58,947 nucleotides of DNA, taken from the NCBI GenBank assembly GCA_947631045.1, contig CANRJV010000002.1:1-58947 (forward strand), read 5' to 3'. The notes under the pieces were generated by a model that was given only the letters and a program-made list of their open reading frames with translations, searched no databases and was not told the origin of the DNA. The stretch is from an uncultured Bacilli bacterium. Its GTDB lineage: Bacteria; Bacillota_I; Bacilli_A; RF39; UBA660. Of the stretch, positions 1 through 58,947 are shown in pieces (the first letter of the stretch is position 1; the number at the start of each line of letters is the position of its first letter). Both the position numbers and the translations under genes were made by a program.

Positions 1-154
1 ATTGAAAACCTTATATTCAATGTCATCCCTTCTTTATAGTTCTTTTCTTTACGTCAACTTTTTATGCGATTGCCTTAACTTTATGATATTGTATATTTCT
101 TTTATGATTTTTTTACTTCGCAATATTTTTAAATTTCAATTAAATAATTTTAGA

Positions 155-183
155 TTGTAAAAAAATGGTAAAAATAGTATAAT
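155..183 (+). promoter_or_regulatory. sigma-A-type promoter of mutS, possibly giving a leaderless mRNA
   Basis: TTGTAA (155-160), 17-nt spacer, TATAAT (178-183). The ATG at 191 lies 7 nt after the -10 and has no Shine-Dalgarno. Confidence 0.5.
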
Positions 184-190
184 AGACGTC

Positions 191-2737
191 ATGAAAAGAA
201 ATGAAGTAGACAGAACAAAATTAAGTCCTATGATGAGACAATATATGGAAATAAAAGATGAATATGAAGATGAACTTCTATTTTTTCGCCTTGGGGATTT
301 CTATGAATTGTTTTTTGAAGATGGTCTTACTGCTTCTAGAGAACTAGAACTTACTTTAACTGGTAAATCTTGTGGTTTAGAAGAAAGAGTTCCGATGTGT
401 GGAGTTCCTTATCATGCGGTTAAAAGTTATATTGAAAAAATAGTTAATAAAGGGTATCGTGTCGCTATTTGTGAACAATTAGAAGATCCAAAAACCACTA
501 AAGATACCGTTAAAAGAGGTGTCGTTGATGTTATTAGTAAAGGAACTATAACGGATTATGAACTTCTTGATGAGAGAAATAATTCTTATATTGCTAGTAT
601 TTTAGAATTTAATGATATTTATATTATTACTTATGCGGATGTTTCTACCGGAGAATTATGTAGTTTAACTATTCCTTTAAAGGAAGAAGATTTAATTAGT
701 GAAATTTTAAGTTTAGGAATTAAAGAAGTTGTCCTTTTAGATAATTCTAATGTTTCTTTAGTCGATACTTTAAAAAATAAATATGGTTTAGATGTTGTGT
801 TTTCTTCTTTATATTATGAAGAAGATTTGCCTTTTTTAAATACTTTAACGGATGCCAGAGCTAAAGGAGGGGTCAATCATTTATTCTATTATTTAAATGT
901 TAAAGAATTAAAGGATATATCGCATTTTAATGAAGTAAAAGTTATTAAAAAGCTGGATTATTTAGAGATGGATATTCATGCGGTCAGAAATTTAGAATTA
1001 TTTGAAACCATGAGATTAAAAGATCGCACTTATTCTTTAATATGGTTACTTGATAAATGTAAAACTGCGATGGGGTCAAGAAAACTTAAAAGTTTTTTGA
1101 TGCATCCTTTAAAAGATATCAAAGAACTTAATAAGCGTTATGATAAAATAGAAATTTTAAATAATAACTTTATTTTAAAAGATGAATTAAAAAATTTATT
1201 ATATGAAATATATGATATTGAAAGATTATGTGGCAAAATTACCGCAGGTAGTGTTAATGGAAGAGATTTACTTCAATTTAAAAATAGTTTAAAAGTTCTG
1301 CCAAGAATTAAAGAAATAATTGCCTCTTTAGGTTTTGACATGGATATTGATACGCATCAAGATATTTATATTTTACTGGAGGCTTCCCTATATGAAAATC
1401 CTCCGATTAGTACTAAGGAAGGATATTTAATTAAAGATGGTTATAATAAAGAATTAGACGAATTAAAGAGTATTAGAAGTGGTGGCAAAGACTTTATTAG
1501 TACCTTTGAAAATAAAATCAAAGAAGAAACCGGACTTAAAAATATAAAAGTGGGATTCAATAAAGTATTTGGTTATTTTATTGAAGTATCGAAAGCCCAA
1601 GCTAAAGAAGTCAAAGAAAATTTTGGTTGGGAAAGAAGACAAACTTTAACTAATTGTGAAAGATTTATCTCACCAGAATTAAAAGAAAAAGAATCTTTAA
1701 TTTTAAATGCCGAAGAGAAGATTATTAATTTAGAATACAATCTTTTTATGGAAATTAAAAATATCATTAAGAAAGAAGTTTTAAAAATTAAAAAGACCGC
1801 CGATACAATTAGTGAATTAGATGCCCTACTTTCTTTATCTATTTGTAGTGAAGAATTAAATTTAGTTCGTCCAATTCTCAATAATGAAAAGAAATTAGAA
1901 ATTGTGAAAGGGCGGCATCCAGTTGTCGAAATAGTATCCGGTGATGATTATGTTTCTAATGATTGTTTTATGGATGAGAGTGCCAGTACCCTTTTAATTA
2001 CGGGTCCTAATATGAGTGGTAAATCTACTTATATGCGAGAAGTGGCCATTATTATTTTAATGGCCCAAATGGGTTCTTTTGTGCCGGCTGAAAAAGCCAA
2101 TATTCCGATTGTTGATAAAATATTTACCCGCATTGGGGCTTCTGATGATTTAGTAAGTGGCGAATCGACCTTTATGGTGGAAATGAAAGAAGCCAAAAAT
2201 GCTTTAATAAACGCGACGGAAAACAGTTTAATTATTTTTGATGAACTCGGAAGAGGAACAGCTACATATGATGGAATGAGCCTTGCTCAAGCCATACTTG
2301 AATACATTAATACTAATATCAAAGCTTTAACTTTATTTTCGACCCATTATCATGAGTTAACCAGTTTAGAGAAAAAATATAAGACAATTAAAAATGTTCA
2401 TGTCGAAGCTGTGGAAAATAACGGAGAAATTACTTTCTTACATAAAGTCAAAAATGGAGCCATTGATAAAAGTTATGGTATTCATGTGGCAAGACTTGCC
2501 GGTATGCCTAGTGATTTACTAGATAGAGCTAGCACTATTTTAGCAGATTATGAATCGGGCAGCAAAAAAAATAATCAAAATGAAGAACGGGTTCAATTAA
2601 GTTTTGATTTTGAGGAAAAAGAAAAAAGGGAAGAAGATAGTTTAAAAAAGAAATTAGAAAGTTTAGATCCCTTAAATATGACGCCGATGGAAGCTTTAAA
2701 TTATTTATATGATTTAAAAAGAAATAAGGAAAATTAA
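191..2737 (+). CDS. mutS: DNA mismatch repair protein MutS
   Basis: 848-aa ORF. N-terminal mismatch-binding signature (LSPMMRQY...FFRLGDFYELF), Walker A GPNMSGKST, and the STFMVEM motif. Confidence 0.97.
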   Translation: MKRNEVDRTKLSPMMRQYMEIKDEYEDELLFFRLGDFYELFFEDGLTASRELELTLTGKSCGLEERVPMCGVPYHAVKSYIEKIVNKGYRVAICEQLEDPKTTKDTVKRGVVDVISKGTITDYELLDERNNSYIASILEFNDIYIITYADVSTGELCSLTIPLKEEDLISEILSLGIKEVVLLDNSNVSLVDTLKNKYGLDVVFSSLYYEEDLPFLNTLTDARAKGGVNHLFYYLNVKELKDISHFNEVKVIKKLDYLEMDIHAVRNLELFETMRLKDRTYSLIWLLDKCKTAMGSRKLKSFLMHPLKDIKELNKRYDKIEILNNNFILKDELKNLLYEIYDIERLCGKITAGSVNGRDLLQFKNSLKVLPRIKEIIASLGFDMDIDTHQDIYILLEASLYENPPISTKEGYLIKDGYNKELDELKSIRSGGKDFISTFENKIKEETGLKNIKVGFNKVFGYFIEVSKAQAKEVKENFGWERRQTLTNCERFISPELKEKESLILNAEEKIINLEYNLFMEIKNIIKKEVLKIKKTADTISELDALLSLSICSEELNLVRPILNNEKKLEIVKGRHPVVEIVSGDDYVSNDCFMDESASTLLITGPNMSGKSTYMREVAIIILMAQMGSFVPAEKANIPIVDKIFTRIGASDDLVSGESTFMVEMKEAKNALINATENSLIIFDELGRGTATYDGMSLAQAILEYINTNIKALTLFSTHYHELTSLEKKYKTIKNVHVEAVENNGEITFLHKVKNGAIDKSYGIHVARLAGMPSDLLDRASTILADYESGSKKNNQNEERVQLSFDFEEKEKREEDSLKKKLESLDPLNMTPMEALNYLYDLKRNKEN

Positions 2738-2782
2738 TAGTAATTAGATTAAATTAATGATATACTTAGGAAGTGGTGAATT

Positions 2783-3175
2783 ATGGCAAAGACAAGAAGT
2801 GAATTAAGAGAAAAATGCATGATTATTTTATATCAATGGGATTTATTTAAGAAGGATAATAAAACTAATATTGATGATTTAATTAAAGATAATTTAGATA
2901 TTGAAAATGATTTTGTTAAAGATATTGTTTATGGGGTTGTAACTTATCAAGATAAAATTGATGAACTTGCCAATAAATATATGAAAGACTGGTCTATTGA
3001 AAGAATTGACAGAACAGGAGCTTCTATTTTAAGAATGGGAATATTTGAATTACTTTATACTGATACTCCGGAAATAGTCGTTATTAATGAAGCAGTGGAA
3101 CTAGCTAAAAAATATAGTGATGATAATGTTCGGAAAATTATTAATGCGGTTTTAGATAAGGTATCTAAAGAATGA
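2783..3175 (+). CDS. nusB: transcription antitermination factor NusB
   Basis: 130-aa helical protein with NusB-like motifs (REKCMIILYQWDL, INEAVELAKKY). Its TGA stop overlaps the next start (ATGA). Confidence 0.9.
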   Translation: MAKTRSELREKCMIILYQWDLFKKDNKTNIDDLIKDNLDIENDFVKDIVYGVVTYQDKIDELANKYMKDWSIERIDRTGASILRMGIFELLYTDTPEIVVINEAVELAKKYSDDNVRKIINAVLDKVSKE

Positions 3176-4017
3176 ATTTAACTAAAGAAGATAAAATAAA
3201 AATCGAAAAAGCCAAAGAAGAAATTGATGTTTTAAAACTTTCTTTAACAAGTGGTAATTTTTATGTTAAGTATCGTGATATTTTTGACCTTAGAGCGATA
3301 AGTGAAATAATTATCAGCAAAGTTGCCCAAATATTAGGTCTTGTTTGTCCTAAATATTATCTTTATATTCCTGTGTTTAAGGAAAACGATGAAAATGAAT
3401 GTTTTATTATAAGTGAAGATATCGAAAGTATAGGACCTTTTAATTTAGCATCTAGTTTAGGTATTGGGGCTAATACTAATGCTAGTGTAAAAGAGTCTTT
3501 AAATGTTTTAGAAAATTATTATGGGAATAATCCTATTTTATTAAAAGATGTAATGGCTATGTATTTACTTAGTTTATTTTTTGGCTTTAATGATTTTCAT
3601 AATAAAAATTGGGGCGTTATTAAAAAGAATGAGGAAGAGAGAATTGTTATTTTGGATAATGAACATTCCTTCCAAAATGATATCAAACCTAAGATGTCTT
3701 CTTTTCCTACTAAAATTGATTATGATTTAGAAGTCGATTTAAGTAGTGATGAGCCTTTAAAAATAAATATTGCTTATTTTTTAGAAAACTCTTCTGATGA
3801 TTTATTATCTTTATTTGAAGCAATGTATTATTTATTTACTCCAGAATATCTAGCTAAAGTATTAGAGGTAATTGAAAAAGAAGAGGTAATAATAACCAAA
3901 GAAGGATTTGCGCCTTTAAAAATTCCTAAGGGAGATATCTTAAAAAGATATCAAAAAATTTATAATGTTATTACTGAAGCTTGGCAAGAGCACAATAAGA
4001 AGCGAGGGAAAAAATAA
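3172..4017 (+). CDS. HipA-C-like kinase-fold protein, function unknown
   Basis: 281 aa. Catalytic-loop-like NDFHNKNWG (nt ~3589-3612, D-x-H-x-x-N pattern) followed by ILDNEHSF. Translationally coupled to nusB. Confidence 0.6.
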   Translation: MNLTKEDKIKIEKAKEEIDVLKLSLTSGNFYVKYRDIFDLRAISEIIISKVAQILGLVCPKYYLYIPVFKENDENECFIISEDIESIGPFNLASSLGIGANTNASVKESLNVLENYYGNNPILLKDVMAMYLLSLFFGFNDFHNKNWGVIKKNEEERIVILDNEHSFQNDIKPKMSSFPTKIDYDLEVDLSSDEPLKINIAYFLENSSDDLLSLFEAMYYLFTPEYLAKVLEVIEKEEVIITKEGFAPLKIPKGDILKRYQKIYNVITEAWQEHNKKRGKK

Positions 4018-4856
4018 TGACTTTAAATAAAGAAGATTTAGAAAAAATAAAGCATACAGACAATGCAACTTTATTAAATTTAAGTATTGGGCGGTATTTT
4101 TCCAAACTTGCATATTCAGATTATAGTTCTTGGTATGCTACTTCCGAATTAATTGGATCCTTAATTGGCAGAGATTTAGGATTCGTTACCCCATTAGTTA
4201 AAATAATAAATATTGATGCTAATAGATGGATTATTAGTGAAGATTTAAATAATTATGGTTCTTTTTCTTTGGCTCAAGATTTAGGTATTGATACCATTAA
4301 AAATAATTCTTTATTTTCCATATTAGAAACTTTAAAAAAAGTATTTCTAAATGAACCTAATTTAGATGAATTATTTAAAGATATAATCAAATTGTATTTA
4401 TTTGATATTTTCCTTTGTAATGGGGATCGGTGTTGTGTTAACTGGGGAATAGTTAAAACTAAGGAATGCTTAAAGGTAGCTATTTTTGATAATGAAGCTT
4501 TATTAAATGATAGTGTCATTTACGATATTTCCTCTAGTCTTGATGGATCTACTTGGTTAGAAGATGTTACTTCTAATTCGAAAGAAGTAAGGATTAAAAA
4601 AATGACGGAAGATTTAACTAGGTTTTTAACCATCCCCGATAATCCTTATTTAGAAGTTTTTAGTTGGTTTTTAAATTTTATGACTCCCGATTATTTTGCT
4701 CATATTTTGGATGTAATTGAAAATGAAGAGAAAATTACCACTTTAGAAGGGGAAAAACATTTTGTTATTTTAGATAAAGAAGCTTATCTTAATATGTACC
4801 GGGAAAACTATGATTTAATAAATGGAATTTATCAGAATTTAAAAATGACAAGATAA
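4017..4856 (+). CDS. paralogue of the preceding kinase-fold protein with a degenerate catalytic loop
   Basis: 279 aa, collinear with 3172-4017 (SEDL..G.F.LA..LGI; NGDRCCVNWG at nt ~4419-4445; IFDNEAL). The loop His is replaced by Cys. The start overlaps the upstream stop (TAATG). Confidence 0.6.
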   Translation: MTLNKEDLEKIKHTDNATLLNLSIGRYFSKLAYSDYSSWYATSELIGSLIGRDLGFVTPLVKIINIDANRWIISEDLNNYGSFSLAQDLGIDTIKNNSLFSILETLKKVFLNEPNLDELFKDIIKLYLFDIFLCNGDRCCVNWGIVKTKECLKVAIFDNEALLNDSVIYDISSSLDGSTWLEDVTSNSKEVRIKKMTEDLTRFLTIPDNPYLEVFSWFLNFMTPDYFAHILDVIENEEKITTLEGEKHFVILDKEAYLNMYRENYDLINGIYQNLKMTR

Positions 4857-4919
4857 AACATTGATTAACAAGCGAACATAGGTTATAATAAAATAAGAAT
4901 AGAGAAAAGAGGAAAGGAA

Positions 4920-6257
4920 ATGGAACCGAAATATTTATCAGTATCCGAAATTAATGAATATATTAAAGCTATTTTAGATAATGATTTATTTTTAAATAGA
5001 ATTTATTTAAAGGGAGAAATTTCGAATTTTAAAAGTCATACAAGAGGACATTTATATTTTACTTTAAAAGATGATATGGGAAGAATCAACGCGGTTATGT
5101 TTCAAAGTAATACGAGAAATTTAAATTTTGCTCCTGAAGATGGGATGAATGTTTTGGTAAAAGGAAGAATTTCTGCCTATCCTGCTTCTGGTAGTTATCA
5201 AGTTTATGTCGAAGAAATGGAACTCGATGGTTTAGGTAATTTATATATTGAATATGAAAAATTAAAAGAGAAATTATTTAAAGAAGGCTTATTTAATCAA
5301 GAGCATAAGAAGCCTATTCCTAAGTTTCCCGAAAGAATTGGGATTGTTACGGCGGATACAGGAGCAGCGGTGAGAGATATCATGAGTACCATTAAAAGAA
5401 GATATCCTTTGTGTGAAGCCATATTGTTTCCGACTTTAGTGCAAGGTGAATATGCGGCCCCAAATATTGTAAAACAAATTGAAGTAGCTGATACTTATAA
5501 TTGTGATGTTTTAATTGTGGGTCGTGGTGGAGGATCTATTGAAGACTTATGGGCTTTTAATGAAGAGATAGTAGCAAGAGCCATTTATAATGCGAAAACG
5601 CCAATTATAAGTGCGGTTGGTCATGAACCCGATTTTACCATTGCCGATTTTGTGGCCGATTTAAGAGCGCCAACTCCAACCGGAGCGGCTGAAATGGCGG
5701 TGCCAACCGTTAAAGATATCAATGAATTGATTGGCCAATTTAAAATAAGACTTAATAAAAATATTAAAACCTTAGTTAATAATAAATTTATTGAACTTTA
5801 TAATTTAAAAAATTCTTTTATTTTAAAAAATCCGATGAGTCTTTATGAATTAAAAGAACAAAGATTAGATAAATTAATGGATGACTTAAGAAAGAATATG
5901 GATAATTACTTAAATATTCGAAGACATAATTTAGAAATTAGTATCAATAGAGTAAAGCTAGTTAGTCCTGCTTCTTTAATAAATATTAATGAAAATATTT
6001 TAAAAGGTTTAAAAGATAATTTAAATAACTTAATGGATAAATTCTTAATTAAAGAACATAATCATTTAGATTATTTAATTAATACATTAAAACTCGTTAA
6101 TCCTTTAAATATTTTAAGTAATGGTTATTCTTTAGTAAGAAAAGATGATAAAGTTATAAAAAGTAGCAAAAGTTTACATGTTAATGATATAATAAATATA
6201 AAGTTTCATGAAGGTGAAGTTACGAGTGTAATTCAGGAGGTTAGAAATGATAAATAA
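4920..6257 (+). CDS. xseA: exodeoxyribonuclease VII large subunit
   Basis: 445 aa. OB-fold N-terminus (GEISNFKSHTRGHLYFTLKD), catalytic core (GRGGGSIEDLWAFN), coiled-coil tail. Confidence 0.95.
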   Translation: MEPKYLSVSEINEYIKAILDNDLFLNRIYLKGEISNFKSHTRGHLYFTLKDDMGRINAVMFQSNTRNLNFAPEDGMNVLVKGRISAYPASGSYQVYVEEMELDGLGNLYIEYEKLKEKLFKEGLFNQEHKKPIPKFPERIGIVTADTGAAVRDIMSTIKRRYPLCEAILFPTLVQGEYAAPNIVKQIEVADTYNCDVLIVGRGGGSIEDLWAFNEEIVARAIYNAKTPIISAVGHEPDFTIADFVADLRAPTPTGAAEMAVPTVKDINELIGQFKIRLNKNIKTLVNNKFIELYNLKNSFILKNPMSLYELKEQRLDKLMDDLRKNMDNYLNIRRHNLEISINRVKLVSPASLININENILKGLKDNLNNLMDKFLIKEHNHLDYLINTLKLVNPLNILSNGYSLVRKDDKVIKSSKSLHVNDIINIKFHEGEVTSVIQEVRNDK

Positions 6258-6966
6258 AGAAAAATTACAAGAATACAAAGAAAAATATAATCCTTTAAAA
6301 GAAAGAATTTTTCATAGTGTTGTCGCCAAAGAAGATTTAGAAAGACAAGAAAAAAAGGCTCGCCAAAATGTGCGAAAATTAGATAGTAAGATAATCGAAA
6401 AGCAAGCAAAAATGCGGTTAGATATTATGCATTTAAGAGAAAAATTAAAAAAGCGCTATAAGAAAAACTTTTTCTTAGGTCTGGGAGCATCTTTATTTTT
6501 AGGTTTATTTTGTGTTTATACATTTCCGGTAGCTCAAGATTTAAGTATTATTGATTATATTTTAAAATATGGTTCTGGACTTTTAATCTTTGATATGGCT
6601 TGTGGAATTGCTTATAAAACTTACCGAAATAATATTCATAATTTACCGACATTCACTGATGAAGATATTAAAACAACAGAAGTAGATAAATTAATTGAGG
6701 AAAGAGACTTAGCGATTGATAAAGAAAAAGAAATAAGTACAACTCTTAAAATAGTTAAGGATTATTTAACAAATTTAAAAGAGACTAAAGTAGAATTAGA
6801 AAATTTAATTTGGTGTTTATTTTATCCTGAAGATTTGATAGATGATAGAAAGACTACACCTTTAGGGTTAGATAAATGGTTAGAGATAAATACGGAAGAA
6901 GAAAAAGTAGAAGTGGGACCTCTTTTAATAAGAGAAAATCCTTATAATAAAAAGAAAGGAAGATAG
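6247..6966 (+). CDS. hypothetical coiled-coil membrane protein inserted between xseA and xseB
   Basis: 239 aa. Two hydrophobic segments (FFLGLGASLFLGLFCVYTF; GSGLLIFDMACGIAY) flanked by K/E-rich helices. Overlaps the xseA end by 11 nt and the xseB start by 1 nt. Confidence 0.7.
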   Translation: MINKEKLQEYKEKYNPLKERIFHSVVAKEDLERQEKKARQNVRKLDSKIIEKQAKMRLDIMHLREKLKKRYKKNFFLGLGASLFLGLFCVYTFPVAQDLSIIDYILKYGSGLLIFDMACGIAYKTYRNNIHNLPTFTDEDIKTTEVDKLIEERDLAIDKEKEISTTLKIVKDYLTNLKETKVELENLIWCLFYPEDLIDDRKTTPLGLDKWLEINTEEEKVEVGPLLIRENPYNKKKGR

Positions 6967-7220
6967 TGGTGAAAGAAGAAAAGAAAGAAAAAAATAAAGT
7001 TAATGAAAAAACTTTTGAAAGTAATTTAAAAGATTTAGAAGATTTAGTCAAAGAATTAGAAAGCGGTAATGTTCCTTTAGAAGATGCTATTATAAAATAT
7101 ACGGAAGCTATGGAACTAGCCAAAGATTGTAGTGAAAAATTAAATAATGCTACCGCAAAAGTAAATAAAATTTTAGCTAGTGATGGCGAACTTAAAGATT
7201 TTGAAACACCTGAAAATTAA
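6966..7220 (+). CDS. xseB: exodeoxyribonuclease VII small subunit
   Basis: 84 aa with a GTG start. XseB signature FE..L..LE.LV..LE.G.VPLEDAI..Y.EAMEL. Confidence 0.9.
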   Translation: MVKEEKKEKNKVNEKTFESNLKDLEDLVKELESGNVPLEDAIIKYTEAMELAKDCSEKLNNATAKVNKILASDGELKDFETPEN

Positions 7221-7252
7221 TTGTCATAAATTTACTTATGGCAATTTTTTTT
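7221..7252 (+). terminator. rho-independent terminator after xseB
   Basis: 9-bp stem TTGTCATAA/TTATGGCAA (one G-U pair), 6-nt loop, T8 run. Confidence 0.75.
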
Positions 7253-7304
7253 AATTTAAATTGTATAGAAAAAGTTTTAAAATTAATACTAGATAGTGAT
7301 TGAT

Positions 7305-8489
7305 ATGAAAGATAAAAAGAATTTTAAATGGTTAATTATTATAATTGTAATCTTACTTTTAGTAGTGGTTTTATTTGGTGTTTTATATGGCTATAATCTG
7401 AAAATTTCGAAAGAGTACGATTTAGAGATTAAAAATATTACTAAGCAAAATCAAGAGGCTTATAAAGATTATAATCAAAACATTGAATATTTAGATAAAT
7501 GGACTTATGAAGATATTCTAAATAATTTTGTAAGTAAAGATAGTTTATTTAAAGATACCAAGGTAATTATTTATTACAATAATGAAGAGATAAAAGAAAA
7601 TGATGAGATTTTATTTGATGTTATTGGTGACATTAAATTTAAAGTTATTTATGAAAATGATTTTAAGTATAAGACTTATAAAGAAATCAAAAAAGATATT
7701 AAAACTAGTAAAGATTATAATTTAAAAGTAGAAGATACTATTTTTCCTGTTTTAAGTGGTGTAGTTGATAAAGAAACTGTCATTGATAATTCTATTGATA
7801 TTAAAGAAGGAATAACGGCTTATGATGAAAAAGAAGGGAATATTGAAGTAACTATTGAAGGAGACGTAAATATTAAGGCGTCAGGTAGTTATAAAGTAAA
7901 AGCAGTGGCTGTTGATCATAATGGTAATAGAGCTGAACAAGAATTTACCGTTACGGTTAAAGAAAAACCTAAAACTACGACTAGTACACCTAAACCCAGT
8001 ACTTCTTCTAGTTCAAAGCCAAGCACCACTCCTAGTACTAGTCAAAGCGCTTGTCAAACTTCTAAAAGTACTCTCACTAAAAGAGGGTATAAATCAACAG
8101 ATAAAGATGCCTGTGAGAAAGATAAAGAAGCCAGTGTTATAGCCAAACAAATAGCAAATGAGGTTTTAGCTAAAGGATACACTAAAGATATTGATAAAGT
8201 AGGCGAGGCTGCTTCGATTGTTTCTAGTTATTATTATAAAGGAGTCCATGTGGAAAGTGGTCTTGATTACCGAACTCCTTATGGCGTTTTTATTAAAGGA
8301 GAATCATCTTGTGCAGGAGCTACGAGAGCCTTAGGTCAAGTTTTAGATGAACTAGGTTATTCCTGGACCCACGCGAATGAAAATGCTTGGACCCATCAAT
8401 GGGTAATTATTGAAATGGATGGCCAAATTGGTTTTGCTGATGGGCAAGTGGGGATGGTTGGCTATGGTAAGCATCCAGTAAGTGAATAA
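7305..8489 (+). CDS. membrane-anchored surface protein: Ig-like repeat, S/T/P linker and a transglutaminase-like Cys-His-Asp C-terminal domain
   Basis: N-terminal TM (WLIIIIVILLLVVVLFGVLYGY). DUF5011-like Ig segment (DTIFPVLSG...GSYKVKAVAVDHNGN). TTSTPKPSTSSSSKPSTTPSTS linker. C...H...D pattern (ESSCAGATRAL, WTHQWVII, GFADGQ). ATG 7305 preferred over the GTG at 7296. Confidence 0.6.
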   Translation: MKDKKNFKWLIIIIVILLLVVVLFGVLYGYNLKISKEYDLEIKNITKQNQEAYKDYNQNIEYLDKWTYEDILNNFVSKDSLFKDTKVIIYYNNEEIKENDEILFDVIGDIKFKVIYENDFKYKTYKEIKKDIKTSKDYNLKVEDTIFPVLSGVVDKETVIDNSIDIKEGITAYDEKEGNIEVTIEGDVNIKASGSYKVKAVAVDHNGNRAEQEFTVTVKEKPKTTTSTPKPSTSSSSKPSTTPSTSQSACQTSKSTLTKRGYKSTDKDACEKDKEASVIAKQIANEVLAKGYTKDIDKVGEAASIVSSYYYKGVHVESGLDYRTPYGVFIKGESSCAGATRALGQVLDELGYSWTHANENAWTHQWVIIEMDGQIGFADGQVGMVGYGKHPVSE

Positions 8490-8559
8490 CTTAAGAAGGT
8501 ATTTAAATACTTTCTTTTTTTGAGGAGTTATTTTATAATTAATTTTAGGGAGTAGAGTT

Positions 8560-10746
8560 ATGTACGCAGAAGTTTTAATCGAATATCCAACGAAAAAAAT
8601 TGATAAATATTTTACTTATAAAATTCCTTCTAATTATGAAAATATTTTAAAACCGGGAATGAAAGTCAAAGTACCTTTTGGGAGTAAAATTATCAATGGC
8701 TTTGTTATGCAAATAAAAGATAGTTTCGAGGCCACTTATGAATTAAAAGAAATAACTGATGTCGTTGACCCCGAATTAATATTAAATGATGAATTATTAA
8801 AACTAGGCCTATATTTAGAAGAAAAAACTTTATGTCCTAAAATATCGGCATATCAAACGATGTTGCCGGCTTCTTTAAAAATAAAAGATAATGATACTAA
8901 TTATACATACTATAAATCTTATTTGATTTTAAATAAATCTAAAGAAGAAATAGAAGAATATCTAAAAACTTATGATAAAGAAAATGCTCAAACTTTTCTT
9001 TTAAAAACTTTATTAAAAGAAGAGCGAGTTTTAAAAAAAGATTATAATTCTTATACGATAAAATCTTTAAAAGAAAAAGAATTAATTAAAGAGATAAAAG
9101 AACAAGAATATCGCATTCAAAAAGAGAAAAATAATAATGTTATTAAACATAAATTAAATGATGAACAAGAGAGGGCTTTTGAAGAAATAAAAAATACTTC
9201 TTCTTTTACCACTTTTTTACTTGAAGGAATAACTGGTAGTGGTAAAACGGAGGTTTATTTAAATTTAATTGAAGATACTATCAAAAAAGGTAAAACGGCC
9301 ATTATGTTAATTCCCGAAATTAGTTTAACCGTGGCTTTAGTAAATCGTTTTTATGAATGGTTTGGTTCAAAAGTAGCCATCTTTCATAGTGCTCTTTCCA
9401 ATGGGGAGAAATATGATGAATACTTAAAAATAATAAGAGGAGAAGTAAGCGTTGTTGTTGGTACGCGTTCGGCTATTTTTGTTCCTTTAGAAAATATTGG
9501 GATCATTATTATTGATGAAGAACATAGCGATACTTTTAAACAAGATAATATGCCAAGATATAATGCCAAAGATATTGCTTTAAAAAGAGGAGAATACCAT
9601 AATTGTCCTGTTGTTTTAGGAAGTGCGACTCCGACTTTAGAAGTAAGAGCGAGGGCCATGAAAGGAGTTTATAAGCATTTAAGACTTACGAAAAGAGCAG
9701 GAGAAGGAACCCTTCCTAAAGTAACCATTGTAGATATGGTAATGGAAGCTAAAAAAAGAAATTTTATTTTTAGTGATTTATTATTAGAAAAATTAAAGGA
9801 AACATTAAAAAGGAAAGAACAAGCCTTACTTTTATTAAATAGAAGAGGGTATTCGACTATTATTAATTGTTCATCTTGTGGTTTTACTTATAAATGTCCT
9901 AATTGTGATATTACCCTAACTTATCATAAATCATCTAATAATTTAAGATGCCATTATTGTGGTTATACGATTTCCAAAGATGATAAGTGTCCTAATTGTC
10001 ATGAAGATGGTCTTAACTATTTAGGTATGGGGACCGAAAAAGTTATGGAAGAGTTATTAAAAGTTCTTCCGGATGCTAAAGTCATTAGAATGGACCAAGA
10101 TACAACAACTAAAAAAGGAGCCCATGAAAAAATAATCGCGAGCTTTCGTAATCACGAATATGATATTTTACTAGGAACGCAAATGATTAGTAAAGGTTTA
10201 GATTTTCCGAATGTTACTTTAGTCGGAGTTATTAATGCCGATAGTTCTTTAAATATTCCAGATTTTCGGAGTAATGAAAAAACTTTTGCTCTTTTATATC
10301 AAGCCAGTGGAAGAGCGGGAAGAGCTAGTTTAAAAGGTGAAGTAATCTTACAAACATATAATCCGGATAATTATGTTTTAAGTTGTGTAAGAGAAAACAA
10401 TTTTAATAAATTTTTTGCTTATGAAATGAACATCAGAAAAATCTTAAAATATCCACCTTATTATTATTTAGTCGCTTTAAAAATCGTATCTAAAGATTAC
10501 AATATTGCTTTAGAAAATGCCACTAAAATTGTTAATTATTTAAAGAAAAATGTTTCCTCATCATCTATTGTTTTAGGCCCATCAACAGCAAGTTTGTTTA
10601 AATTTAATAATACGTATCGTTTTCAAGTAGTTATCAAATATCGTTTTGATGATAAATTATTTAAAATATTAAAATATCTAGATAGTATATATATAAATGA
10701 AAATAAGGTCAATTTAGAAATTGATATTGACCCATTACATATTTAA
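8560..10746 (+). CDS. priA: primosomal protein N' (replication restart helicase PriA)
   Basis: 728 aa. Walker A GITGSGKTEVY, DEEH box (IIIDEEHSD), and the Cys-rich zinc-binding insertion (CSSCG...CPNC...CHYCG...CPNC). Confidence 0.97.
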   Translation: MYAEVLIEYPTKKIDKYFTYKIPSNYENILKPGMKVKVPFGSKIINGFVMQIKDSFEATYELKEITDVVDPELILNDELLKLGLYLEEKTLCPKISAYQTMLPASLKIKDNDTNYTYYKSYLILNKSKEEIEEYLKTYDKENAQTFLLKTLLKEERVLKKDYNSYTIKSLKEKELIKEIKEQEYRIQKEKNNNVIKHKLNDEQERAFEEIKNTSSFTTFLLEGITGSGKTEVYLNLIEDTIKKGKTAIMLIPEISLTVALVNRFYEWFGSKVAIFHSALSNGEKYDEYLKIIRGEVSVVVGTRSAIFVPLENIGIIIIDEEHSDTFKQDNMPRYNAKDIALKRGEYHNCPVVLGSATPTLEVRARAMKGVYKHLRLTKRAGEGTLPKVTIVDMVMEAKKRNFIFSDLLLEKLKETLKRKEQALLLLNRRGYSTIINCSSCGFTYKCPNCDITLTYHKSSNNLRCHYCGYTISKDDKCPNCHEDGLNYLGMGTEKVMEELLKVLPDAKVIRMDQDTTTKKGAHEKIIASFRNHEYDILLGTQMISKGLDFPNVTLVGVINADSSLNIPDFRSNEKTFALLYQASGRAGRASLKGEVILQTYNPDNYVLSCVRENNFNKFFAYEMNIRKILKYPPYYYLVALKIVSKDYNIALENATKIVNYLKKNVSSSSIVLGPSTASLFKFNNTYRFQVVIKYRFDDKLFKILKYLDSIYINENKVNLEIDIDPLHI

Positions 10747-10749
10747 TAA

Positions 10750-10790
10750 AAAAGAAGATAATTAGTTTTTAACAACTTTATCTTCTTTTT
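10750..10790. terminator. bidirectional terminator between priA and the convergent RHH gene
   Basis: AAGAAGATA (10752-10760) pairs with TATCTTCTT (10779-10787). An A-run lies upstream and a T-run downstream. The hairpin overlaps the 3' end of the RHH CDS. Confidence 0.6.
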
Positions 10791-10929
10791 TCATATCTTT
10801 TTCTTTTTCAACTTCATTTTTAAGAATGTAAACAATTTGAGCATTAATACTCCTTTCATTTTTATCAGCTAATTTCTTAACTTCTTCAAATAAATCTTCA
10901 TCAATTCTTAAAATATATTCTTTTCTCAT
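10762..10929 (-). CDS. ribbon-helix-helix (Arc/CopG-type) DNA-binding protein; not in the supplied ORF track
   Basis: My own translation gives 55 aa: MRKEYILRIDEDLFEEVKKLADKNERSINAQIVYILKNEVEKEKDMKKEDKVVKN. It has the beta-strand / helix / helix pattern typical of RHH repressors. Divergent from the 792-aa gene. Confidence 0.75.
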   Translation of the reverse strand: MRKEYILRIDEDLFEEVKKLADKNERSINAQIVYILKNEVEKEKDMKKEDKVVKN

Positions 10930-10944
10930 AATACTATCTCTTTC

Positions 10945-11064
10945 TGATATCTATATGATATTATTAATTTGCTAGTTTTTATAGATGTCAAATTGATATC
11001 ATTTTGATTGAATAAAAATATTTAATGTATTATAATTTATTTAGATATCATATGGATATCATAT
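10945..11064. promoter_or_regulatory. divergent promoter region with three GATATC-type operator repeats
   Basis: Site 1 GATATCtatatGATAT (10945-), site 2 GATGTCaaattGATATC (10984-), site 3 GATATCatatgGATATC (11044-). Hexamers are spaced about one helical turn apart. Putative + strand promoter TTGAAT (11008-11013), 17 nt, TATAAT (11031-11036). The minus-strand TTGACA overlaps site 2. Confidence 0.6.
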
Positions 11065-11121
11065 TTGTTTTGTAATAATTGTTCGGTATTTTAAACATAA
11101 TAAATATAAGGAGTATAAATT

Positions 11122-13500
11122 ATGGTATATGATAATAGTAAAAGGAAAGTAATAATAGGAAGTATAGTGGCAGTAGTATTTTTATTGGTAATGATAATCG
11201 GAGCCACTTATGCCTATTTTTCCATAAATGTAAGTGGAGATAAAACAAGTACCAGTATTAATATTGAAACAGGAAGTGCCGATTATGTTGCTATAAAACA
11301 AGGTATTTCCAACTTACATATTAATTTATCAGTATCAGATATGTCCTCAAGTAGTAATATTAATGAATTTTATGCCACAAATGTCGAAAGTGAAAAATAT
11401 AAAACTAGTCGAAATGATGGGATTTTAGAATTTGCTAAAATAGAGATGAGTAGTAAAGAAGATTTAAAAGATAATTGTACATTTGATGTAGTATTAACTA
11501 TAGATACAAAAGAGAATTCTATGGGAAGAGTTTTACAAAATGGTGATGCAGAGTTTTACGTTGAGATAGGAGATTATAATGTAACATATGATTTAAGCAC
11601 ATTATTATCAGATCCAATACAAGATGAAGCAAAAAAAGAAATCAAAATGGAGACTAGTGTAACAAGTAGTAATCCTGCTGTAATTAAAGGATATTTAAAA
11701 ATAAATAATACTAATACTTATCAAAGTTATCTAGCAGGAAAAGCATTAAATATAAAAATAGATGCAAATAATTTAAAATGTGAATCAAGCAAAAAAGCAA
11801 GTGATATAGTAGTAAGGAATCCTCAAATAGAGACATTAGAACAAATGCAAGCAAGAAATGAAGGGATAAAATCAGCAGGAGGAGATGTTCAAGACGATTT
11901 AAGAAGATTTGTCGGAGATTATACAACAATTACAGATAACTTTATCTGTTTTGGAACAACTGATAAAGATGAATGCACAAGTAATAGAGATACCTATATG
12001 TATCGAATAATAGGAGTTGATACTCAAAATAGATTAAAATTAATCAAAGCAACAAAAATAGTAAAAGATGATGTAAATATATTTAAGTGGAATTCAGATT
12101 ATTCATCTGATATAAAATGGAATGCATCTGAATTATATAGTGGGTTAAATAGTGATTATTTTAAAGAGAATACAAAATATAGTTATATGCAAGACGCTCA
12201 TTGGACCAATTTAATTGATAAGCCATCATACTATGTTGGAGATTCAAAAAATACAACCAATCCGCAATTATTTAATAATGAAAGAAAAGAGAATTTTGTT
12301 GGTGAAAGCATAAGTTTAATATATCTAAGTGATTATTTATACGCAACCGATGGTGAAACTGATGTGGACAATTGGTTATTTATAGGAAATGGTTTAAATG
12401 GCGCACCAAATACTCCGGCTGAGACACCAAATCCATCATTAGATAAAGATTCTGAATGGACTATGTCGCGGTATGGTGTGGGCCTCACTAATTACTTTGC
12501 GCGGTTTGTGAATGGTGACGGGACTGTGAACAACAACTATGTGAACACTCCGTATGCGGTTCGCCCAGTCTTATATTTAAAAAGTTCAGTAAATATAACA
12601 AGTGGTAGTGGAAGTATAGATTCACCATATATATTAGATACATCATTAATTTCAAGTGAAATAACATCTCCTAATTTAGAAACTGAAATACAACTAAATG
12701 AAAGAAATGAAGAGATAACAACAGCAGGAGGAGAAGTACAAGACGACTTAAGAAGATTTGTAGGAGAATATACAGCAGTAACAGATAACTTTATTTGTTT
12801 TGGAACAAATGATAAAGATACATGTAAAGAAAATATGGATACCTATATGTATCGAATAATCGGTGTAGATACTCAAAATAGATTAAAGGTAATTAAAGCA
12901 ACAAAAATAGTTAAAGATAATGAAAGTAAATTTGCTTGGAATTTAGATTATCAATCTGATATAAAATGGAATGCATCTGAATTATATAGTGGGTTAAATG
13001 GTGATTACTTTATAAATAATTCAAATTATGCTTATATGCAAAATACGCAATGGACCAATTTAATATCACCTACAACATATTATATAGGAGACTCAGGTGA
13101 ATTAAATGTTACCAATTCACAAATGTTTAATAATGAAAGAAAAGAGAATTTTAACAATGGCAACAATATTAGTTTAATGTATATGAGTGATTACTTATAT
13201 GCTAATAATGGAACAGCTGATACCAATAATTGGTTATTTATAGCCAATGGATTAAATGGGGCCAAAAATAATGGAATCGGTGCCATTCAACCAACAGCAG
13301 AATACGAATGGCCAATGACCAGGTATGGCGCCTACACCGGTCCATACCATGCGTGGCTTGTTGGTTATAACGGGGCTATGACCATCTGTCGTTTCTTTGA
13401 ACTGCGTGCGGTGCGTCCTGTCTTCTATTTATCATCAAGAGTTAGGCTGAATGGAACTGGTACCATAGATAATCCATATTACATAACTAATGCAATTTAG
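11122..13500 (+). CDS. secreted two-module surface protein with a TasA/SipW-type signal and two hypervariable C-type-lectin-like cassettes
   Basis: 792 aa. N-terminal TM ends in GATYAYFS (SipW-cognate-like). Two ~283-aa modules each end in W..M.RYG...A..V...G......AVRPV.YL. Confidence 0.85.
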   Translation: MVYDNSKRKVIIGSIVAVVFLLVMIIGATYAYFSINVSGDKTSTSINIETGSADYVAIKQGISNLHINLSVSDMSSSSNINEFYATNVESEKYKTSRNDGILEFAKIEMSSKEDLKDNCTFDVVLTIDTKENSMGRVLQNGDAEFYVEIGDYNVTYDLSTLLSDPIQDEAKKEIKMETSVTSSNPAVIKGYLKINNTNTYQSYLAGKALNIKIDANNLKCESSKKASDIVVRNPQIETLEQMQARNEGIKSAGGDVQDDLRRFVGDYTTITDNFICFGTTDKDECTSNRDTYMYRIIGVDTQNRLKLIKATKIVKDDVNIFKWNSDYSSDIKWNASELYSGLNSDYFKENTKYSYMQDAHWTNLIDKPSYYVGDSKNTTNPQLFNNERKENFVGESISLIYLSDYLYATDGETDVDNWLFIGNGLNGAPNTPAETPNPSLDKDSEWTMSRYGVGLTNYFARFVNGDGTVNNNYVNTPYAVRPVLYLKSSVNITSGSGSIDSPYILDTSLISSEITSPNLETEIQLNERNEEITTAGGEVQDDLRRFVGEYTAVTDNFICFGTNDKDTCKENMDTYMYRIIGVDTQNRLKVIKATKIVKDNESKFAWNLDYQSDIKWNASELYSGLNGDYFINNSNYAYMQNTQWTNLISPTTYYIGDSGELNVTNSQMFNNERKENFNNGNNISLMYMSDYLYANNGTADTNNWLFIANGLNGAKNNGIGAIQPTAEYEWPMTRYGAYTGPYHAWLVGYNGAMTICRFFELRAVRPVFYLSSRVRLNGTGTIDNPYYITNAI
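11830..13497 (+). repeat. intragenic tandem duplication (two ~849-852-nt modules)
   Basis: For example, TCTGATATAAAATGGAATGCATCTGAATTATATAGTGGGTTAAAT occurs at 12106 and again at 12955 (offset 849). A 90-nt stretch I compared (11881 versus its counterpart in module 2) had 10 mismatches. Confidence 0.9.
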
Positions 13501-13527
13501 AGGGGAATATTTCCTCTCTTTTAATAA
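13500..13527 (+). terminator. rho-independent terminator after the 792-aa gene
   Basis: GAGGGGAA/TTCCTCTC 8-bp stem (one G-U pair), 3-nt loop, then TTTT. Confidence 0.6.
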
Positions 13528-13573
13528 TATAAAAATTATGATATAATCTATATTAGAATACAAGGAGAGCATT

Positions 13574-15496
13574 ATGAGTGATGATTTTAATTATGATAAT
13601 GAGATAATTGAGTTAGAAAGTGATTCTAGTGATGAAGAAGTAGAAGTATTAGATACTTTGGAAGAAGAAGGAAAAGAAAAAAAGAAAAAGAAGAAAAAGA
13701 AGAAAAAAAGTAGGAGAAGTTTAAAAGATTGGTGGAGTGATTTATCAAAAGGTGGTAAATTAGGAATTATTTTAGGAATAGGTTTATTACTTCTTTTAAT
13801 TGCGGGATTAATTATTTATTTTGTCATATTTAGAAAAGATGAAGAAAAAGAGGAACCAAAAGACCCTGTTATTGTGGAAAAAGATAACTATCGATATGAA
13901 AATGGTAAATTAATCTTTTTAGATATTTATGATAAAGAAATAGGTAGTTATGAATGTAGTGAAAAAGATAGCGAAAAATGTTTTGTTGCTAAACCTGATT
14001 ACTCTAATGATGAAATGGAAAGAATTATTAGTGTTAATGAATTAGGGGAAGAAATTATTAAAAATAGTCAAATATATAGTAATAATTATGTTTTTATTAA
14101 TGATAATAATAAAGAATTCTTATATGATATAAAGAAAAATGAAAGTATTTTAGATGTTACTAATTTTAAAACTTATAGTACGAATAAAGATGTTGTAGTT
14201 ATTGAAGATGAATCTAATAAATATGGTTTAATTGAAATAAATAATAATGGTTTTGATTATTTAATTAGACCAAGTTATGATAACTTAGGAATAATTAATG
14301 GTAATTTAATTTATTTAGTAGCCAAAGATAAAACTGATAATTATATAATAGATAGTACAGGTAAAAAGATTAGTGAAGTTATACCTGGAACAATTAAAAG
14401 TGCTAATAGTGATTATATAGTTAGTCTAAATAGTAATAAATACGATTTATATGCTTATGATAAATCAAAATTATTAGAAAGTTATGATTATATTGGATTA
14501 CATGAAAATGTTATATCTTTAGTTAAAAGTAGTAGATTATATCTTTTAGACAATAATTTAAGTAAATTAAATGAGGAAGGGATTAGATTAACTTCAAATG
14601 ATTATGTTAAAAAATATGTTTATGATGAAAATAAAAATTTAAAAGAAACTAAGGTTGCTTATGAGATTAGTATGGGTGATAATGCGATATTAATTAATTT
14701 AGGTAATGAAACAAAGAGCCTTAACTTATATGAAGGTATTGTTTCTAGTGGTATATCATATCTTAGCTATTTTGATGGAACTTTATACTTTTATAAAGAT
14801 GATGAAAAATTAGATTTATTAAGTACTTATAAATGTAATAATAAAAATGAAATAAATTCTAGTACTAGTACCTTTAATAAATGTAATCTTTATCAAAAAG
14901 ATGGTAAATATACAGGAATTTATAATAATCAATATGTCTTTATATATGATAATATATCCGATACTGATGCTAAGATTTATTTATACGATTTAAAAACTAA
15001 AAAAGTAAAAGGAACATATAGTAGTCTAGAACTTACAAATAGTGTGGAACTTAATGACGATGTAAGACAACTAGAAACAACTTCTTCTTATTTCATTGCT
15101 AAAAGTGCTGTTGGTAATAATACAGGTAATTATGGTGTTATTGAAATAAATAGTAGTACTGTTAAAGGTAAAATTGAATTTAAATATAAAAATATTAAAT
15201 ACAATAATAAATATTATTTAATGATTAATGATGATTCATATGTTGTTTATGATGATACTTTCAAAAAGATTAGTAATGAATTTGACTATATCGATTTATA
15301 TGATGATTATTATGTGGGAATTAAAAATAATTCCTTAAATGTTTATAAATATAGTAGTGCTCTTGGTATCTTAAGTTGGGATTTAGATGTTTCTGATAAT
15401 AAATATGAAATTGAATTTGATGACAAAGGATTTATAATTACAATTAATAATTCTGAACATAAATACGATAAAGATGGGTATACCAGATATGATTAA
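13574..15496 (+). CDS. single-pass membrane protein with an acidic/poly-Lys cytoplasmic head and a large repeat-rich ectodomain
   Basis: 640 aa. D/E-rich N-terminus, K11 run, TM GKLGIILGIGLLLLLIAGLIIYFVIF. N/Y/D-rich beta-repeat region with weak WG-like units (NKYGLIEINNNGFDYLIRPSYD). Confidence 0.75.
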   Translation: MSDDFNYDNEIIELESDSSDEEVEVLDTLEEEGKEKKKKKKKKKKSRRSLKDWWSDLSKGGKLGIILGIGLLLLLIAGLIIYFVIFRKDEEKEEPKDPVIVEKDNYRYENGKLIFLDIYDKEIGSYECSEKDSEKCFVAKPDYSNDEMERIISVNELGEEIIKNSQIYSNNYVFINDNNKEFLYDIKKNESILDVTNFKTYSTNKDVVVIEDESNKYGLIEINNNGFDYLIRPSYDNLGIINGNLIYLVAKDKTDNYIIDSTGKKISEVIPGTIKSANSDYIVSLNSNKYDLYAYDKSKLLESYDYIGLHENVISLVKSSRLYLLDNNLSKLNEEGIRLTSNDYVKKYVYDENKNLKETKVAYEISMGDNAILINLGNETKSLNLYEGIVSSGISYLSYFDGTLYFYKDDEKLDLLSTYKCNNKNEINSSTSTFNKCNLYQKDGKYTGIYNNQYVFIYDNISDTDAKIYLYDLKTKKVKGTYSSLELTNSVELNDDVRQLETTSSYFIAKSAVGNNTGNYGVIEINSSTVKGKIEFKYKNIKYNNKYYLMINDDSYVVYDDTFKKISNEFDYIDLYDDYYVGIKNNSLNVYKYSSALGILSWDLDVSDNKYEIEFDDKGFIITINNSEHKYDKDGYTRYD

Positions 15497-16415
15497 TAAA
15501 AAAACAGTATTGGTAACAATTATTATTTTGCTTTGTATTTTTGCTCCTTTAACGGTTGTTAGTTATTTTCTCAAAGAAGAAAAAAATCCTTTTGATAAGA
15601 ATCCTCATCATGATTTTTATTATAAAAATATGCTTTGGTTTTATGATGAAGATGATAAACTAGTAAACACTTTTGCTTGTACAACTGATACTTGTAATTA
15701 TGCATCTTCCATAATTAAGGATGATTCTTATGAGATTAATTATTATAAAAATGGTTCTTTAACGCAAACTAGTTTAATAAATAATGATTATGCTTTTATT
15801 AAAGATGGGGCTTTAATTAAACTTTTTAGTGTTAAACAAGGAAGTGTTTTACAAAATTATAAAACTATAAATACTTATAATACGAATATTGAAAATGATG
15901 CTTATATTTTAGAAAATGAAAATAATTTATGGGGAGTTGTTAGTTTAAAAGAAAATATTATGAGTATTCTTCCTTTTGAATATAGTTATATTGCTCTAAA
16001 AGATAATGTGGTTGATGGTATACTTAGTAGTAAAACATTTATTGTGGAGAAAGATGATAAATGGTATTTAGTTAGTGATGATAATACTTCCTTAACATCT
16101 TTATATAATGAGCCTATAGTGGATTATAACAATAGATATGTGATTACTAAAAAAGAGGGAAGAGTTAGAATTTATAATTATGCGGGCTTAGAATATTTAC
16201 CTAATGAGTTTGTTAGTGATTATGTATTAGAAGGTAATTATTTAGGAATTATTAGTCAAAATGTTTTCTATTTATATAATAATTTAGATTCAAACTATTT
16301 AAAGGCTATTACTTTAAATGAGGAAGAAAGTAATATAGAGATGGAAATAGATAACAATAATATTGTCATCAAATCTAATGGTAATGTTATTGATACTCTT
16401 GCGCTTACGGCATAA
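15474..16415 (+). CDS. shorter membrane-anchored paralogue of the preceding ectodomain protein
   Basis: 313 aa. TM VLVTIIILLCIFAPLTVVSYF. Shares Cys-containing and NDYAFIKDG/NNYVFINDN-type segments with 13574-15496. Overlaps the upstream gene; an alternative ATG lies at 15489. Confidence 0.75.
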   Translation: MGIPDMINKKTVLVTIIILLCIFAPLTVVSYFLKEEKNPFDKNPHHDFYYKNMLWFYDEDDKLVNTFACTTDTCNYASSIIKDDSYEINYYKNGSLTQTSLINNDYAFIKDGALIKLFSVKQGSVLQNYKTINTYNTNIENDAYILENENNLWGVVSLKENIMSILPFEYSYIALKDNVVDGILSSKTFIVEKDDKWYLVSDDNTSLTSLYNEPIVDYNNRYVITKKEGRVRIYNYAGLEYLPNEFVSDYVLEGNYLGIISQNVFYLYNNLDSNYLKAITLNEEESNIEMEIDNNNIVIKSNGNVIDTLALTA

Positions 16416-16444
16416 TTTTGATAAAATAAAATAAATTTATATGA

Positions 16445-16616
16445 TGAAGTTGAGGGATATAGGCTGTTTTTTAAAGAGAATTAGTGGTTGGTGCAAACTA
16501 AGAAAAAACGAATATATTTGTTGCAATGGAATATAAAAGCAGAAATGCGTTAAAATTTAAAGAACAAATAAAGGTGGTACCGCGGTAATTTCGCCCTTTG
16601 GTGTCATCTTTTTTTA
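16445..16616 (+). promoter_or_regulatory. T-box leader (tRNA-sensing riboswitch) upstream of valS
   Basis: Conserved T-box core AAAGGTGGTACCGCGG at ~16569-16586. AGAGA-type box (AAAGAGAATTAGTGG) earlier in the leader. A T-run precedes the valS RBS. I did not assign the specifier codon. Confidence 0.75.
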
Positions 16617-16628
16617 ATGGAGGTTATT

Positions 16629-19145
16629 ATGTTAGAGAAAAAATATGATCATTTAAGTGTGGAGAAAGGTGTTTATGAATATTGGGAAAGCCATCATTAT
16701 TTTGAATGTGGTGATACTTCCAAAAAACCTTATTCAATTGTTATTCCCCCTCCAAATGTTACGGGAAAATTACATTTAGGTCATGCTTGGGATACGGCTT
16801 TACAAGATATTATTATTCGTTTTAAAAGAATGCAAGGTTATGACTGTTTGTGGCTTCCAGGAACTGACCATGCCGCAATTGCCACGGAAGCGAAAGTAGT
16901 TAACCGGCTAAAAGAACAAGGCATCAATAAATATGATTTAGGAAGAGAAGAATTCTTAAAAGAATGCTTTAAGTGGACTGATGAACATAAGGATATCATT
17001 CATAAACAATGGGCTAAACTAGGACTTTCAGTCGATTTAACGAAAGAAAGATTTACTTTAGATGAAGGATTATCGGAAGCAGTTCGTTATGTTTTTGTGA
17101 CTTTATATAATAAAGGATTAATCTATCAAGGTGAAAAAATAATTAACTGGGATCCTGTTGCGAAAACGGCATTATCTAATGAAGAAGTTATTTATAAAGA
17201 TGTTAAAGGGGCTTTTTATCATTTAAAATATTTTATTGAAGGAAATACAGATTATTTAGAAGTAGCAACTACGCGTCCGGAAACTTTATTTGGCGATACA
17301 GCCGTCGCCGTTAATCCAGATGATGAAAGATATAAAGATTTAATTGGAAAGAATGTTATTTTACCAATAGTTAATAAATTAATTCCAATCATTGGGGATG
17401 AACATGCTGATCCCGAATTTGGCACCGGTGTAGTTAAGATAACGCCAGCGCATGATCCTAATGACTATGAAGTTGGCTTAAGACATAATTTAGAGAGAAT
17501 AAAAGTTTTAAATGAAGATGGAACTATGAATGAGAATGCTTTAAAATATGAAGGTATGGATCGTTTTGAATGTCGAGAAGCCTTAATTAAAGATTTAGAA
17601 AAAGAGGGAATTTTAATTAAAATTGAAGAAATTACTCATTCCGTTGGCCATTCGGAAAGAACTAATGCCATGGTGGAACCATACTTATCTCGGCAATGGT
17701 TTGTCAATATGCAAGATTTATCCAAAAGGGTAGTCGAAAATCAAAAAAATAAAGATACTAAAGTTAATTTTATTCCGCCAAGATTTGAAAAAATTATGAA
17801 TAATTGGATGAGTGATTGTCATGATTGGTGTATTTCTCGTCAACTTTGGTGGGGGCATCAAATACCTGCTTGGTATCGGGGCGAAGAAGTATATGTTGGC
17901 ATGACGGCACCGGAAGGTGAAGGTTGGCATCAAGATGAAGATGTTCTAGATACTTGGTTTTCAAGTGCTTTATGGCCTTTTTCAACAATGGGATGGCCTA
18001 GTAATTTAGATTTATATAATCGTTATTTTCCAACGGATGTTTTAGTAACCGGTTATGATATTATTTTCTTCTGGGTTTGCCGGATGACATTCCAATCTTT
18101 AGAATTTACGGATAAAAGACCTTTTGAAAAATGTTTAATCCATGGTTTAATTCGGGATAAAGAAGGAAGAAAGATGAGCAAAAGTCTTGGTAATGGAGTA
18201 GATCCAATGGATATGATTGATACTTATGGTGCCGATGCTTTAAGATATTATCTAACTACTTCAACAGCACCCGGAATGGATTTAAGATTTGATGAAGAAA
18301 AATTAAAATCGACATGGAACTTTATTAATAAATTATGGAATGCCTCAAGATTTGTTTTAATGAATATTGAGGATGTTAAAGAAATTAAATTAGAAAATTT
18401 AAATAAAGCAGATAAATGGATTTTAACTAAATTAGAAAAAACCATTAAAGATGTAACTAAATACATGGAAAAAATGGAATTTAATAATGTTAATACCGTG
18501 ATTTATGCCTTTATTTGGAATGATTTTTGTGATAACTATATTGAAATGGCGAAGTTTAGTATTGAAGAAGAAAATACGAAGAGTACGCTTCTTTATACTT
18601 TAACTTGTATTTTAAAAATGCTTCATCCATTTATGCCTTATGTCACCAATGTCATTTATGATTATTTACCAGTTAGAGAAGAGAATATTATGATTAGTAC
18701 TTATCCTTTATATGATAAAAAATTAATTTTTGATAAAGAAGAAGAGGAAGTAGATGAAATAATTAATTTCATTAAAAATTATCGTACCACTGTAAAAGAA
18801 AATAATATTATGGGTAATTATCAAGTTAAAGTTAATTTTAAGGAAGACTTAATTATTAAAATGCTTAAATTACAAGAAAGATTAATAGATAAGAATGAAA
18901 ATATAACATCATTTAAAGTTAGTACCAAAAATTATGAAGGTATTATCTATTATGAAAAAGAAATTACGGAAGAGGATAAAAGATTACAAGAAAAACAAAT
19001 CACTGAATTAAAAGCCTCCATTGCCAAAAGAGAAGCCCTTCTTGCTAACAGCAATTTTGTAAGTAAGGCTCCCGCCGATTTAGTCGAAAAAGAAAAACTT
19101 AAATTAGAAGATGAAAAAAAAGAATTAGCTAAATTAGAAAGCTAA
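16629..19145 (+). CDS. valS: valine--tRNA ligase
   Basis: HIGH motif ([15 protein letters not shown]), KMSKS ([11 protein letters not shown]), C-terminal coiled coil. ATG 16629 with RBS GGAGG is preferred over the track start at 16617. Confidence 0.97.
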
Positions 19146-19150
19146 TTCTT

Positions 19151-19702
19151 TTATATTTCCCGCATTTTATCTTGATCTTTGAAAGGATTTTTCTTATCAA
19201 TCTTATCAACAAATAAGATGCCATTTAGATGATCCATTTCATGTTGAAAGGCCACAGATACTTCTTCTCTAACTCTTATTTCTTTTTTTTCACCATTTTC
19301 ATCTTGATAGCTAATGCGCATCCTTGCATATCTTGGCACAATTCCTTCAACTTCTCGGTTAACGGAAAGACATCCTTCACCTTCGCCAATATAGACTAAT
19401 TCTTCACTATGGCTAATCATTTTAGGATTAATAATGACATAGTTTTGAAACTTTTCTTCATCAACTTCTTCTACGATTACAAAAATATTTTTGGGAATTC
19501 CGAGTTGGATGAAAGCCAGTCCCATTCCTGGTCTTAAATTATATTTCGTATAATATTCTTCAATTTGACTCATGGTAAGATAGGTAATAATATCTTGAAT
19601 TCTTTTTTTATCTTCATTAGATAAAGGAAAAGTTACTTCTTTACTCGTTAATCTTAAAGTTTTATTTTTTTCATCTAATATTTTTAAATGAGGAACTTCC
19701 AT
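19151..19702 (-). CDS. def: peptide deformylase
   Basis: 183 aa with motifs GMGLAFIQLG, EGCLS and HEMDHL. Confidence 0.95.
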   Translation of the reverse strand: MEVPHLKILDEKNKTLRLTSKEVTFPLSNEDKKRIQDIITYLTMSQIEEYYTKYNLRPGMGLAFIQLGIPKNIFVIVEEVDEEKFQNYVIINPKMISHSEELVYIGEGEGCLSVNREVEGIVPRYARMRISYQDENGEKKEIRVREEVSVAFQHEMDHLNGILFVDKIDKKNPFKDQDKMREI

Positions 19703-19718
19703 TTAACTCATCCTTTCT

Positions 19719-20552
19719 TTAATCGTATAATTCTGGTCTTTCTTTTTTTATATATTTGCGGGTAAGGGTAGAACCATTTAAATTCTTAGAGGCCCTAAAG
19801 TATCCTTCAATTTCATTAATTCGGCTGAAAATAGCTTCTTTTTCTTCATCCGTAGGATTATCTTTTAGCTCGTTATATCGATGTTTTAACTCTAAACGTA
19901 AAGCTTCATCTGAAATTATAGTTTTGGAAGATTCTTCTTGGCGGTTGTCTTCTAGTTTTGTTATTCCTTTTTCCCTAGCATCTTTAGATGCAAATTTAGC
20001 TAGTATTCTTAAACGTAAATAATTAATTTTTCTTTCTTTAGTATTTGTAGGAGAATAGTAGATAAAATTTTTAATAAAATCTTTCATAACTTTTTTGAGT
20101 GTTTCTTTAGAGTAATCATCTAAAGTACCACCTGTCATGAGTTCATAATAAAGTCTCAAAAAGTGATGATCGATATCTTTGCTTGATTGAAATCTTCTGC
20201 GAAATTTGGCCATAAAATTAAGATCAAGAATATTGTTTAGATAATAATTTAGAAGAAAATCTAGTTTGAAAAAAGGAATTTCATATTTAAAACTAGGTTC
20301 CATAAAACCTCTGGGATATGCATACCTATTATCAAATTTGGCAATAACAATATGTTCATTCCATTCATTAGTATTTATTAATCCGGCATCTAAAAGAAAT
20401 GTTTTTAACTCTTCTTCATTATTAAATTTTTGACAGAAAGCATCGATACCTTGTAAATTTTTTTCATTACATTTATAACCAGGAATAAGTGAATATCCCT
20501 TAATTTCTCTTATCGTAATAGCGCTATGCCTACTGACTAAACCATACCTCAT
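19719..20552 (-). CDS. hypothetical protein
   Basis: 277-aa ORF with no motif I recognise. Possible weak resemblance to 37795-38445. Confidence 0.65.
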   Translation of the reverse strand: MRYGLVSRHSAITIREIKGYSLIPGYKCNEKNLQGIDAFCQKFNNEEELKTFLLDAGLINTNEWNEHIVIAKFDNRYAYPRGFMEPSFKYEIPFFKLDFLLNYYLNNILDLNFMAKFRRRFQSSKDIDHHFLRLYYELMTGGTLDDYSKETLKKVMKDFIKNFIYYSPTNTKERKINYLRLRILAKFASKDAREKGITKLEDNRQEESSKTIISDEALRLELKHRYNELKDNPTDEEKEAIFSRINEIEGYFRASKNLNGSTLTRKYIKKERPELYD

Positions 20553-20700
20553 AAAATCCCCTCTTATCTATGAAAATTATACCATATTTTCTTAATATTG
20601 TCAAATCAGTGTAAAATGATTGTTTTGAATATTGCCAATTTATGGCCGGTTTAGGTTTTTTATTTGGTAATTTTATGATATTATTATCTTGGTGTTATTT

Positions 20701-22503
20701 ATGCAAGAGAAGAAAATTCGTAATTTTTCTATAATTGCTCATATTGATCATGGTAAAAGCACTTTAGCTGATCGCATTTTAGAGTACACTGGTGCTGTAT
20801 CAAAAAGAGAGTTAAAAGATCAAATGCTTGATAGTATGGATATTGAAAGAGAAAGAGGAATTACGATTAAACTTAATACAGTTAAATTAAAATATAATTA
20901 TCATAATGAAGATTATGTTTTAAATTTAATAGATACTCCGGGACATGTCGATTTTTCTTATGAAGTAAGTAGAAGTCTTGCGGCTTGTGAAGGGGCTGTT
21001 TTGGTCGTTGACGCAGCCCAAGGAATTGAGGCTCAAACTTTAGCGAATCTTTACTTGGCTTTAGAAAATGATTTAAAAATTATTCCGGTTATTAATAAAA
21101 TTGATTTACCTAATGCCGATATTCCGAAGGTTAAAAAAGAATTAGAAAATGTTTTAGGCTTTAAGGAAGAAGAAATTATTTTATGTAGCGGTAAAACAGG
21201 CGAAGGAGTTAAAGATTTATTAGATGCTATTGTGGAAAGAATTCCGGAACCCACTATTAATGAAGAAGCAAGTGTCAGAGCTTTAATTTATGATTCTTAT
21301 TTTGATAGCTATAAAGGAGTAGTTCTATTAATTAAAGTAGTTGATGGCATCATTAGAGTTAAAGATAAAATTAAAATGATGGCTACAAATAGAGTTTTTG
21401 AAGTAACCGAATTAGGAGTAAAAACACCAAAAGAAGAACTAGTAAATTCACTATCGAGTGGTGAAGTTGGCTTTTTGGTCGCTGCGATTAAAGATATTTC
21501 TAGTGTTCATGTTGGAGATACCATAACTTTAAGTGGGAAAGAGGCGAGTATTCCTTTAGATGGTTATAAACCAATGAAACCGATGGTTTATTCCGGAATT
21601 TATCCAATCGAATCGAATAAATATGAAGCTTTAAAAGAAGCCTTAAATAAATTAAAATTAAATGATGCTTCTTTAGTTTTTGAACCGGTTACTAGCGAAG
21701 CTTTAGGTTTTGGCTTTCATACGGGTTTTTTAGGCCTTTTGCATTCGGAAATAATTACGACAAGACTCGAGCGAGAATTTAATTTAGATATTGTCGTTAC
21801 ATCGCCAACCGTTGTCTATATTGCTTATCTTACTAAAGGAGAAGAGATTATCATTGATAATCCCAATAAAATGCCTACTCGGGAAAAAATTAGTAAGATA
21901 ACCGAACCTTATATTTATACTAATATTATTGCTCCTTCATCATACATTGGAAGCATTATGGAATTATGCCAAAACAAAAGAGGAATTTATAAAGCTATTG
22001 ATTATATTAATGATACCCGGGTTAATATTCATTATGAACTCCCTTTAGCGGAGGTCGTTTATGATTTTTATGATAAACTTAAAAGTCGCACCAATGGTTA
22101 TGCTTCCTTTGATTATGATTTAATTGGCTATAAAGAAAGTGATTTAGTTAAAATGGATATTTTACTCAATGGGGAAAAAGTAGATGCTTTATCGATGATT
22201 ATTCATAAAGATTTTGCTTATGCTAAAGGAAGATGGACTTGTGAAAAACTAAGAAGTGTTATCCCAAGGCAAATGTTTCAAGTATCTATCCAAGCTAGTA
22301 TTGGTTCCAAAATTATTGCGAGAGAAAATATTAGCGCCATGCGGAAAAATGTCTTAGCTAAGTGTTATGGTGGCGATGTTTCAAGGAAAAGGAAATTACT
22401 AGAAGCCCAAAAAGAAGGGAAAAAAAGAATGAAAATGGTCGGAAGAGTAGAAGTTCCAGCCGAAGCATTCTTAAGTATTTTAGGAAGTGATGAAAATGAA
22501 TGA
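20701..22503 (+). CDS. lepA: translation elongation factor 4 (LepA)
   Basis: G-domain [21 protein letters not shown]. LepA C-terminal domain. ATG 20701 preferred over the track start at 20689. Confidence 0.97.
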
Positions 22504-23308
22504 GAATCTTGATTTAAAAGGTTTAACGATTCGCGTTGTTACTCTTTTTGTTAGAGGAAACTGTTCTTATGAGAGTACTGCTTCGTATTTAAATATTCCG
22601 GTATCACAAGTTGAAGAACGGGTAAATGATTGGCCAACTATTAAAAAAATATATCGGGAAAATAGTTCGCAAATTATTAAAATTATTGAGGAAAAAAGAA
22701 TAGAATATTTAACTGCTAAATTAGCATGTAAGGATAATATGCCCCATTTAAATTTAGCCTCTTTTTATCATGACGAAAATAAACAATATATATTTTTAAG
22801 GCATTTGGCTTTGACATTTCATCTTAAATTATATTCCTTAACTTATTTATTTCAAATAGCTCCGGATGTATTATATAAAAATTTAAAAAGATATAATCGC
22901 TCTAATATTGAATCTTTGAACTATCTTTTTGGAGCGGATACTTCCAATCAAGAATTAGCTGTATCTACAGTTTTAGATTATTGTGAGGCTCTATCGGAAG
23001 CTTTAAAAGGGCGAAATCAAGAAGAAATATTTAAACTCATTCATCAAATCGATGATTATTATCCTAAAATAATCAAAAAGAAAAAAGATGAGAATAATGA
23101 TATAATTTTATCTTTAGAAGAAATTATTTATATTTTAAGATATCAAATTAAATATCATCTTTCTTATACCCAAATTAGTAAAACTTTTCATATTAGTCGA
23201 ACTATATATTCGAAAAAAACTAGGAAATATGTTGAAGATAAACCAAAATTACAGGAACAATATAAAAGCGTGGTGGATTATTACGATCCCCAAAGAGGAC
23301 GTAAGTAA
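22487..23308 (+). CDS. hypothetical protein with two putative HTH segments, inserted between lepA and hemW
   Basis: 273 aa. [20 protein letters not shown] and [19 protein letters not shown] look like HTH units. Overlaps the lepA stop and is coupled to the hemW start (TAATG). Confidence 0.65.
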
Positions 23309-24399
23309 TGGAATCTTCATCGAGTGTTTATATTCATATTCCTTTTTGTAAAAATATTTGTAGTTATTGTGATTTTTGTAAAGTTTTATATAATTCGGAA
23401 TGGGCGCAAGTTTATTTAAAAAAGTTAGAAGCAGAGATAAAAGAAAATTACATGGGAGAAGAGATTAGAACCATTTATATTGGGGGTGGTACTCCCAGTG
23501 CTTTATCTTTAAAAGAAATAGAATATTTACTGCATCTTACCAATCTTTTTCATAAAGAACATATGCAGGAATTTACTTTTGAATGTAATATTGAAGATAT
23601 AAAAGAAGAATTACTTTTACTTTTAAAAAAATATGGGGTTAATCGTTTAAGTATTGGAATTGAATCTTTTGATTCTGATAATTTAAAACTTATGAAAAGA
23701 ACTTTAGATTATGAAGATGTCAAAGAAAAAATTGCTTTGGCTAGAAGTTTAGGTTTTGATAATATTAATTTAGATTTAATTTATGCTTTGCCTCATGAAA
23801 AAATGAAGACTTTAAAAAATGATTTAAAAAATCTTCTTTCTTTAAAAGTAGAACATATTAGCACTTATAGCTTAATGATTGAAGATAATACTTACTTACG
23901 TTATCAAAAAATTCATAGTATTCCTGAAGAATTAGATGAAGAAATGTATTTTACAATTTGTCATATTTTAGAAAAATATGGCTATCACCATTATGAAGTA
24001 TCTAATTTTGCCCTTCCTGGTTATGAATCAAAGCATAATTTAGTCTATTGGCATAACAAGGAATATTATGGTTTTGGTTGTGGGGCTTCTGGTTACATTA
24101 GTGGGGTCAGATATGATAATACTCGTAGTTTATCCAATTATCTTAAAGGAGATATTCGCCTAAATACTGAGATACTTGCTAAAGAAGATATTATGGAATA
24201 TGAGCTTATTTTAGGACTTCGGTTATTAAAAGGTATTAATATTCGTCATTTTTATGAAAAGTTTGGTGTTAATATTCAAGATGTTTTTAATATTAAACCC
24301 CTTCTTAAAAATGAGGAACTTATTTACGAAGATGGTTATTTAAAAATAAATCCGGATTATATTTATGTTATGAATGAAATATTAAGGAAGTTAGTATAA
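23308..24399 (+). CDS. hemW: radical SAM heme chaperone HemW (HemN-like)
   Basis: 363 aa. YIHIPFCKNICSYCDF (CxxxCxxC), GGGTPS, HemN C-terminal domain. Confidence 0.92.
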   Translation: MESSSSVYIHIPFCKNICSYCDFCKVLYNSEWAQVYLKKLEAEIKENYMGEEIRTIYIGGGTPSALSLKEIEYLLHLTNLFHKEHMQEFTFECNIEDIKEELLLLLKKYGVNRLSIGIESFDSDNLKLMKRTLDYEDVKEKIALARSLGFDNINLDLIYALPHEKMKTLKNDLKNLLSLKVEHISTYSLMIEDNTYLRYQKIHSIPEELDEEMYFTICHILEKYGYHHYEVSNFALPGYESKHNLVYWHNKEYYGFGCGASGYISGVRYDNTRSLSNYLKGDIRLNTEILAKEDIMEYELILGLRLLKGINIRHFYEKFGVNIQDVFNIKPLLKNEELIYEDGYLKINPDYIYVMNEILRKLV

Positions 24400-24411
24400 A
24401 AAATATTAATA

Positions 24412-24438
24412 AAACCACAATATTACTAGTGGTTTTTT
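24412..24438 (+). terminator. rho-independent terminator after hemW
   Basis: AAACCAC/GTGGTTT stem followed by a T-run. Confidence 0.65.
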
Positions 24439-24837
24439 ATGATACATGATTTAAAAATTTTAAATGGAACATTAGAATTAAATTTTAATGAATATACTTA
24501 TTTTTATACGGTTACGGTTCCTGATGATGTTTCTTCTTTAGAATTTTCTTATAAATTAGCGGATGATACTTATGTCGAAATAAAAAATAATGACTTAGTA
24601 GAAGAAGAAAATACGGTAATCTTAGATGTTTATAATGTAAATGATGAAGCAACCTATACTTTTTTAGTTTATAAAAATAAAATTGAAGATGTAAGTGGAA
24701 TAGATAATTATATGAAATCTTTAGAAGTTGAGAGCATTGATACCTTAAATTTATATAAGGTGCAGATTTTAGCCATAAGTATTTTTTTAATGCTTGTTTT
24801 ATTATTTACTTTTATATTTCATAGAAAAAAGGCTTGA
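24439..24837 (+). CDS. C-terminally anchored protein with a cadherin-like beta-sandwich segment
   Basis: 132 aa. LKILNGTLELNFNEYTYFYTVTVPDDVSSLEF pattern. C-terminal TM ILAISIFLMLVLLFTFIF. Confidence 0.6.
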   Translation: MIHDLKILNGTLELNFNEYTYFYTVTVPDDVSSLEFSYKLADDTYVEIKNNDLVEEENTVILDVYNVNDEATYTFLVYKNKIEDVSGIDNYMKSLEVESIDTLNLYKVQILAISIFLMLVLLFTFIFHRKKA

Positions 24838-24881
24838 TTTTAATCATCTTTATGATTATATTATATATAGAGGTGGTTTTA

Positions 24882-25667
24882 GTGAAACATTTAGAAGCGC
24901 TTTTAATGAAAGATTTTAATTCTAAGTTTGGTTTCTTAAAAGGATTTATCCAAAATTACAAAGTTGCAAATGATGAAATAATTGTTGATTATGCCAATAT
25001 GTCAAAAACTAAAATTCCCTATACCTTGGAAAATGAGCAAAACATATTAAAGGAAATGAAAAGCCAAGTTGATCAATACGCTGAGCTTATAGGTCCTCTT
25101 GAAAAAAAACGTCGCAAATCTAAACAACATGCGATATTAGGGGTGATGAGCTCTTTATTATTTATTATTCCCTTATTTTTGGAAGCATATTATATTATTA
25201 TTCCCACTTTTTTTTCTGGCTTTACTATGTATATGCTGGAAATTTTCCTAATTTTGACATTAGGTACATCTTTACCAATGTATATTATGAAAAAACCCGT
25301 AATGGAATATTATATATTCCGAACTGTAATTAATGACTTTCAAAAAAATCGTCTCTTTTTTAAAAATGAGGCTTTATTAAACAATTTTGATCGCGATACT
25401 TCTCATATTTTTTCAGAAGTTTCTACTAAAACTGCGGAGTTTATTGCCCAACTTCCAGTAGAAAAACCCGTCTTTACAATGGAAAATTTTAAAAAAATTA
25501 ATATTGATGATTTAAATAAAATTATTGCTATCATCCAACAAGAAAGTCTTGCTTCAAAACCTGATTTAAATGTTGATCCAATATTACAACCACCGGAAGA
25601 CTTTTATACATCTTATAGTGACTCTCATTCTAATAAGACATTGGTTTTAAGAAAAAAACGATTTTAA
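24882..25667 (+). CDS. hypothetical multi-pass membrane protein
   Basis: GTG 24882 with RBS GAGGTGG is preferred over the track start at 24834. Hydrophobic segments lie in the middle of the ORF. Confidence 0.6.
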   Translation: MKHLEALLMKDFNSKFGFLKGFIQNYKVANDEIIVDYANMSKTKIPYTLENEQNILKEMKSQVDQYAELIGPLEKKRRKSKQHAILGVMSSLLFIIPLFLEAYYIIIPTFFSGFTMYMLEIFLILTLGTSLPMYIMKKPVMEYYIFRTVINDFQKNRLFFKNEALLNNFDRDTSHIFSEVSTKTAEFIAQLPVEKPVFTMENFKKINIDDLNKIIAIIQQESLASKPDLNVDPILQPPEDFYTSYSDSHSNKTLVLRKKRF

Positions 25668-25691
25668 GCATTATAAAATAGATGCATAATT

Positions 25692-25720
25692 ATCATTTAG
25701 TTTTACTAGATGATTTTTTT
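25692..25720 (+). terminator. rho-independent terminator
   Basis: ATCATTTAG/CTAGATGAT 9-bp stem (one G-U pair), 5-nt loop, T7. Confidence 0.65.
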
Positions 25721-25755
25721 ATAAAAAAATTCTAAAGAGAAGGAAATAATTTTAA

Positions 25756-25788
25756 ATCACTTAGTATAATTTACTAGGTGATTTTTTT
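25756..25788 (+). promoter_or_regulatory. second, related hairpin plus T-run overlapping the RBS and start of the GDPD gene
   Basis: ATCACTTAGT/ACTAGGTGAT 10-bp stem, 7-nt loop (contains TATAAT), T7. The 3' arm contains AGGTGA and the GTG at 25778. Confidence 0.45.
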
Positions 25789-26371
25789 GAAATTAATTAA
25801 GCATCGGGGATTTACAAATAAAAGTATTAAAGAGAATACTTATGATGGAATTATGAAAGCTTTTCTAGATCCTAAGTATGAAGGGGTGGAATTTGATGTC
25901 CGGGAAACATTAGACCATGAATTTATTTTATGTCATGATCCCATTATTAATAATAAACTTATTAAAGACGTTAAATACTCTGATTTACCTAAATATATAC
26001 CGAGGTTAAAAGACATTTTAAAAATAAAAACCTCGAAAATATTTTTAATGGAAATTAAAAATATCACGAGTTTTACTAAACTTATTAATTTATTAAATAA
26101 GTATCAATCGAAAAATATCTATGTAATGAGTTTTTCTAATAAAATAATTAATAAATTAAATACTCAATCAAAAACCTATAAAGTCGGAGTCTTAAATTAT
26201 ATTTTAAATACCAATAATAATTTACCCGATTTAGATTTTGTTTGTATATTAAATAATTTTTTAAATCAAAAATTAATACAAGATTTAAAACCTTTAGAGG
26301 TTTTCTCTTATGGCTTAATATCTTCTGCTACTGAATATAAATATCCTCAAGTGTTTTATATTGTTGATTAA
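25778..26371 (+). CDS. glycerophosphodiester phosphodiesterase (GDPD) family protein
   Basis: 197 aa. KHRGF...GVEFDVRET.DHEFILCHD fits the GDPD active-site region. The start is uncertain (GTG 25778 or TTG 25787). Confidence 0.7.
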   Translation: MIFLKLIKHRGFTNKSIKENTYDGIMKAFLDPKYEGVEFDVRETLDHEFILCHDPIINNKLIKDVKYSDLPKYIPRLKDILKIKTSKIFLMEIKNITSFTKLINLLNKYQSKNIYVMSFSNKIINKLNTQSKTYKVGVLNYILNTNNNLPDLDFVCILNNFLNQKLIQDLKPLEVFSYGLISSATEYKYPQVFYIVD

Positions 26372-26780
26372 CGATATCTTTTAAGACTTTTAATTTTATC
26401 TCGGTCGTATTCCATAACATGAGGATTAAATCTTAAAATTTCATTAGGGTAGGAGCCAAACATATTTTTATGAGTTGTTCTTTCGACTTCTAAAATACCT
26501 TTTTGAATTAAAGGATTAATCATCGACTCATATATAACTTGAATCCTTTTTTTATCATGTAAATGATTATAAGTACTGGCAAAATCTTTAACGCTTAAAA
26601 GACCATTCATGGAAAGTAAATATAAAAGGGTTTGATGGTCTTCAATAGTAAGTTTGTGTGGAGTAGATTTGGCGATTGAACTTAAGATATATTCTTTTTC
26701 TAATTCCGTGGCTACAGTTTTAAGCATATAATCAATAAAATAAGAAATATCTTTATATCTTTTGACCGTATCGAAAAAAG
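26368..26780 (-). pseudogene. C-terminal fragment of a Fic-domain gene split by IS200
   Basis: The reading frame continues upstream of the track ORF (FFDTVKRYKDISYFIDYMLKTVATELEKE...). This is collinear with the C-terminal wHTH region of the intact Fic protein at 32035-33090. Confidence 0.7.
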
Positions 26781-27375
26781 GGTTCAGGCCACGTGCTTTA
26801 GCACGTAAACCCTTGGAGGGTTTAGAGGCAATTTATTGCCGTTAAAAAGAAAAAGTGCTATAATAGCAGACCAAAGAAGGTGGGTTTGGGATGCGAAAAA
26901 GTAGCCACGTACAATACGATATACAATATCACATAGTATGGACAACAAAATATAGGTATAAAGTATTGGTAAATAAAATAGCTTTAAGGGCAAGAGAAAT
27001 AATAAGACAATGTTGTAATAGTATGGATGTAACAATAATAAAAGGGTCAGTAGGGAAAGACCATATACATATATTAGTATCATGTCCACCAAATTTAAGT
27101 GTTTCTAAGTTAGTACAACAAATAAAAGGGAAGACATCAAGAGTATTGTTAAATGAATATAAAGATTTAAAGAGAAGATACTGGGGACAACATTTGTGGT
27201 CAAGTGGCTACTTTTGTAGAAGTGTAGGAACAGTAACACAAGAAATAATAAAAGAATATATCGAAAATCAAGACGATGAATACGAAGAAACATTTAAAAT
27301 AGTAAATTAAGCGAGTTTACTCGCTAAATGTACTTCCAGTACCTGAAATAAGCCACGTACTTCCAGTGCGTGGTA
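26781..27375 (+). mobile_element. IS200-type insertion sequence (IS200/IS605 family, tnpA only)
   Basis: Encodes a Y1 transposase. Subterminal hairpins ACGTGC-ttta-GCACGT and AAACCC..GGGTTT lie on the left; GCGAG-ttt-CTCGC and CCACG...CGTGG on the right. Locally GC-rich. Ends are approximate. Confidence 0.8.
26891..27310 (+). CDS. tnpA: IS200/IS605-family Y1 (HUH) transposase TnpA
   Basis: 139 aa. YHIVWTTKYRYKVL, HIHILVS (HUH motif), conserved WSSGYF. Confidence 0.92.
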   Translation: MRKSSHVQYDIQYHIVWTTKYRYKVLVNKIALRAREIIRQCCNSMDVTIIKGSVGKDHIHILVSCPPNLSVSKLVQQIKGKTSRVLLNEYKDLKRRYWGQHLWSSGYFCRSVGTVTQEIIKEYIENQDDEYEETFKIVN

Positions 27376-28110
27376 GTTGACATCTAATATCACTTTATTA
27401 TAATCTTTACCATTTAAGGTAATACCTCGGTTAAAAATAATATAAGGATACGCTTTCTTTAAAAGCAAATACCACATTGATGTTGTTCTACTAGTTCTTC
27501 CATTAACATCAAAATAAGGATGAATATAAACAAAATAAAAATGTAATATTTGGCTTTTAATATATTCATCAGTAATATTTTCGCTAAAATCTAAATTATT
27601 TAAAAATTTAAAATAATCATTCATAAAAGAATCAATTAAGGCCTCGGGAATTCCTTGATCAGGTGAAACCGTTATATCACTACTATAAAAAATGTAAACA
27701 GGGCCATTTCGATAAAAATCGCCCATATGTTCTAGATCTTTTTCATTAAGAAGTCCCTTCGATAAAATGGCATATAATTCTTTTAGAGTATCTTTATTAA
27801 TGGGAGGTTCCCCTAAAATATAGTCATATCCATTATGTAAATTAACAATTCTTCTTTTTTGAAAACTATCTTGTTTATGTTCTTCATCATCAATGATTTC
27901 TTCTATTTCTTCGACATCATCAGGATAACCTTCAACTTGATTATTCGTTTTAACTTCATAACTACGCATTACTTTAGTCGCAAATTCCTTAGTGCATAAC
28001 TCCGGTTCATCACTAATAAATTTTTCTAAATTTTCTTTAGTTTCTAAAAATCTTTCATTACGAATTCTTATAGGCATACCATTTAAAAATTTAAGTGGTA
28101 AATTTTGCAT
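27374..28110 (-). pseudogene. N-terminal fragment of the Fic-domain gene; its 3' end runs into the IS200 right end
   Basis: Fic motif HPYFDVNGRTSR. After ...ILDVNY the ORF reads through IS-derived sequence (HALEVRGLFQVLEVHLASKLA*). ATG 28110 with RBS AAGGGGG is the likely start. Confidence 0.75.
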
Positions 28111-28228
28111 AAATAATCCCCCTTTAAATGTGCAAGTATTATAGCACTTTAATGTCAATAAGTAAACTGAGTAATTTAAAAACTACTTTTTTTAATGGTT
28201 TTAGTGTATAATTTAAGTAGGTGATTAT

Positions 28229-29311
28229 ATGCGTCTTATAATTTCAGCTGGAGGCACAGGGGGCCATATTTATCCGGCTTTAGCAATTATTCAAAAATTT
28301 CAAGAATTAGATAAAAATACCGAAGTCTTATATATTGGGACTCATAATCGGATGGAAAATAAAATAGTTCCGGAACATAATATTCCTTTTGTTCCCATTA
28401 AAATATATGGATTTAGTAAAAATATTATAAAAGATTTTAAGAATTGTGCTTATGTTATTAAGGCTTATTATAAATGTATAGATATTATGAAAGATTTTAA
28501 ACCAGATGTCGTTATTGGGGTTGGAGGATATGTAACTTTACCCGTTATAATGGCGGCCAAAAAACTTAAAATAAAAACTTTTATTCATGAACAAAATAGT
28601 ATTCCGGGGAAAACCAATAAATTTTTATGTCGGGGAGTAGATGGCGTTTTTACATCTTTTAAAGATAGTGAAAAATATTTTAGGGGTGCTAAATGTTATT
28701 TTACGGGTAATCCTTGTAGTGATAATGTTAGCAGTTTAAAAGGAGCTAGTAAAAAATCTTTAGGTTTAACCACCAATAAAAAATTAGTTTTAGTAGTTTC
28801 CGGTTCTTTAGGTAGTAAAGGGATGAATGAAAAATTAGAAGAATTTTTAAATTTAAGTCAAGATCAAAATTATGAAGTTTTATTTATTACGGGCGAATCT
28901 GGTTATTCTGCCTATCAAAATAAAAAATTTCCTTCCAATGTTAAAGTTATTCCTTATTTAGATAATTTATCACCCTTTTTAAAATCTTGTGATTTAGTTA
29001 TTAGCCGTTCGGGAGCGGGAATTATTGCCGAAATTTTAGCCTCAAAGGTCCCATCTATTTTAATTCCTTCTCCAAATGTTGCTAATAACCATCAATATTA
29101 TAATGCGGCTTCTTTAGAAAAAGAAAACCTTGCCTTATTAATCGAAGAAAAAGATTTAGATAGTCGTAAATTATCTGAAAAAATAAAGAGTTTACTTAAT
29201 GATAGCAAAGAATATCAAAATATTAAAAATAATTTAAATAGCTACAAGCAAATATCTAGTAGTAAAGCTATTTATGATATTGTGAAGGAGGCGACTAGAA
29301 ATGCTAAATAA
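28229..29311 (+). CDS. murG: UDP-GlcNAc:lipid I GlcNAc transferase MurG
   Basis: 360 aa. GGTGGHIYPALAI and the C-terminal SRSGAG..AE motif. Confidence 0.95.
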   Translation: MRLIISAGGTGGHIYPALAIIQKFQELDKNTEVLYIGTHNRMENKIVPEHNIPFVPIKIYGFSKNIIKDFKNCAYVIKAYYKCIDIMKDFKPDVVIGVGGYVTLPVIMAAKKLKIKTFIHEQNSIPGKTNKFLCRGVDGVFTSFKDSEKYFRGAKCYFTGNPCSDNVSSLKGASKKSLGLTTNKKLVLVVSGSLGSKGMNEKLEEFLNLSQDQNYEVLFITGESGYSAYQNKKFPSNVKVIPYLDNLSPFLKSCDLVISRSGAGIIAEILASKVPSILIPSPNVANNHQYYNAASLEKENLALLIEEKDLDSRKLSEKIKSLLNDSKEYQNIKNNLNSYKQISSSKAIYDIVKEATRNAK

Positions 29312-30179
29312 ATATGGAGAAGTAGAAGAAAACGCTTCTTTAGAAACTTACAATACTTATGGCATTAAAACCACGACTAAATATTTAGTTAAACCTTACG
29401 ATTTAAAATCTTTACAAGAATTACTTCTTTATCTTGATGAAAAAAAACTTAAATATTATATTTTAGGTAAAGGATCTAATGTCATTTTACCGGATAATCC
29501 TTTTTCAGGTGTCATTATTTCTTTAGCTAATTTAAACAAAATTGAATTTCATGACCATGTTTTAAAAGTAGAAGCCGGGGCTTTATTAAGTAACGTAGTA
29601 AGTGAGGCCATTGCAAGAAATTTACAAGGTTTAGAGACTTTAGGAAGCATTCCCGGAACTATTGGTGGGGCTTTATATGGTAATGCTTCATTTTATAAAG
29701 ATATAACTATTTATGATAAAGTAAAAGACGTAGAAGTTATTAGAAATCATAAATTAATTAAAGTGTCAAAAGAAGATATAACGATTTTCCATCGGCATTC
29801 TAGTTTTAAAGGGACTAAAGATATTATTGTGTCAGCAACTTTTGTTTTGAGTGATGGGGATAAAGAACTAATGCAAGAAGAAGTAAAAAAAACTAGAGAA
29901 AAAAGAATGGCTACGCAACCTTATGAATATAAAAATGCAGGGAGTGTTTTTAAAAATCCTGAAAACTCAAGCGCTGGTAAATTAATTGATGAAGCGCATC
30001 TTAAAGGATTCCATGTAGGTGATGCTTATGTTTCCGAAAAACATGCTAATTTCATTGTTAATAAAGGATACGCTACTAGTCAAGATATTAAAGAATTAAT
30101 TAAAATAATTAAAGAAAAAGTTAAAGAGAAAGATAATATAGAATTAGAATTAGAACAACAAATTATAGAATGGGAATAA
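29301..30179 (+). CDS. murB: UDP-N-acetylenolpyruvoylglucosamine reductase MurB
   Basis: 292 aa. FAD-binding region (LGKGSNVIL), GAGSVFKNP motif. Confidence 0.93.
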   Translation: MLNKYGEVEENASLETYNTYGIKTTTKYLVKPYDLKSLQELLLYLDEKKLKYYILGKGSNVILPDNPFSGVIISLANLNKIEFHDHVLKVEAGALLSNVVSEAIARNLQGLETLGSIPGTIGGALYGNASFYKDITIYDKVKDVEVIRNHKLIKVSKEDITIFHRHSSFKGTKDIIVSATFVLSDGDKELMQEEVKKTREKRMATQPYEYKNAGSVFKNPENSSAGKLIDEAHLKGFHVGDAYVSEKHANFIVNKGYATSQDIKELIKIIKEKVKEKDNIELELEQQIIEWE

Positions 30180-30182
30180 ATT

Positions 30183-30941
30183 ATGAAAAAAAACAAGAAA
30201 AAGAAAAAATTAAAACTTAGTGGTCTTATATTAATTATCTTTTTAGCATTTCTTGTTTCCTTATTTGGCTATTATTTATGGACAACACCGGTAAAAGAAA
30301 TAAATATCAAAGGCAATAATTATTTAAAAGATAATTATTTAATAACTTATTTAGATTTAAATGGTAAATCGGTTTTAAGTATGTCGCGAAGTAAAATCAA
30401 AAAGAAATTACTAGCTTTAGATTTAGTTAATAGCGTTAAAATTCATAAAAATTATTTGGGCAAGATAACGATTGAAATAGAAGAAGATACCCCCCTTTTT
30501 TATAATTTAAATACCCAAAAAGTTATTCTTACTAATAATAAAGAAGTTGATTATAGTGATGCTTTTTTAGGCCTTCCGGTTTTAATTAATGTCGTTCCCG
30601 AAGATATTTATCAAGAATTCATTAATAAAATTAGTACGATTGATAAAAATGTCTTATCTTTAGTAAGTGAAATTCAATATAGTCCCTCTAAAATAAATGA
30701 AAAAATTATTGATGATAAAAGATTTTTATTTCGGATGAATGATGGTAATACTGTTTATATAAATACGATTAATATTGAAAAATTTAATAATTATTTAGAA
30801 ATATATGAAGTTATTATGAATAAAAATGGGGGCGAAATAAAGGGGTGTCTTTATTTAGATAGTAATAGTGATAATAATCATTTTAATAATTGCGAGGAAT
30901 CTATCGTAACCCAACCAGAGGATAGTGGTAATAATGAATGA
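30183..30941 (+). CDS. divIB: cell division protein DivIB/FtsQ
   Basis: 252 aa. Basic N-terminus, single TM, POTRA-like segment (VKEINIKGNNYL). Position after murG-murB. Confidence 0.8.
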   Translation: MKKNKKKKKLKLSGLILIIFLAFLVSLFGYYLWTTPVKEINIKGNNYLKDNYLITYLDLNGKSVLSMSRSKIKKKLLALDLVNSVKIHKNYLGKITIEIEEDTPLFYNLNTQKVILTNNKEVDYSDAFLGLPVLINVVPEDIYQEFINKISTIDKNVLSLVSEIQYSPSKINEKIIDDKRFLFRMNDGNTVYINTINIEKFNNYLEIYEVIMNKNGGEIKGCLYLDSNSDNNHFNNCEESIVTQPEDSGNNE

Positions 30942-31548
30942 AAAAAAGAATTTTGATAAAATTTTAGAAGACTTAATTAATAATTTAGATCATAAGCCCA
31001 AATTATTACTTCATAGTTGTTGTGGTCCTTGTTCTAGTTATGTTATTACTTATTTAAAAGATTATTTTGATATAACTATTTTATATTACAATCCCAATAT
31101 TGAGCCTTATCAGGAATATTTAAAAAGAAAAAATGAACAAATACGCTTAATTAAAGAATTAAATTTACCTAATTTGGATTTTTTAGATATCGATTATCAT
31201 AATGAAGATTATAGAGAAAAAATTAAAGGACATGAAAAAGACTTAGAAGGTGGTGAAAGGTGTCATCTTTGCTATCATTTAAGATTAGAAAAGACCGCTA
31301 CTTTAGCTAAAGAGAAGGGTTATGAATATTTTGGAACTACACTCACAGTTAGTCCTTATAAAAATGCTCAAGTTTTAAATAAAATAGGTGAAGAGTTAGC
31401 ATCTATCTATAATGTTAAATGGTTATATAGTGATTTTAAGAAAAAAGATGGCTATAAAAAAAGTATTCTTTTATCGAAAGAATATAATTTATATCGTCAA
31501 GATTATTGTGGTTGTGAATTTAGTAATTATCATAATATAAGTGAATAA
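30934..31548 (+). CDS. queH: epoxyqueuosine reductase QueH (DUF208)
   Basis: LLLHSCCGPCSSYV, CHLCY and the C-terminal YCGCEFS cysteine pattern. ATG 30934 preferred over the GTG at 30925. Confidence 0.85.
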   Translation: MNEKKNFDKILEDLINNLDHKPKLLLHSCCGPCSSYVITYLKDYFDITILYYNPNIEPYQEYLKRKNEQIRLIKELNLPNLDFLDIDYHNEDYREKIKGHEKDLEGGERCHLCYHLRLEKTATLAKEKGYEYFGTTLTVSPYKNAQVLNKIGEELASIYNVKWLYSDFKKKDGYKKSILLSKEYNLYRQDYCGCEFSNYHNISE

Positions 31549-31580
31549 ATTAAATCAAAAAGGAGATTTTTCTACTAAAA

Positions 31581-31613
31581 ATAGAGAAATCTTTTTTATT
31601 TGACAAAATAAAA
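31581..31613 (+). repeat. left copy of a 33/34-nt direct repeat flanking a small cassette
   Basis: ATAGAGAAATCTTTTTTATTTGACAAAATAAAA. It overlaps the queH terminator 3' arm. Confidence 0.85.
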
Positions 31614-31759
31614 GAAATATCGACAAATGTTGTCAAAACTTCCTATGGACTTTTAATATATTGGTGTGCTTTAATAGTAAGTCGAGACGAGAAGTCTTGC
31701 CTACTTCAAAGGGGGTTTTGGTTGAATAATCAAAATTTTTAATGGAGGGAGGTAGTTTT

Positions 31760-31867
31760 ATGAAATTAAAAGTCTTTGACTTATTAAAAGTAATAATTTT
31801 TATTTTAAAGCTTTGGCTAAAAAATAAAAAAGCTATCTCTATTCGGATTAGTGTCCGAGTAAGATAG
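31760..31867 (+). CDS. 35-aa hydrophobic/basic peptide (type I toxin-like); not in the supplied ORF track
   Basis: My own translation: MKLKVFDLLKVIIFILKLWLKNKKAISIRISVRVR. Strong SD GGAGGGAGG lies 8 nt upstream. The ORF is embedded in a structured RNA closed by a long-range helix. Confidence 0.5.
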   Translation: MKLKVFDLLKVIIFILKLWLKNKKAISIRISVRVR

Positions 31868-31949
31868 CAATCTACCTGTAGGCAACGATTTCTCGTCTCC
31901 TAATAAAGATTATACCATATTTTTATATATATAACAATTGAAATGAGGA

Positions 31950-31983
31950 ATAGAGAAATCTTTTTTTATTAGACAAAATAAAA
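31950..31983 (+). repeat. right copy of the direct repeat
   Basis: ATAGAGAAATCTTTTTTTATTAGACAAAATAAAA. It differs from the left copy by one extra T and one substitution. Confidence 0.85.
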
Positions 31984-32034
31984 TTCAAAACTTTCACTCC
32001 TTTTAAATGTAATTAACAAATTACAAATGTTTAC

Positions 32035-33090
32035 CTAAAACTTTCTTAATAAATCTATTAATCTTGTATTTTTATAAATACTTTCTCTACCTACTTTTTC
32101 CAATTCTAGTAATCCCGCATCTACTAAACTATTTAAATATGTAGTAGCTGTTTGTCTTGTTACATCACATCTATTTTCAATATAATTAATTCTAGTATAG
32201 ACATCAAAGAATAAAGAATATAATAATTCGTCAGAATATATTTTAGGTAATTTTGTTATAAATTCATTCCTATAAGATTCCATTTCCTTTTGAATTTCTT
32301 TAATTAATTCAATAGTATTTTTCGATGTTTCTTCAATTCCTTTTAAGATATATATAATCCAATCTTCATAGTTATTATTTTCTCTAAATAGAGTAAATAA
32401 TTTATAATATTGGTCTTTATTCTTATTAATGTAATTACTTAAATAAAGAATTGGACTATCTAAAAGATTATTTAATACTAAATATAAAACATTTAATATT
32501 CTACCAGTTCGACCATTTCCATCATAAAATGGGTGGATAGATTCAAATTGATAATGAATTAAAGCCATTTTAATTAATGGGTCTCTATCGTCATTATTGT
32601 CATTAATATAATCTTCCAAATTTTTAAGTAAATCTCTAATTTCTTTTTCTTCTTGGGGTGGAGTATAAATTACTTCTCCCGTTTTACTGTTAATTAATTT
32701 AGTACCAGGAGTTTTTCTTATACCAGCTTTATTGTGTTCAATCATTCCTTGAAGTTCTACCAAAATATTAGTGGAAATAAAATTTTTTTCTTTTATTAGT
32801 TCAAATCCCCGCCAAATAGCGCTTCTATAATCAACAACTTCTTTGGCAGATTCATCTTTAAATCCACTTTCTGTTAATACTTTATAAATACTATCATGAG
32901 TAGTGACAATATTTTCTATTGCGCTACTATCTTTAGCTTCATTAATTGTAATTGCGTTAATTAAAATGTGTTGATTTGGAATTGAATTAGCAAAACCTTT
33001 TAATTCAGCAAGAGATCTTGAAGCTTCATTTAACGCTTCAAGTATTCTTGGTGTTTTTAAATCATAATCTTTAAATGGTAATAACTTCAT
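32035..33090 (-). CDS. Fic-family protein (AMPylase-type) with a C-terminal wHTH
   Basis: 351 aa. Fic motif HPFYDGNGRTGR. Inhibitory-helix-like SSAIENI (S/T-x-x-x-E-G/N). C-terminal TRQTATTYLNSLVDAGLLE. Confidence 0.9.
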   Translation of the reverse strand: MKLLPFKDYDLKTPRILEALNEASRSLAELKGFANSIPNQHILINAITINEAKDSSAIENIVTTHDSIYKVLTESGFKDESAKEVVDYRSAIWRGFELIKEKNFISTNILVELQGMIEHNKAGIRKTPGTKLINSKTGEVIYTPPQEEKEIRDLLKNLEDYINDNNDDRDPLIKMALIHYQFESIHPFYDGNGRTGRILNVLYLVLNNLLDSPILYLSNYINKNKDQYYKLFTLFRENNNYEDWIIYILKGIEETSKNTIELIKEIQKEMESYRNEFITKLPKIYSDELLYSLFFDVYTRINYIENRCDVTRQTATTYLNSLVDAGLLELEKVGRESIYKNTRLIDLLRKF

Positions 33091-33128
33091 GGTTATTCAT
33101 CTCCTTATATATAATATTACACTATTTT

Positions 33129-33177
33129 TTAACATATGCAATAAATATGTTAAATTTTTTCTATTTTTTTAACATAT
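33129..33177. promoter_or_regulatory. palindromic operator-like repeats in the fic / TPR-gene divergent region
   Basis: TTAACATAT (33129-33137), 7 nt, ATATGTTAA (33145-33153), plus a third half-site TTAACATAT (33169-33177). Confidence 0.5.
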
Positions 33178-33378
33178 TATTACAAGAGTCAATTATAAAT
33201 TATATTTTATAAAACTATTAAAAATATTTACAAGTTTAAAGAAATACTATAAAATGTATTTGAGTTTAGAGATGACAATGAATTTGGTCTATCAGTCTTT
33301 TTGGTATAATAATTTAATTTACGAATTAGTTTTATATGTGCTATAATAAGTCTAATTATTAATTAGTTGGGTGATTTT

Positions 33379-35550
33379 ATGGTTAATATTGATAAACTTA
33401 AATTGTTGTATAATAAGGCAATATTTTTAGATGATATAAGAACTAAAGATATTATAAATACTGGCTTAAATAAACATGATATTGAGGCTTTTTTAAAATA
33501 TAATATTCTTAAAAGAGTATCAAGAGGGCATTATGAACTAACCCATTGTAGTTCTTTACTTATTTATAGTAATTACTTACTAGAAATGAGTAAAACGGAA
33601 GAGGCAATCATTGCTCTTAAACGCTGCTTAAAAATTGATCATATTAATAAAACTGTTTATTCTAAATTAATATACACTTATATAAGATGTCATAAATATG
33701 ATGAAGCCTTAGAATATTTTAAATTCTTATATCAAGATGAAAGTAATCGTAAAATAAATAATATATATTTATATTTATTAAGTTTTTTAACTGATTTACC
33801 TTCAGAATATAAAGAGATAGCCTTTAATATGACAAAAGATGATTTTGACGTTTCTAAAGTAAAAGCCTTATGTAATAATTCTAAATTATATAATCAAGCT
33901 TTTTCTTCTATATATTATGGTAAGTATTTAAAAGCCATATATAAGTTATCGATGATAAAAGATGATAATAAAGATAATCATCTAAATGATGCTATAATGA
34001 TTAAATTATTATATTTAGTTATAAATAAAAATAAGAAAAACTATAAAAAAATGGAAACTTTAATTGAGGGGAAAAAGTATGATGAATTATGGAACTACTT
34101 AAATAATATTCTTTTAAATAGGCCTTTAAGTCATTTGGAAGAAACAATATATTCAATGGTGCTCCATTATTTTAAAATGAATGCCCTAAAAGAAGTACCT
34201 GAAAAGAAAAATAATCAAAAAGGTGATGATAATTATTTTTTAACTGCTGTCCTTAATTGTGATTATGAGTATGCTTATATGTTATATCAAGAATATGAAG
34301 CTTCTAAAGATGGTGCTATTCCTAAAAACAATCTATTTTTACCTCTTTTAGAAGAAATATTAAAGGAAAAAGATAAAATTCGGAAAATGGATGGTTATAT
34401 TAAAAAAATAATTACTAATATTAAAATGAGTAATCTTGATGAGACAATTCCTTTAATGAAAGAATTTTTAGAATATTCTAATAATAGTAATCATTTATAT
34501 TTAGTTATTTGTTATGCCAAAATTTCTTTATTAAAGCAAGATGGAGAATTTAAAATATTAGAAACTATTTTAAAGAAATTAAAAAGCCCTTATTTTAAAA
34601 TTGAACTTAATGATTATATTAATTTATATAAAGATGCTTTAATGAATGGCGAATATGAAATATCCCAAGTATATTTAGATATAATTAGAAGAAATACCGA
34701 TGATCCCAATTTAATTTCATCTTTAAGTAGGGGAATAGATATGGATAAAAAAGATGCGTTATATGATAAGATAAATCCAGATATTATCAAAGAGAAAGTG
34801 GCTGAAGCTAAAGTCGATGGCATTGCTCTTTTTCCAGTCATGGCCGAAGATGAACTTATACTGGCTAAAAAAATAATAAAAGAAATTCCTAATATGCGTT
34901 ATTTTACGGTGGCCAATGAGTTTGGAAAAAGAATAGTTCTTAAATATTCTCCTAAAAAAGGAGAAAAGTTTAATTATAAGGGAATTATTCAAAAGATTAA
35001 ACAAGAAATAAAAAATAAAAATTATGATGAAGCCTTGAGATTAAATAAAGAATTATTGGAATTCTATTTTGTTCCTAAATCCCATTTACTAGCGCAAATT
35101 GGTTATTTTTATTATTTTTCTGAAGATTATTCTGCAGCCTATAAATATTTTGTAGTGGCTGATGAAATGTTTTATAAACTTAATAACTATCACAATCAGA
35201 ATTATCTTAATATTGCTCATAGAATAAATCCTTTATTGGGTTATGAAAATGCCATGACTTTAGGATTTTATGATGAAGCTGTAAATTTACTTAAAAGTGG
35301 TAAAAGTATGACAGATGTTATGAGTCTAGGTCATTATGCTGATAGCGATATTCCTTATATCTACTTATTTTATGCTAAAGAATGCTACAAAAATGAAGAT
35401 TATAAAACAGGTGATGAATATTTAAATCTTGTTGAAGCCATGAAGAGTGAAGATGTTAATGTGGCAAAACTTTTTAAGGAAATAAGCGAAAATAAAATGC
35501 ATTATAAAGGCCGAAATAGTGAATCTTTAAATCGTAAAATAGCTAAATAA
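33379..35550 (+). CDS. AbiEi-like N-terminal wHTH fused to a long TPR-like helical-repeat protein
   Basis: The N-terminus ...FLKYNILKRVSRGHYEL resembles the AbiEi_4 wHTH ending (G.L.RV.RG.Y). The rest is helical repeats with A..Y...L periodicity. ATG 33379 preferred over the track start at 33367. Confidence 0.55.
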   Translation: MVNIDKLKLLYNKAIFLDDIRTKDIINTGLNKHDIEAFLKYNILKRVSRGHYELTHCSSLLIYSNYLLEMSKTEEAIIALKRCLKIDHINKTVYSKLIYTYIRCHKYDEALEYFKFLYQDESNRKINNIYLYLLSFLTDLPSEYKEIAFNMTKDDFDVSKVKALCNNSKLYNQAFSSIYYGKYLKAIYKLSMIKDDNKDNHLNDAIMIKLLYLVINKNKKNYKKMETLIEGKKYDELWNYLNNILLNRPLSHLEETIYSMVLHYFKMNALKEVPEKKNNQKGDDNYFLTAVLNCDYEYAYMLYQEYEASKDGAIPKNNLFLPLLEEILKEKDKIRKMDGYIKKIITNIKMSNLDETIPLMKEFLEYSNNSNHLYLVICYAKISLLKQDGEFKILETILKKLKSPYFKIELNDYINLYKDALMNGEYEISQVYLDIIRRNTDDPNLISSLSRGIDMDKKDALYDKINPDIIKEKVAEAKVDGIALFPVMAEDELILAKKIIKEIPNMRYFTVANEFGKRIVLKYSPKKGEKFNYKGIIQKIKQEIKNKNYDEALRLNKELLEFYFVPKSHLLAQIGYFYYFSEDYSAAYKYFVVADEMFYKLNNYHNQNYLNIAHRINPLLGYENAMTLGFYDEAVNLLKSGKSMTDVMSLGHYADSDIPYIYLFYAKECYKNEDYKTGDEYLNLVEAMKSEDVNVAKLFKEISENKMHYKGRNSESLNRKIAK

Positions 35551-35719
35551 AGGAATTTTGGATTTTTTGCTTGTGTTCAAGCATATAATTTGATAAAATA
35601 CTAATGGCTGTTAAAGTCAAATAAACATTAGTATTTAGCCTGCGCCGAGTGCTTATATAAAAATAAGTGGTAAGGGTATTAAATACTAAGAAGTGTAACG
35701 AAAGGAAGAGTGATTATTT

Positions 35720-36781
35720 ATGGCCGTAGTTTCTATGAGTTATTTATTAGAAGCTGGAGTTCATTTTGGACATCAAACTAAAAGATGGAATCCTAAAATG
35801 AAAGAGTATATCTTTACAGCAAGAGAAGATATATATATACTAGACTTGCAAAAAACCAAAGATTTATTAGAGGAATCTTATGAAGTTATCAAAGAGATTG
35901 CTACTAATGGTGGAAAGTTCTTATTTGTAGGAACTAAAAAACAAGCTCAAGATGTTTGTATTGAAGAAGCTTTACGTAGTAAATCTTATTATGTAACGGA
36001 AAGATGGTTAGGAGGTACTTTAACTAACTTCAGAACTATCCGTCGTCGGGTTAAACGTTTAGAAGAAATCGAAGAGATGGAAAAATCTGGTAAGTTTGAA
36101 GTGTTACCTAAAAAAGAAGTTATTGGACTTAAAAAAGAATATGATAAATTAAATCGTATCTTAAGTGGTATTAGAGAAATGGATAAATTACCACAAGCTT
36201 TAATTGTGGTTGATCCTAAAAAAGAATACAATGCTGTTAAAGAAGCCCGCAAATTAAAAATTCCCGTATTTGGTATTGTTGATACTAATGGTGATCCAGA
36301 TGATGTTGATTATGTTATTCCAGGAAATGATGATGCCGTACGTTCTATTAAAGTAATGTTAGGAGTTTTAAATAATGCTATTTGTGAAGCTAATGGTTTA
36401 GAACTTGTTGATTATGTTACCGAAGAAGACAAAAAAGGTAATAACAAAGAAGAAAAAATGGAAGATTTAATTAAATCAAAAGATTTTGATAAATCTAAAA
36501 AAGATGATACTGAAGAAGAAAAACCAATAAAAGAATTTAAAAAGAATAATTATAAAGAACATAGAAATAGAGAAGATAGAGGAAATAAAAAAGAAATCTC
36601 TAAAGAAGAAAAAGTAGAAAAAGAAGTTAAAGAAGAAAAAAAAGAAACTCCTAAAAGGGAAGATAAAAAAGAAGATTTAAGTGCGAAAACTTTAACAGAA
36701 TTAAAAACTATGGCTAAAGAGGCAGGAATTAAAGGCTATAGCACAATGAAAAAAGAAGAATTAATTAATAATTTAAAATAA
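35720..36781 (+). CDS. rpsB: 30S ribosomal protein S2 with a ~115-aa K/E-rich C-terminal extension ending in a Rho-N/SAP-like helix-extended-helix
   Basis: S2 core ([26 protein letters not shown]). The extension ends [34 protein letters not shown]. Confidence 0.95.
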
Positions 36782-36796
36782 AAAGGAGAGTTTAAT

Positions 36797-37675
36797 ATGG
36801 AAATTACAGCAAGTATGGTTAAAGAATTACGTGAGACATCTGGTGCTGGAATGATGGATTGCAAAAAAGCTTTATCTGAATGTAATGGTGATATGAATGA
36901 AGCCATGAATTATTTAAGAGAAAAAGGTATTGCTAAAAGTGCAAAAAAAGAATCTAGAATTGCTGCTGAAGGTCTTGCTAATATTTTTATTGATGGTGAT
37001 AAAGCCGTTATATTAGAAGTAAATTCCGAAACGGACTTTGTTTCTAAAAATGAAGAATTTGTTAAGATGATTGATGTAATAGGACATGCTTTACTTAAAA
37101 GTGATGCGAAAACTTTAGAAGAAGCAAATGAAGTTGAAACCGAGAATGGTAAAGTAGCTGATTATATTATTGCTATGGTCGCTAAAATTGGTGAAAAATT
37201 ATCTTTAAGAAGATTTGAAATCGTTAAAAAGAATGATGATGAAGTATTTGGTGATTACCTACATATGGGTGGTCGTATTGCAGCTTTAACTGTAGTAAAA
37301 GGTGCTGATGCTTCGGTTGCTAAAGAAGTAGCTATGCAAGCAGCTGCTATGAAGCCATTATATTTAAATATTGATGAAGTTCCAGAGGATGTTTTAGAAA
37401 ATGAAAGAAAAATTCAAAAGGAACTAGCAATGAACGAAGGAAAACCTGCTGATATTGCTGAAAAAATGGTTGAAGGTAGAATTAAAAAGTTCTATAAAGA
37501 AATTTGTTTAGTTGAACAACCATTTATTAAAGATGGTGATGTATCAGTTAAAGATTACGTAGCTAAAAACGGTGGAGAAGTATTAAAAATGGTTCGTTAT
37601 GAGGTTGGCGAAGGAATGGAAAAAAGAAACGATAACTTTGCTGAAGAAGTAATGAATCAAGTAAAAGGAAATTAG
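36797..37675 (+). CDS. tsf: translation elongation factor Ts
   Basis: 292 aa. UBA-like N-terminus (ASMVKELRETSGAGMMDCKKAL), TDFV motif. Confidence 0.96.
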   Translation: MEITASMVKELRETSGAGMMDCKKALSECNGDMNEAMNYLREKGIAKSAKKESRIAAEGLANIFIDGDKAVILEVNSETDFVSKNEEFVKMIDVIGHALLKSDAKTLEEANEVETENGKVADYIIAMVAKIGEKLSLRRFEIVKKNDDEVFGDYLHMGGRIAALTVVKGADASVAKEVAMQAAAMKPLYLNIDEVPEDVLENERKIQKELAMNEGKPADIAEKMVEGRIKKFYKEICLVEQPFIKDGDVSVKDYVAKNGGEVLKMVRYEVGEGMEKRNDNFAEEVMNQVKGN

Positions 37676-37737
37676 AGGGAATCTTAAATGATTCCTTTTA
37701 TTTACTATTGAAAACACGATCACTTTAATCCCATATA

Positions 37738-37767
37738 TTGACAGATATTAGACACATGTGTTATAAT
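37738..37767 (+). promoter_or_regulatory. strong sigma-A promoter (extended -10)
   Basis: TTGACA, 18-nt spacer, TGTTATAAT. Confidence 0.65.
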
Positions 37768-37794
37768 AGAGTTCCTTTGAAAAGGGGAATATAT

Positions 37795-38445
37795 ATGAAG
37801 GATATAGTATACTGTTTAGTGTTAGAAAGAAAAATTGGCGATGTTAATCCGATTGAATGTCAAGAACTTGATATTTGTAAAAATTCTGGTCTTGAAGTTC
37901 ATAACGATTTACTTAGCATTGATTTATTTACTAGTAGATTTACGGAAAATGAAATTAGAAAATCAATTGAAAATAGTAATATGCCAAGACCGGAATTTTC
38001 GAAATTTCCATTAGTTATTTATGGTTATGTTAAACATGGTGATAATTTAAAAAGAGTTCAAAGATTTCCAGTTACTTATAAAAATAATATTGAAGTTATA
38101 AATGGCTTTAGAGGTAATGAAGTTCGATTTGACCAAAATAGTAATAATAAATTATTTGGAGAATTTAAAAGAATCGTTGAAAGATTATTTACTGATGAAG
38201 CGATTATTAAAACTTTAATTGATAATTTTAAAACGGCTTTGAAAGAAAATAATAAAGAAAAAATATTTAGTTTGATTGATGAAATTGCTCAAAGCTCTTA
38301 TTCCAAAGCAAGAGAAATCTATTTGACTATCTATAATTTAGAAATTAATCGTAAAGAAAATAACATTTTAGATATAAATGAATTTAGAAATATTGAATAT
38401 TTAGATAAAGAAAGAACTTTAAAGAAATTGGATGATGCTTCCTAG
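37795..38445 (+). CDS. hypothetical protein
   Basis: 216 aa from ATG 37795 (RBS AAAGGGGA). The track start at 37738 is actually the promoter -35. No recognised motif. Confidence 0.65.
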   Translation: MKDIVYCLVLERKIGDVNPIECQELDICKNSGLEVHNDLLSIDLFTSRFTENEIRKSIENSNMPRPEFSKFPLVIYGYVKHGDNLKRVQRFPVTYKNNIEVINGFRGNEVRFDQNSNNKLFGEFKRIVERLFTDEAIIKTLIDNFKTALKENNKEKIFSLIDEIAQSSYSKAREIYLTIYNLEINRKENNILDINEFRNIEYLDKERTLKKLDDAS

Positions 38446-38543
38446 TCATCTAATTTTTTTTAATTAAATATTTCTAACGGTAATAATTGTAAACCCAAAC
38501 CATTTATGTTATTATATTACTTGTATTTAAGGAGATATTTCTA

Positions 38544-40388
38544 ATGAAAGCTAAAAAAATAGCAATTTTAAAAGAAGAATATATTAAAGGGGATATGCAA
38601 CAATATGGACTAGAATGTTATTGTTCTGATTTGGCTCGTTTAACTGGCGTTTCCTATAGTGGAACAAATGGTTTTGGGGAATATTGGTTTGATGGTAAGC
38701 ATGTTATTAATAAAAAGAATAAAAATGCTATTACTAATATGAATTATATTAATAGTAATGGAGCCTCATCTTCAACATTTAAAACCGATTACAAATCAGG
38801 GGTCAGAATTGCTATTTCTTTTGATGATATCGAAGATTTTGATTTAAGTAAACTCGAAAATTTAAATCTTGAATACCCCTTAACAATTATCGGAGGGCGA
38901 GTTGGAGAAACCATTAATAAATTATTTGAAAATAAAAGCAAATTGATTATTACAACGGGAAGAATCTATGATATAGATGGCAAAAAATATCGAGAATATG
39001 AAGCTTTTGGTTTAAGATTTATCAGAATGAAAAATAAAACTAAATCAAAAGTATTAAGTGATGGAACAATAAGTAAAGAAGATACCGATGTTTATTTAAA
39101 AGTTGAGAGTATTCCTTTAGATATTGATGAAAAAGCGAAATTAGCATATTCAAAAGTTATTTTATTTGGTTCTCTTTTTGATAAAAATGGTAATGAATTT
39201 ATTAATAGTGATTTAAATAAATATTTAAACCAAGATTTTTTAAAAAGTGTTAATGATGAATTAGAACATGCCAAACCATCATTAGTATTTGATAGTGAAG
39301 TTAAAGAAGGTAATAATCGTTATGGTTTTGATTTTACCCCGTTAACGGAAGAAGAAATAATGGTAATATGTATGAAATGCAATATTGCGGTGTTTTTACA
39401 CGGTAAAACGGGAGTTGGAAAAACTGAAAGATTGCTTTCCTTAGATCCAAATTTAGAATTAATTGATTTTGGTTGTACTAGTTCTGATGGTTTTACGGGG
39501 ATTGTTGCTAAAGACTTTAATTCCAAAGAATTATTTTTATATGAGCCATATTGGTATAAAAGTTTATGTAAAAAATGTGAAGAAGAACCAGATATATTAC
39601 ATATTTTGTTTTTAGATGAATTAACTAATGCTAAAAATGATATTCACAAAGTAGCTTTTGAAGTAACTTTAAATAAAACTCTTACCAATTGTGGCTTTAG
39701 ATTAAAACTACCGAAAAATGCAGTTGTATGTGCGGCTGGTAATGAAGCCAGTGAATCCCGATCAGCAAGCGCTTTAAGTGAACCCTTATTTGGACGTTAT
39801 GCCCATGTTTATATAGATACTGATTCCGAAGAATGGTTAAAGTGGGCTTTAAAAAGAAAAAAAGAAGGAAAAAAATTAGAATATAAAGAGCAACCAGAGA
39901 CAAATAAAATCCATCCCGCTATTCTTGATTATATAAGAGTTAATGGTGATAAAGTATTAAGAACCGAATATGATGGCATAAATCCTAATGCTGATCCGAG
40001 AAAATGGGCATTAGCATCAAAAGCCTTATATCAATGTAATAATCCTCAGGTTCTTAGAGCTTTTATTGGTGAAAGCTTAACTCAAGATTTTATAAAATTT
40101 TGTAAGATGAATTTAATAACTGTTGAAGATGTTTTAAATGATAGATGTAACATAGATGAGATACCTTTTGATCCTTCTCTAAGATGGTATACAACGATAT
40201 GTTTAAGTACAGTTGATGATGATAATGTTGATAAAGTAAGAGAATTTGTCAGAAAATTAGGTAAAGAATTCTTAGCAGTTTTTGATTATGAATGGTCTAA
40301 AGATGATAATCAAAGAATTATGAAATTATATAATCAATCAGTTGAAGAGTCTCTTATGAGAAAGTTAGTGCCTAATGGAAATAAATAG
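38544..40388 (+). CDS. AAA_5/MoxR-type ATPase with a ~280-aa N-terminal domain of unknown function
   Basis: 614 aa. Walker A GKTGVGKT (~39400-39425), Walker B ILFLDELTNA, sensor AAGNE, LSEPLFGRYAHV (Arg finger region). Own promoter TTGTAA-17-TATTAT upstream. Confidence 0.85.
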   Translation: MKAKKIAILKEEYIKGDMQQYGLECYCSDLARLTGVSYSGTNGFGEYWFDGKHVINKKNKNAITNMNYINSNGASSSTFKTDYKSGVRIAISFDDIEDFDLSKLENLNLEYPLTIIGGRVGETINKLFENKSKLIITTGRIYDIDGKKYREYEAFGLRFIRMKNKTKSKVLSDGTISKEDTDVYLKVESIPLDIDEKAKLAYSKVILFGSLFDKNGNEFINSDLNKYLNQDFLKSVNDELEHAKPSLVFDSEVKEGNNRYGFDFTPLTEEEIMVICMKCNIAVFLHGKTGVGKTERLLSLDPNLELIDFGCTSSDGFTGIVAKDFNSKELFLYEPYWYKSLCKKCEEEPDILHILFLDELTNAKNDIHKVAFEVTLNKTLTNCGFRLKLPKNAVVCAAGNEASESRSASALSEPLFGRYAHVYIDTDSEEWLKWALKRKKEGKKLEYKEQPETNKIHPAILDYIRVNGDKVLRTEYDGINPNADPRKWALASKALYQCNNPQVLRAFIGESLTQDFIKFCKMNLITVEDVLNDRCNIDEIPFDPSLRWYTTICLSTVDDDNVDKVREFVRKLGKEFLAVFDYEWSKDDNQRIMKLYNQSVEESLMRKLVPNGNK

Positions 40389-41571
40389 TATTATTAAAAA
40401 ACTATTAATAAGATATCCTTTATTTGGGAATATTATTGTTAATTTAAATTTTAAATTTAGTAATTGGTCATTTCATGCTCCGGCCTTTACCGATGGAAGA
40501 AGTATTTTTTATAATCAAGATTTTATCGATAATTATTCTGATGAGAAAAAAGAATTTATTCTGGCCCATGAGATATTTCATGTTGCTTTAAATCATTTAT
40601 TTAGAAATGTGGGAAGAGACAAATATTTGCTAAATTTTGTTGAAGATGCAATTATTAATCAGTTATTAGTAAGAGATGGTTTGGTAATGCCTGAAGGAGT
40701 TGTTGATATTCCTGATGCCCTTGATTATTCGGTCGAAGAGTTATATATGAAATATTTGTCTCAATTAAATGAGATTAGAGAATGGATGGGGGCTAATACT
40801 TTTCACGCGGAAATAGCTGATTTAGAAGAGTGGCTAAATGGCATTTATAATAAAGATTTACAAGATTTAATGAATGAAAATAGTGAATTAAGAAGCGAAT
40901 TATTAGATGATTTTCAAGAAGAATTAAAAAGAAAGGCGCAATATGGGAATGTGACTTTGGGAATGGAATTTCCTAATGTCAAAGTTGGTAAATCTACTCC
41001 TCTTTTGTATTGGAAAGAATTATTAAGAGCTAACATAGTTACACCAGATGAAATAACAACTGCTTTTTATGAAGTAGAAATGGATGGAATAATTAAAAAA
41101 GAAGGAAAACCCGCTACTTCATTTTCCGAAAGTGAGATTATTATTGATACAAGTGGGTCTATGAGTATGGCCAAAATAAAAGTTATTTTAAGAGAATGTA
41201 AAAACATTTTATCAGCAAGCCATATAAAAGTTGGTTTTTGTGATACTGAGTTTTATGGTTGGCATGATATAAGAAATGATGCCGATATCGATAATTTACA
41301 AATTATTGGTCGAGGCGGCACGGATTTTCAAGTTATGGCTGATAGTTTTTCTAAAGATGCTGATAATAAAATTGTTATAACTGATGGCGAAAGTTTTTTT
41401 CCAACAAATCGCCCAGATATTTTATGGGTTATTCTGAATTATTCTTTGCCATTTGCTTTATCTAATAACCCATCAAGAGAAAATATCAATTATATATTTA
41501 TTAATGAAAGAGATATATCTCTTTCAACGATGAAAAGAAAATTGATTTTTGAAAGAAAACCAAATAAGTGA
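40375..41571 (+). CDS. DUF2201-type protein: N-terminal putative metallopeptidase (HExxH) plus C-terminal VWA-like domain
   Basis: 398 aa. AHEIFHVALNH (HEIFH at nt 40567-40581), AIINQ. MIDAS-like DTSGSMS (nt 41146-), GRGGTDF, ITDGES. Overlaps the ATPase gene by 14 nt. Confidence 0.85.
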   Translation: MEINSIIKKLLIRYPLFGNIIVNLNFKFSNWSFHAPAFTDGRSIFYNQDFIDNYSDEKKEFILAHEIFHVALNHLFRNVGRDKYLLNFVEDAIINQLLVRDGLVMPEGVVDIPDALDYSVEELYMKYLSQLNEIREWMGANTFHAEIADLEEWLNGIYNKDLQDLMNENSELRSELLDDFQEELKRKAQYGNVTLGMEFPNVKVGKSTPLLYWKELLRANIVTPDEITTAFYEVEMDGIIKKEGKPATSFSESEIIIDTSGSMSMAKIKVILRECKNILSASHIKVGFCDTEFYGWHDIRNDADIDNLQIIGRGGTDFQVMADSFSKDADNKIVITDGESFFPTNRPDILWVILNYSLPFALSNNPSRENINYIFINERDISLSTMKRKLIFERKPNK

Positions 41572-41583
41572 TATAATTTAAAT

Positions 41584-42477
41584 ATGAAAATAGAAGAGGC
41601 TATTAAAAAGTATTTAGAATATATTATTAAAGAATTAAATTATTCTTCTTTAACCAAAGTAGATTATCAAAGCGATTTAAAAATATATGAAGAATATTTA
41701 AAAAGAAGAAATTTAAATTATTTAAATATAACTAAAAAAGACATTTTAGATTATTTAAAGTTTTTAGATGATCATAAATATAGTAATAAAAGTATTTCGC
41801 GAAACTTAAGTACCTTAAGAAGTTTTTATACTTATTTAGTCGAGGTTAAAGTAACTCCCGAAAATGTTTTTAGGAGAGTACATAATCCTAAAGTTGAAAA
41901 AAAATTACCTAATTTCTTAAATACTGTCGAAGTGGAAAATATATTAGATAGTATAAGGGAAGATACCAAAGAAAATATTAGGGATAAATGTCTTTTTGAA
42001 CTTTTATATTCAACGGGATTACGAGTTAGTGAATTATCTGATTTAAAATTAAAGGCCATTGATTTAACAGATAAATCGATTCGAGTTATGGGTAAAGGGA
42101 GTAAAGAGCGAATTGTTTATTTTGGCGATTATGCTTTTAAATTATTACAAGAATATTTAAGTATTCGAGAAGAGTTTTTAAAAAAAGGCGAAATAGATTA
42201 TTTATTTATTAATAAAATTGGGGGTAAATTAAGTAGACAAAGTATTGAAGGAATTATTGAGAGAATTTCTAAGAAATATTCTCTTAATCATAAATTTTCT
42301 CCCCATACTTTAAGACATACATTTGCCACCCATTTACTTGATGAAGGAGCCGATATTAGAAGTGTTCAAGAACTATTGGGACATGAAAATTTAGATACTA
42401 CGGAAATATATACGCATGTTAGTAATGAACGTTTAAGGGAGGCTTATTTAAAATATCATCCTAATAAAGACAGATAA
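41584..42477 (+). CDS. XerC/XerD-family tyrosine recombinase
   Basis: 297 aa. SAM-like N-domain, catalytic R...HTLRHTFATHLL...GHENLDTTEIYTHV. Confidence 0.9.
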   Translation: MKIEEAIKKYLEYIIKELNYSSLTKVDYQSDLKIYEEYLKRRNLNYLNITKKDILDYLKFLDDHKYSNKSISRNLSTLRSFYTYLVEVKVTPENVFRRVHNPKVEKKLPNFLNTVEVENILDSIREDTKENIRDKCLFELLYSTGLRVSELSDLKLKAIDLTDKSIRVMGKGSKERIVYFGDYAFKLLQEYLSIREEFLKKGEIDYLFINKIGGKLSRQSIEGIIERISKKYSLNHKFSPHTLRHTFATHLLDEGADIRSVQELLGHENLDTTEIYTHVSNERLREAYLKYHPNKDR

Positions 42478-42506
42478 AAAGTGTTAAAGAAGCACTTTTT
42501 TCTTTT
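42477..42506 (+). terminator. rho-independent terminator
   Basis: AAAAGTG/CACTTTT stem followed by a T-run. Confidence 0.6.
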
Positions 42507-42550
42507 GCTTACCTTTATTCTATGATAAAATAAAGTCTAGGAGGCTAAAA

Positions 42551-45190
42551 ATGAAAAAATATGTATATTTATTTAGTGAAGGAAATAAAGATATGCGCGA
42601 TATCTTGGGTGGCAAAGGTGCTAATTTAGCTGAAATGACTAATTTAGGTTTACCTATTCCTCAAGGTTTTACTATTTCTACCGAAGCTTGTATTAATTAT
42701 TATGATAATGGTAAAAAAGTTAGTAAAGAAATAGAAGAAGAAATATTATCTTCAATGAAAAAATTAGAAGAGATAGCAGGGAAAAAATTTGGTGATGAAA
42801 ATGAACCCCTTTTAGTATCAGTAAGAAGTGGAGCAAGAGCTAGTATGCCAGGAATGATGGATACTATTCTTAATCTAGGTCTTAATGATAAATCAGTAGA
42901 GGGATTTGCTAAAAGTAGTGGTAATCCCCGTTTTGCTTATGATTCTTATCGGAGATTTATTCAAATGTATTCCGATGTTGTTATGGAAGTAAATAAATCT
43001 TTCTTTGAAAAAATTATTGATGAATTAAAGAAAGAAAAAGGCGTCGTTTATGATACGGAACTTGATACCGATGATTTAAAAGAATTAATTAAAAGATTTA
43101 AAAAAGTATATAGTGATAATATGAACGGAGAGGAATTTCCTCAAGATGTTCATACTCAATTACTAGAAGCTGTTAAAGCGGTATTCCGCTCTTGGGATAA
43201 TCCACGGGCTATTGTTTATAGAAGAATGAATGATATTCCAAGTAGTTGGGGAACAGCCGTTAATGTTCAAAGAATGGTCTTTGGTAATATGGGTAATACT
43301 TCTGGTACTGGTGTAGCATTCACAAGAAACCCCGCTACGGGTGAAAAAGGTATTTATGGTGAATACTTAATTAACGCCCAAGGTGAAGATGTAGTTGCGG
43401 GCGTTAGAACTCCAGAGCCAATTACTAAATTACAAGAAGATTTACCAGAATGTTATGAAGAATTTATGAGTCTTGCTCAAAAACTAGAAGATCATTATGC
43501 GGATATGCAAGATATGGAATTTACAATTGAAAATGGTAAATTATATTTCTTACAAACTAGAAATGGTAAAAGAACGGCTTATGCAGCCATTAAAATTGCT
43601 TGTGATTTAGTTGATGAAGGCAAAATTAGTGAAGAAGAAGCCTTAATGAGAATTGATGCCAAAAGTCTAGATCAATTACTTCATCCAACTTTTAATCCTG
43701 ATGAATTAAAGAAAGCTGAGTGTATTGGTGAAGCCTTACCAGCATCTCCAGGAGCTGCTGCTGGTAAAGTTGTCTTTACGGCTGAAGATGCCAAAAAATT
43801 AGGTAAAGGCGGTCAAGGCGAAAGAGTTGTTTTAGTAAGACTGGAAACAACACCAGAAGACATCGAAGGTATGGTTGCTAGCCAAGGTATTTTAACTGTT
43901 CGAGGTGGTAGAACTAGTCATGCCGCTGTTGTTGCTCGAGGTATGGGTACTTGTTGTGTTGCTGGTTGTGGAGCTATTACCATTGATGAAGAAAAGAAAG
44001 AATTTGAATTAGGTGGTTATACCTTTAAAGAAGGCGATTATATTTCTTTAGATGGTAATACTGGTAAAATATATAAAGGCGATGTTAAAACTAGTGATGC
44101 TAAAGTAGCAGGTGATTTTGGTCGAATTATGGCTTGGGCTGATAAATATCGTCGCTTAGGTGTTCGAACTAACGCTGATAATCCAAGAGATACTTTAAAA
44201 GCTATTGAACTTGGAGCTGAAGGTATTGGTTTATGTCGGACTGAGCATATGTTCTTTGAAAGTGACCGAATTCCAAAAATCAGAAAAATGATTTTAGCTA
44301 ATACGAAAGAAGAAAGAGAAAAAGCCTTAAATGAATTGATTCCTTTCCAAAAGAATGACTTTAAAGCCATGTATAAAGAATTAAAAGGTCTACCAATGAC
44401 AGTTCGTTATTTGGATCCACCTTTACATGAATTCTTACCAACTACGGAAGAAGAAATTAAAGAACTTTCTAAAGATATGGGCGTATCTGTTCAAGATATT
44501 AAAAATAAATGTAGTGAACTTCATGAATTTAACCCAATGATGGGCCACAGAGGTTGCCGATTAGCTGTTACTTATCCCGAAATAGCTAAAATGCAAACCA
44601 GAGCTTTAATGGAAGCCGCAATTGAAGTCAAAGAAGAAGATGGCTATGATATTACGCCAGAAATCATGATTCCTTTAGTTGGGGAAGTTAAAGAATTAAA
44701 ATTTGTTAAAGATATTGTTGTGGAAACTGCGGAAGAAGTTAAGAAAGAAAAACATAGCGATATGAAATATCATATTGGTACAATGATTGAAATTCCAAGA
44801 GCAGCACTTACAGCTGATAAAATTGCGGAAGAAGCTGAATTCTTCTCATTCGGTACCAATGATTTAACGCAAATGACTTTTGGTTTTTCTCGAGATGATG
44901 CGGCTAAATTCTTAGATGCTTATTATCAAAATAAAATTTATGAAATTGATCCATTTGCTAAACTTGACCAAACTGGTGTTGGAGCTTTAGTTAAAATGGC
45001 TGCTGAAAAAGGCCGTAGTGTTAGAAAAGATATCCATTTAGGAATTTGTGGTGAACATGGTGGTGAACCAAGTAGTATTGAATTCTGCCATAAAGTTGGT
45101 TTAGATTATGTATCTTGCTCACCATTTAGAGTTCCAATTGCCAGACTTGCTGCTGCGCAAGCTGCTATACGCGAGCATGAGAACAAATAG
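42551..45190 (+). CDS. ppdK: pyruvate, phosphate dikinase
   Basis: 879 aa. GGKGANLAEM, phospho-His region GGRTSHAAVVARG, PEP-utilising C-terminal TIM barrel (GTNDLTQ). Confidence 0.97.
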   Translation: MKKYVYLFSEGNKDMRDILGGKGANLAEMTNLGLPIPQGFTISTEACINYYDNGKKVSKEIEEEILSSMKKLEEIAGKKFGDENEPLLVSVRSGARASMPGMMDTILNLGLNDKSVEGFAKSSGNPRFAYDSYRRFIQMYSDVVMEVNKSFFEKIIDELKKEKGVVYDTELDTDDLKELIKRFKKVYSDNMNGEEFPQDVHTQLLEAVKAVFRSWDNPRAIVYRRMNDIPSSWGTAVNVQRMVFGNMGNTSGTGVAFTRNPATGEKGIYGEYLINAQGEDVVAGVRTPEPITKLQEDLPECYEEFMSLAQKLEDHYADMQDMEFTIENGKLYFLQTRNGKRTAYAAIKIACDLVDEGKISEEEALMRIDAKSLDQLLHPTFNPDELKKAECIGEALPASPGAAAGKVVFTAEDAKKLGKGGQGERVVLVRLETTPEDIEGMVASQGILTVRGGRTSHAAVVARGMGTCCVAGCGAITIDEEKKEFELGGYTFKEGDYISLDGNTGKIYKGDVKTSDAKVAGDFGRIMAWADKYRRLGVRTNADNPRDTLKAIELGAEGIGLCRTEHMFFESDRIPKIRKMILANTKEEREKALNELIPFQKNDFKAMYKELKGLPMTVRYLDPPLHEFLPTTEEEIKELSKDMGVSVQDIKNKCSELHEFNPMMGHRGCRLAVTYPEIAKMQTRALMEAAIEVKEEDGYDITPEIMIPLVGEVKELKFVKDIVVETAEEVKKEKHSDMKYHIGTMIEIPRAALTADKIAEEAEFFSFGTNDLTQMTFGFSRDDAAKFLDAYYQNKIYEIDPFAKLDQTGVGALVKMAAEKGRSVRKDIHLGICGEHGGEPSSIEFCHKVGLDYVSCSPFRVPIARLAAAQAAIREHENK

Positions 45191-45307
45191 TCCGTAAAGG
45201 CGTTCTACATTAATTATAGAATTGCTAATAAATAATTATGTTAGAAGATTTTGTGATAATTAGAAGTTAAAATTAAATAACTCAAAAAAATTATATAAAT
45301 TAAAATT

Positions 45308-45341
45308 AGACTGAGATTTTAAATAATCTTAGTCTTTTTTT
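45308..45341 (+). terminator. rho-independent terminator after ppdK
   Basis: 11-bp stem AGACTGAGATT/AATCTTAGTCT (one G-U pair), 5-nt loop, T7. Confidence 0.8.
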
Positions 45342-45422
45342 GTTAAAAATTGTATTTTTTGCGACAAATTTAAGAAGGTAAAAAAATGCGATAAATAATT
45401 TTTTAATTCAATCTAAATAAGA

Positions 45423-46064
45423 ATGATAATTGATATTGAACATTATTTAAAAATAAGAATATTAAACAGCATAGAGAAAATAGATGAAGAAGACGGATAC
45501 AATATTGTAAATTTATATCTTGATAAAGATTATAATGATGAACATTTTCCTAAAAGAGTGCATGATAGCATTATGAAGAAAGTATCTAATGAATATTATA
45601 AAAAAATATTTTCAAAGTATGATCTAGATAAAGATAAAAAACTTGAAAATATTCCAATATGGGAGTTTTTAGAAATAATAACTTTTGGAGAATTGATAAA
45701 CTTTTTTGAATTTTTTACTACTCATTATAATTTAGAAGATAAAAAATATGTATTTATTTTAAGAGAAGTAAATAAACTTAGAAATGCAGTAGCTCATAAT
45801 TCTTGTGTATTATCTGACCTTGATAAAAAAGATAATACCCATAGACCAGATATTTTAATTATTAACTACTTAAAAGATTGTGGCATAGGAAAAGAAAATA
45901 GAGATAATAAACTAAAAAATTCAAGAATAAGACAAATAACTTATACTTTATATTTATTTAATATTATTGTAAGCAGCGATGGAGTAAAAAGAAATGTTAA
46001 TCATGAAATTAGTAAATTATTTTATGTAATAGGAAAGTCATGCAGGAAGAGGAATATATATTGA
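45423..46064 (+). pseudogene. Abi_2 (AbiD/AbiF-like) abortive-infection gene remnant
   Basis: FGELINFF...KLRNAVAHNSCVL matches the Abi_2 LRN..AH core. The ORF lacks the usual N-terminal ~70-100 aa. Its last 10 codons (GKSCRKRNIY) are IS-derived. Confidence 0.65.
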
Positions 46065-46540
46065 CACTCATTTGTTCGCGTAGTATAATTATATTATCTA
46101 GGAGGTAATGGTTGCGTTAGTGAGTTTATAAATTTAGAATGTATCCAAATAGTGAATAAATAGAGTTAATAAATAAAACTATCGGTTGTTCAAGACTTGT
46201 ATATAATATAATGCTAAGTAAGAAAAAAGAAAATTCTAAACTTAGTAAGTATAAGCGATATGATAAAAGAAGCAAATAAATCTCTTAGAAGAAAAATTCT
46301 TAATACTACAATGAGTGACATAATAAGAAGACTAAAATATAAGAGTCAATGGTTAAATAAAAAATTAATACAAGTAAATAGATATTATGCCATTAGTCAG
46401 ATATGTAAGATATATCAAAAATAAAAAAGAAAAATAAAAACAAGTACGGCAGCGACTGTCGGAAATATGGCCTGTGGAGGAGTGAAATCCTATGAAGCAG
46501 GAAAGATAAGCCGTGAGGCTTATCAAGGTGAAACGAAATA
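46030..46540 (+). mobile_element. decayed IS605-family tnpB-only element (left end, internal promoter, frameshifted/deleted tnpB, C-terminal/omega-RNA region)
   Basis: 46030-46160 aligns with 58817-58947 (TAGGAAAGTCA.GCA..AAGAGGAATA.A.ATTGACA...TCTAGGAGGTAATGGTTG.GTTAG...TATAAATTTAGAATGTATCCAAAT). Contains YKFRMYPN..LINKTIGCSRLVYN fragments. The GC-rich 46441-46540 reads TAATVGNMACGG...EAGK, like a TnpB C-terminus. Only ~0.5 kb remains. The right end is approximate. Confidence 0.7.
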
Positions 46541-46686
46541 AATTTATTTATTGAGTCTTACTTTTTGTTCTGGAAGAATAATTCTTAATAGAAAATACTA
46601 TACTAATAATGAACTACTTAAATCCATTTATCAATATTTTGATAAAATAATTGAAAAAAATTATAAAGAAATTTTGGATGAGTAGT

Positions 46687-46785
46687 TTGACATAGATATA
46701 ATTTTGTGATATATTATCTATGCAAGGAAAAAATGTTAAATCATTTTTGCAAGGGGTCTATTTTAGGATAGAGCCCTATTTTTCT
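46687..46785 (+). ncRNA. candidate small transcription unit (promoter plus ~65-nt RNA plus terminator-like hairpin)
   Basis: TTGACA (46687-46692), 17 nt, TGaTATATT (46707-46715). Hairpin GGGGTCTAT/ATAGAGCCC (one mismatch) at 46753-46776 followed by a T-run. Confidence 0.3.
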
Positions 46786-46962
46786 GCAATAAATTCTTAG
46801 TTTTGTATATTTTATAGCAATCTTATTCATCCCGAATGAGATAGTGGCACAAGCTGCAATTAATGAAAAAAATGCTAAATAACCTTATAAATTGTTAAAT
46901 TTTATTGACTTTATATCAAGAATAAATAATTTATAGATGAATATACTACTTATGTATACTAT

Positions 46963-46991
46963 TTGACATTTTCATAAAAATATAGTATATT
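46963..46991 (+). promoter_or_regulatory. promoter of the type III antitoxin RNA / toxin operon
   Basis: TTGACA (46963-46968), 17 nt, TATATT (46986-46991). Confidence 0.6.
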
Positions 46992-47013
46992 TATATTGCA
47001 CTTGAAAAAGTGT

Positions 47014-47119
47014 GAAAATGTTTTTCGCTTCTGGATGGTGCGAATAATAAATGATTCCAGGCGACAATGTTTTTCGCTTCCAGGTGGTGCGACTAATAAA
47101 TGATCCTGGGTGAAAATGT
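47014..47119 (+). ncRNA. type III antitoxin-like RNA: two 49-nt tandem repeats plus an 8-nt partial third
   Basis: Units at 47014-47062 and 47063-47111; GAAAATGT recurs at 47112. The internal 5-bp helix is preserved by compensatory changes (unit 1 CTGGA/TCCAG, unit 2 CCAGG/CCTGG). Confidence 0.7.
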
Positions 47120-47122
47120 AGA

Positions 47123-47155
47123 AAAACTCTATCGTAAGATGGAGTTTTCTTTTGC
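47123..47155 (+). terminator. terminator between the antitoxin repeats and the toxin gene
   Basis: AAAACTC (47123-47129) pairs with GAGTTTT (47142-47148), followed by CTTTTGCTTT. Confidence 0.55.
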
Positions 47156-47187
47156 TTTATGGTATACTTTTTATGGAGTTGATGACT

Positions 47188-47655
47188 ATGAAAATAAAAA
47201 CAGGTTATTTATATCACATCAAAGATAAATATTTTGATGTCGTTAATGATGAAAATTTAATGCAAAATCATGAAAGAGGAAAGAAAAGACCTACTTATTT
47301 TACTATTAAGGATAAAAAAATATTATGGTTTATTCCTATTAGTTCTAAGGTTAATAAATATCAAAAGATTATTGATAAAAAAATCGAAAAATATGGATTT
47401 TGTAATACTATAATTATTAGAAAAATTGCCGATGAAGATGCTGCTATACTATTACAAAATGCTTTTCCGACGCTAGAAAAATATATTGACCATGTGCATA
47501 CTGTTGATGGAGTACCACTAAAGGTTCCAACAGATCTACAAAATGAAATTAGAAGTTTATTTAAAAATATGATAGGATTAAAAAAGAGAGGTACAAATTT
47601 ATTTTTCACTGATATAGATAAACTAAAAGAAAAAATGTTGGAAGAAATAAAGTAA
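47188..47655 (+). CDS. type III toxin-antitoxin toxin, CptN-like endoribonuclease
   Basis: 155 aa from ATG 47188 (RBS GGAG 9 nt upstream). Basic protein with RPTYFTIKDKKILWFIPISSKVNKYQKI. Locus architecture is promoter, repeats, terminator, toxin. Confidence 0.65.
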   Translation: MKIKTGYLYHIKDKYFDVVNDENLMQNHERGKKRPTYFTIKDKKILWFIPISSKVNKYQKIIDKKIEKYGFCNTIIIRKIADEDAAILLQNAFPTLEKYIDHVHTVDGVPLKVPTDLQNEIRSLFKNMIGLKKRGTNLFFTDIDKLKEKMLEEIK

Positions 47656-47710
47656 ATTGCCAATAAAATTTTTTGAAAATATAATAAATAAACAAAAATT
47701 TGGAGAAGTG

Positions 47711-49180
47711 ATGTTTGTTATGGAATTTGATAATTGGTTTGAAAAAATTAAAAGTAATAGAGAACATTTCATAGAATATTATGTTAATCAATTTGGTGAA
47801 GAAAATCGAAACCTTATAACGGAAAGATTTGATTCTTTGAAATTTTGCTTTTTTATTAATCCATATGATATAGGATATTGGATGAGCTTTCAGCTAAAAG
47901 ATGATTATACTATCGCTACTTATCAATTTTTACAAGCTTCGGCTTCCAAACTTGATATAGATATTTCTAAAATATCAGTTATATTTGATGAAGAATTAGA
48001 TCATCTATCTATAAATAGCGATGATAAAAATGTTGAAATTAAAATTGGCAAACTTTTTGGAACAGGAACGATTGGTAGTGCTTATATTCCTGATGAATTT
48101 CTTTTTCATAATCTTTATTCTTTTAGAAATTTAAATGATTTTATAAACGGAGAAGGAAAAGAATATGGTGATGCAAAAGAAGAATTATTAAAAAGACGTT
48201 TGCTATTCTTGATGGATATGGGAGATATAACTATAGAAGGAAGACCTGTTGATTATTTTAGTTCAGAAGATGGCAAAGAGTTTGTAAACTCTCCTAATTT
48301 CAAAAAATTATTGAATAAATATCAAGATTTAGCAGAAATAGCTTTTAAATATAAAAAAGAAGTTGATCATAGATATCAAAATTTAACTGATTATATGAAA
48401 AAGAAAATTTCATCTGAAAAACAAATTATTGAAAAATATAATAGATTAAAACAAGGAGTAGATAATCCTGAAAAAATAAAAGAATATGAAAAATCATGTA
48501 AAAAAGAAATAGCATCTTTAAGAATAATTTGCGGTAATTTTGATATATCTAACTGTTTAGATAAAGATGGAGCATTAGACTATATAGTTGATAGCATCGG
48601 TACACAATGTACTACTTTTTTTAATGATTATTTAAATCATCAGGAAATAGTGATATTTTTATGTCCATTTAGATCTATTCCGGGTTATGAAGATGTTGCT
48701 TTAAGACACGAAATAAGACATGGAATAACTAGTAGTCTTAGTATTAATGGAAATAATACAACATACAAAATAGGGAATAAAGTTGAAAAATATATTGATA
48801 AAGAATGCGTAGAAAGTGAACTTTCAAATTATAATGAATGGGTGACTCAAATAGAAGCCAAAAAGGAAACAGAAGATGCTTTTTCAAAAGGAATTTATAT
48901 TATCTCAAAACCAAGTTTGAAAAATCATAATTTTGTAGGGAAAACTTCTACCTATGACAGTTATTTACCATTGTTTGAAATTGTCTATAGTGCACTTCCT
49001 TCTTCTGCTAAGCAAAGTCAAATAGCAACATCTAATGAATCACTATATAATGCTATACCCTTGAATCAATTAAGAGACATTGAAAAAATGATACTTAATG
49101 GACATGAAACTGATAACGAACTTATAGGTACACTTCATAACATTTCAGATCAATTAAAAAGTAATGTAACAAAAAGATAA
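47711..49180 (+). CDS. hypothetical protein with an HExxH motif (possible metallopeptidase)
   Basis: 489 aa from ATG 47711 (RBS GGAGAAG). HEIRH at nt 48707-48721. I saw no terminator between it and the toxin gene. Confidence 0.7.
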   Translation: MFVMEFDNWFEKIKSNREHFIEYYVNQFGEENRNLITERFDSLKFCFFINPYDIGYWMSFQLKDDYTIATYQFLQASASKLDIDISKISVIFDEELDHLSINSDDKNVEIKIGKLFGTGTIGSAYIPDEFLFHNLYSFRNLNDFINGEGKEYGDAKEELLKRRLLFLMDMGDITIEGRPVDYFSSEDGKEFVNSPNFKKLLNKYQDLAEIAFKYKKEVDHRYQNLTDYMKKKISSEKQIIEKYNRLKQGVDNPEKIKEYEKSCKKEIASLRIICGNFDISNCLDKDGALDYIVDSIGTQCTTFFNDYLNHQEIVIFLCPFRSIPGYEDVALRHEIRHGITSSLSINGNNTTYKIGNKVEKYIDKECVESELSNYNEWVTQIEAKKETEDAFSKGIYIISKPSLKNHNFVGKTSTYDSYLPLFEIVYSALPSSAKQSQIATSNESLYNAIPLNQLRDIEKMILNGHETDNELIGTLHNISDQLKSNVTKR

Positions 49181-49471
49181 ATTTAATCATATTCATCTCG
49201 AAGATTGTAGTACCAGTTACAATTAGAGAAAATTTTTCTTAAATATTGTTTAGAAATCGAAACTGTAATTAAGTCGTTAATGGCTAATCAAATATCTAAA
49301 GTGTATGGGGCGAATGATTATTTAGATGTAAATAATCTTGATTTTATAATTGATATTGATAGAAGAATTTATTTAAGAAACTTACGGAGTCTTAAGTTAA
49401 TTTACCTGATTTCTTTTTAAGCGATTAGGTATTTTTGTTAATCGATGATATAATACTTGTGAGGTGTTATT

Positions 49472-51046
49472 ATGAGTGTTCTTACAAGTGCAAGTAGTTC
49501 TTCCGTTAGGAGAGGGTATGATTATTATAAATGTAATAAAGTTAATAATGTAAATCAATTAAATGATCATGAATTTGAAGGGTATGTAAAAGGTAGTTTG
49601 AAGAATCCTTACTATGTAAAAATAGATATAGAACATCCTAGAAAATCATATTGTGATTGTCCTCATGCAAATGGAAATATTACATGTAAACATATGGTAG
49701 CCTTATATTTTGAATTATTTCCTGATGAAGTAGATGATTACGAGTCGTGGCTGAATAGTGATTATGAAGAAGACGACTATTACAATTACAATGATTATTA
49801 TGATGAAAATTATTATGATTATGGAAGTAATTCTAATTTTGAAAAACCATTGTTTTTCGACATAGTATTAGAAAAATTTGTAGATGATCTTCATATTGAA
49901 CAGTTACGAGAAATTTTACTTACAGAACTTAAAAATAATGAAAAAAGAACATTTGATTTGTATTTAAAAGAGAATTATAGAAAATATTTAGAAAAGAATA
50001 ATTCTTCTTTAGTTTTTTTAGAAGAATTAAATAAAAGAATTCAAGATTTAACCGGTTACTATAGTTATGATTATAATGATTATGACAAAGAAATATTAAG
50101 TGTTAGAGAAAAAAGAAAAATAGAAGAACTTTATAAAGATGAAACACTTAGATCTCAAATAGATAAAATATTATTTAATGAAAAATTATCTGTATATTCT
50201 GATTATAAATGGATTGCTTGTTTTTATAAAAATAATAAAAGTTCTGATGAAATTAAGGATTATTGTAAAATTTTAGAAAATTATTTAAATAGTCTAAAGC
50301 ATTATAGTATAAAAAATACAGTTCCAAAGTCTAATATACTAATAATAATATATTTATTAAGTAATTTTACAACGACAGATATTGCCAGTTCATTATTAAA
50401 AAATGCAAAGTATCTACAATATATAGATTATGTGGTAGAAAATTGTAATAATGTTATAGAATTATATTCAGAGTTTATGAAATTAATAAATAAGAACTAT
50501 TTTAAAAATAAAGTTTATATTCCAGAAGTATTATATCGATTTGTTTGGGTTACAGAACATGAAAATAAAGAAATAAATATAAGTTATTATCTTTATAACT
50601 ATTTATGTTTAGGCCATACTGAATATTTAAAAATATTATCTCTCAATTTATCTTCCCAAGAAATCATAAAATTAATTGAAAGTAAAACAAAAGATCCATT
50701 CTTACTTATTAATCTTTATAAATTTTATAATAAAATCGATAAATTATGGAATATATTGCAAGATAGTAATTATAAATATTTACTATTAGACAATATAGAT
50801 TTGTTAAAAAATAAATATAATGATGATTTGTATAATAATTTTGTTAGTGAATTTTATAATATTCTTAAAGAAGCTAAAAGTAGGGAAGTTTACCATAAAG
50901 CTTCAAAATATATTAAAGCAATTTCAAAATTAAATGATGGTGATAATCTTGTAGATAATATAATATCGAATCTGAAACAGTCTGAATATCAAAAATGTTC
51001 AGCATTGTTTGATGAAATAGCTAAAGCACTTAAAAATGATAAATAG
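49472..51046 (+). CDS. SWIM zinc-finger protein with a D/Y-rich linker and a helical C-terminal domain
   Basis: 524 aa. CDCPHANGNITCKHMVAL (CxCxnCxH, nt 49652-49693), followed by DDYESWLNSDYEEDDYYNYNDYYDENYYDYG. Confidence 0.8.
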   Translation: MSVLTSASSSSVRRGYDYYKCNKVNNVNQLNDHEFEGYVKGSLKNPYYVKIDIEHPRKSYCDCPHANGNITCKHMVALYFELFPDEVDDYESWLNSDYEEDDYYNYNDYYDENYYDYGSNSNFEKPLFFDIVLEKFVDDLHIEQLREILLTELKNNEKRTFDLYLKENYRKYLEKNNSSLVFLEELNKRIQDLTGYYSYDYNDYDKEILSVREKRKIEELYKDETLRSQIDKILFNEKLSVYSDYKWIACFYKNNKSSDEIKDYCKILENYLNSLKHYSIKNTVPKSNILIIIYLLSNFTTTDIASSLLKNAKYLQYIDYVVENCNNVIELYSEFMKLINKNYFKNKVYIPEVLYRFVWVTEHENKEINISYYLYNYLCLGHTEYLKILSLNLSSQEIIKLIESKTKDPFLLINLYKFYNKIDKLWNILQDSNYKYLLLDNIDLLKNKYNDDLYNNFVSEFYNILKEAKSREVYHKASKYIKAISKLNDGDNLVDNIISNLKQSEYQKCSALFDEIAKALKNDK

Positions 51047-51089
51047 TATTAAAAATTATTAAACAATATGCCCTTAAAGATAAATTAAG

Positions 51090-51680
51090 TTATAAATGAG
51101 TAATTACCTTTCTTAAGGTTAAAGATTTCATGACACTTTTATTTACTTCTTCAATACTTTTATTGGCATCAATTATTTCTATGCTTCCTACCGAATTATA
51201 TAATTTAGCATATCCTTCTTGGGCTTTCAATAAAGTATTATAATTTTCATGTTTATTTAGTGCTTTGCCCCGAATTTTTATTCTTTCAAGAGCTATTTGT
51301 AAATCGATATTAAAATATAAAGTTAAATCCGGATTTTTTAAGAAAAATAGCATTTTTTTTATAGTTTCTATAGGTTCAATGCCATAAGCATAGGCATAAG
51401 CAAGATAGCACATTAAATAACGATCACATAAAATATAATCATATTCATTAGTTTTTCTTTGAACTAGAAGAGCTTGTTTTAATATTTCTAGACCACTACG
51501 ACATTCGATTAATAAATCTTTAAGAAAATTTTGATTCATATCATTAAGGGGCATATAGGTTAATTTAGAAACATAGACACTATAACTAGAAATTAAAGCA
51601 TCATAAACCAATTTTAGTTGGGTGCTTTTACCACATCCATCAATACCCGCAAAAGCAATAATTTTTGACTTATTTGGCAT
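51090..51680 (-). CDS. divergent thymidylate-kinase-like P-loop kinase
   Basis: 196 aa. P-loop GIDGCGKSTQ and a DRY-like CDRYLMCYLAYAYAYG. Lacks the EPGGT-type segment I expect in canonical Tmk. Confidence 0.65.
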   Translation of the reverse strand: MPNKSKIIAFAGIDGCGKSTQLKLVYDALISSYSVYVSKLTYMPLNDMNQNFLKDLLIECRSGLEILKQALLVQRKTNEYDYILCDRYLMCYLAYAYAYGIEPIETIKKMLFFLKNPDLTLYFNIDLQIALERIKIRGKALNKHENYNTLLKAQEGYAKLYNSVGSIEIIDANKSIEEVNKSVMKSLTLRKVITHL

Positions 51681-51802
51681 ATTATCCCCTCATTTCTTAA
51701 ATAATTAATATTTTAATATTTTTTTCTTAATAAGTAAATATTTATTTATAATTGTTTTTATTATAGAAAATGTTATAATGAAAATGGAAAGAGTGATGAA
51801 AA

Positions 51803-52372
51803 ATGCGAAAACAAATTAAAACTACAGAAGCAATATTTCCGATGCCAGTTTTAATGATAGCTACTTATAATGAAGATGGAAGTGTTGACGTAATGAATGC
51901 CGCTTGGGGAATGATGTTAGAAAGAGACTATATTGTTTTGAATTTATCAGAAAACCATAAAACAGTCAAAAACATTAAAAATAAAAAGGCTTTTACAGTT
52001 AGTATCGCGGATGCTAGTCATGTTAAGGAAGCGGATTATTTTGGCGTTGTATCGGGTAATGATACTCCATCTAAATTTGCATATAGTCATCTTACTGCTT
52101 CAAAATCTGAGTTTGTTGAAGCACCCATAATTAACGAATTTCCTATTTGTATGGAATGCGAATTTGTCGAATATCAAGATAATGAATATGGTTGTGGTGT
52201 TGTTGGTAAAATAGTAAATGTTACTGCTTTAGAGAAAGTAATGAAAGATGATAATGTTGATGTTTCTCTTTTAGAAGCTATTGCCTTTGACCCTTATACT
52301 CATGGTTATTATAAAGTATCCGAAAGAGTAGGTAATGCTTTTAAAGATGGTTTTGAATTAAAAAATAAGTAA
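51803..52372 (+). CDS. flavin reductase-like (FMN-binding split-barrel) protein
   Basis: 189 aa. PMPVLMIATYNEDGSVDVMNAAWG is typical of flavin reductase-like domain proteins. Confidence 0.7.
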   Translation: MRKQIKTTEAIFPMPVLMIATYNEDGSVDVMNAAWGMMLERDYIVLNLSENHKTVKNIKNKKAFTVSIADASHVKEADYFGVVSGNDTPSKFAYSHLTASKSEFVEAPIINEFPICMECEFVEYQDNEYGCGVVGKIVNVTALEKVMKDDNVDVSLLEAIAFDPYTHGYYKVSERVGNAFKDGFELKNK

Positions 52373-52483
52373 AGAAGAATTTAAAGTAAAAAATGTGTAA
52401 AATTATCCACATTTTTTATTTTTGGTATAAAAAAAGAGGAAATTCTCAAAATAAAACGAATATATAAGTAGAAGGAGAAAATT

Positions 52484-52687
52484 ATGAAAAGAAATGAACA
52501 GGATTTTATTGAAGAAATAACGGAAAATTTTAGCGAATTATTTGTCGAAGCTTTCTACATTAGATATTTAAGAGAATTTCCCGAAGAGAAAATGCTTACG
52601 ACGATTAATTTAACTAAAGAAAGACTGAAAGAAAAAATTAGTTTAAAATTCAAGAAAAAATTAAAAAAAATGCATTTAGAAGATTAA
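52484..52687 (+). CDS. small hypothetical protein
   Basis: 67-aa ORF with RBS GGAGAA. No recognised motif. Confidence 0.45.
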   Translation: MKRNEQDFIEEITENFSELFVEAFYIRYLREFPEEKMLTTINLTKERLKEKISLKFKKKLKKMHLED

Positions 52688-52696
52688 ACAAGGAAA

Positions 52697-52720
52697 AAGG
52701 AGTTCTTTTGAGGACTCCTT
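52697..52720. terminator. bidirectional terminator between convergent small genes
   Basis: AAGGAGT (52697-52703) pairs with ACTCCTT (52714-52720). Confidence 0.6.
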
Positions 52721-52919
52721 AATTATTGTAGTTATTGTTATTATTTCCAAACCATCCGGCTCCGATAATTATAACTAATAAAATGAATAAAACAATCCAT
52801 ATAGCAGCTCCTATACCATAGCCACTTGTGTAGCCTGCATATCCGCCACCGTAAGAACCTCCACAAGGAGTACTAGCATAGTTACCACCATAGTAACCAT
52901 TATTTCCGTAATAATACAT
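52719..52919 (-). CDS. tiny Gly/Tyr-rich transmembrane protein (YjcZ / tiny_TM_bacill-like)
   Basis: 66 aa. G/Y/N low-complexity head, one TM (AAIWIVLFILLVIIIGAGWF), poly-Asn tail. RBS AAGGAGG. Confidence 0.6.
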   Translation of the reverse strand: MYYYGNNGYYGGNYASTPCGGSYGGGYAGYTSGYGIGAAIWIVLFILLVIIIGAGWFGNNNNNYNN

Positions 52920-53039
52920 ATTATACCTCCTTTATGTATCTATTATATTTTATTAATCTTAGTCACATTTTGACATCAAAAACTTTATTTTTGTTTATTC
53001 CCTTTATTAAAGTATGTTATATTATTAATAGAGGATAAT

Positions 53040-54206
53040 ATGAAGAAAACATTTTCAAAAATGGATAAACCTTTATTATTTGTGATGATACTCTTATGTA
53101 GCATCGGTCTTTTGATGGTTTTTTCTTCCTCATCTGTCGCCGCGATTTTAAGATACAATAAACCACCAACTTATTTTTTTATTCGACAGCTCGCATTTTT
53201 TATTGTCTCTTTTATTGGTGGCTTAATCATTCTTAAAATTCCAACCAAATGGTATAAAAATATATCATGGCTTTTAATAATTGGAATTATCACGGTTTTA
53301 ATTTTACTTCTTTTATATGGTAAAATAACCAGTCACGTTCAAAGTTGGTTTTATATTCCCGGAACCGGTTTTGCCATTCAACCATCTGAATTTGCTAAAT
53401 CATTTTTAATTATTTTTATGGCGACATTTTATAATAGTTTAATTAAAAAGAAAGTAAATAATATTTATCTTTATTTAATTCCTTTATCAATTGCAGGAAT
53501 AATAGGTCTTCTTATCTTGATGCAACCAGACTTTGGTAGTGCCGCAATTTTACTTGGAATTGCCTTTTGTATTTTTCTTAGTGTTCCCATTAGTAAAAGT
53601 AATTTACCCAAAATTATGATGATCTTAGGAATCGGAGCGGTTTTGCTAGGAGTCTTACTTTTGTATAGTGGAGCAAATATATTAAATAGTGAACAAATGA
53701 GTCGTTTTAAATTTCAAAACCCTTGTCAAAGGTATAAAGAAAAAACCGGTTATCAAGTTTGTAACGGTTATATTGCCATCAATAGTGGTGGCCTTACTGG
53801 TGTTGGCATTGGTAAAAGTACCCAAAAATATTTGTACTTGCCAGAAAGCCATACCGATTTTATCTTTGCTGTTTTAGTGGAAGAATTAGGTCTTCTTGCT
53901 GGTCTTGGGGTTTTAGCTTTGTATGTGATTTTACTTTATCGCATTTTAAAAATTGCCAAAGAAGCTTATAACCTGCGAAATTCAATTATTGCCTATGGCA
54001 CATTCTGGCTCTTTGCTTTTCATATTGTCGTTAATTTATCCGGGATGTTAGCTATCCTCCCATTAACTGGGGTTCCACTTCCATTACTTAGTTATGGCGG
54101 TTCTTCAACCATCAACTTTGTCGCGATGTTATTTTTGACCCAAAGAGTGGCGATAGAAAATAAAAATACGAAATACAATTTAGAAATGAAGCAAATAACA
54201 AAATAA
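53040..54206 (+). CDS. SEDS-family peptidoglycan glycosyltransferase (FtsW/RodA)
   Basis: 388 aa, ~10 TM. QPSEFAK, PESHTDFIF and the GGSS C-terminal motif. Confidence 0.93.
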   Translation: MKKTFSKMDKPLLFVMILLCSIGLLMVFSSSSVAAILRYNKPPTYFFIRQLAFFIVSFIGGLIILKIPTKWYKNISWLLIIGIITVLILLLLYGKITSHVQSWFYIPGTGFAIQPSEFAKSFLIIFMATFYNSLIKKKVNNIYLYLIPLSIAGIIGLLILMQPDFGSAAILLGIAFCIFLSVPISKSNLPKIMMILGIGAVLLGVLLLYSGANILNSEQMSRFKFQNPCQRYKEKTGYQVCNGYIAINSGGLTGVGIGKSTQKYLYLPESHTDFIFAVLVEELGLLAGLGVLALYVILLYRILKIAKEAYNLRNSIIAYGTFWLFAFHIVVNLSGMLAILPLTGVPLPLLSYGGSSTINFVAMLFLTQRVAIENKNTKYNLEMKQITK

Positions 54207-54212
54207 AAATTA

Positions 54213-54248
54213 AATACTCTAATTATTTTTCTAGAGTATTTTTTTTTA
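54213..54248 (+). terminator. rho-independent terminator
   Basis: AATACTCTA/TAGAGTATT 9-bp stem followed by T9. Confidence 0.8.
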
Positions 54249-54383
54249 GGACCAAATTACTAGATTTGAAACCAAATATATAAGATTTGGCAAAAAAGTT
54301 TTAAAAATTAGGTAAAATCGCTTTTAAAAAAAAGGAAATTGACCCTTAGGTGACGAATAATAATAGTGAAAGGAGGAAAAAAG

Positions 54384-55253
54384 ATGAATTTTTTAGAATT
54401 TTGGCAAGAGAATAAAAACATTATTTTAAGCTTTAGTATTTTCTTGAATATTGTTTTAATAAGCTTATCTTTATATTTGTTTTTTAATGGCAAAAATCAA
54501 AAATGTCCTGAGTGTATCTGTGAACAAAACAAAACTATTTCCATGAACACTGCAAATGATACTACAAAGAATACTACTGAGTGTCAAAATGAAGAGAAAA
54601 AGTTTTATGTTGAAGTTAAAGGTGAAGTGAAATATCCAGGTGTTTATGAAGCCGATCAAAATACCATTATTGATGATGTCATTACCGATGCTGGTGGACT
54701 TACAAAAAACGCTTATACTGATAATATCAATATGAGCCGTAAAGTATCTGATGAATTAGTAATTTATGTTTATAACAAAAATGATATGACTAAAACCATT
54801 TCGCCTTCAGAAGAAATTAAGTCTTGTAGTCCTAATATAGTGGATTCTGATATAGAAGACTCTATTATTGAAGATCCATATTCTAATGATACAAATATTA
54901 AAGATACTACAAATAATGAACCATGTCTATGTCCAACATATGATATAACCGAATGTACTGAAGCCAAAAAAAGTGAAATCATCGCCGATCATAGTGAAGA
55001 AACCTATACTAAAGATACTTGGGAAAATGAAGATACCAAAGATGTTTTAAAGGAAGACAATGATTTAGTAAATATTAATACCGCTAGTAAAGAAGAACTA
55101 ATGAGTCTTAATTACATTGGGGAAGCTAAAGCTAAAGCTATCATTGAGTATCGGGAAAATAATGGTTTATTTAAAAAACTAGACGATTTAAAAAACGTTA
55201 AGGGTATTGGCAATGCTTTATTTGAAAAAATTAAGAACTATATTACAATCTAA
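54384..55253 (+). CDS. comEA: competence protein ComEA (DNA receptor)
   Basis: TM anchor, SLBB-like segment (FYVEVKGEVKYPGVYE), C-terminal tandem helix-hairpin-helix (VNINTASKEELMSLNYIGEAKAKAIIEYR...VKGIGNALFEKI). ATG 54384 with RBS AGGAGG. Confidence 0.9.
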   Translation: MNFLEFWQENKNIILSFSIFLNIVLISLSLYLFFNGKNQKCPECICEQNKTISMNTANDTTKNTTECQNEEKKFYVEVKGEVKYPGVYEADQNTIIDDVITDAGGLTKNAYTDNINMSRKVSDELVIYVYNKNDMTKTISPSEEIKSCSPNIVDSDIEDSIIEDPYSNDTNIKDTTNNEPCLCPTYDITECTEAKKSEIIADHSEETYTKDTWENEDTKDVLKEDNDLVNINTASKEELMSLNYIGEAKAKAIIEYRENNGLFKKLDDLKNVKGIGNALFEKIKNYITI

Positions 55254-57243
55254 TTGGTTTTACTATTTCTTAATTATCTTTCTGATTATTTATATTTTTC
55301 TAAATACTATTGTTATTAGATATGAAACTTCTAATCCTAATCCTGATTATTTAGAAGGGATAATTACAGATATAAATTTTAATGCAGATAATATTAGTTT
55401 TATTTTAAAAGGAGGGGAAAAAGCAAGATGTGTTTATTATGGTAATGATATTAATTTTGCTGATTACTTAGGGAAAAAGGTAAGAGTTAAGGGAAGTATC
55501 ATCCCAATTTACAATAATACTATTCCCAATACTTTTAATTATCAAAAATATTTATATAATAAAAGAATTTATTTAAATTATAATGTTAAAGAAGTAGAAA
55601 TTTTAAAAGATGAAAATCTATTCTTTAAAATCAAAAAATTAATTTATCAAAGAATAGATGGAATTACGAAAAATGATAATTTAAGTAAAACTTATTTAAA
55701 TTTATTTATTTTAGGAAATAAAGATTATTTAAGTGAAGATTTAAAAGATATATACCGAGTTAATGGAATAATGCATCTTTTTGCGATATCAGGGATGCAT
55801 ATTAGTTTATTTATTTTATTATTAAATAAAATATTAAAAAACTTTAAATTTAAAAAAGGATTTATAATTGCCTTTTTAGGCTTTTATTCATTCTTAGTTA
55901 ATTTTACAGCTTCGGTTTTAAGAGTGGTATTGTTTTATAGCTTAAAATATCTTTTTGAAAATTTACAGATTGATTTAGATAATCAAAAGATTTTATTTCT
56001 AAGCCTTACCATTATTTTATTAATTGAGCCATTTATGATTTATGATATTGGTCTTTTATATTCTTATAGTATTGCTTTTGCATTACTTTTCTTTAAAGAA
56101 AAAATAACGGGTAATTATCTTCAAAGGATTTTTAAAATAAGTTTTATTGCTTTAACAGTGAGTTTACCAATAGCCATTAATATGAATTATGAGATAAATT
56201 TTCTTAGTTTATTTTTGAATCTATTATTTGTACCTTTAGTAAGCTTTATAATTTTTCCTTTAAGTATTATTACCTTTATTTGTTCTCCGTTATTACCAAT
56301 ATTAAAAGTATTTTTAACTCTTTTAGAGAGTCTTAATATCTTTTTTTATAATTATCGTCTTACTTTATTAATCCCGAAAATGCCCATTATTTTAATTGTT
56401 TTATATTATCTAGTAATTTTGATTATTGTAAAATATCATAAATCCAAAGGAATATTAATCTTAACTTTTATTGTCTTTGTAAATGTTTTAATTCCCAAAT
56501 TAGATAATAATTATTATGTCTATTATTTAGATGTTGGTCAAGGGGATAGTTCTTTACTTATAAGTCCTCATAAAGAAGAAGTTATAATGATTGATACAGG
56601 TGGAACATTTAAAGATAATTATCATATTTCTAAAAATACGATTACTTTTTTAAAAAGTTTAGGGATTAATAAAATTGATTTATTAATTATTTCGCATGGG
56701 GATGTTGATCATGCTAAAGAGACTTTATATCTTTTAGATAAGTTTAGAGTTAATAATATTATTCTTAACCATAATAAAGATAATAATTTAGAAAAAAAGA
56801 TTAGAGAAAGCGGAAAAGTTAATGATAAATATCAAAGTAAATACTTTAGTTTTCAGAACATTAATGATTATCTTAGTGCTAATGAAAATGATAGCAGTAT
56901 TATTACTTATTTAAAAATTTATAATTATTCTTTTCTTTTTCTTGGTGATATTTCTAAATCTATTGAAGAAAATTTAATTAAAGATTATAATTTGCAAGGT
57001 AATTTTTTAAAACTAGCTCATCATGGTTCTAAGACGAGTAGTAGTGAAGAATTTTTAAAAAACTTTAAGATTAATTTAGCCATTATTTCGAGTGGGCGGA
57101 ATAATATGTATAATCATCCCTCGAAAGAAACAATAGAAAATTTAGAAAAATTAAATATTAAGTATTTAAATACCCAAACTAGTGGAACAATTTTATTAAA
57201 ATTGAGAAAAAATGACTACATTGTAAAAGAGTACAAGCCATAA
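55213..57243 (+). CDS. comEC: DNA internalisation channel ComEC/Rec2
   Basis: Multi-TM competence domain (GIMHLFAISGMHISL) and a C-terminal metallo-beta-lactamase domain (DVGQGDS, ISHGDVDH, AHHGS). Overlaps the comEA end. Confidence 0.93.
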   Translation: MLYLKKLRTILQSNWFYYFLIIFLIIYIFLNTIVIRYETSNPNPDYLEGIITDINFNADNISFILKGGEKARCVYYGNDINFADYLGKKVRVKGSIIPIYNNTIPNTFNYQKYLYNKRIYLNYNVKEVEILKDENLFFKIKKLIYQRIDGITKNDNLSKTYLNLFILGNKDYLSEDLKDIYRVNGIMHLFAISGMHISLFILLLNKILKNFKFKKGFIIAFLGFYSFLVNFTASVLRVVLFYSLKYLFENLQIDLDNQKILFLSLTIILLIEPFMIYDIGLLYSYSIAFALLFFKEKITGNYLQRIFKISFIALTVSLPIAINMNYEINFLSLFLNLLFVPLVSFIIFPLSIITFICSPLLPILKVFLTLLESLNIFFYNYRLTLLIPKMPIILIVLYYLVILIIVKYHKSKGILILTFIVFVNVLIPKLDNNYYVYYLDVGQGDSSLLISPHKEEVIMIDTGGTFKDNYHISKNTITFLKSLGINKIDLLIISHGDVDHAKETLYLLDKFRVNNIILNHNKDNNLEKKIRESGKVNDKYQSKYFSFQNINDYLSANENDSSIITYLKIYNYSFLFLGDISKSIEENLIKDYNLQGNFLKLAHHGSKTSSSEEFLKNFKINLAIISSGRNNMYNHPSKETIENLEKLNIKYLNTQTSGTILLKLRKNDYIVKEYKP

Positions 57244-57368
57244 AATATAATACATTATATAATGTTTTATATAGATTAAAAGGGCCTGGCTCTTTTTTCT
57301 TGGAAGAATACTTGACATAAATTTCAAATGTGGTATAATATTTCTCACTAAAAAAGGGGGAAAATATA

Positions 57369-58247
57369 ATGAATAATTTAAAGAAAAAGTTATTAAAAAT
57401 GTATTCAACATTAACTATATATCAAAATGCTTATCGCCTTAAATCGGGTCTTTTAGCGGGAATTACTGGCTTAAGCGCTGTTGGCTATGGTAATTTAAAT
57501 ACGAATTTAGTAAAATCACCAAATTCATCTCTAAAAATAAGTGAGCCATTATATCAAGAGGCTGATTATATTGAGTGTCTTTCTCAAGTTTTAACAAATC
57601 CTGATAATACACAAGATTATACAGAATTAACTAACGAAGTAATTGCGGCTTTAAATGTATCTGCTGATTATAAAAAAGATGTTCTCGCTGTATTAAAAGC
57701 TCTTTTATCTAAGGATGTTACTTATGAAATTAATAAAAGACAAGAAAATCGTATTTATTTAAGTAATAGTGATCATAGTAGTCATATAGTTATTGCCAAG
57801 AATCCTTCTAAGGGAACATTAACAATTTCGACTCCTGATTCTGCTAATAAAGACTATGCAAGAGCATTACACATAACTTTTTCTGAAAATGAAAATGTAA
57901 GAATAGACATTACAAAAGAATCTAAATTAGATAGCCAATATGTGCATCAATTGCATTATAAGGCAAAGAGTGTTAATTTAGTAATGACACTTCGTCAACC
58001 AACTACCTATATAAATGGTGAATTACAATATGAAGAAATGGGTATGAATTATAATGTTACTGGCAATGAATATGATGTTTTCAAAACAATAATTGAATGT
58101 TATGATAATGGTTTATCTTTTTCTGAAACAAGTGACAATTTAGAACCATACATATTAAACTATGAAAAATTACCATTTTCTGAAGAAGAAAATTTAATAT
58201 CTAAAGAAGATGTTGAAAGAAAACTGACTCGTATAAATCTTCGATAA
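57369..58247 (+). CDS. hypothetical protein, possibly exported
   Basis: 292-aa ORF with a TTGACA...TATAAT promoter and RBS GGGGGA. Hydrophobic segment LLAGITGLSAVGYG near the N-terminus. Confidence 0.65.
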   Translation: MNNLKKKLLKMYSTLTIYQNAYRLKSGLLAGITGLSAVGYGNLNTNLVKSPNSSLKISEPLYQEADYIECLSQVLTNPDNTQDYTELTNEVIAALNVSADYKKDVLAVLKALLSKDVTYEINKRQENRIYLSNSDHSSHIVIAKNPSKGTLTISTPDSANKDYARALHITFSENENVRIDITKESKLDSQYVHQLHYKAKSVNLVMTLRQPTTYINGELQYEEMGMNYNVTGNEYDVFKTIIECYDNGLSFSETSDNLEPYILNYEKLPFSEEENLISKEDVERKLTRINLR

Positions 58248-58276
58248 TTGACATAAAAAGAAAAATAAGATAGAAT
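58248..58276 (+). promoter_or_regulatory. promoter upstream of the toxN-like locus
   Basis: TTGACA (58248-58253), 17 nt, TAGAAT (58271-58276). Confidence 0.6.
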
Positions 58277-58282
58277 ATTATT

Positions 58283-58369
58283 GAATTAAGTAATTAATTC
58301 TTAAAAGAGGAAACCCCATCCGTTAAAAGGGAATAATAAAAGGTACTAGTATTTTACTAGTATTTTTTT
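58283..58369 (+). ncRNA. short leader RNA ending in a strong terminator, in the position of a type III antitoxin
   Basis: ~85 nt between the promoter and the hairpin TACTAGTA-ttt-TACTAGTA plus T7 (58344-58369). I could not see tandem repeats in it. Confidence 0.35.
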
Positions 58370-58425
58370 CTTGAAATAACGCAAAAAAACTTTACAAACA
58401 AATATTTGCGAGGGAGGTAAAAAAA

Positions 58426-58816
58426 ATGAAAAATGTAAAAATTGTTCAACTTAATGAAGATTATTATAATTATTTGCGAAAATTTGATAAGAGAGTATGT
58501 ATAAATCATGATAAGATTAGACCTTATATGGGGGGGGGTATTATTTAAAATAGGCGATATAGAATACTTTGCTCCTTTATCTAGTCCTAAAACTAAGCAC
58601 CAAAAAATGAATAACAGTATTGATTTTCATAAGATAGAAAATGAATTTAAGCAAAATGGCAAAAAAGAAAAAGAATTGATTGGAGTAATTAATTTTAATA
58701 ATATGATTCCAGTTATGTCATACAATTATAAGTTAATTAACTTTAATACTAAATGTAAAAATGAAGCCGAAAAAAAGTATTTTTCATTATTATATTTAGA
58801 TTTTATTTTTATATAG
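58426..58816 (+). pseudogene. ToxN/AbiQ-family type III toxin gene, frameshifted at a G9 tract and 3'-truncated by an IS
   Basis: Frame 1 gives MKNVKIVQLNEDYYNYLRKFDKRVCINHDKIRPYMGGG, then a stop. Frame 2 continues VLFKIGDIEYFAPLSSPKTKH (ToxN APL[ST]SPK motif). G9 lies at 58530-58538, and a G8 tract would restore the frame. The ORF ends where the IS left end begins. Confidence 0.75.
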
Positions 58817-58947
58817 TAGGAAAGTCACGCAAAAAGAGGAATACACATTGACATTCGTTTGTTCGTATAATATAATTGTATCATCTAGGAGGTAATGGTT
58901 GTGTTAGTAAATCGAGCTTATAAATTTAGAATGTATCCAAATGCTGA
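58817..58947 (+). mobile_element. left end of a second, apparently intact IS605-family tnpB element (continues beyond the window)
   Basis: Aligns with 46030-46160. Internal promoter TTGACA-17-TATAAT, then RBS AGGAGG. Confidence 0.75.
58901..58947 (+). CDS. tnpB: TnpB (IS605 OrfB-type RNA-guided nuclease), N-terminal 15 codons only
   Basis: GTG 58901 lies 8 nt after AGGAGG. VLVNRAYKFRMYPNA matches the canonical TnpB N-terminus (AYKFR.YPN). Confidence 0.7.
   Translation, partial: MLVNRAYKFRMYPNA

Follow-up and report, generated by a model that had tools for sequence, protein, structure and literature searches.

Two GC-rich cassettes in a duplicated surface-protein module of an uncultured gut Bacilli bacterium as probable variable regions of a DGR target acted on in trans

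The window analyzed here, i.e., the whole 58,947-nt stretch of contig CANRJV010000002.1, encodes a 792-aa protein with two tandem modules, each of which ends in a GC-rich, adenine-poor cassette. These cassettes are very probably the variable regions (VRs) of a surface-anchored, two-module DGR target that is acted on in trans. The earlier note had proposed that they are DGR variable regions, and this identification is borne out by adenine-biased mismatches to the template repeats (TRs) of other genomes, codon bias, the DGR cores of relatives, and a DUF6273-like fold. Furthermore, we infer that the genome of the window carries the reverse transcriptase (RT) and a cognate TR, that the 792-aa protein has a surface-binding role, and that retrohoming proceeds at its VRs.

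The 792-aa protein comprises an N-terminal hydrophobic segment, a variable N-terminal region, and the two DUF6273-like modules, each terminated by a VR (Table 1). Judging from the translation, the hydrophobic segment is likely a membrane anchor or a signal peptide, which suggests that the protein is exposed on the surface.

Table 1. Coordinates in the window of the probable DGR target gene and its predicted features.
Feature	Position	Strand	Basis or remark
Probable DGR target gene, 792 aa	11122..13500	+	Listed ORF
N-terminal hydrophobic segment, VIIGSIVAVVFLLVMIIGATYAYF	11149..11220	+	Read off the translation
Module 1, DUF6273-like, with VR1 and a short G.G.I..PY tail at its end	11857..12640	+	Module alignment
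Probable VR1, module 1, Ala-Arg class	12469..12576	+	Adenine-biased mismatches to TRs; codon bias
IMH-like 3′ end of VR1, GCGGTTCGCCCAGTCTTATAT	12556..12576	+	One deviation from the family consensus: TTC to TTA
Module 2, DUF6273-like, with VR2 and a tail of the module-1 type at its end	12706..13497	+	Pfam, AlphaFold2, Foldseek
Probable VR2, module 2, Ala-Trp class	13321..13428	+	Adenine-biased mismatches to TRs; codon bias
IMH-like 3′ end of VR2, GCGGTGCGTCCTGTCTTCTAT	13408..13428	+	Two deviations: GTT to GTG, CCA to CCT

A recount of the cassettes (12454–12579 and 13306–13431) agrees with the values given earlier: each is 126 nt long and in frame, they contain 28 and 22 adenines and 60 and 65 G+C (47.6 and 51.6%), respectively, and they differ from each other at 51 of 126 positions. 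Their translations are EWTMSRYGVGLTNYFARFVNGDGTVNNNYVNTPYAVRPVLYL (cassette 1) and EWPMTRYGAYTGPYHAWLVGYNGAMTICRFFELRAVRPVFYL (cassette 2), and comparison with TRs sets the true VRs slightly inside the cassettes as first drawn (Table 1). The whole window has 27.3% GC and 38.5% A; 126-nt segments with at least 47.6% GC constitute 0.35% of all such segments and are grouped in seven clusters, among which the two cassettes rank highest in GC. The other five clusters (GC 0.44–0.45) were rejected as VRs, being located inside other genes, e.g., that of ValRS, with nothing VR-like about them. The reported codon bias was also reproduced, with A-ending codons accounting for 1/21 four-fold codons in VR1 and 1/20 in VR2 versus 114/192 (59%) in the remainder of the gene (p about 1e-6 for each cassette). 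Adenine is avoided at scaffold and synonymous sites in both VRs, as expected of a DGR target, and its avoidance at synonymous sites is unexplained by selection at the protein level. This observation counts against a non-DGR explanation, according to which the cassettes are a conserved family motif whose GC-rich codons are maintained by selection or through conversion between paralogous genes, together with ordinary divergence.

Comparison of the two modules is compatible with such an explanation. Modules 1 and 2 are 80–96% identical over only the first ~350 nt, 66–76% identical over the next 250 nt, and 52–58% identical from the stretch preceding the cassette, through the cassette, to the tail that follows it. 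Between the modules, the flanks have thus diverged no less than the cassettes; module comparison by itself therefore does not demonstrate local hypermutation, and an argument for rewriting after the duplication was dropped on this account. The highly multicopy nature of the family additionally renders gene conversion plausible. However, relatives have non-coding, Asn-rich TRs with a spacer and a terminator adjoining Avd and RT genes, TR/VR differences within a genome lie at adenines except for a few located mainly at the IMH/IMH* end, and the mismatches of both cassettes of the window to TRs are strongly biased toward adenines. The non-DGR explanation is already contradicted by this evidence, and we regard it as highly improbable.

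The fold of the modules was assessed from sequence profiles and a structure model. Of the two modules, only module 2 (aa 604–771) matches Pfam DUF6273 (PF19789) with an E-value of 0.0019 and 18.5 bits, below the gathering score of 23.5 bits, and the homolog P0030 has a precomputed PF19789 match. The AlphaFold2 model of module 2 has a pLDDT of 91; its best Foldseek matches in BFVD are to phage proteins with DUF6273 (E 9e-6 to 1e-3, probability 1.0, TM about 0.5), while in the PDB, C-type lectins and Legionella Lcl are matched only weakly (E 0.56–1.1, probability ≤0.44) and a PDB sequence search with the target protein returned no matches. DUF6273 domains have been called C-type-lectin-like, and this class includes known DGR targets (PMC10743442). 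Indirectly, these comparisons suggest a possible C-type-lectin fold of the module.

The gene is a member of an extensive family of paralogs in uncultured Mycoplasma-like gut Bacilli, a family that has neither a Pfam assignment nor names in the source databases. The search for homologs of the target gene yielded 77 sequences, the family has 478 copies among GTDB species representatives, and relatives contain at least 12–16 loci of paralogous targets per genome. The syntenic ortholog of the 792-aa gene (P0008/L001) is located in Lapin-016__bin2, a sister genome whose ValRS is 94% identical to that of the window, with 53% of the four-fold sites of the ValRS genes differing. The C-terminal motif of the family, EWTM(T/S)RYG...AW.V...G.V.........AVRPVFYL, contains hypervariable positions that coincide exactly with Asn (AAY) codons in the TRs of relatives.

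In the genome of the syntenic ortholog, a complete DGR (L147) is located beside a paralog in the order target gene, TR-A, PD-(D/E)XK ORF, TR-B, MutS-like small protein (MSL), Avd, and RT. The MSL matches MutS_I (E 2.5e-6), the Avd matches bAvd (E 6.7e-7) and NF033474 (E 5.8e-10), and the RT matches RVT_1 (E 1.5e-16); the best PDB match of the RT is the 328-aa reverse transcriptase 8ub7_A (E 3e-23), which we take to be the bRT of Bordetella phage BPP-1. The same core is found in L174, L228, and L232, and the core of relatives (TR, MSL, Avd, and RT) lies entirely on one strand. Furthermore, L180 has an RT ORF bearing the same motif, and the RT is also present on contigs L223–L227. The RTs of sister genomes and several rabbit-gut samples share 89–91% mutual identity and occupy a conserved chromosomal site; in L147, L223, and L228, the neighboring genes are miaA, rpsT, and HIGH_NTase1. 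The TRs of relatives are Asn-rich and non-coding, with a conserved downstream spacer and a terminator (leader and spacer sequences, TATAGGTAATCTTGATATTAAAG ... GGGAAGATAGAAGACAAAGATTATCT), and each relative genome has several separate TR-spacer units, some of which are far from the RT. Several TR-spacer genes immediately follow individual target paralogs and are separated from the RT by tens of kilobases or by whole contigs. In every contig that carries the RT P0078, the break falls within the TR/spacer repeat. In metagenome-assembled genomes (MAGs), the RT and TR commonly lie on contigs other than that of the target, since TR/VR repeats interrupt the assembly.

Where TR and VR are both available, i.e., in L147 and CANRTI, the VRs of the family are diversified from the TR. 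Over the last 81 nt, the L147 VR differs from TR-A by 10 mismatches at adenines and none elsewhere. For the TR L191:6653 of CANRTI, the VRs of three further contigs of that genome (L174, L181, and L190) have 10–14 mismatches at TR adenines. The non-adenine mismatches of L174 (12 adenine, 3 non-adenine) and L190 (10 and 3) all fall at the IMH/IMH* end; L181 has 14 and 5, three of the latter falling at this end and two farther upstream.

The VRs of the window show the same bias against TRs of sister species or strains, used as surrogates; since these TRs belong to other genomes, the non-adenine mismatches of VR1 and VR2 are uninterpretable. TR-B of L147, from the sister species, shares 85% identity with VR1 over 87 nt. 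Over a 69-nt core, VR1 mismatches L147b at 7/23 TR adenines and 2/46 other positions (p 5e-3) and L231 at 9/25 and 2/44 (p 1e-3), and VR2 mismatches L231 at 19/25 and 9/44 (p 8e-6) and L147b at 19/23 and 11/46. In the columns that are invariant among 10 TRs, VR1 mismatches 2/8 adenines versus 0/26 non-adenine bases, and VR2 mismatches 6/8 versus 3/26. No sampled TR fits the 5′ third of VR1 through adenine-only changes. Intact TR-invariant non-adenine bases in VR1, together with G/C-ending rare codons, despite the synonymous divergence of ValRS, are evidence of recent writing and argue for the overwriting of VR1 by a conserved TR once the two species had separated.

VR2 lies farther from all TRs than VR1, with 9–11 non-adenine mismatches to every sampled TR, and this distance suits an alternative in which the cassettes were once written by a DGR but now drift, the genome having lost either the core with RT and TR or the class of TR that served VR2. 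Six of the nine non-adenine mismatches of VR2 to L231 are GC-to-AT changes, the direction of drift in a genome of 27% GC, and both VRs show small IMH deviations. Furthermore, neither RT nor TR was recovered for the organism of the window, and strains of Treponema denticola that have no core possess orphan DGR targets (PMC4891356). By contrast, VR1 retains all of the TR-invariant non-adenine bases, A-ending four-fold codons are as scarce as described above despite the divergence from the sister species, and sister genomes and rabbit-gut samples maintain closely similar RTs at a conserved site. The conservation of VR1 and the scarcity of A-ending codons imply that any loss of the core would be recent, and we consider this alternative unlikely.

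A single TR for both cassettes was also considered; it would force adenine at the 51 differing positions, yielding many AAA codons, and it was dropped in favor of two TR classes on the basis of the real TRs of relatives. The earlier suggestion of a target doubled by module duplication is refined here, in that cassettes 1 and 2 seem to stem from different TR classes (Ala-Arg and Ala-Trp, respectively) rather than from a single VR that was duplicated and later diversified.

The 3′ ends of the VRs also follow the pattern of the family. Family VRs end in GCGGTTCGYCCAGTCTTCTAT, also written ...CCAGTCTTCTAT; the TRs carry ...CCAG[A/C]CTTCTAT at the corresponding end and differ from there on, continuing as AACTTGAA. 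VR1 terminates in CCAGTCTTATAT and VR2 in CCTGTCTTCTAT. This 3′ element, which is common to VR and TR yet distinct from the IMH* of the TR, is a putative IMH. No significant GC-rich hairpin of the BPP-1 type was detected 3′ of the VRs of the window.

The absence of an RT, an Avd-like gene, and a TR from the 59 kb, as stated in the earlier note, was upheld by all searches. The YxDD motif is absent from every ORF of at least 150 aa in the window, tblastn of RT, Avd, and MSL proteins against the window returned nothing, and the window contains neither a TR-spacer unit nor a TR-like copy of the cassettes (best non-self ungapped match, 54/126). Fully degenerate TR patterns, in which A was fixed and each C, G, or T was permitted to be A, returned only poly-A/poly-T runs from viral_contigs and were discarded; in later patterns, scaffold positions were anchored as fixed non-adenine bases. 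The anchored VR1-TR pattern gave 0 matches in genome_contigs and metagenome_contigs, with the contig of the window itself absent from the contig index; the nearest TRs differ from VR1 at two non-adenine positions, which suffices to defeat an exact match. The conserved spacer motif gave 0 matches in viral_contigs and metagenome_contigs, Rfam detected nothing in the TR units, and no TR was found downstream of the paralogs P0017 and P0019 on their contigs.

Taken as a DGR target, the protein would carry two DUF6273-type, C-type-lectin-like ligand-binding modules, the final ~108 nt of each being a DGR variable region. Short RNA genes comprising a conserved leader, an Asn-rich TR, a conserved spacer, and a terminator would be transcribed elsewhere in the genome, and the DGR RT, with Avd and the MutS-like accessory protein, would convert the TR into cDNA with misincorporation opposite template adenines. 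The cDNA would then replace the homologous VR, guided by the 3′ sequence that both have in common (GCGGTTCGYCCAG-T-CTTCTAT in VRs; in TRs, the dash position is A or C). The gene would be served in trans, as would many other paralogous targets in each genome; VR1, of the Ala-Arg TR class, looks recently written, and VR2, of the Ala-Trp class, may either have its cognate TR outside the sampled set or have begun to decay. The points against the DGR reading are that no TR or RT of the organism itself was obtained, the non-adenine mismatches of VR2, the misfit of the 5′ third of VR1, the IMH deviations of one to two bases, the missing hairpin, the weak PDB fold matches, and the divergence of the cassette flanks between the modules. 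More tentatively, it is possible that the clade runs a distributed network, in which one RT-Avd-MSL locus serves many TR-spacer RNA genes, the Ala-Arg and Ala-Trp classes each rewrite their own subset of at least a dozen paralogs, and the two modules of the window gene are diversified independently by two TRs.

The closest comparison is the DGR of T. denticola, which acts on TvpA and seven remote targets (PMC5758913). Both systems are chromosomal and apparently non-phage, act in trans on several scattered paralogous surface proteins (PMC5758913), have the VR at the C terminus of a lectin-like domain, a putative one in the window gene, have TR variants within the clade, and permit targets without a nearby core (PMC4891356). 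Unlike in T. denticola, the target domain is DUF6273-like rather than of the FGE-sulfatase/TvpA type, the accessory set in relatives is MSL plus Avd, targets per genome are more numerous in relatives, whose TR-spacer units are likewise multiple and partly distant from the RT, and the window ORF contains two VRs. MSL-containing DGRs (Architecture D; Wu et al., 2018), including that of Legionella pneumophila, also carry avd, without HRDC (PMC5758913). The core order TR, MSL, Avd, RT of relatives is likened to them by gene content, although the low-GC Mycoplasma-like gut Bacilli host, the several TR units per genome, and the target family are different. The system shares with the BPP-1 DGR (Mtd, bRT, bAvd) adenine-specific TR-to-VR differences, an AAY-rich TR followed by a spacer, a 3′-terminal VR in the target gene, and an IMH/IMH* difference where the repeat ends; it differs in being cellular, with many targets in trans, several TRs, and an extra MSL gene, and in lacking a detected GC-rich hairpin after the VR. 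In contrast to the gut-phage DUF6273 DGR targets (tentaclins and Faecalibacterium prophage targets), the Pfam match here falls short of the gathering score, the protein is that of a cell and probably membrane-anchored rather than a phage receptor-binding protein, and the domain is tandemly duplicated with a VR in each copy.

The window gene is very probably a fresh example of an already known DGR system; remote targets, genomes with several TRs, and ORFs with two VRs have each been described. The compositional anomaly of the cassettes is explained as the footprint of targeted hypermutation, and an unannotated surface-protein family of uncultured gut Bacilli is recognized as a DGR target family. 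A DGR target is recognizable by its VR alone, through synonymous sites that have lost adenine, rare codons rich in GC, and a conserved element at the 3′ end, and such recognition works with the RT and TR on other contigs, a common situation in MAGs. Finally, the family suggests that these gut bacteria, with their reduced genomes, invest heavily in the variation of ligand-binding surface proteins.

The target gene carries one 126-nt, in-frame cassette in each of its two modules, which the earlier note had read as variable regions (VRs) of a diversity-generating retroelement (DGR) whose reverse transcriptase (RT) and template repeat (TR) were remote or lost. A recount upholds its figures of 28 and 22 adenines, 47.6% and 51.6% G+C, and 51 positions at which the cassettes differ. 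The window has 27.3% GC and 38.5% A, and a scan of its whole length found at least 47.6% GC in only 0.35% of 126-nt windows; these GC-rich windows form seven clusters, topped in GC by the two cassettes, and the other five lie within other genes, e.g., ValRS, and have no VR-like features. The sharpest signal of the cassettes is codon usage: four-fold degenerate codons end in A in 1/21 (VR1) and 1/20 (VR2) cases against 114/192 in the rest of the gene (p about 1e-6 each), and in G/C in 14/21 and 10/20 against 29/192. High identity of the modules (80-96%) is confined to the first ~350 nt; it drops to 66-76% and then to 52-58% (pre-cassette, cassette, tail), and the cassettes are no islands of divergence within otherwise identical repeats. 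Inter-module identity declines gradually from 5′ to 3′ (96% to 52%; alignment A1, window 11800-13500) without a step at the VR. In place of simple recent tandem duplication, this suggests that the N-terminal halves were partly gene-converted or that two different paralogs fused.

Coordinates of features in the window and in fetched loci of related genomes (L-numbers; L147, DGR locus of the sister genome Lapin-016__bin2)
Feature	Sequence	Coordinates	Strand	Remark
Target ORF	window	11122-13500	+	encodes 792 aa
Cassette 1; VR1	window	12454-12579; 12469-12576		module 1
Cassette 2; VR2	window	13306-13431; 13321-13428		module 2
Two genes downstream of target	window	13574-16415		640 aa, 313 aa
Gene of 397-aa protein	window	7296-8489		GC-rich 3′ end, 8351-8487
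Family target gene	L147	9539-10807		VR at about 10625-10732
TR-A	L147	10942-11043
PD-(D/E)XK ORF	L147	11281-12102		PDDEXK_2, E 3e-14
TR-B	L147	12155-12259
MutS-like protein, 129 aa	L147	12530-12919		MutS_I, E 2.5e-6
Avd	L147	12903-13283		bAvd, E 6.7e-7; NCBIfam DGR Avd, E 5.8e-10, below its cut-off
RT	L147	13252-14394		RVT_1, E 1.5e-16
RT locus	L174	12480-13604
C-terminal fragments of PD-(D/E)XK_2 ORF	L228; L232; L233	1-165; 1-109; 1-352
Three consecutive target-then-TR pairs	L191	6653-10990
TR-spacer unit	L151	10965-11215
VR-like segment, out of frame	L155	10642-10750		109 nt
VR-like segment, out of frame	L218	1813-1942		130 nt
End of contig with RT P0078	L223	1-190		likewise the ends of L224-L227

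Module 2 has only a sub-threshold DUF6273 match in Pfam. Its AlphaFold2 model is confident (pLDDT 91.2, pTM 0.90), with DUF6273 phage proteins as neighbors among viral structures (E 9e-6 to 1e-3, TM about 0.5) and DUF1566 proteins ranking lower. In the PDB, C-type lectins and the C-terminal domain of Legionella Lcl match the model just weakly (E 0.56-1.1). DUF6273 has been described as a C-type-lectin-like DGR target domain (PMC10743442), and a lectin-like scaffold is plausible, with support that is indirect.

Repeat, YxDD, tblastn, and blastn searches confirmed that no RT or template is visible in the 59 kb: outside themselves, neither cassette has an ungapped match in the window better than 54/126, which is noise; no window ORF of at least 150 aa holds a YxDD motif; tblastn of the window with RT, Avd, MutS-like (MSL), and neighboring proteins from a relative's DGR locus gave no match; and blastn with whole TR-spacer units matched solely VR1 (12490-12576), the spacer part having no match in the window. 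Exact-pattern scans gave no match either for a VR1-type TR (genome_contigs, metagenome_contigs) or for the conserved spacer (viral_contigs, metagenome_contigs); fully degenerate TR patterns were dropped as a poly-A trap. The window holds no tRNA genes. The products of the two genes downstream of the target have N-terminal hydrophobic segments and belong to no Pfam family; at its N terminus, the 640-aa protein has an acidic stretch plus poly-Lys. The synteny of both genes is kept in the sister species, with 86% identity for the 640-aa protein. In the 397-aa protein, a Ser/Thr/Pro-rich linker accompanies an N-terminal anchor and a weak match to a bacterial Ig-like domain, and the GC-rich 3′ end of its gene has neither an RP.FY-type ending nor another VR-like motif. 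Nearly all 1-kb windows of 1-58947 have a positive GC skew, and the + strand carries the majority of ORFs with 100 aa or more, as would fit one replichore of a small low-GC chromosome; given the long ORFs under genetic code 11, there is no evident TGA recoding.

Searching with the protein brought up 77 relatives. Most are single-module proteins, ~500 aa long, that come from ENA and NCBI metagenome assemblies of uncultured Bacilli; the relatives are nameless and have almost no Pfam assignment. Many share the C-terminal motif EWTM(T/S)RYG......AW.V...G.V.........AVRPVFYL, whose dotted positions vary protein by protein. Scanned GTDB species representatives hold 478 coding stretches of the family, with at least 12 loci in the MAG Lapin-016__bin2, 16 in Lapin-033__bin45, and further loci in MAGs of Hadza-gut or goat-rectum origin and in those labeled Mycoplasma sp. 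The syntenic ortholog of the target is P0008 (L001, Lapin-016__bin2), which has the same neighbors downstream (634-aa gene, 313-aa gene, ValRS, and def). Identity to Lapin-016__bin2 is 94% for ValRS and 86% for a neighboring protein, and at the DNA level ~85% in the flanks and just 66-71% in the target gene. By synteny and these identity levels, the window's organism is a sister species of Lapin-016__bin2.

The same MAG contains the DGR locus L147. A YxDD scan of the fetched loci identified ORFs of ~375 aa with GLPIGNMTSQ...YIRYMDDF in L147, L174, and L180; in the PDB, the L147 RT comes closest to 8ub7_A, a reverse transcriptase of 328 aa (E 3e-23), which we take to be the Bordetella phage bRT. 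Several rabbit-gut samples and another MAG have RTs 89-91% identical to the L147 RT at the same chromosomal site, adjoining HIGH_NTase1, miaA, and rpsT. The L147 locus has the MSL plus avd architecture of Wu et al. 2018 (PMC5758913). The transposase-like PD-(D/E)XK_2 ORF lies repeatedly just upstream of the TR unit in the DGR core, and C-terminal fragments of it occur in three further loci. Each TR is part of a conserved ~280-nt unit consisting of a leader (TATAGGTAATCTTGATATTAAAG), an Asn-rich repeat (e.g., VRYGYNGSNYRARNVNSDGTVNNNNLNNTNAVRPAFY), a 3′ end (...CCAG[A/C]CTTCTAT, then AACTTGAA), a spacer (GGGAAGATAGAAGACAAAGATTATCTAGGAT), and a hairpin with a T-run, and no Rfam family matches it. 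Such units were found in L147 (two), L151, L188, L191 (three), L220, L174, L216, L228, L231, L232, and L233 (two). Several (L151 and the three of L191) immediately follow a target gene, and their fetched flanks (up to 10 kb) contain no RT. Separate units sit on other contigs than the only RT loci seen (L174, L147), and one RT locus could possibly serve a distributed network of many separate TR-spacer genes. Each of the five metagenome contigs with RT P0078 terminates within the TR/spacer repeat, a short way upstream of the MutS-like gene. Where such repeats occur, assemblies evidently break, and this is part of the reason for the orphan look of targets in MAGs.

The TR/VR differences of the relatives indicate a system that works as a DGR. 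Between the L147 VR and TR-A, the last 81 nt contain 10 differences, 10/10 at TR adenines. Against TR L191:6653, three VRs on three contigs of the MAG CANRTI show 12 differences at adenines and 3 at other positions (L174), 14 and 5 (L181), and 10 and 3 (L190); three non-A differences in each are at the IMH/IMH* end (GCCTCTTAT vs GTCTTCTAT), and the other two of L181 are upstream. As these VRs on separate contigs match one TR, remote targets acted on in trans are normal in the clade. Adenine content is 29-33% in TRs and 14-26% in VRs across loci, compared with 21% and 15% in the window cassettes. The VR-like segments of L155 and L218 are out of frame, the expected frame having stop codons; they may represent targets in decay or misassembly of repeats.

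All TRs compared with VR1 and VR2 come from other genomes than the window's. To TR-B of the sister species, VR1 shows 85% identity over 87 nt, and no other VR in the fetched loci is as close to TR-B.

Mismatches of the window VRs to relatives' TRs over the 69-nt core, GCG(C/T)GG...CCA
VR	TR	At TR adenines	Elsewhere	p
VR1	L147b	7/23	2/46	5e-3
VR1	L231	9/25	2/44	1e-3
VR2	L231	19/25	9/44	8e-6
VR2	L147b	19/23	11/46	4e-6

A second test, modeled on the approach of a Treponema study (PMC4891356), used only columns invariant in 10 TRs from six genomes: VR1 mismatches are 2/8 at A and 0/26 at non-A, those of VR2 6/8 and 3/26, and values are similar for most other VRs scored. VR1 has GCG CGG (Ala-Arg), as do TR-B, L151, and L233b, and VR2 has GCG TGG (Ala-Trp), as do TR-A, L231, and L232; these codons suggest that the two modules are served by two different TR classes. 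The 5′ third of VR1 cannot be derived by A-only changes from any sampled TR. VR2 shows 9-11 non-A mismatches to every sampled TR, 6/9 of those to L231 being GC-to-AT changes; therefore, either its cognate TR is unsampled or drift of VR2 has begun.

All TR-invariant non-A bases are retained in VR1, among them those of G-ending four-fold codons, a rare kind in this genome. Four-fold sites of ValRS differ at 53% between the window and Lapin-016__bin2, yet at this neutral divergence these bases of VR1 are kept and A-ending four-fold codons are almost absent from both VRs, which speaks for overwriting, with a conserved TR as the source, long after the sister species had split. On balance, the window's genome probably still carries a DGR core. 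The target could also be a recent orphan, which is considered rather unlikely; orphan targets are documented in Treponema (PMC4891356). Remote targets, DGRs with several VRs, single ORFs with several VRs, DGRs with multiple TRs, MSL accessory genes, and orphan targets have already been described (PMC5758913, PMC6642488, PMC4891356); what is new here is an unannotated target family in an uncultured lineage.
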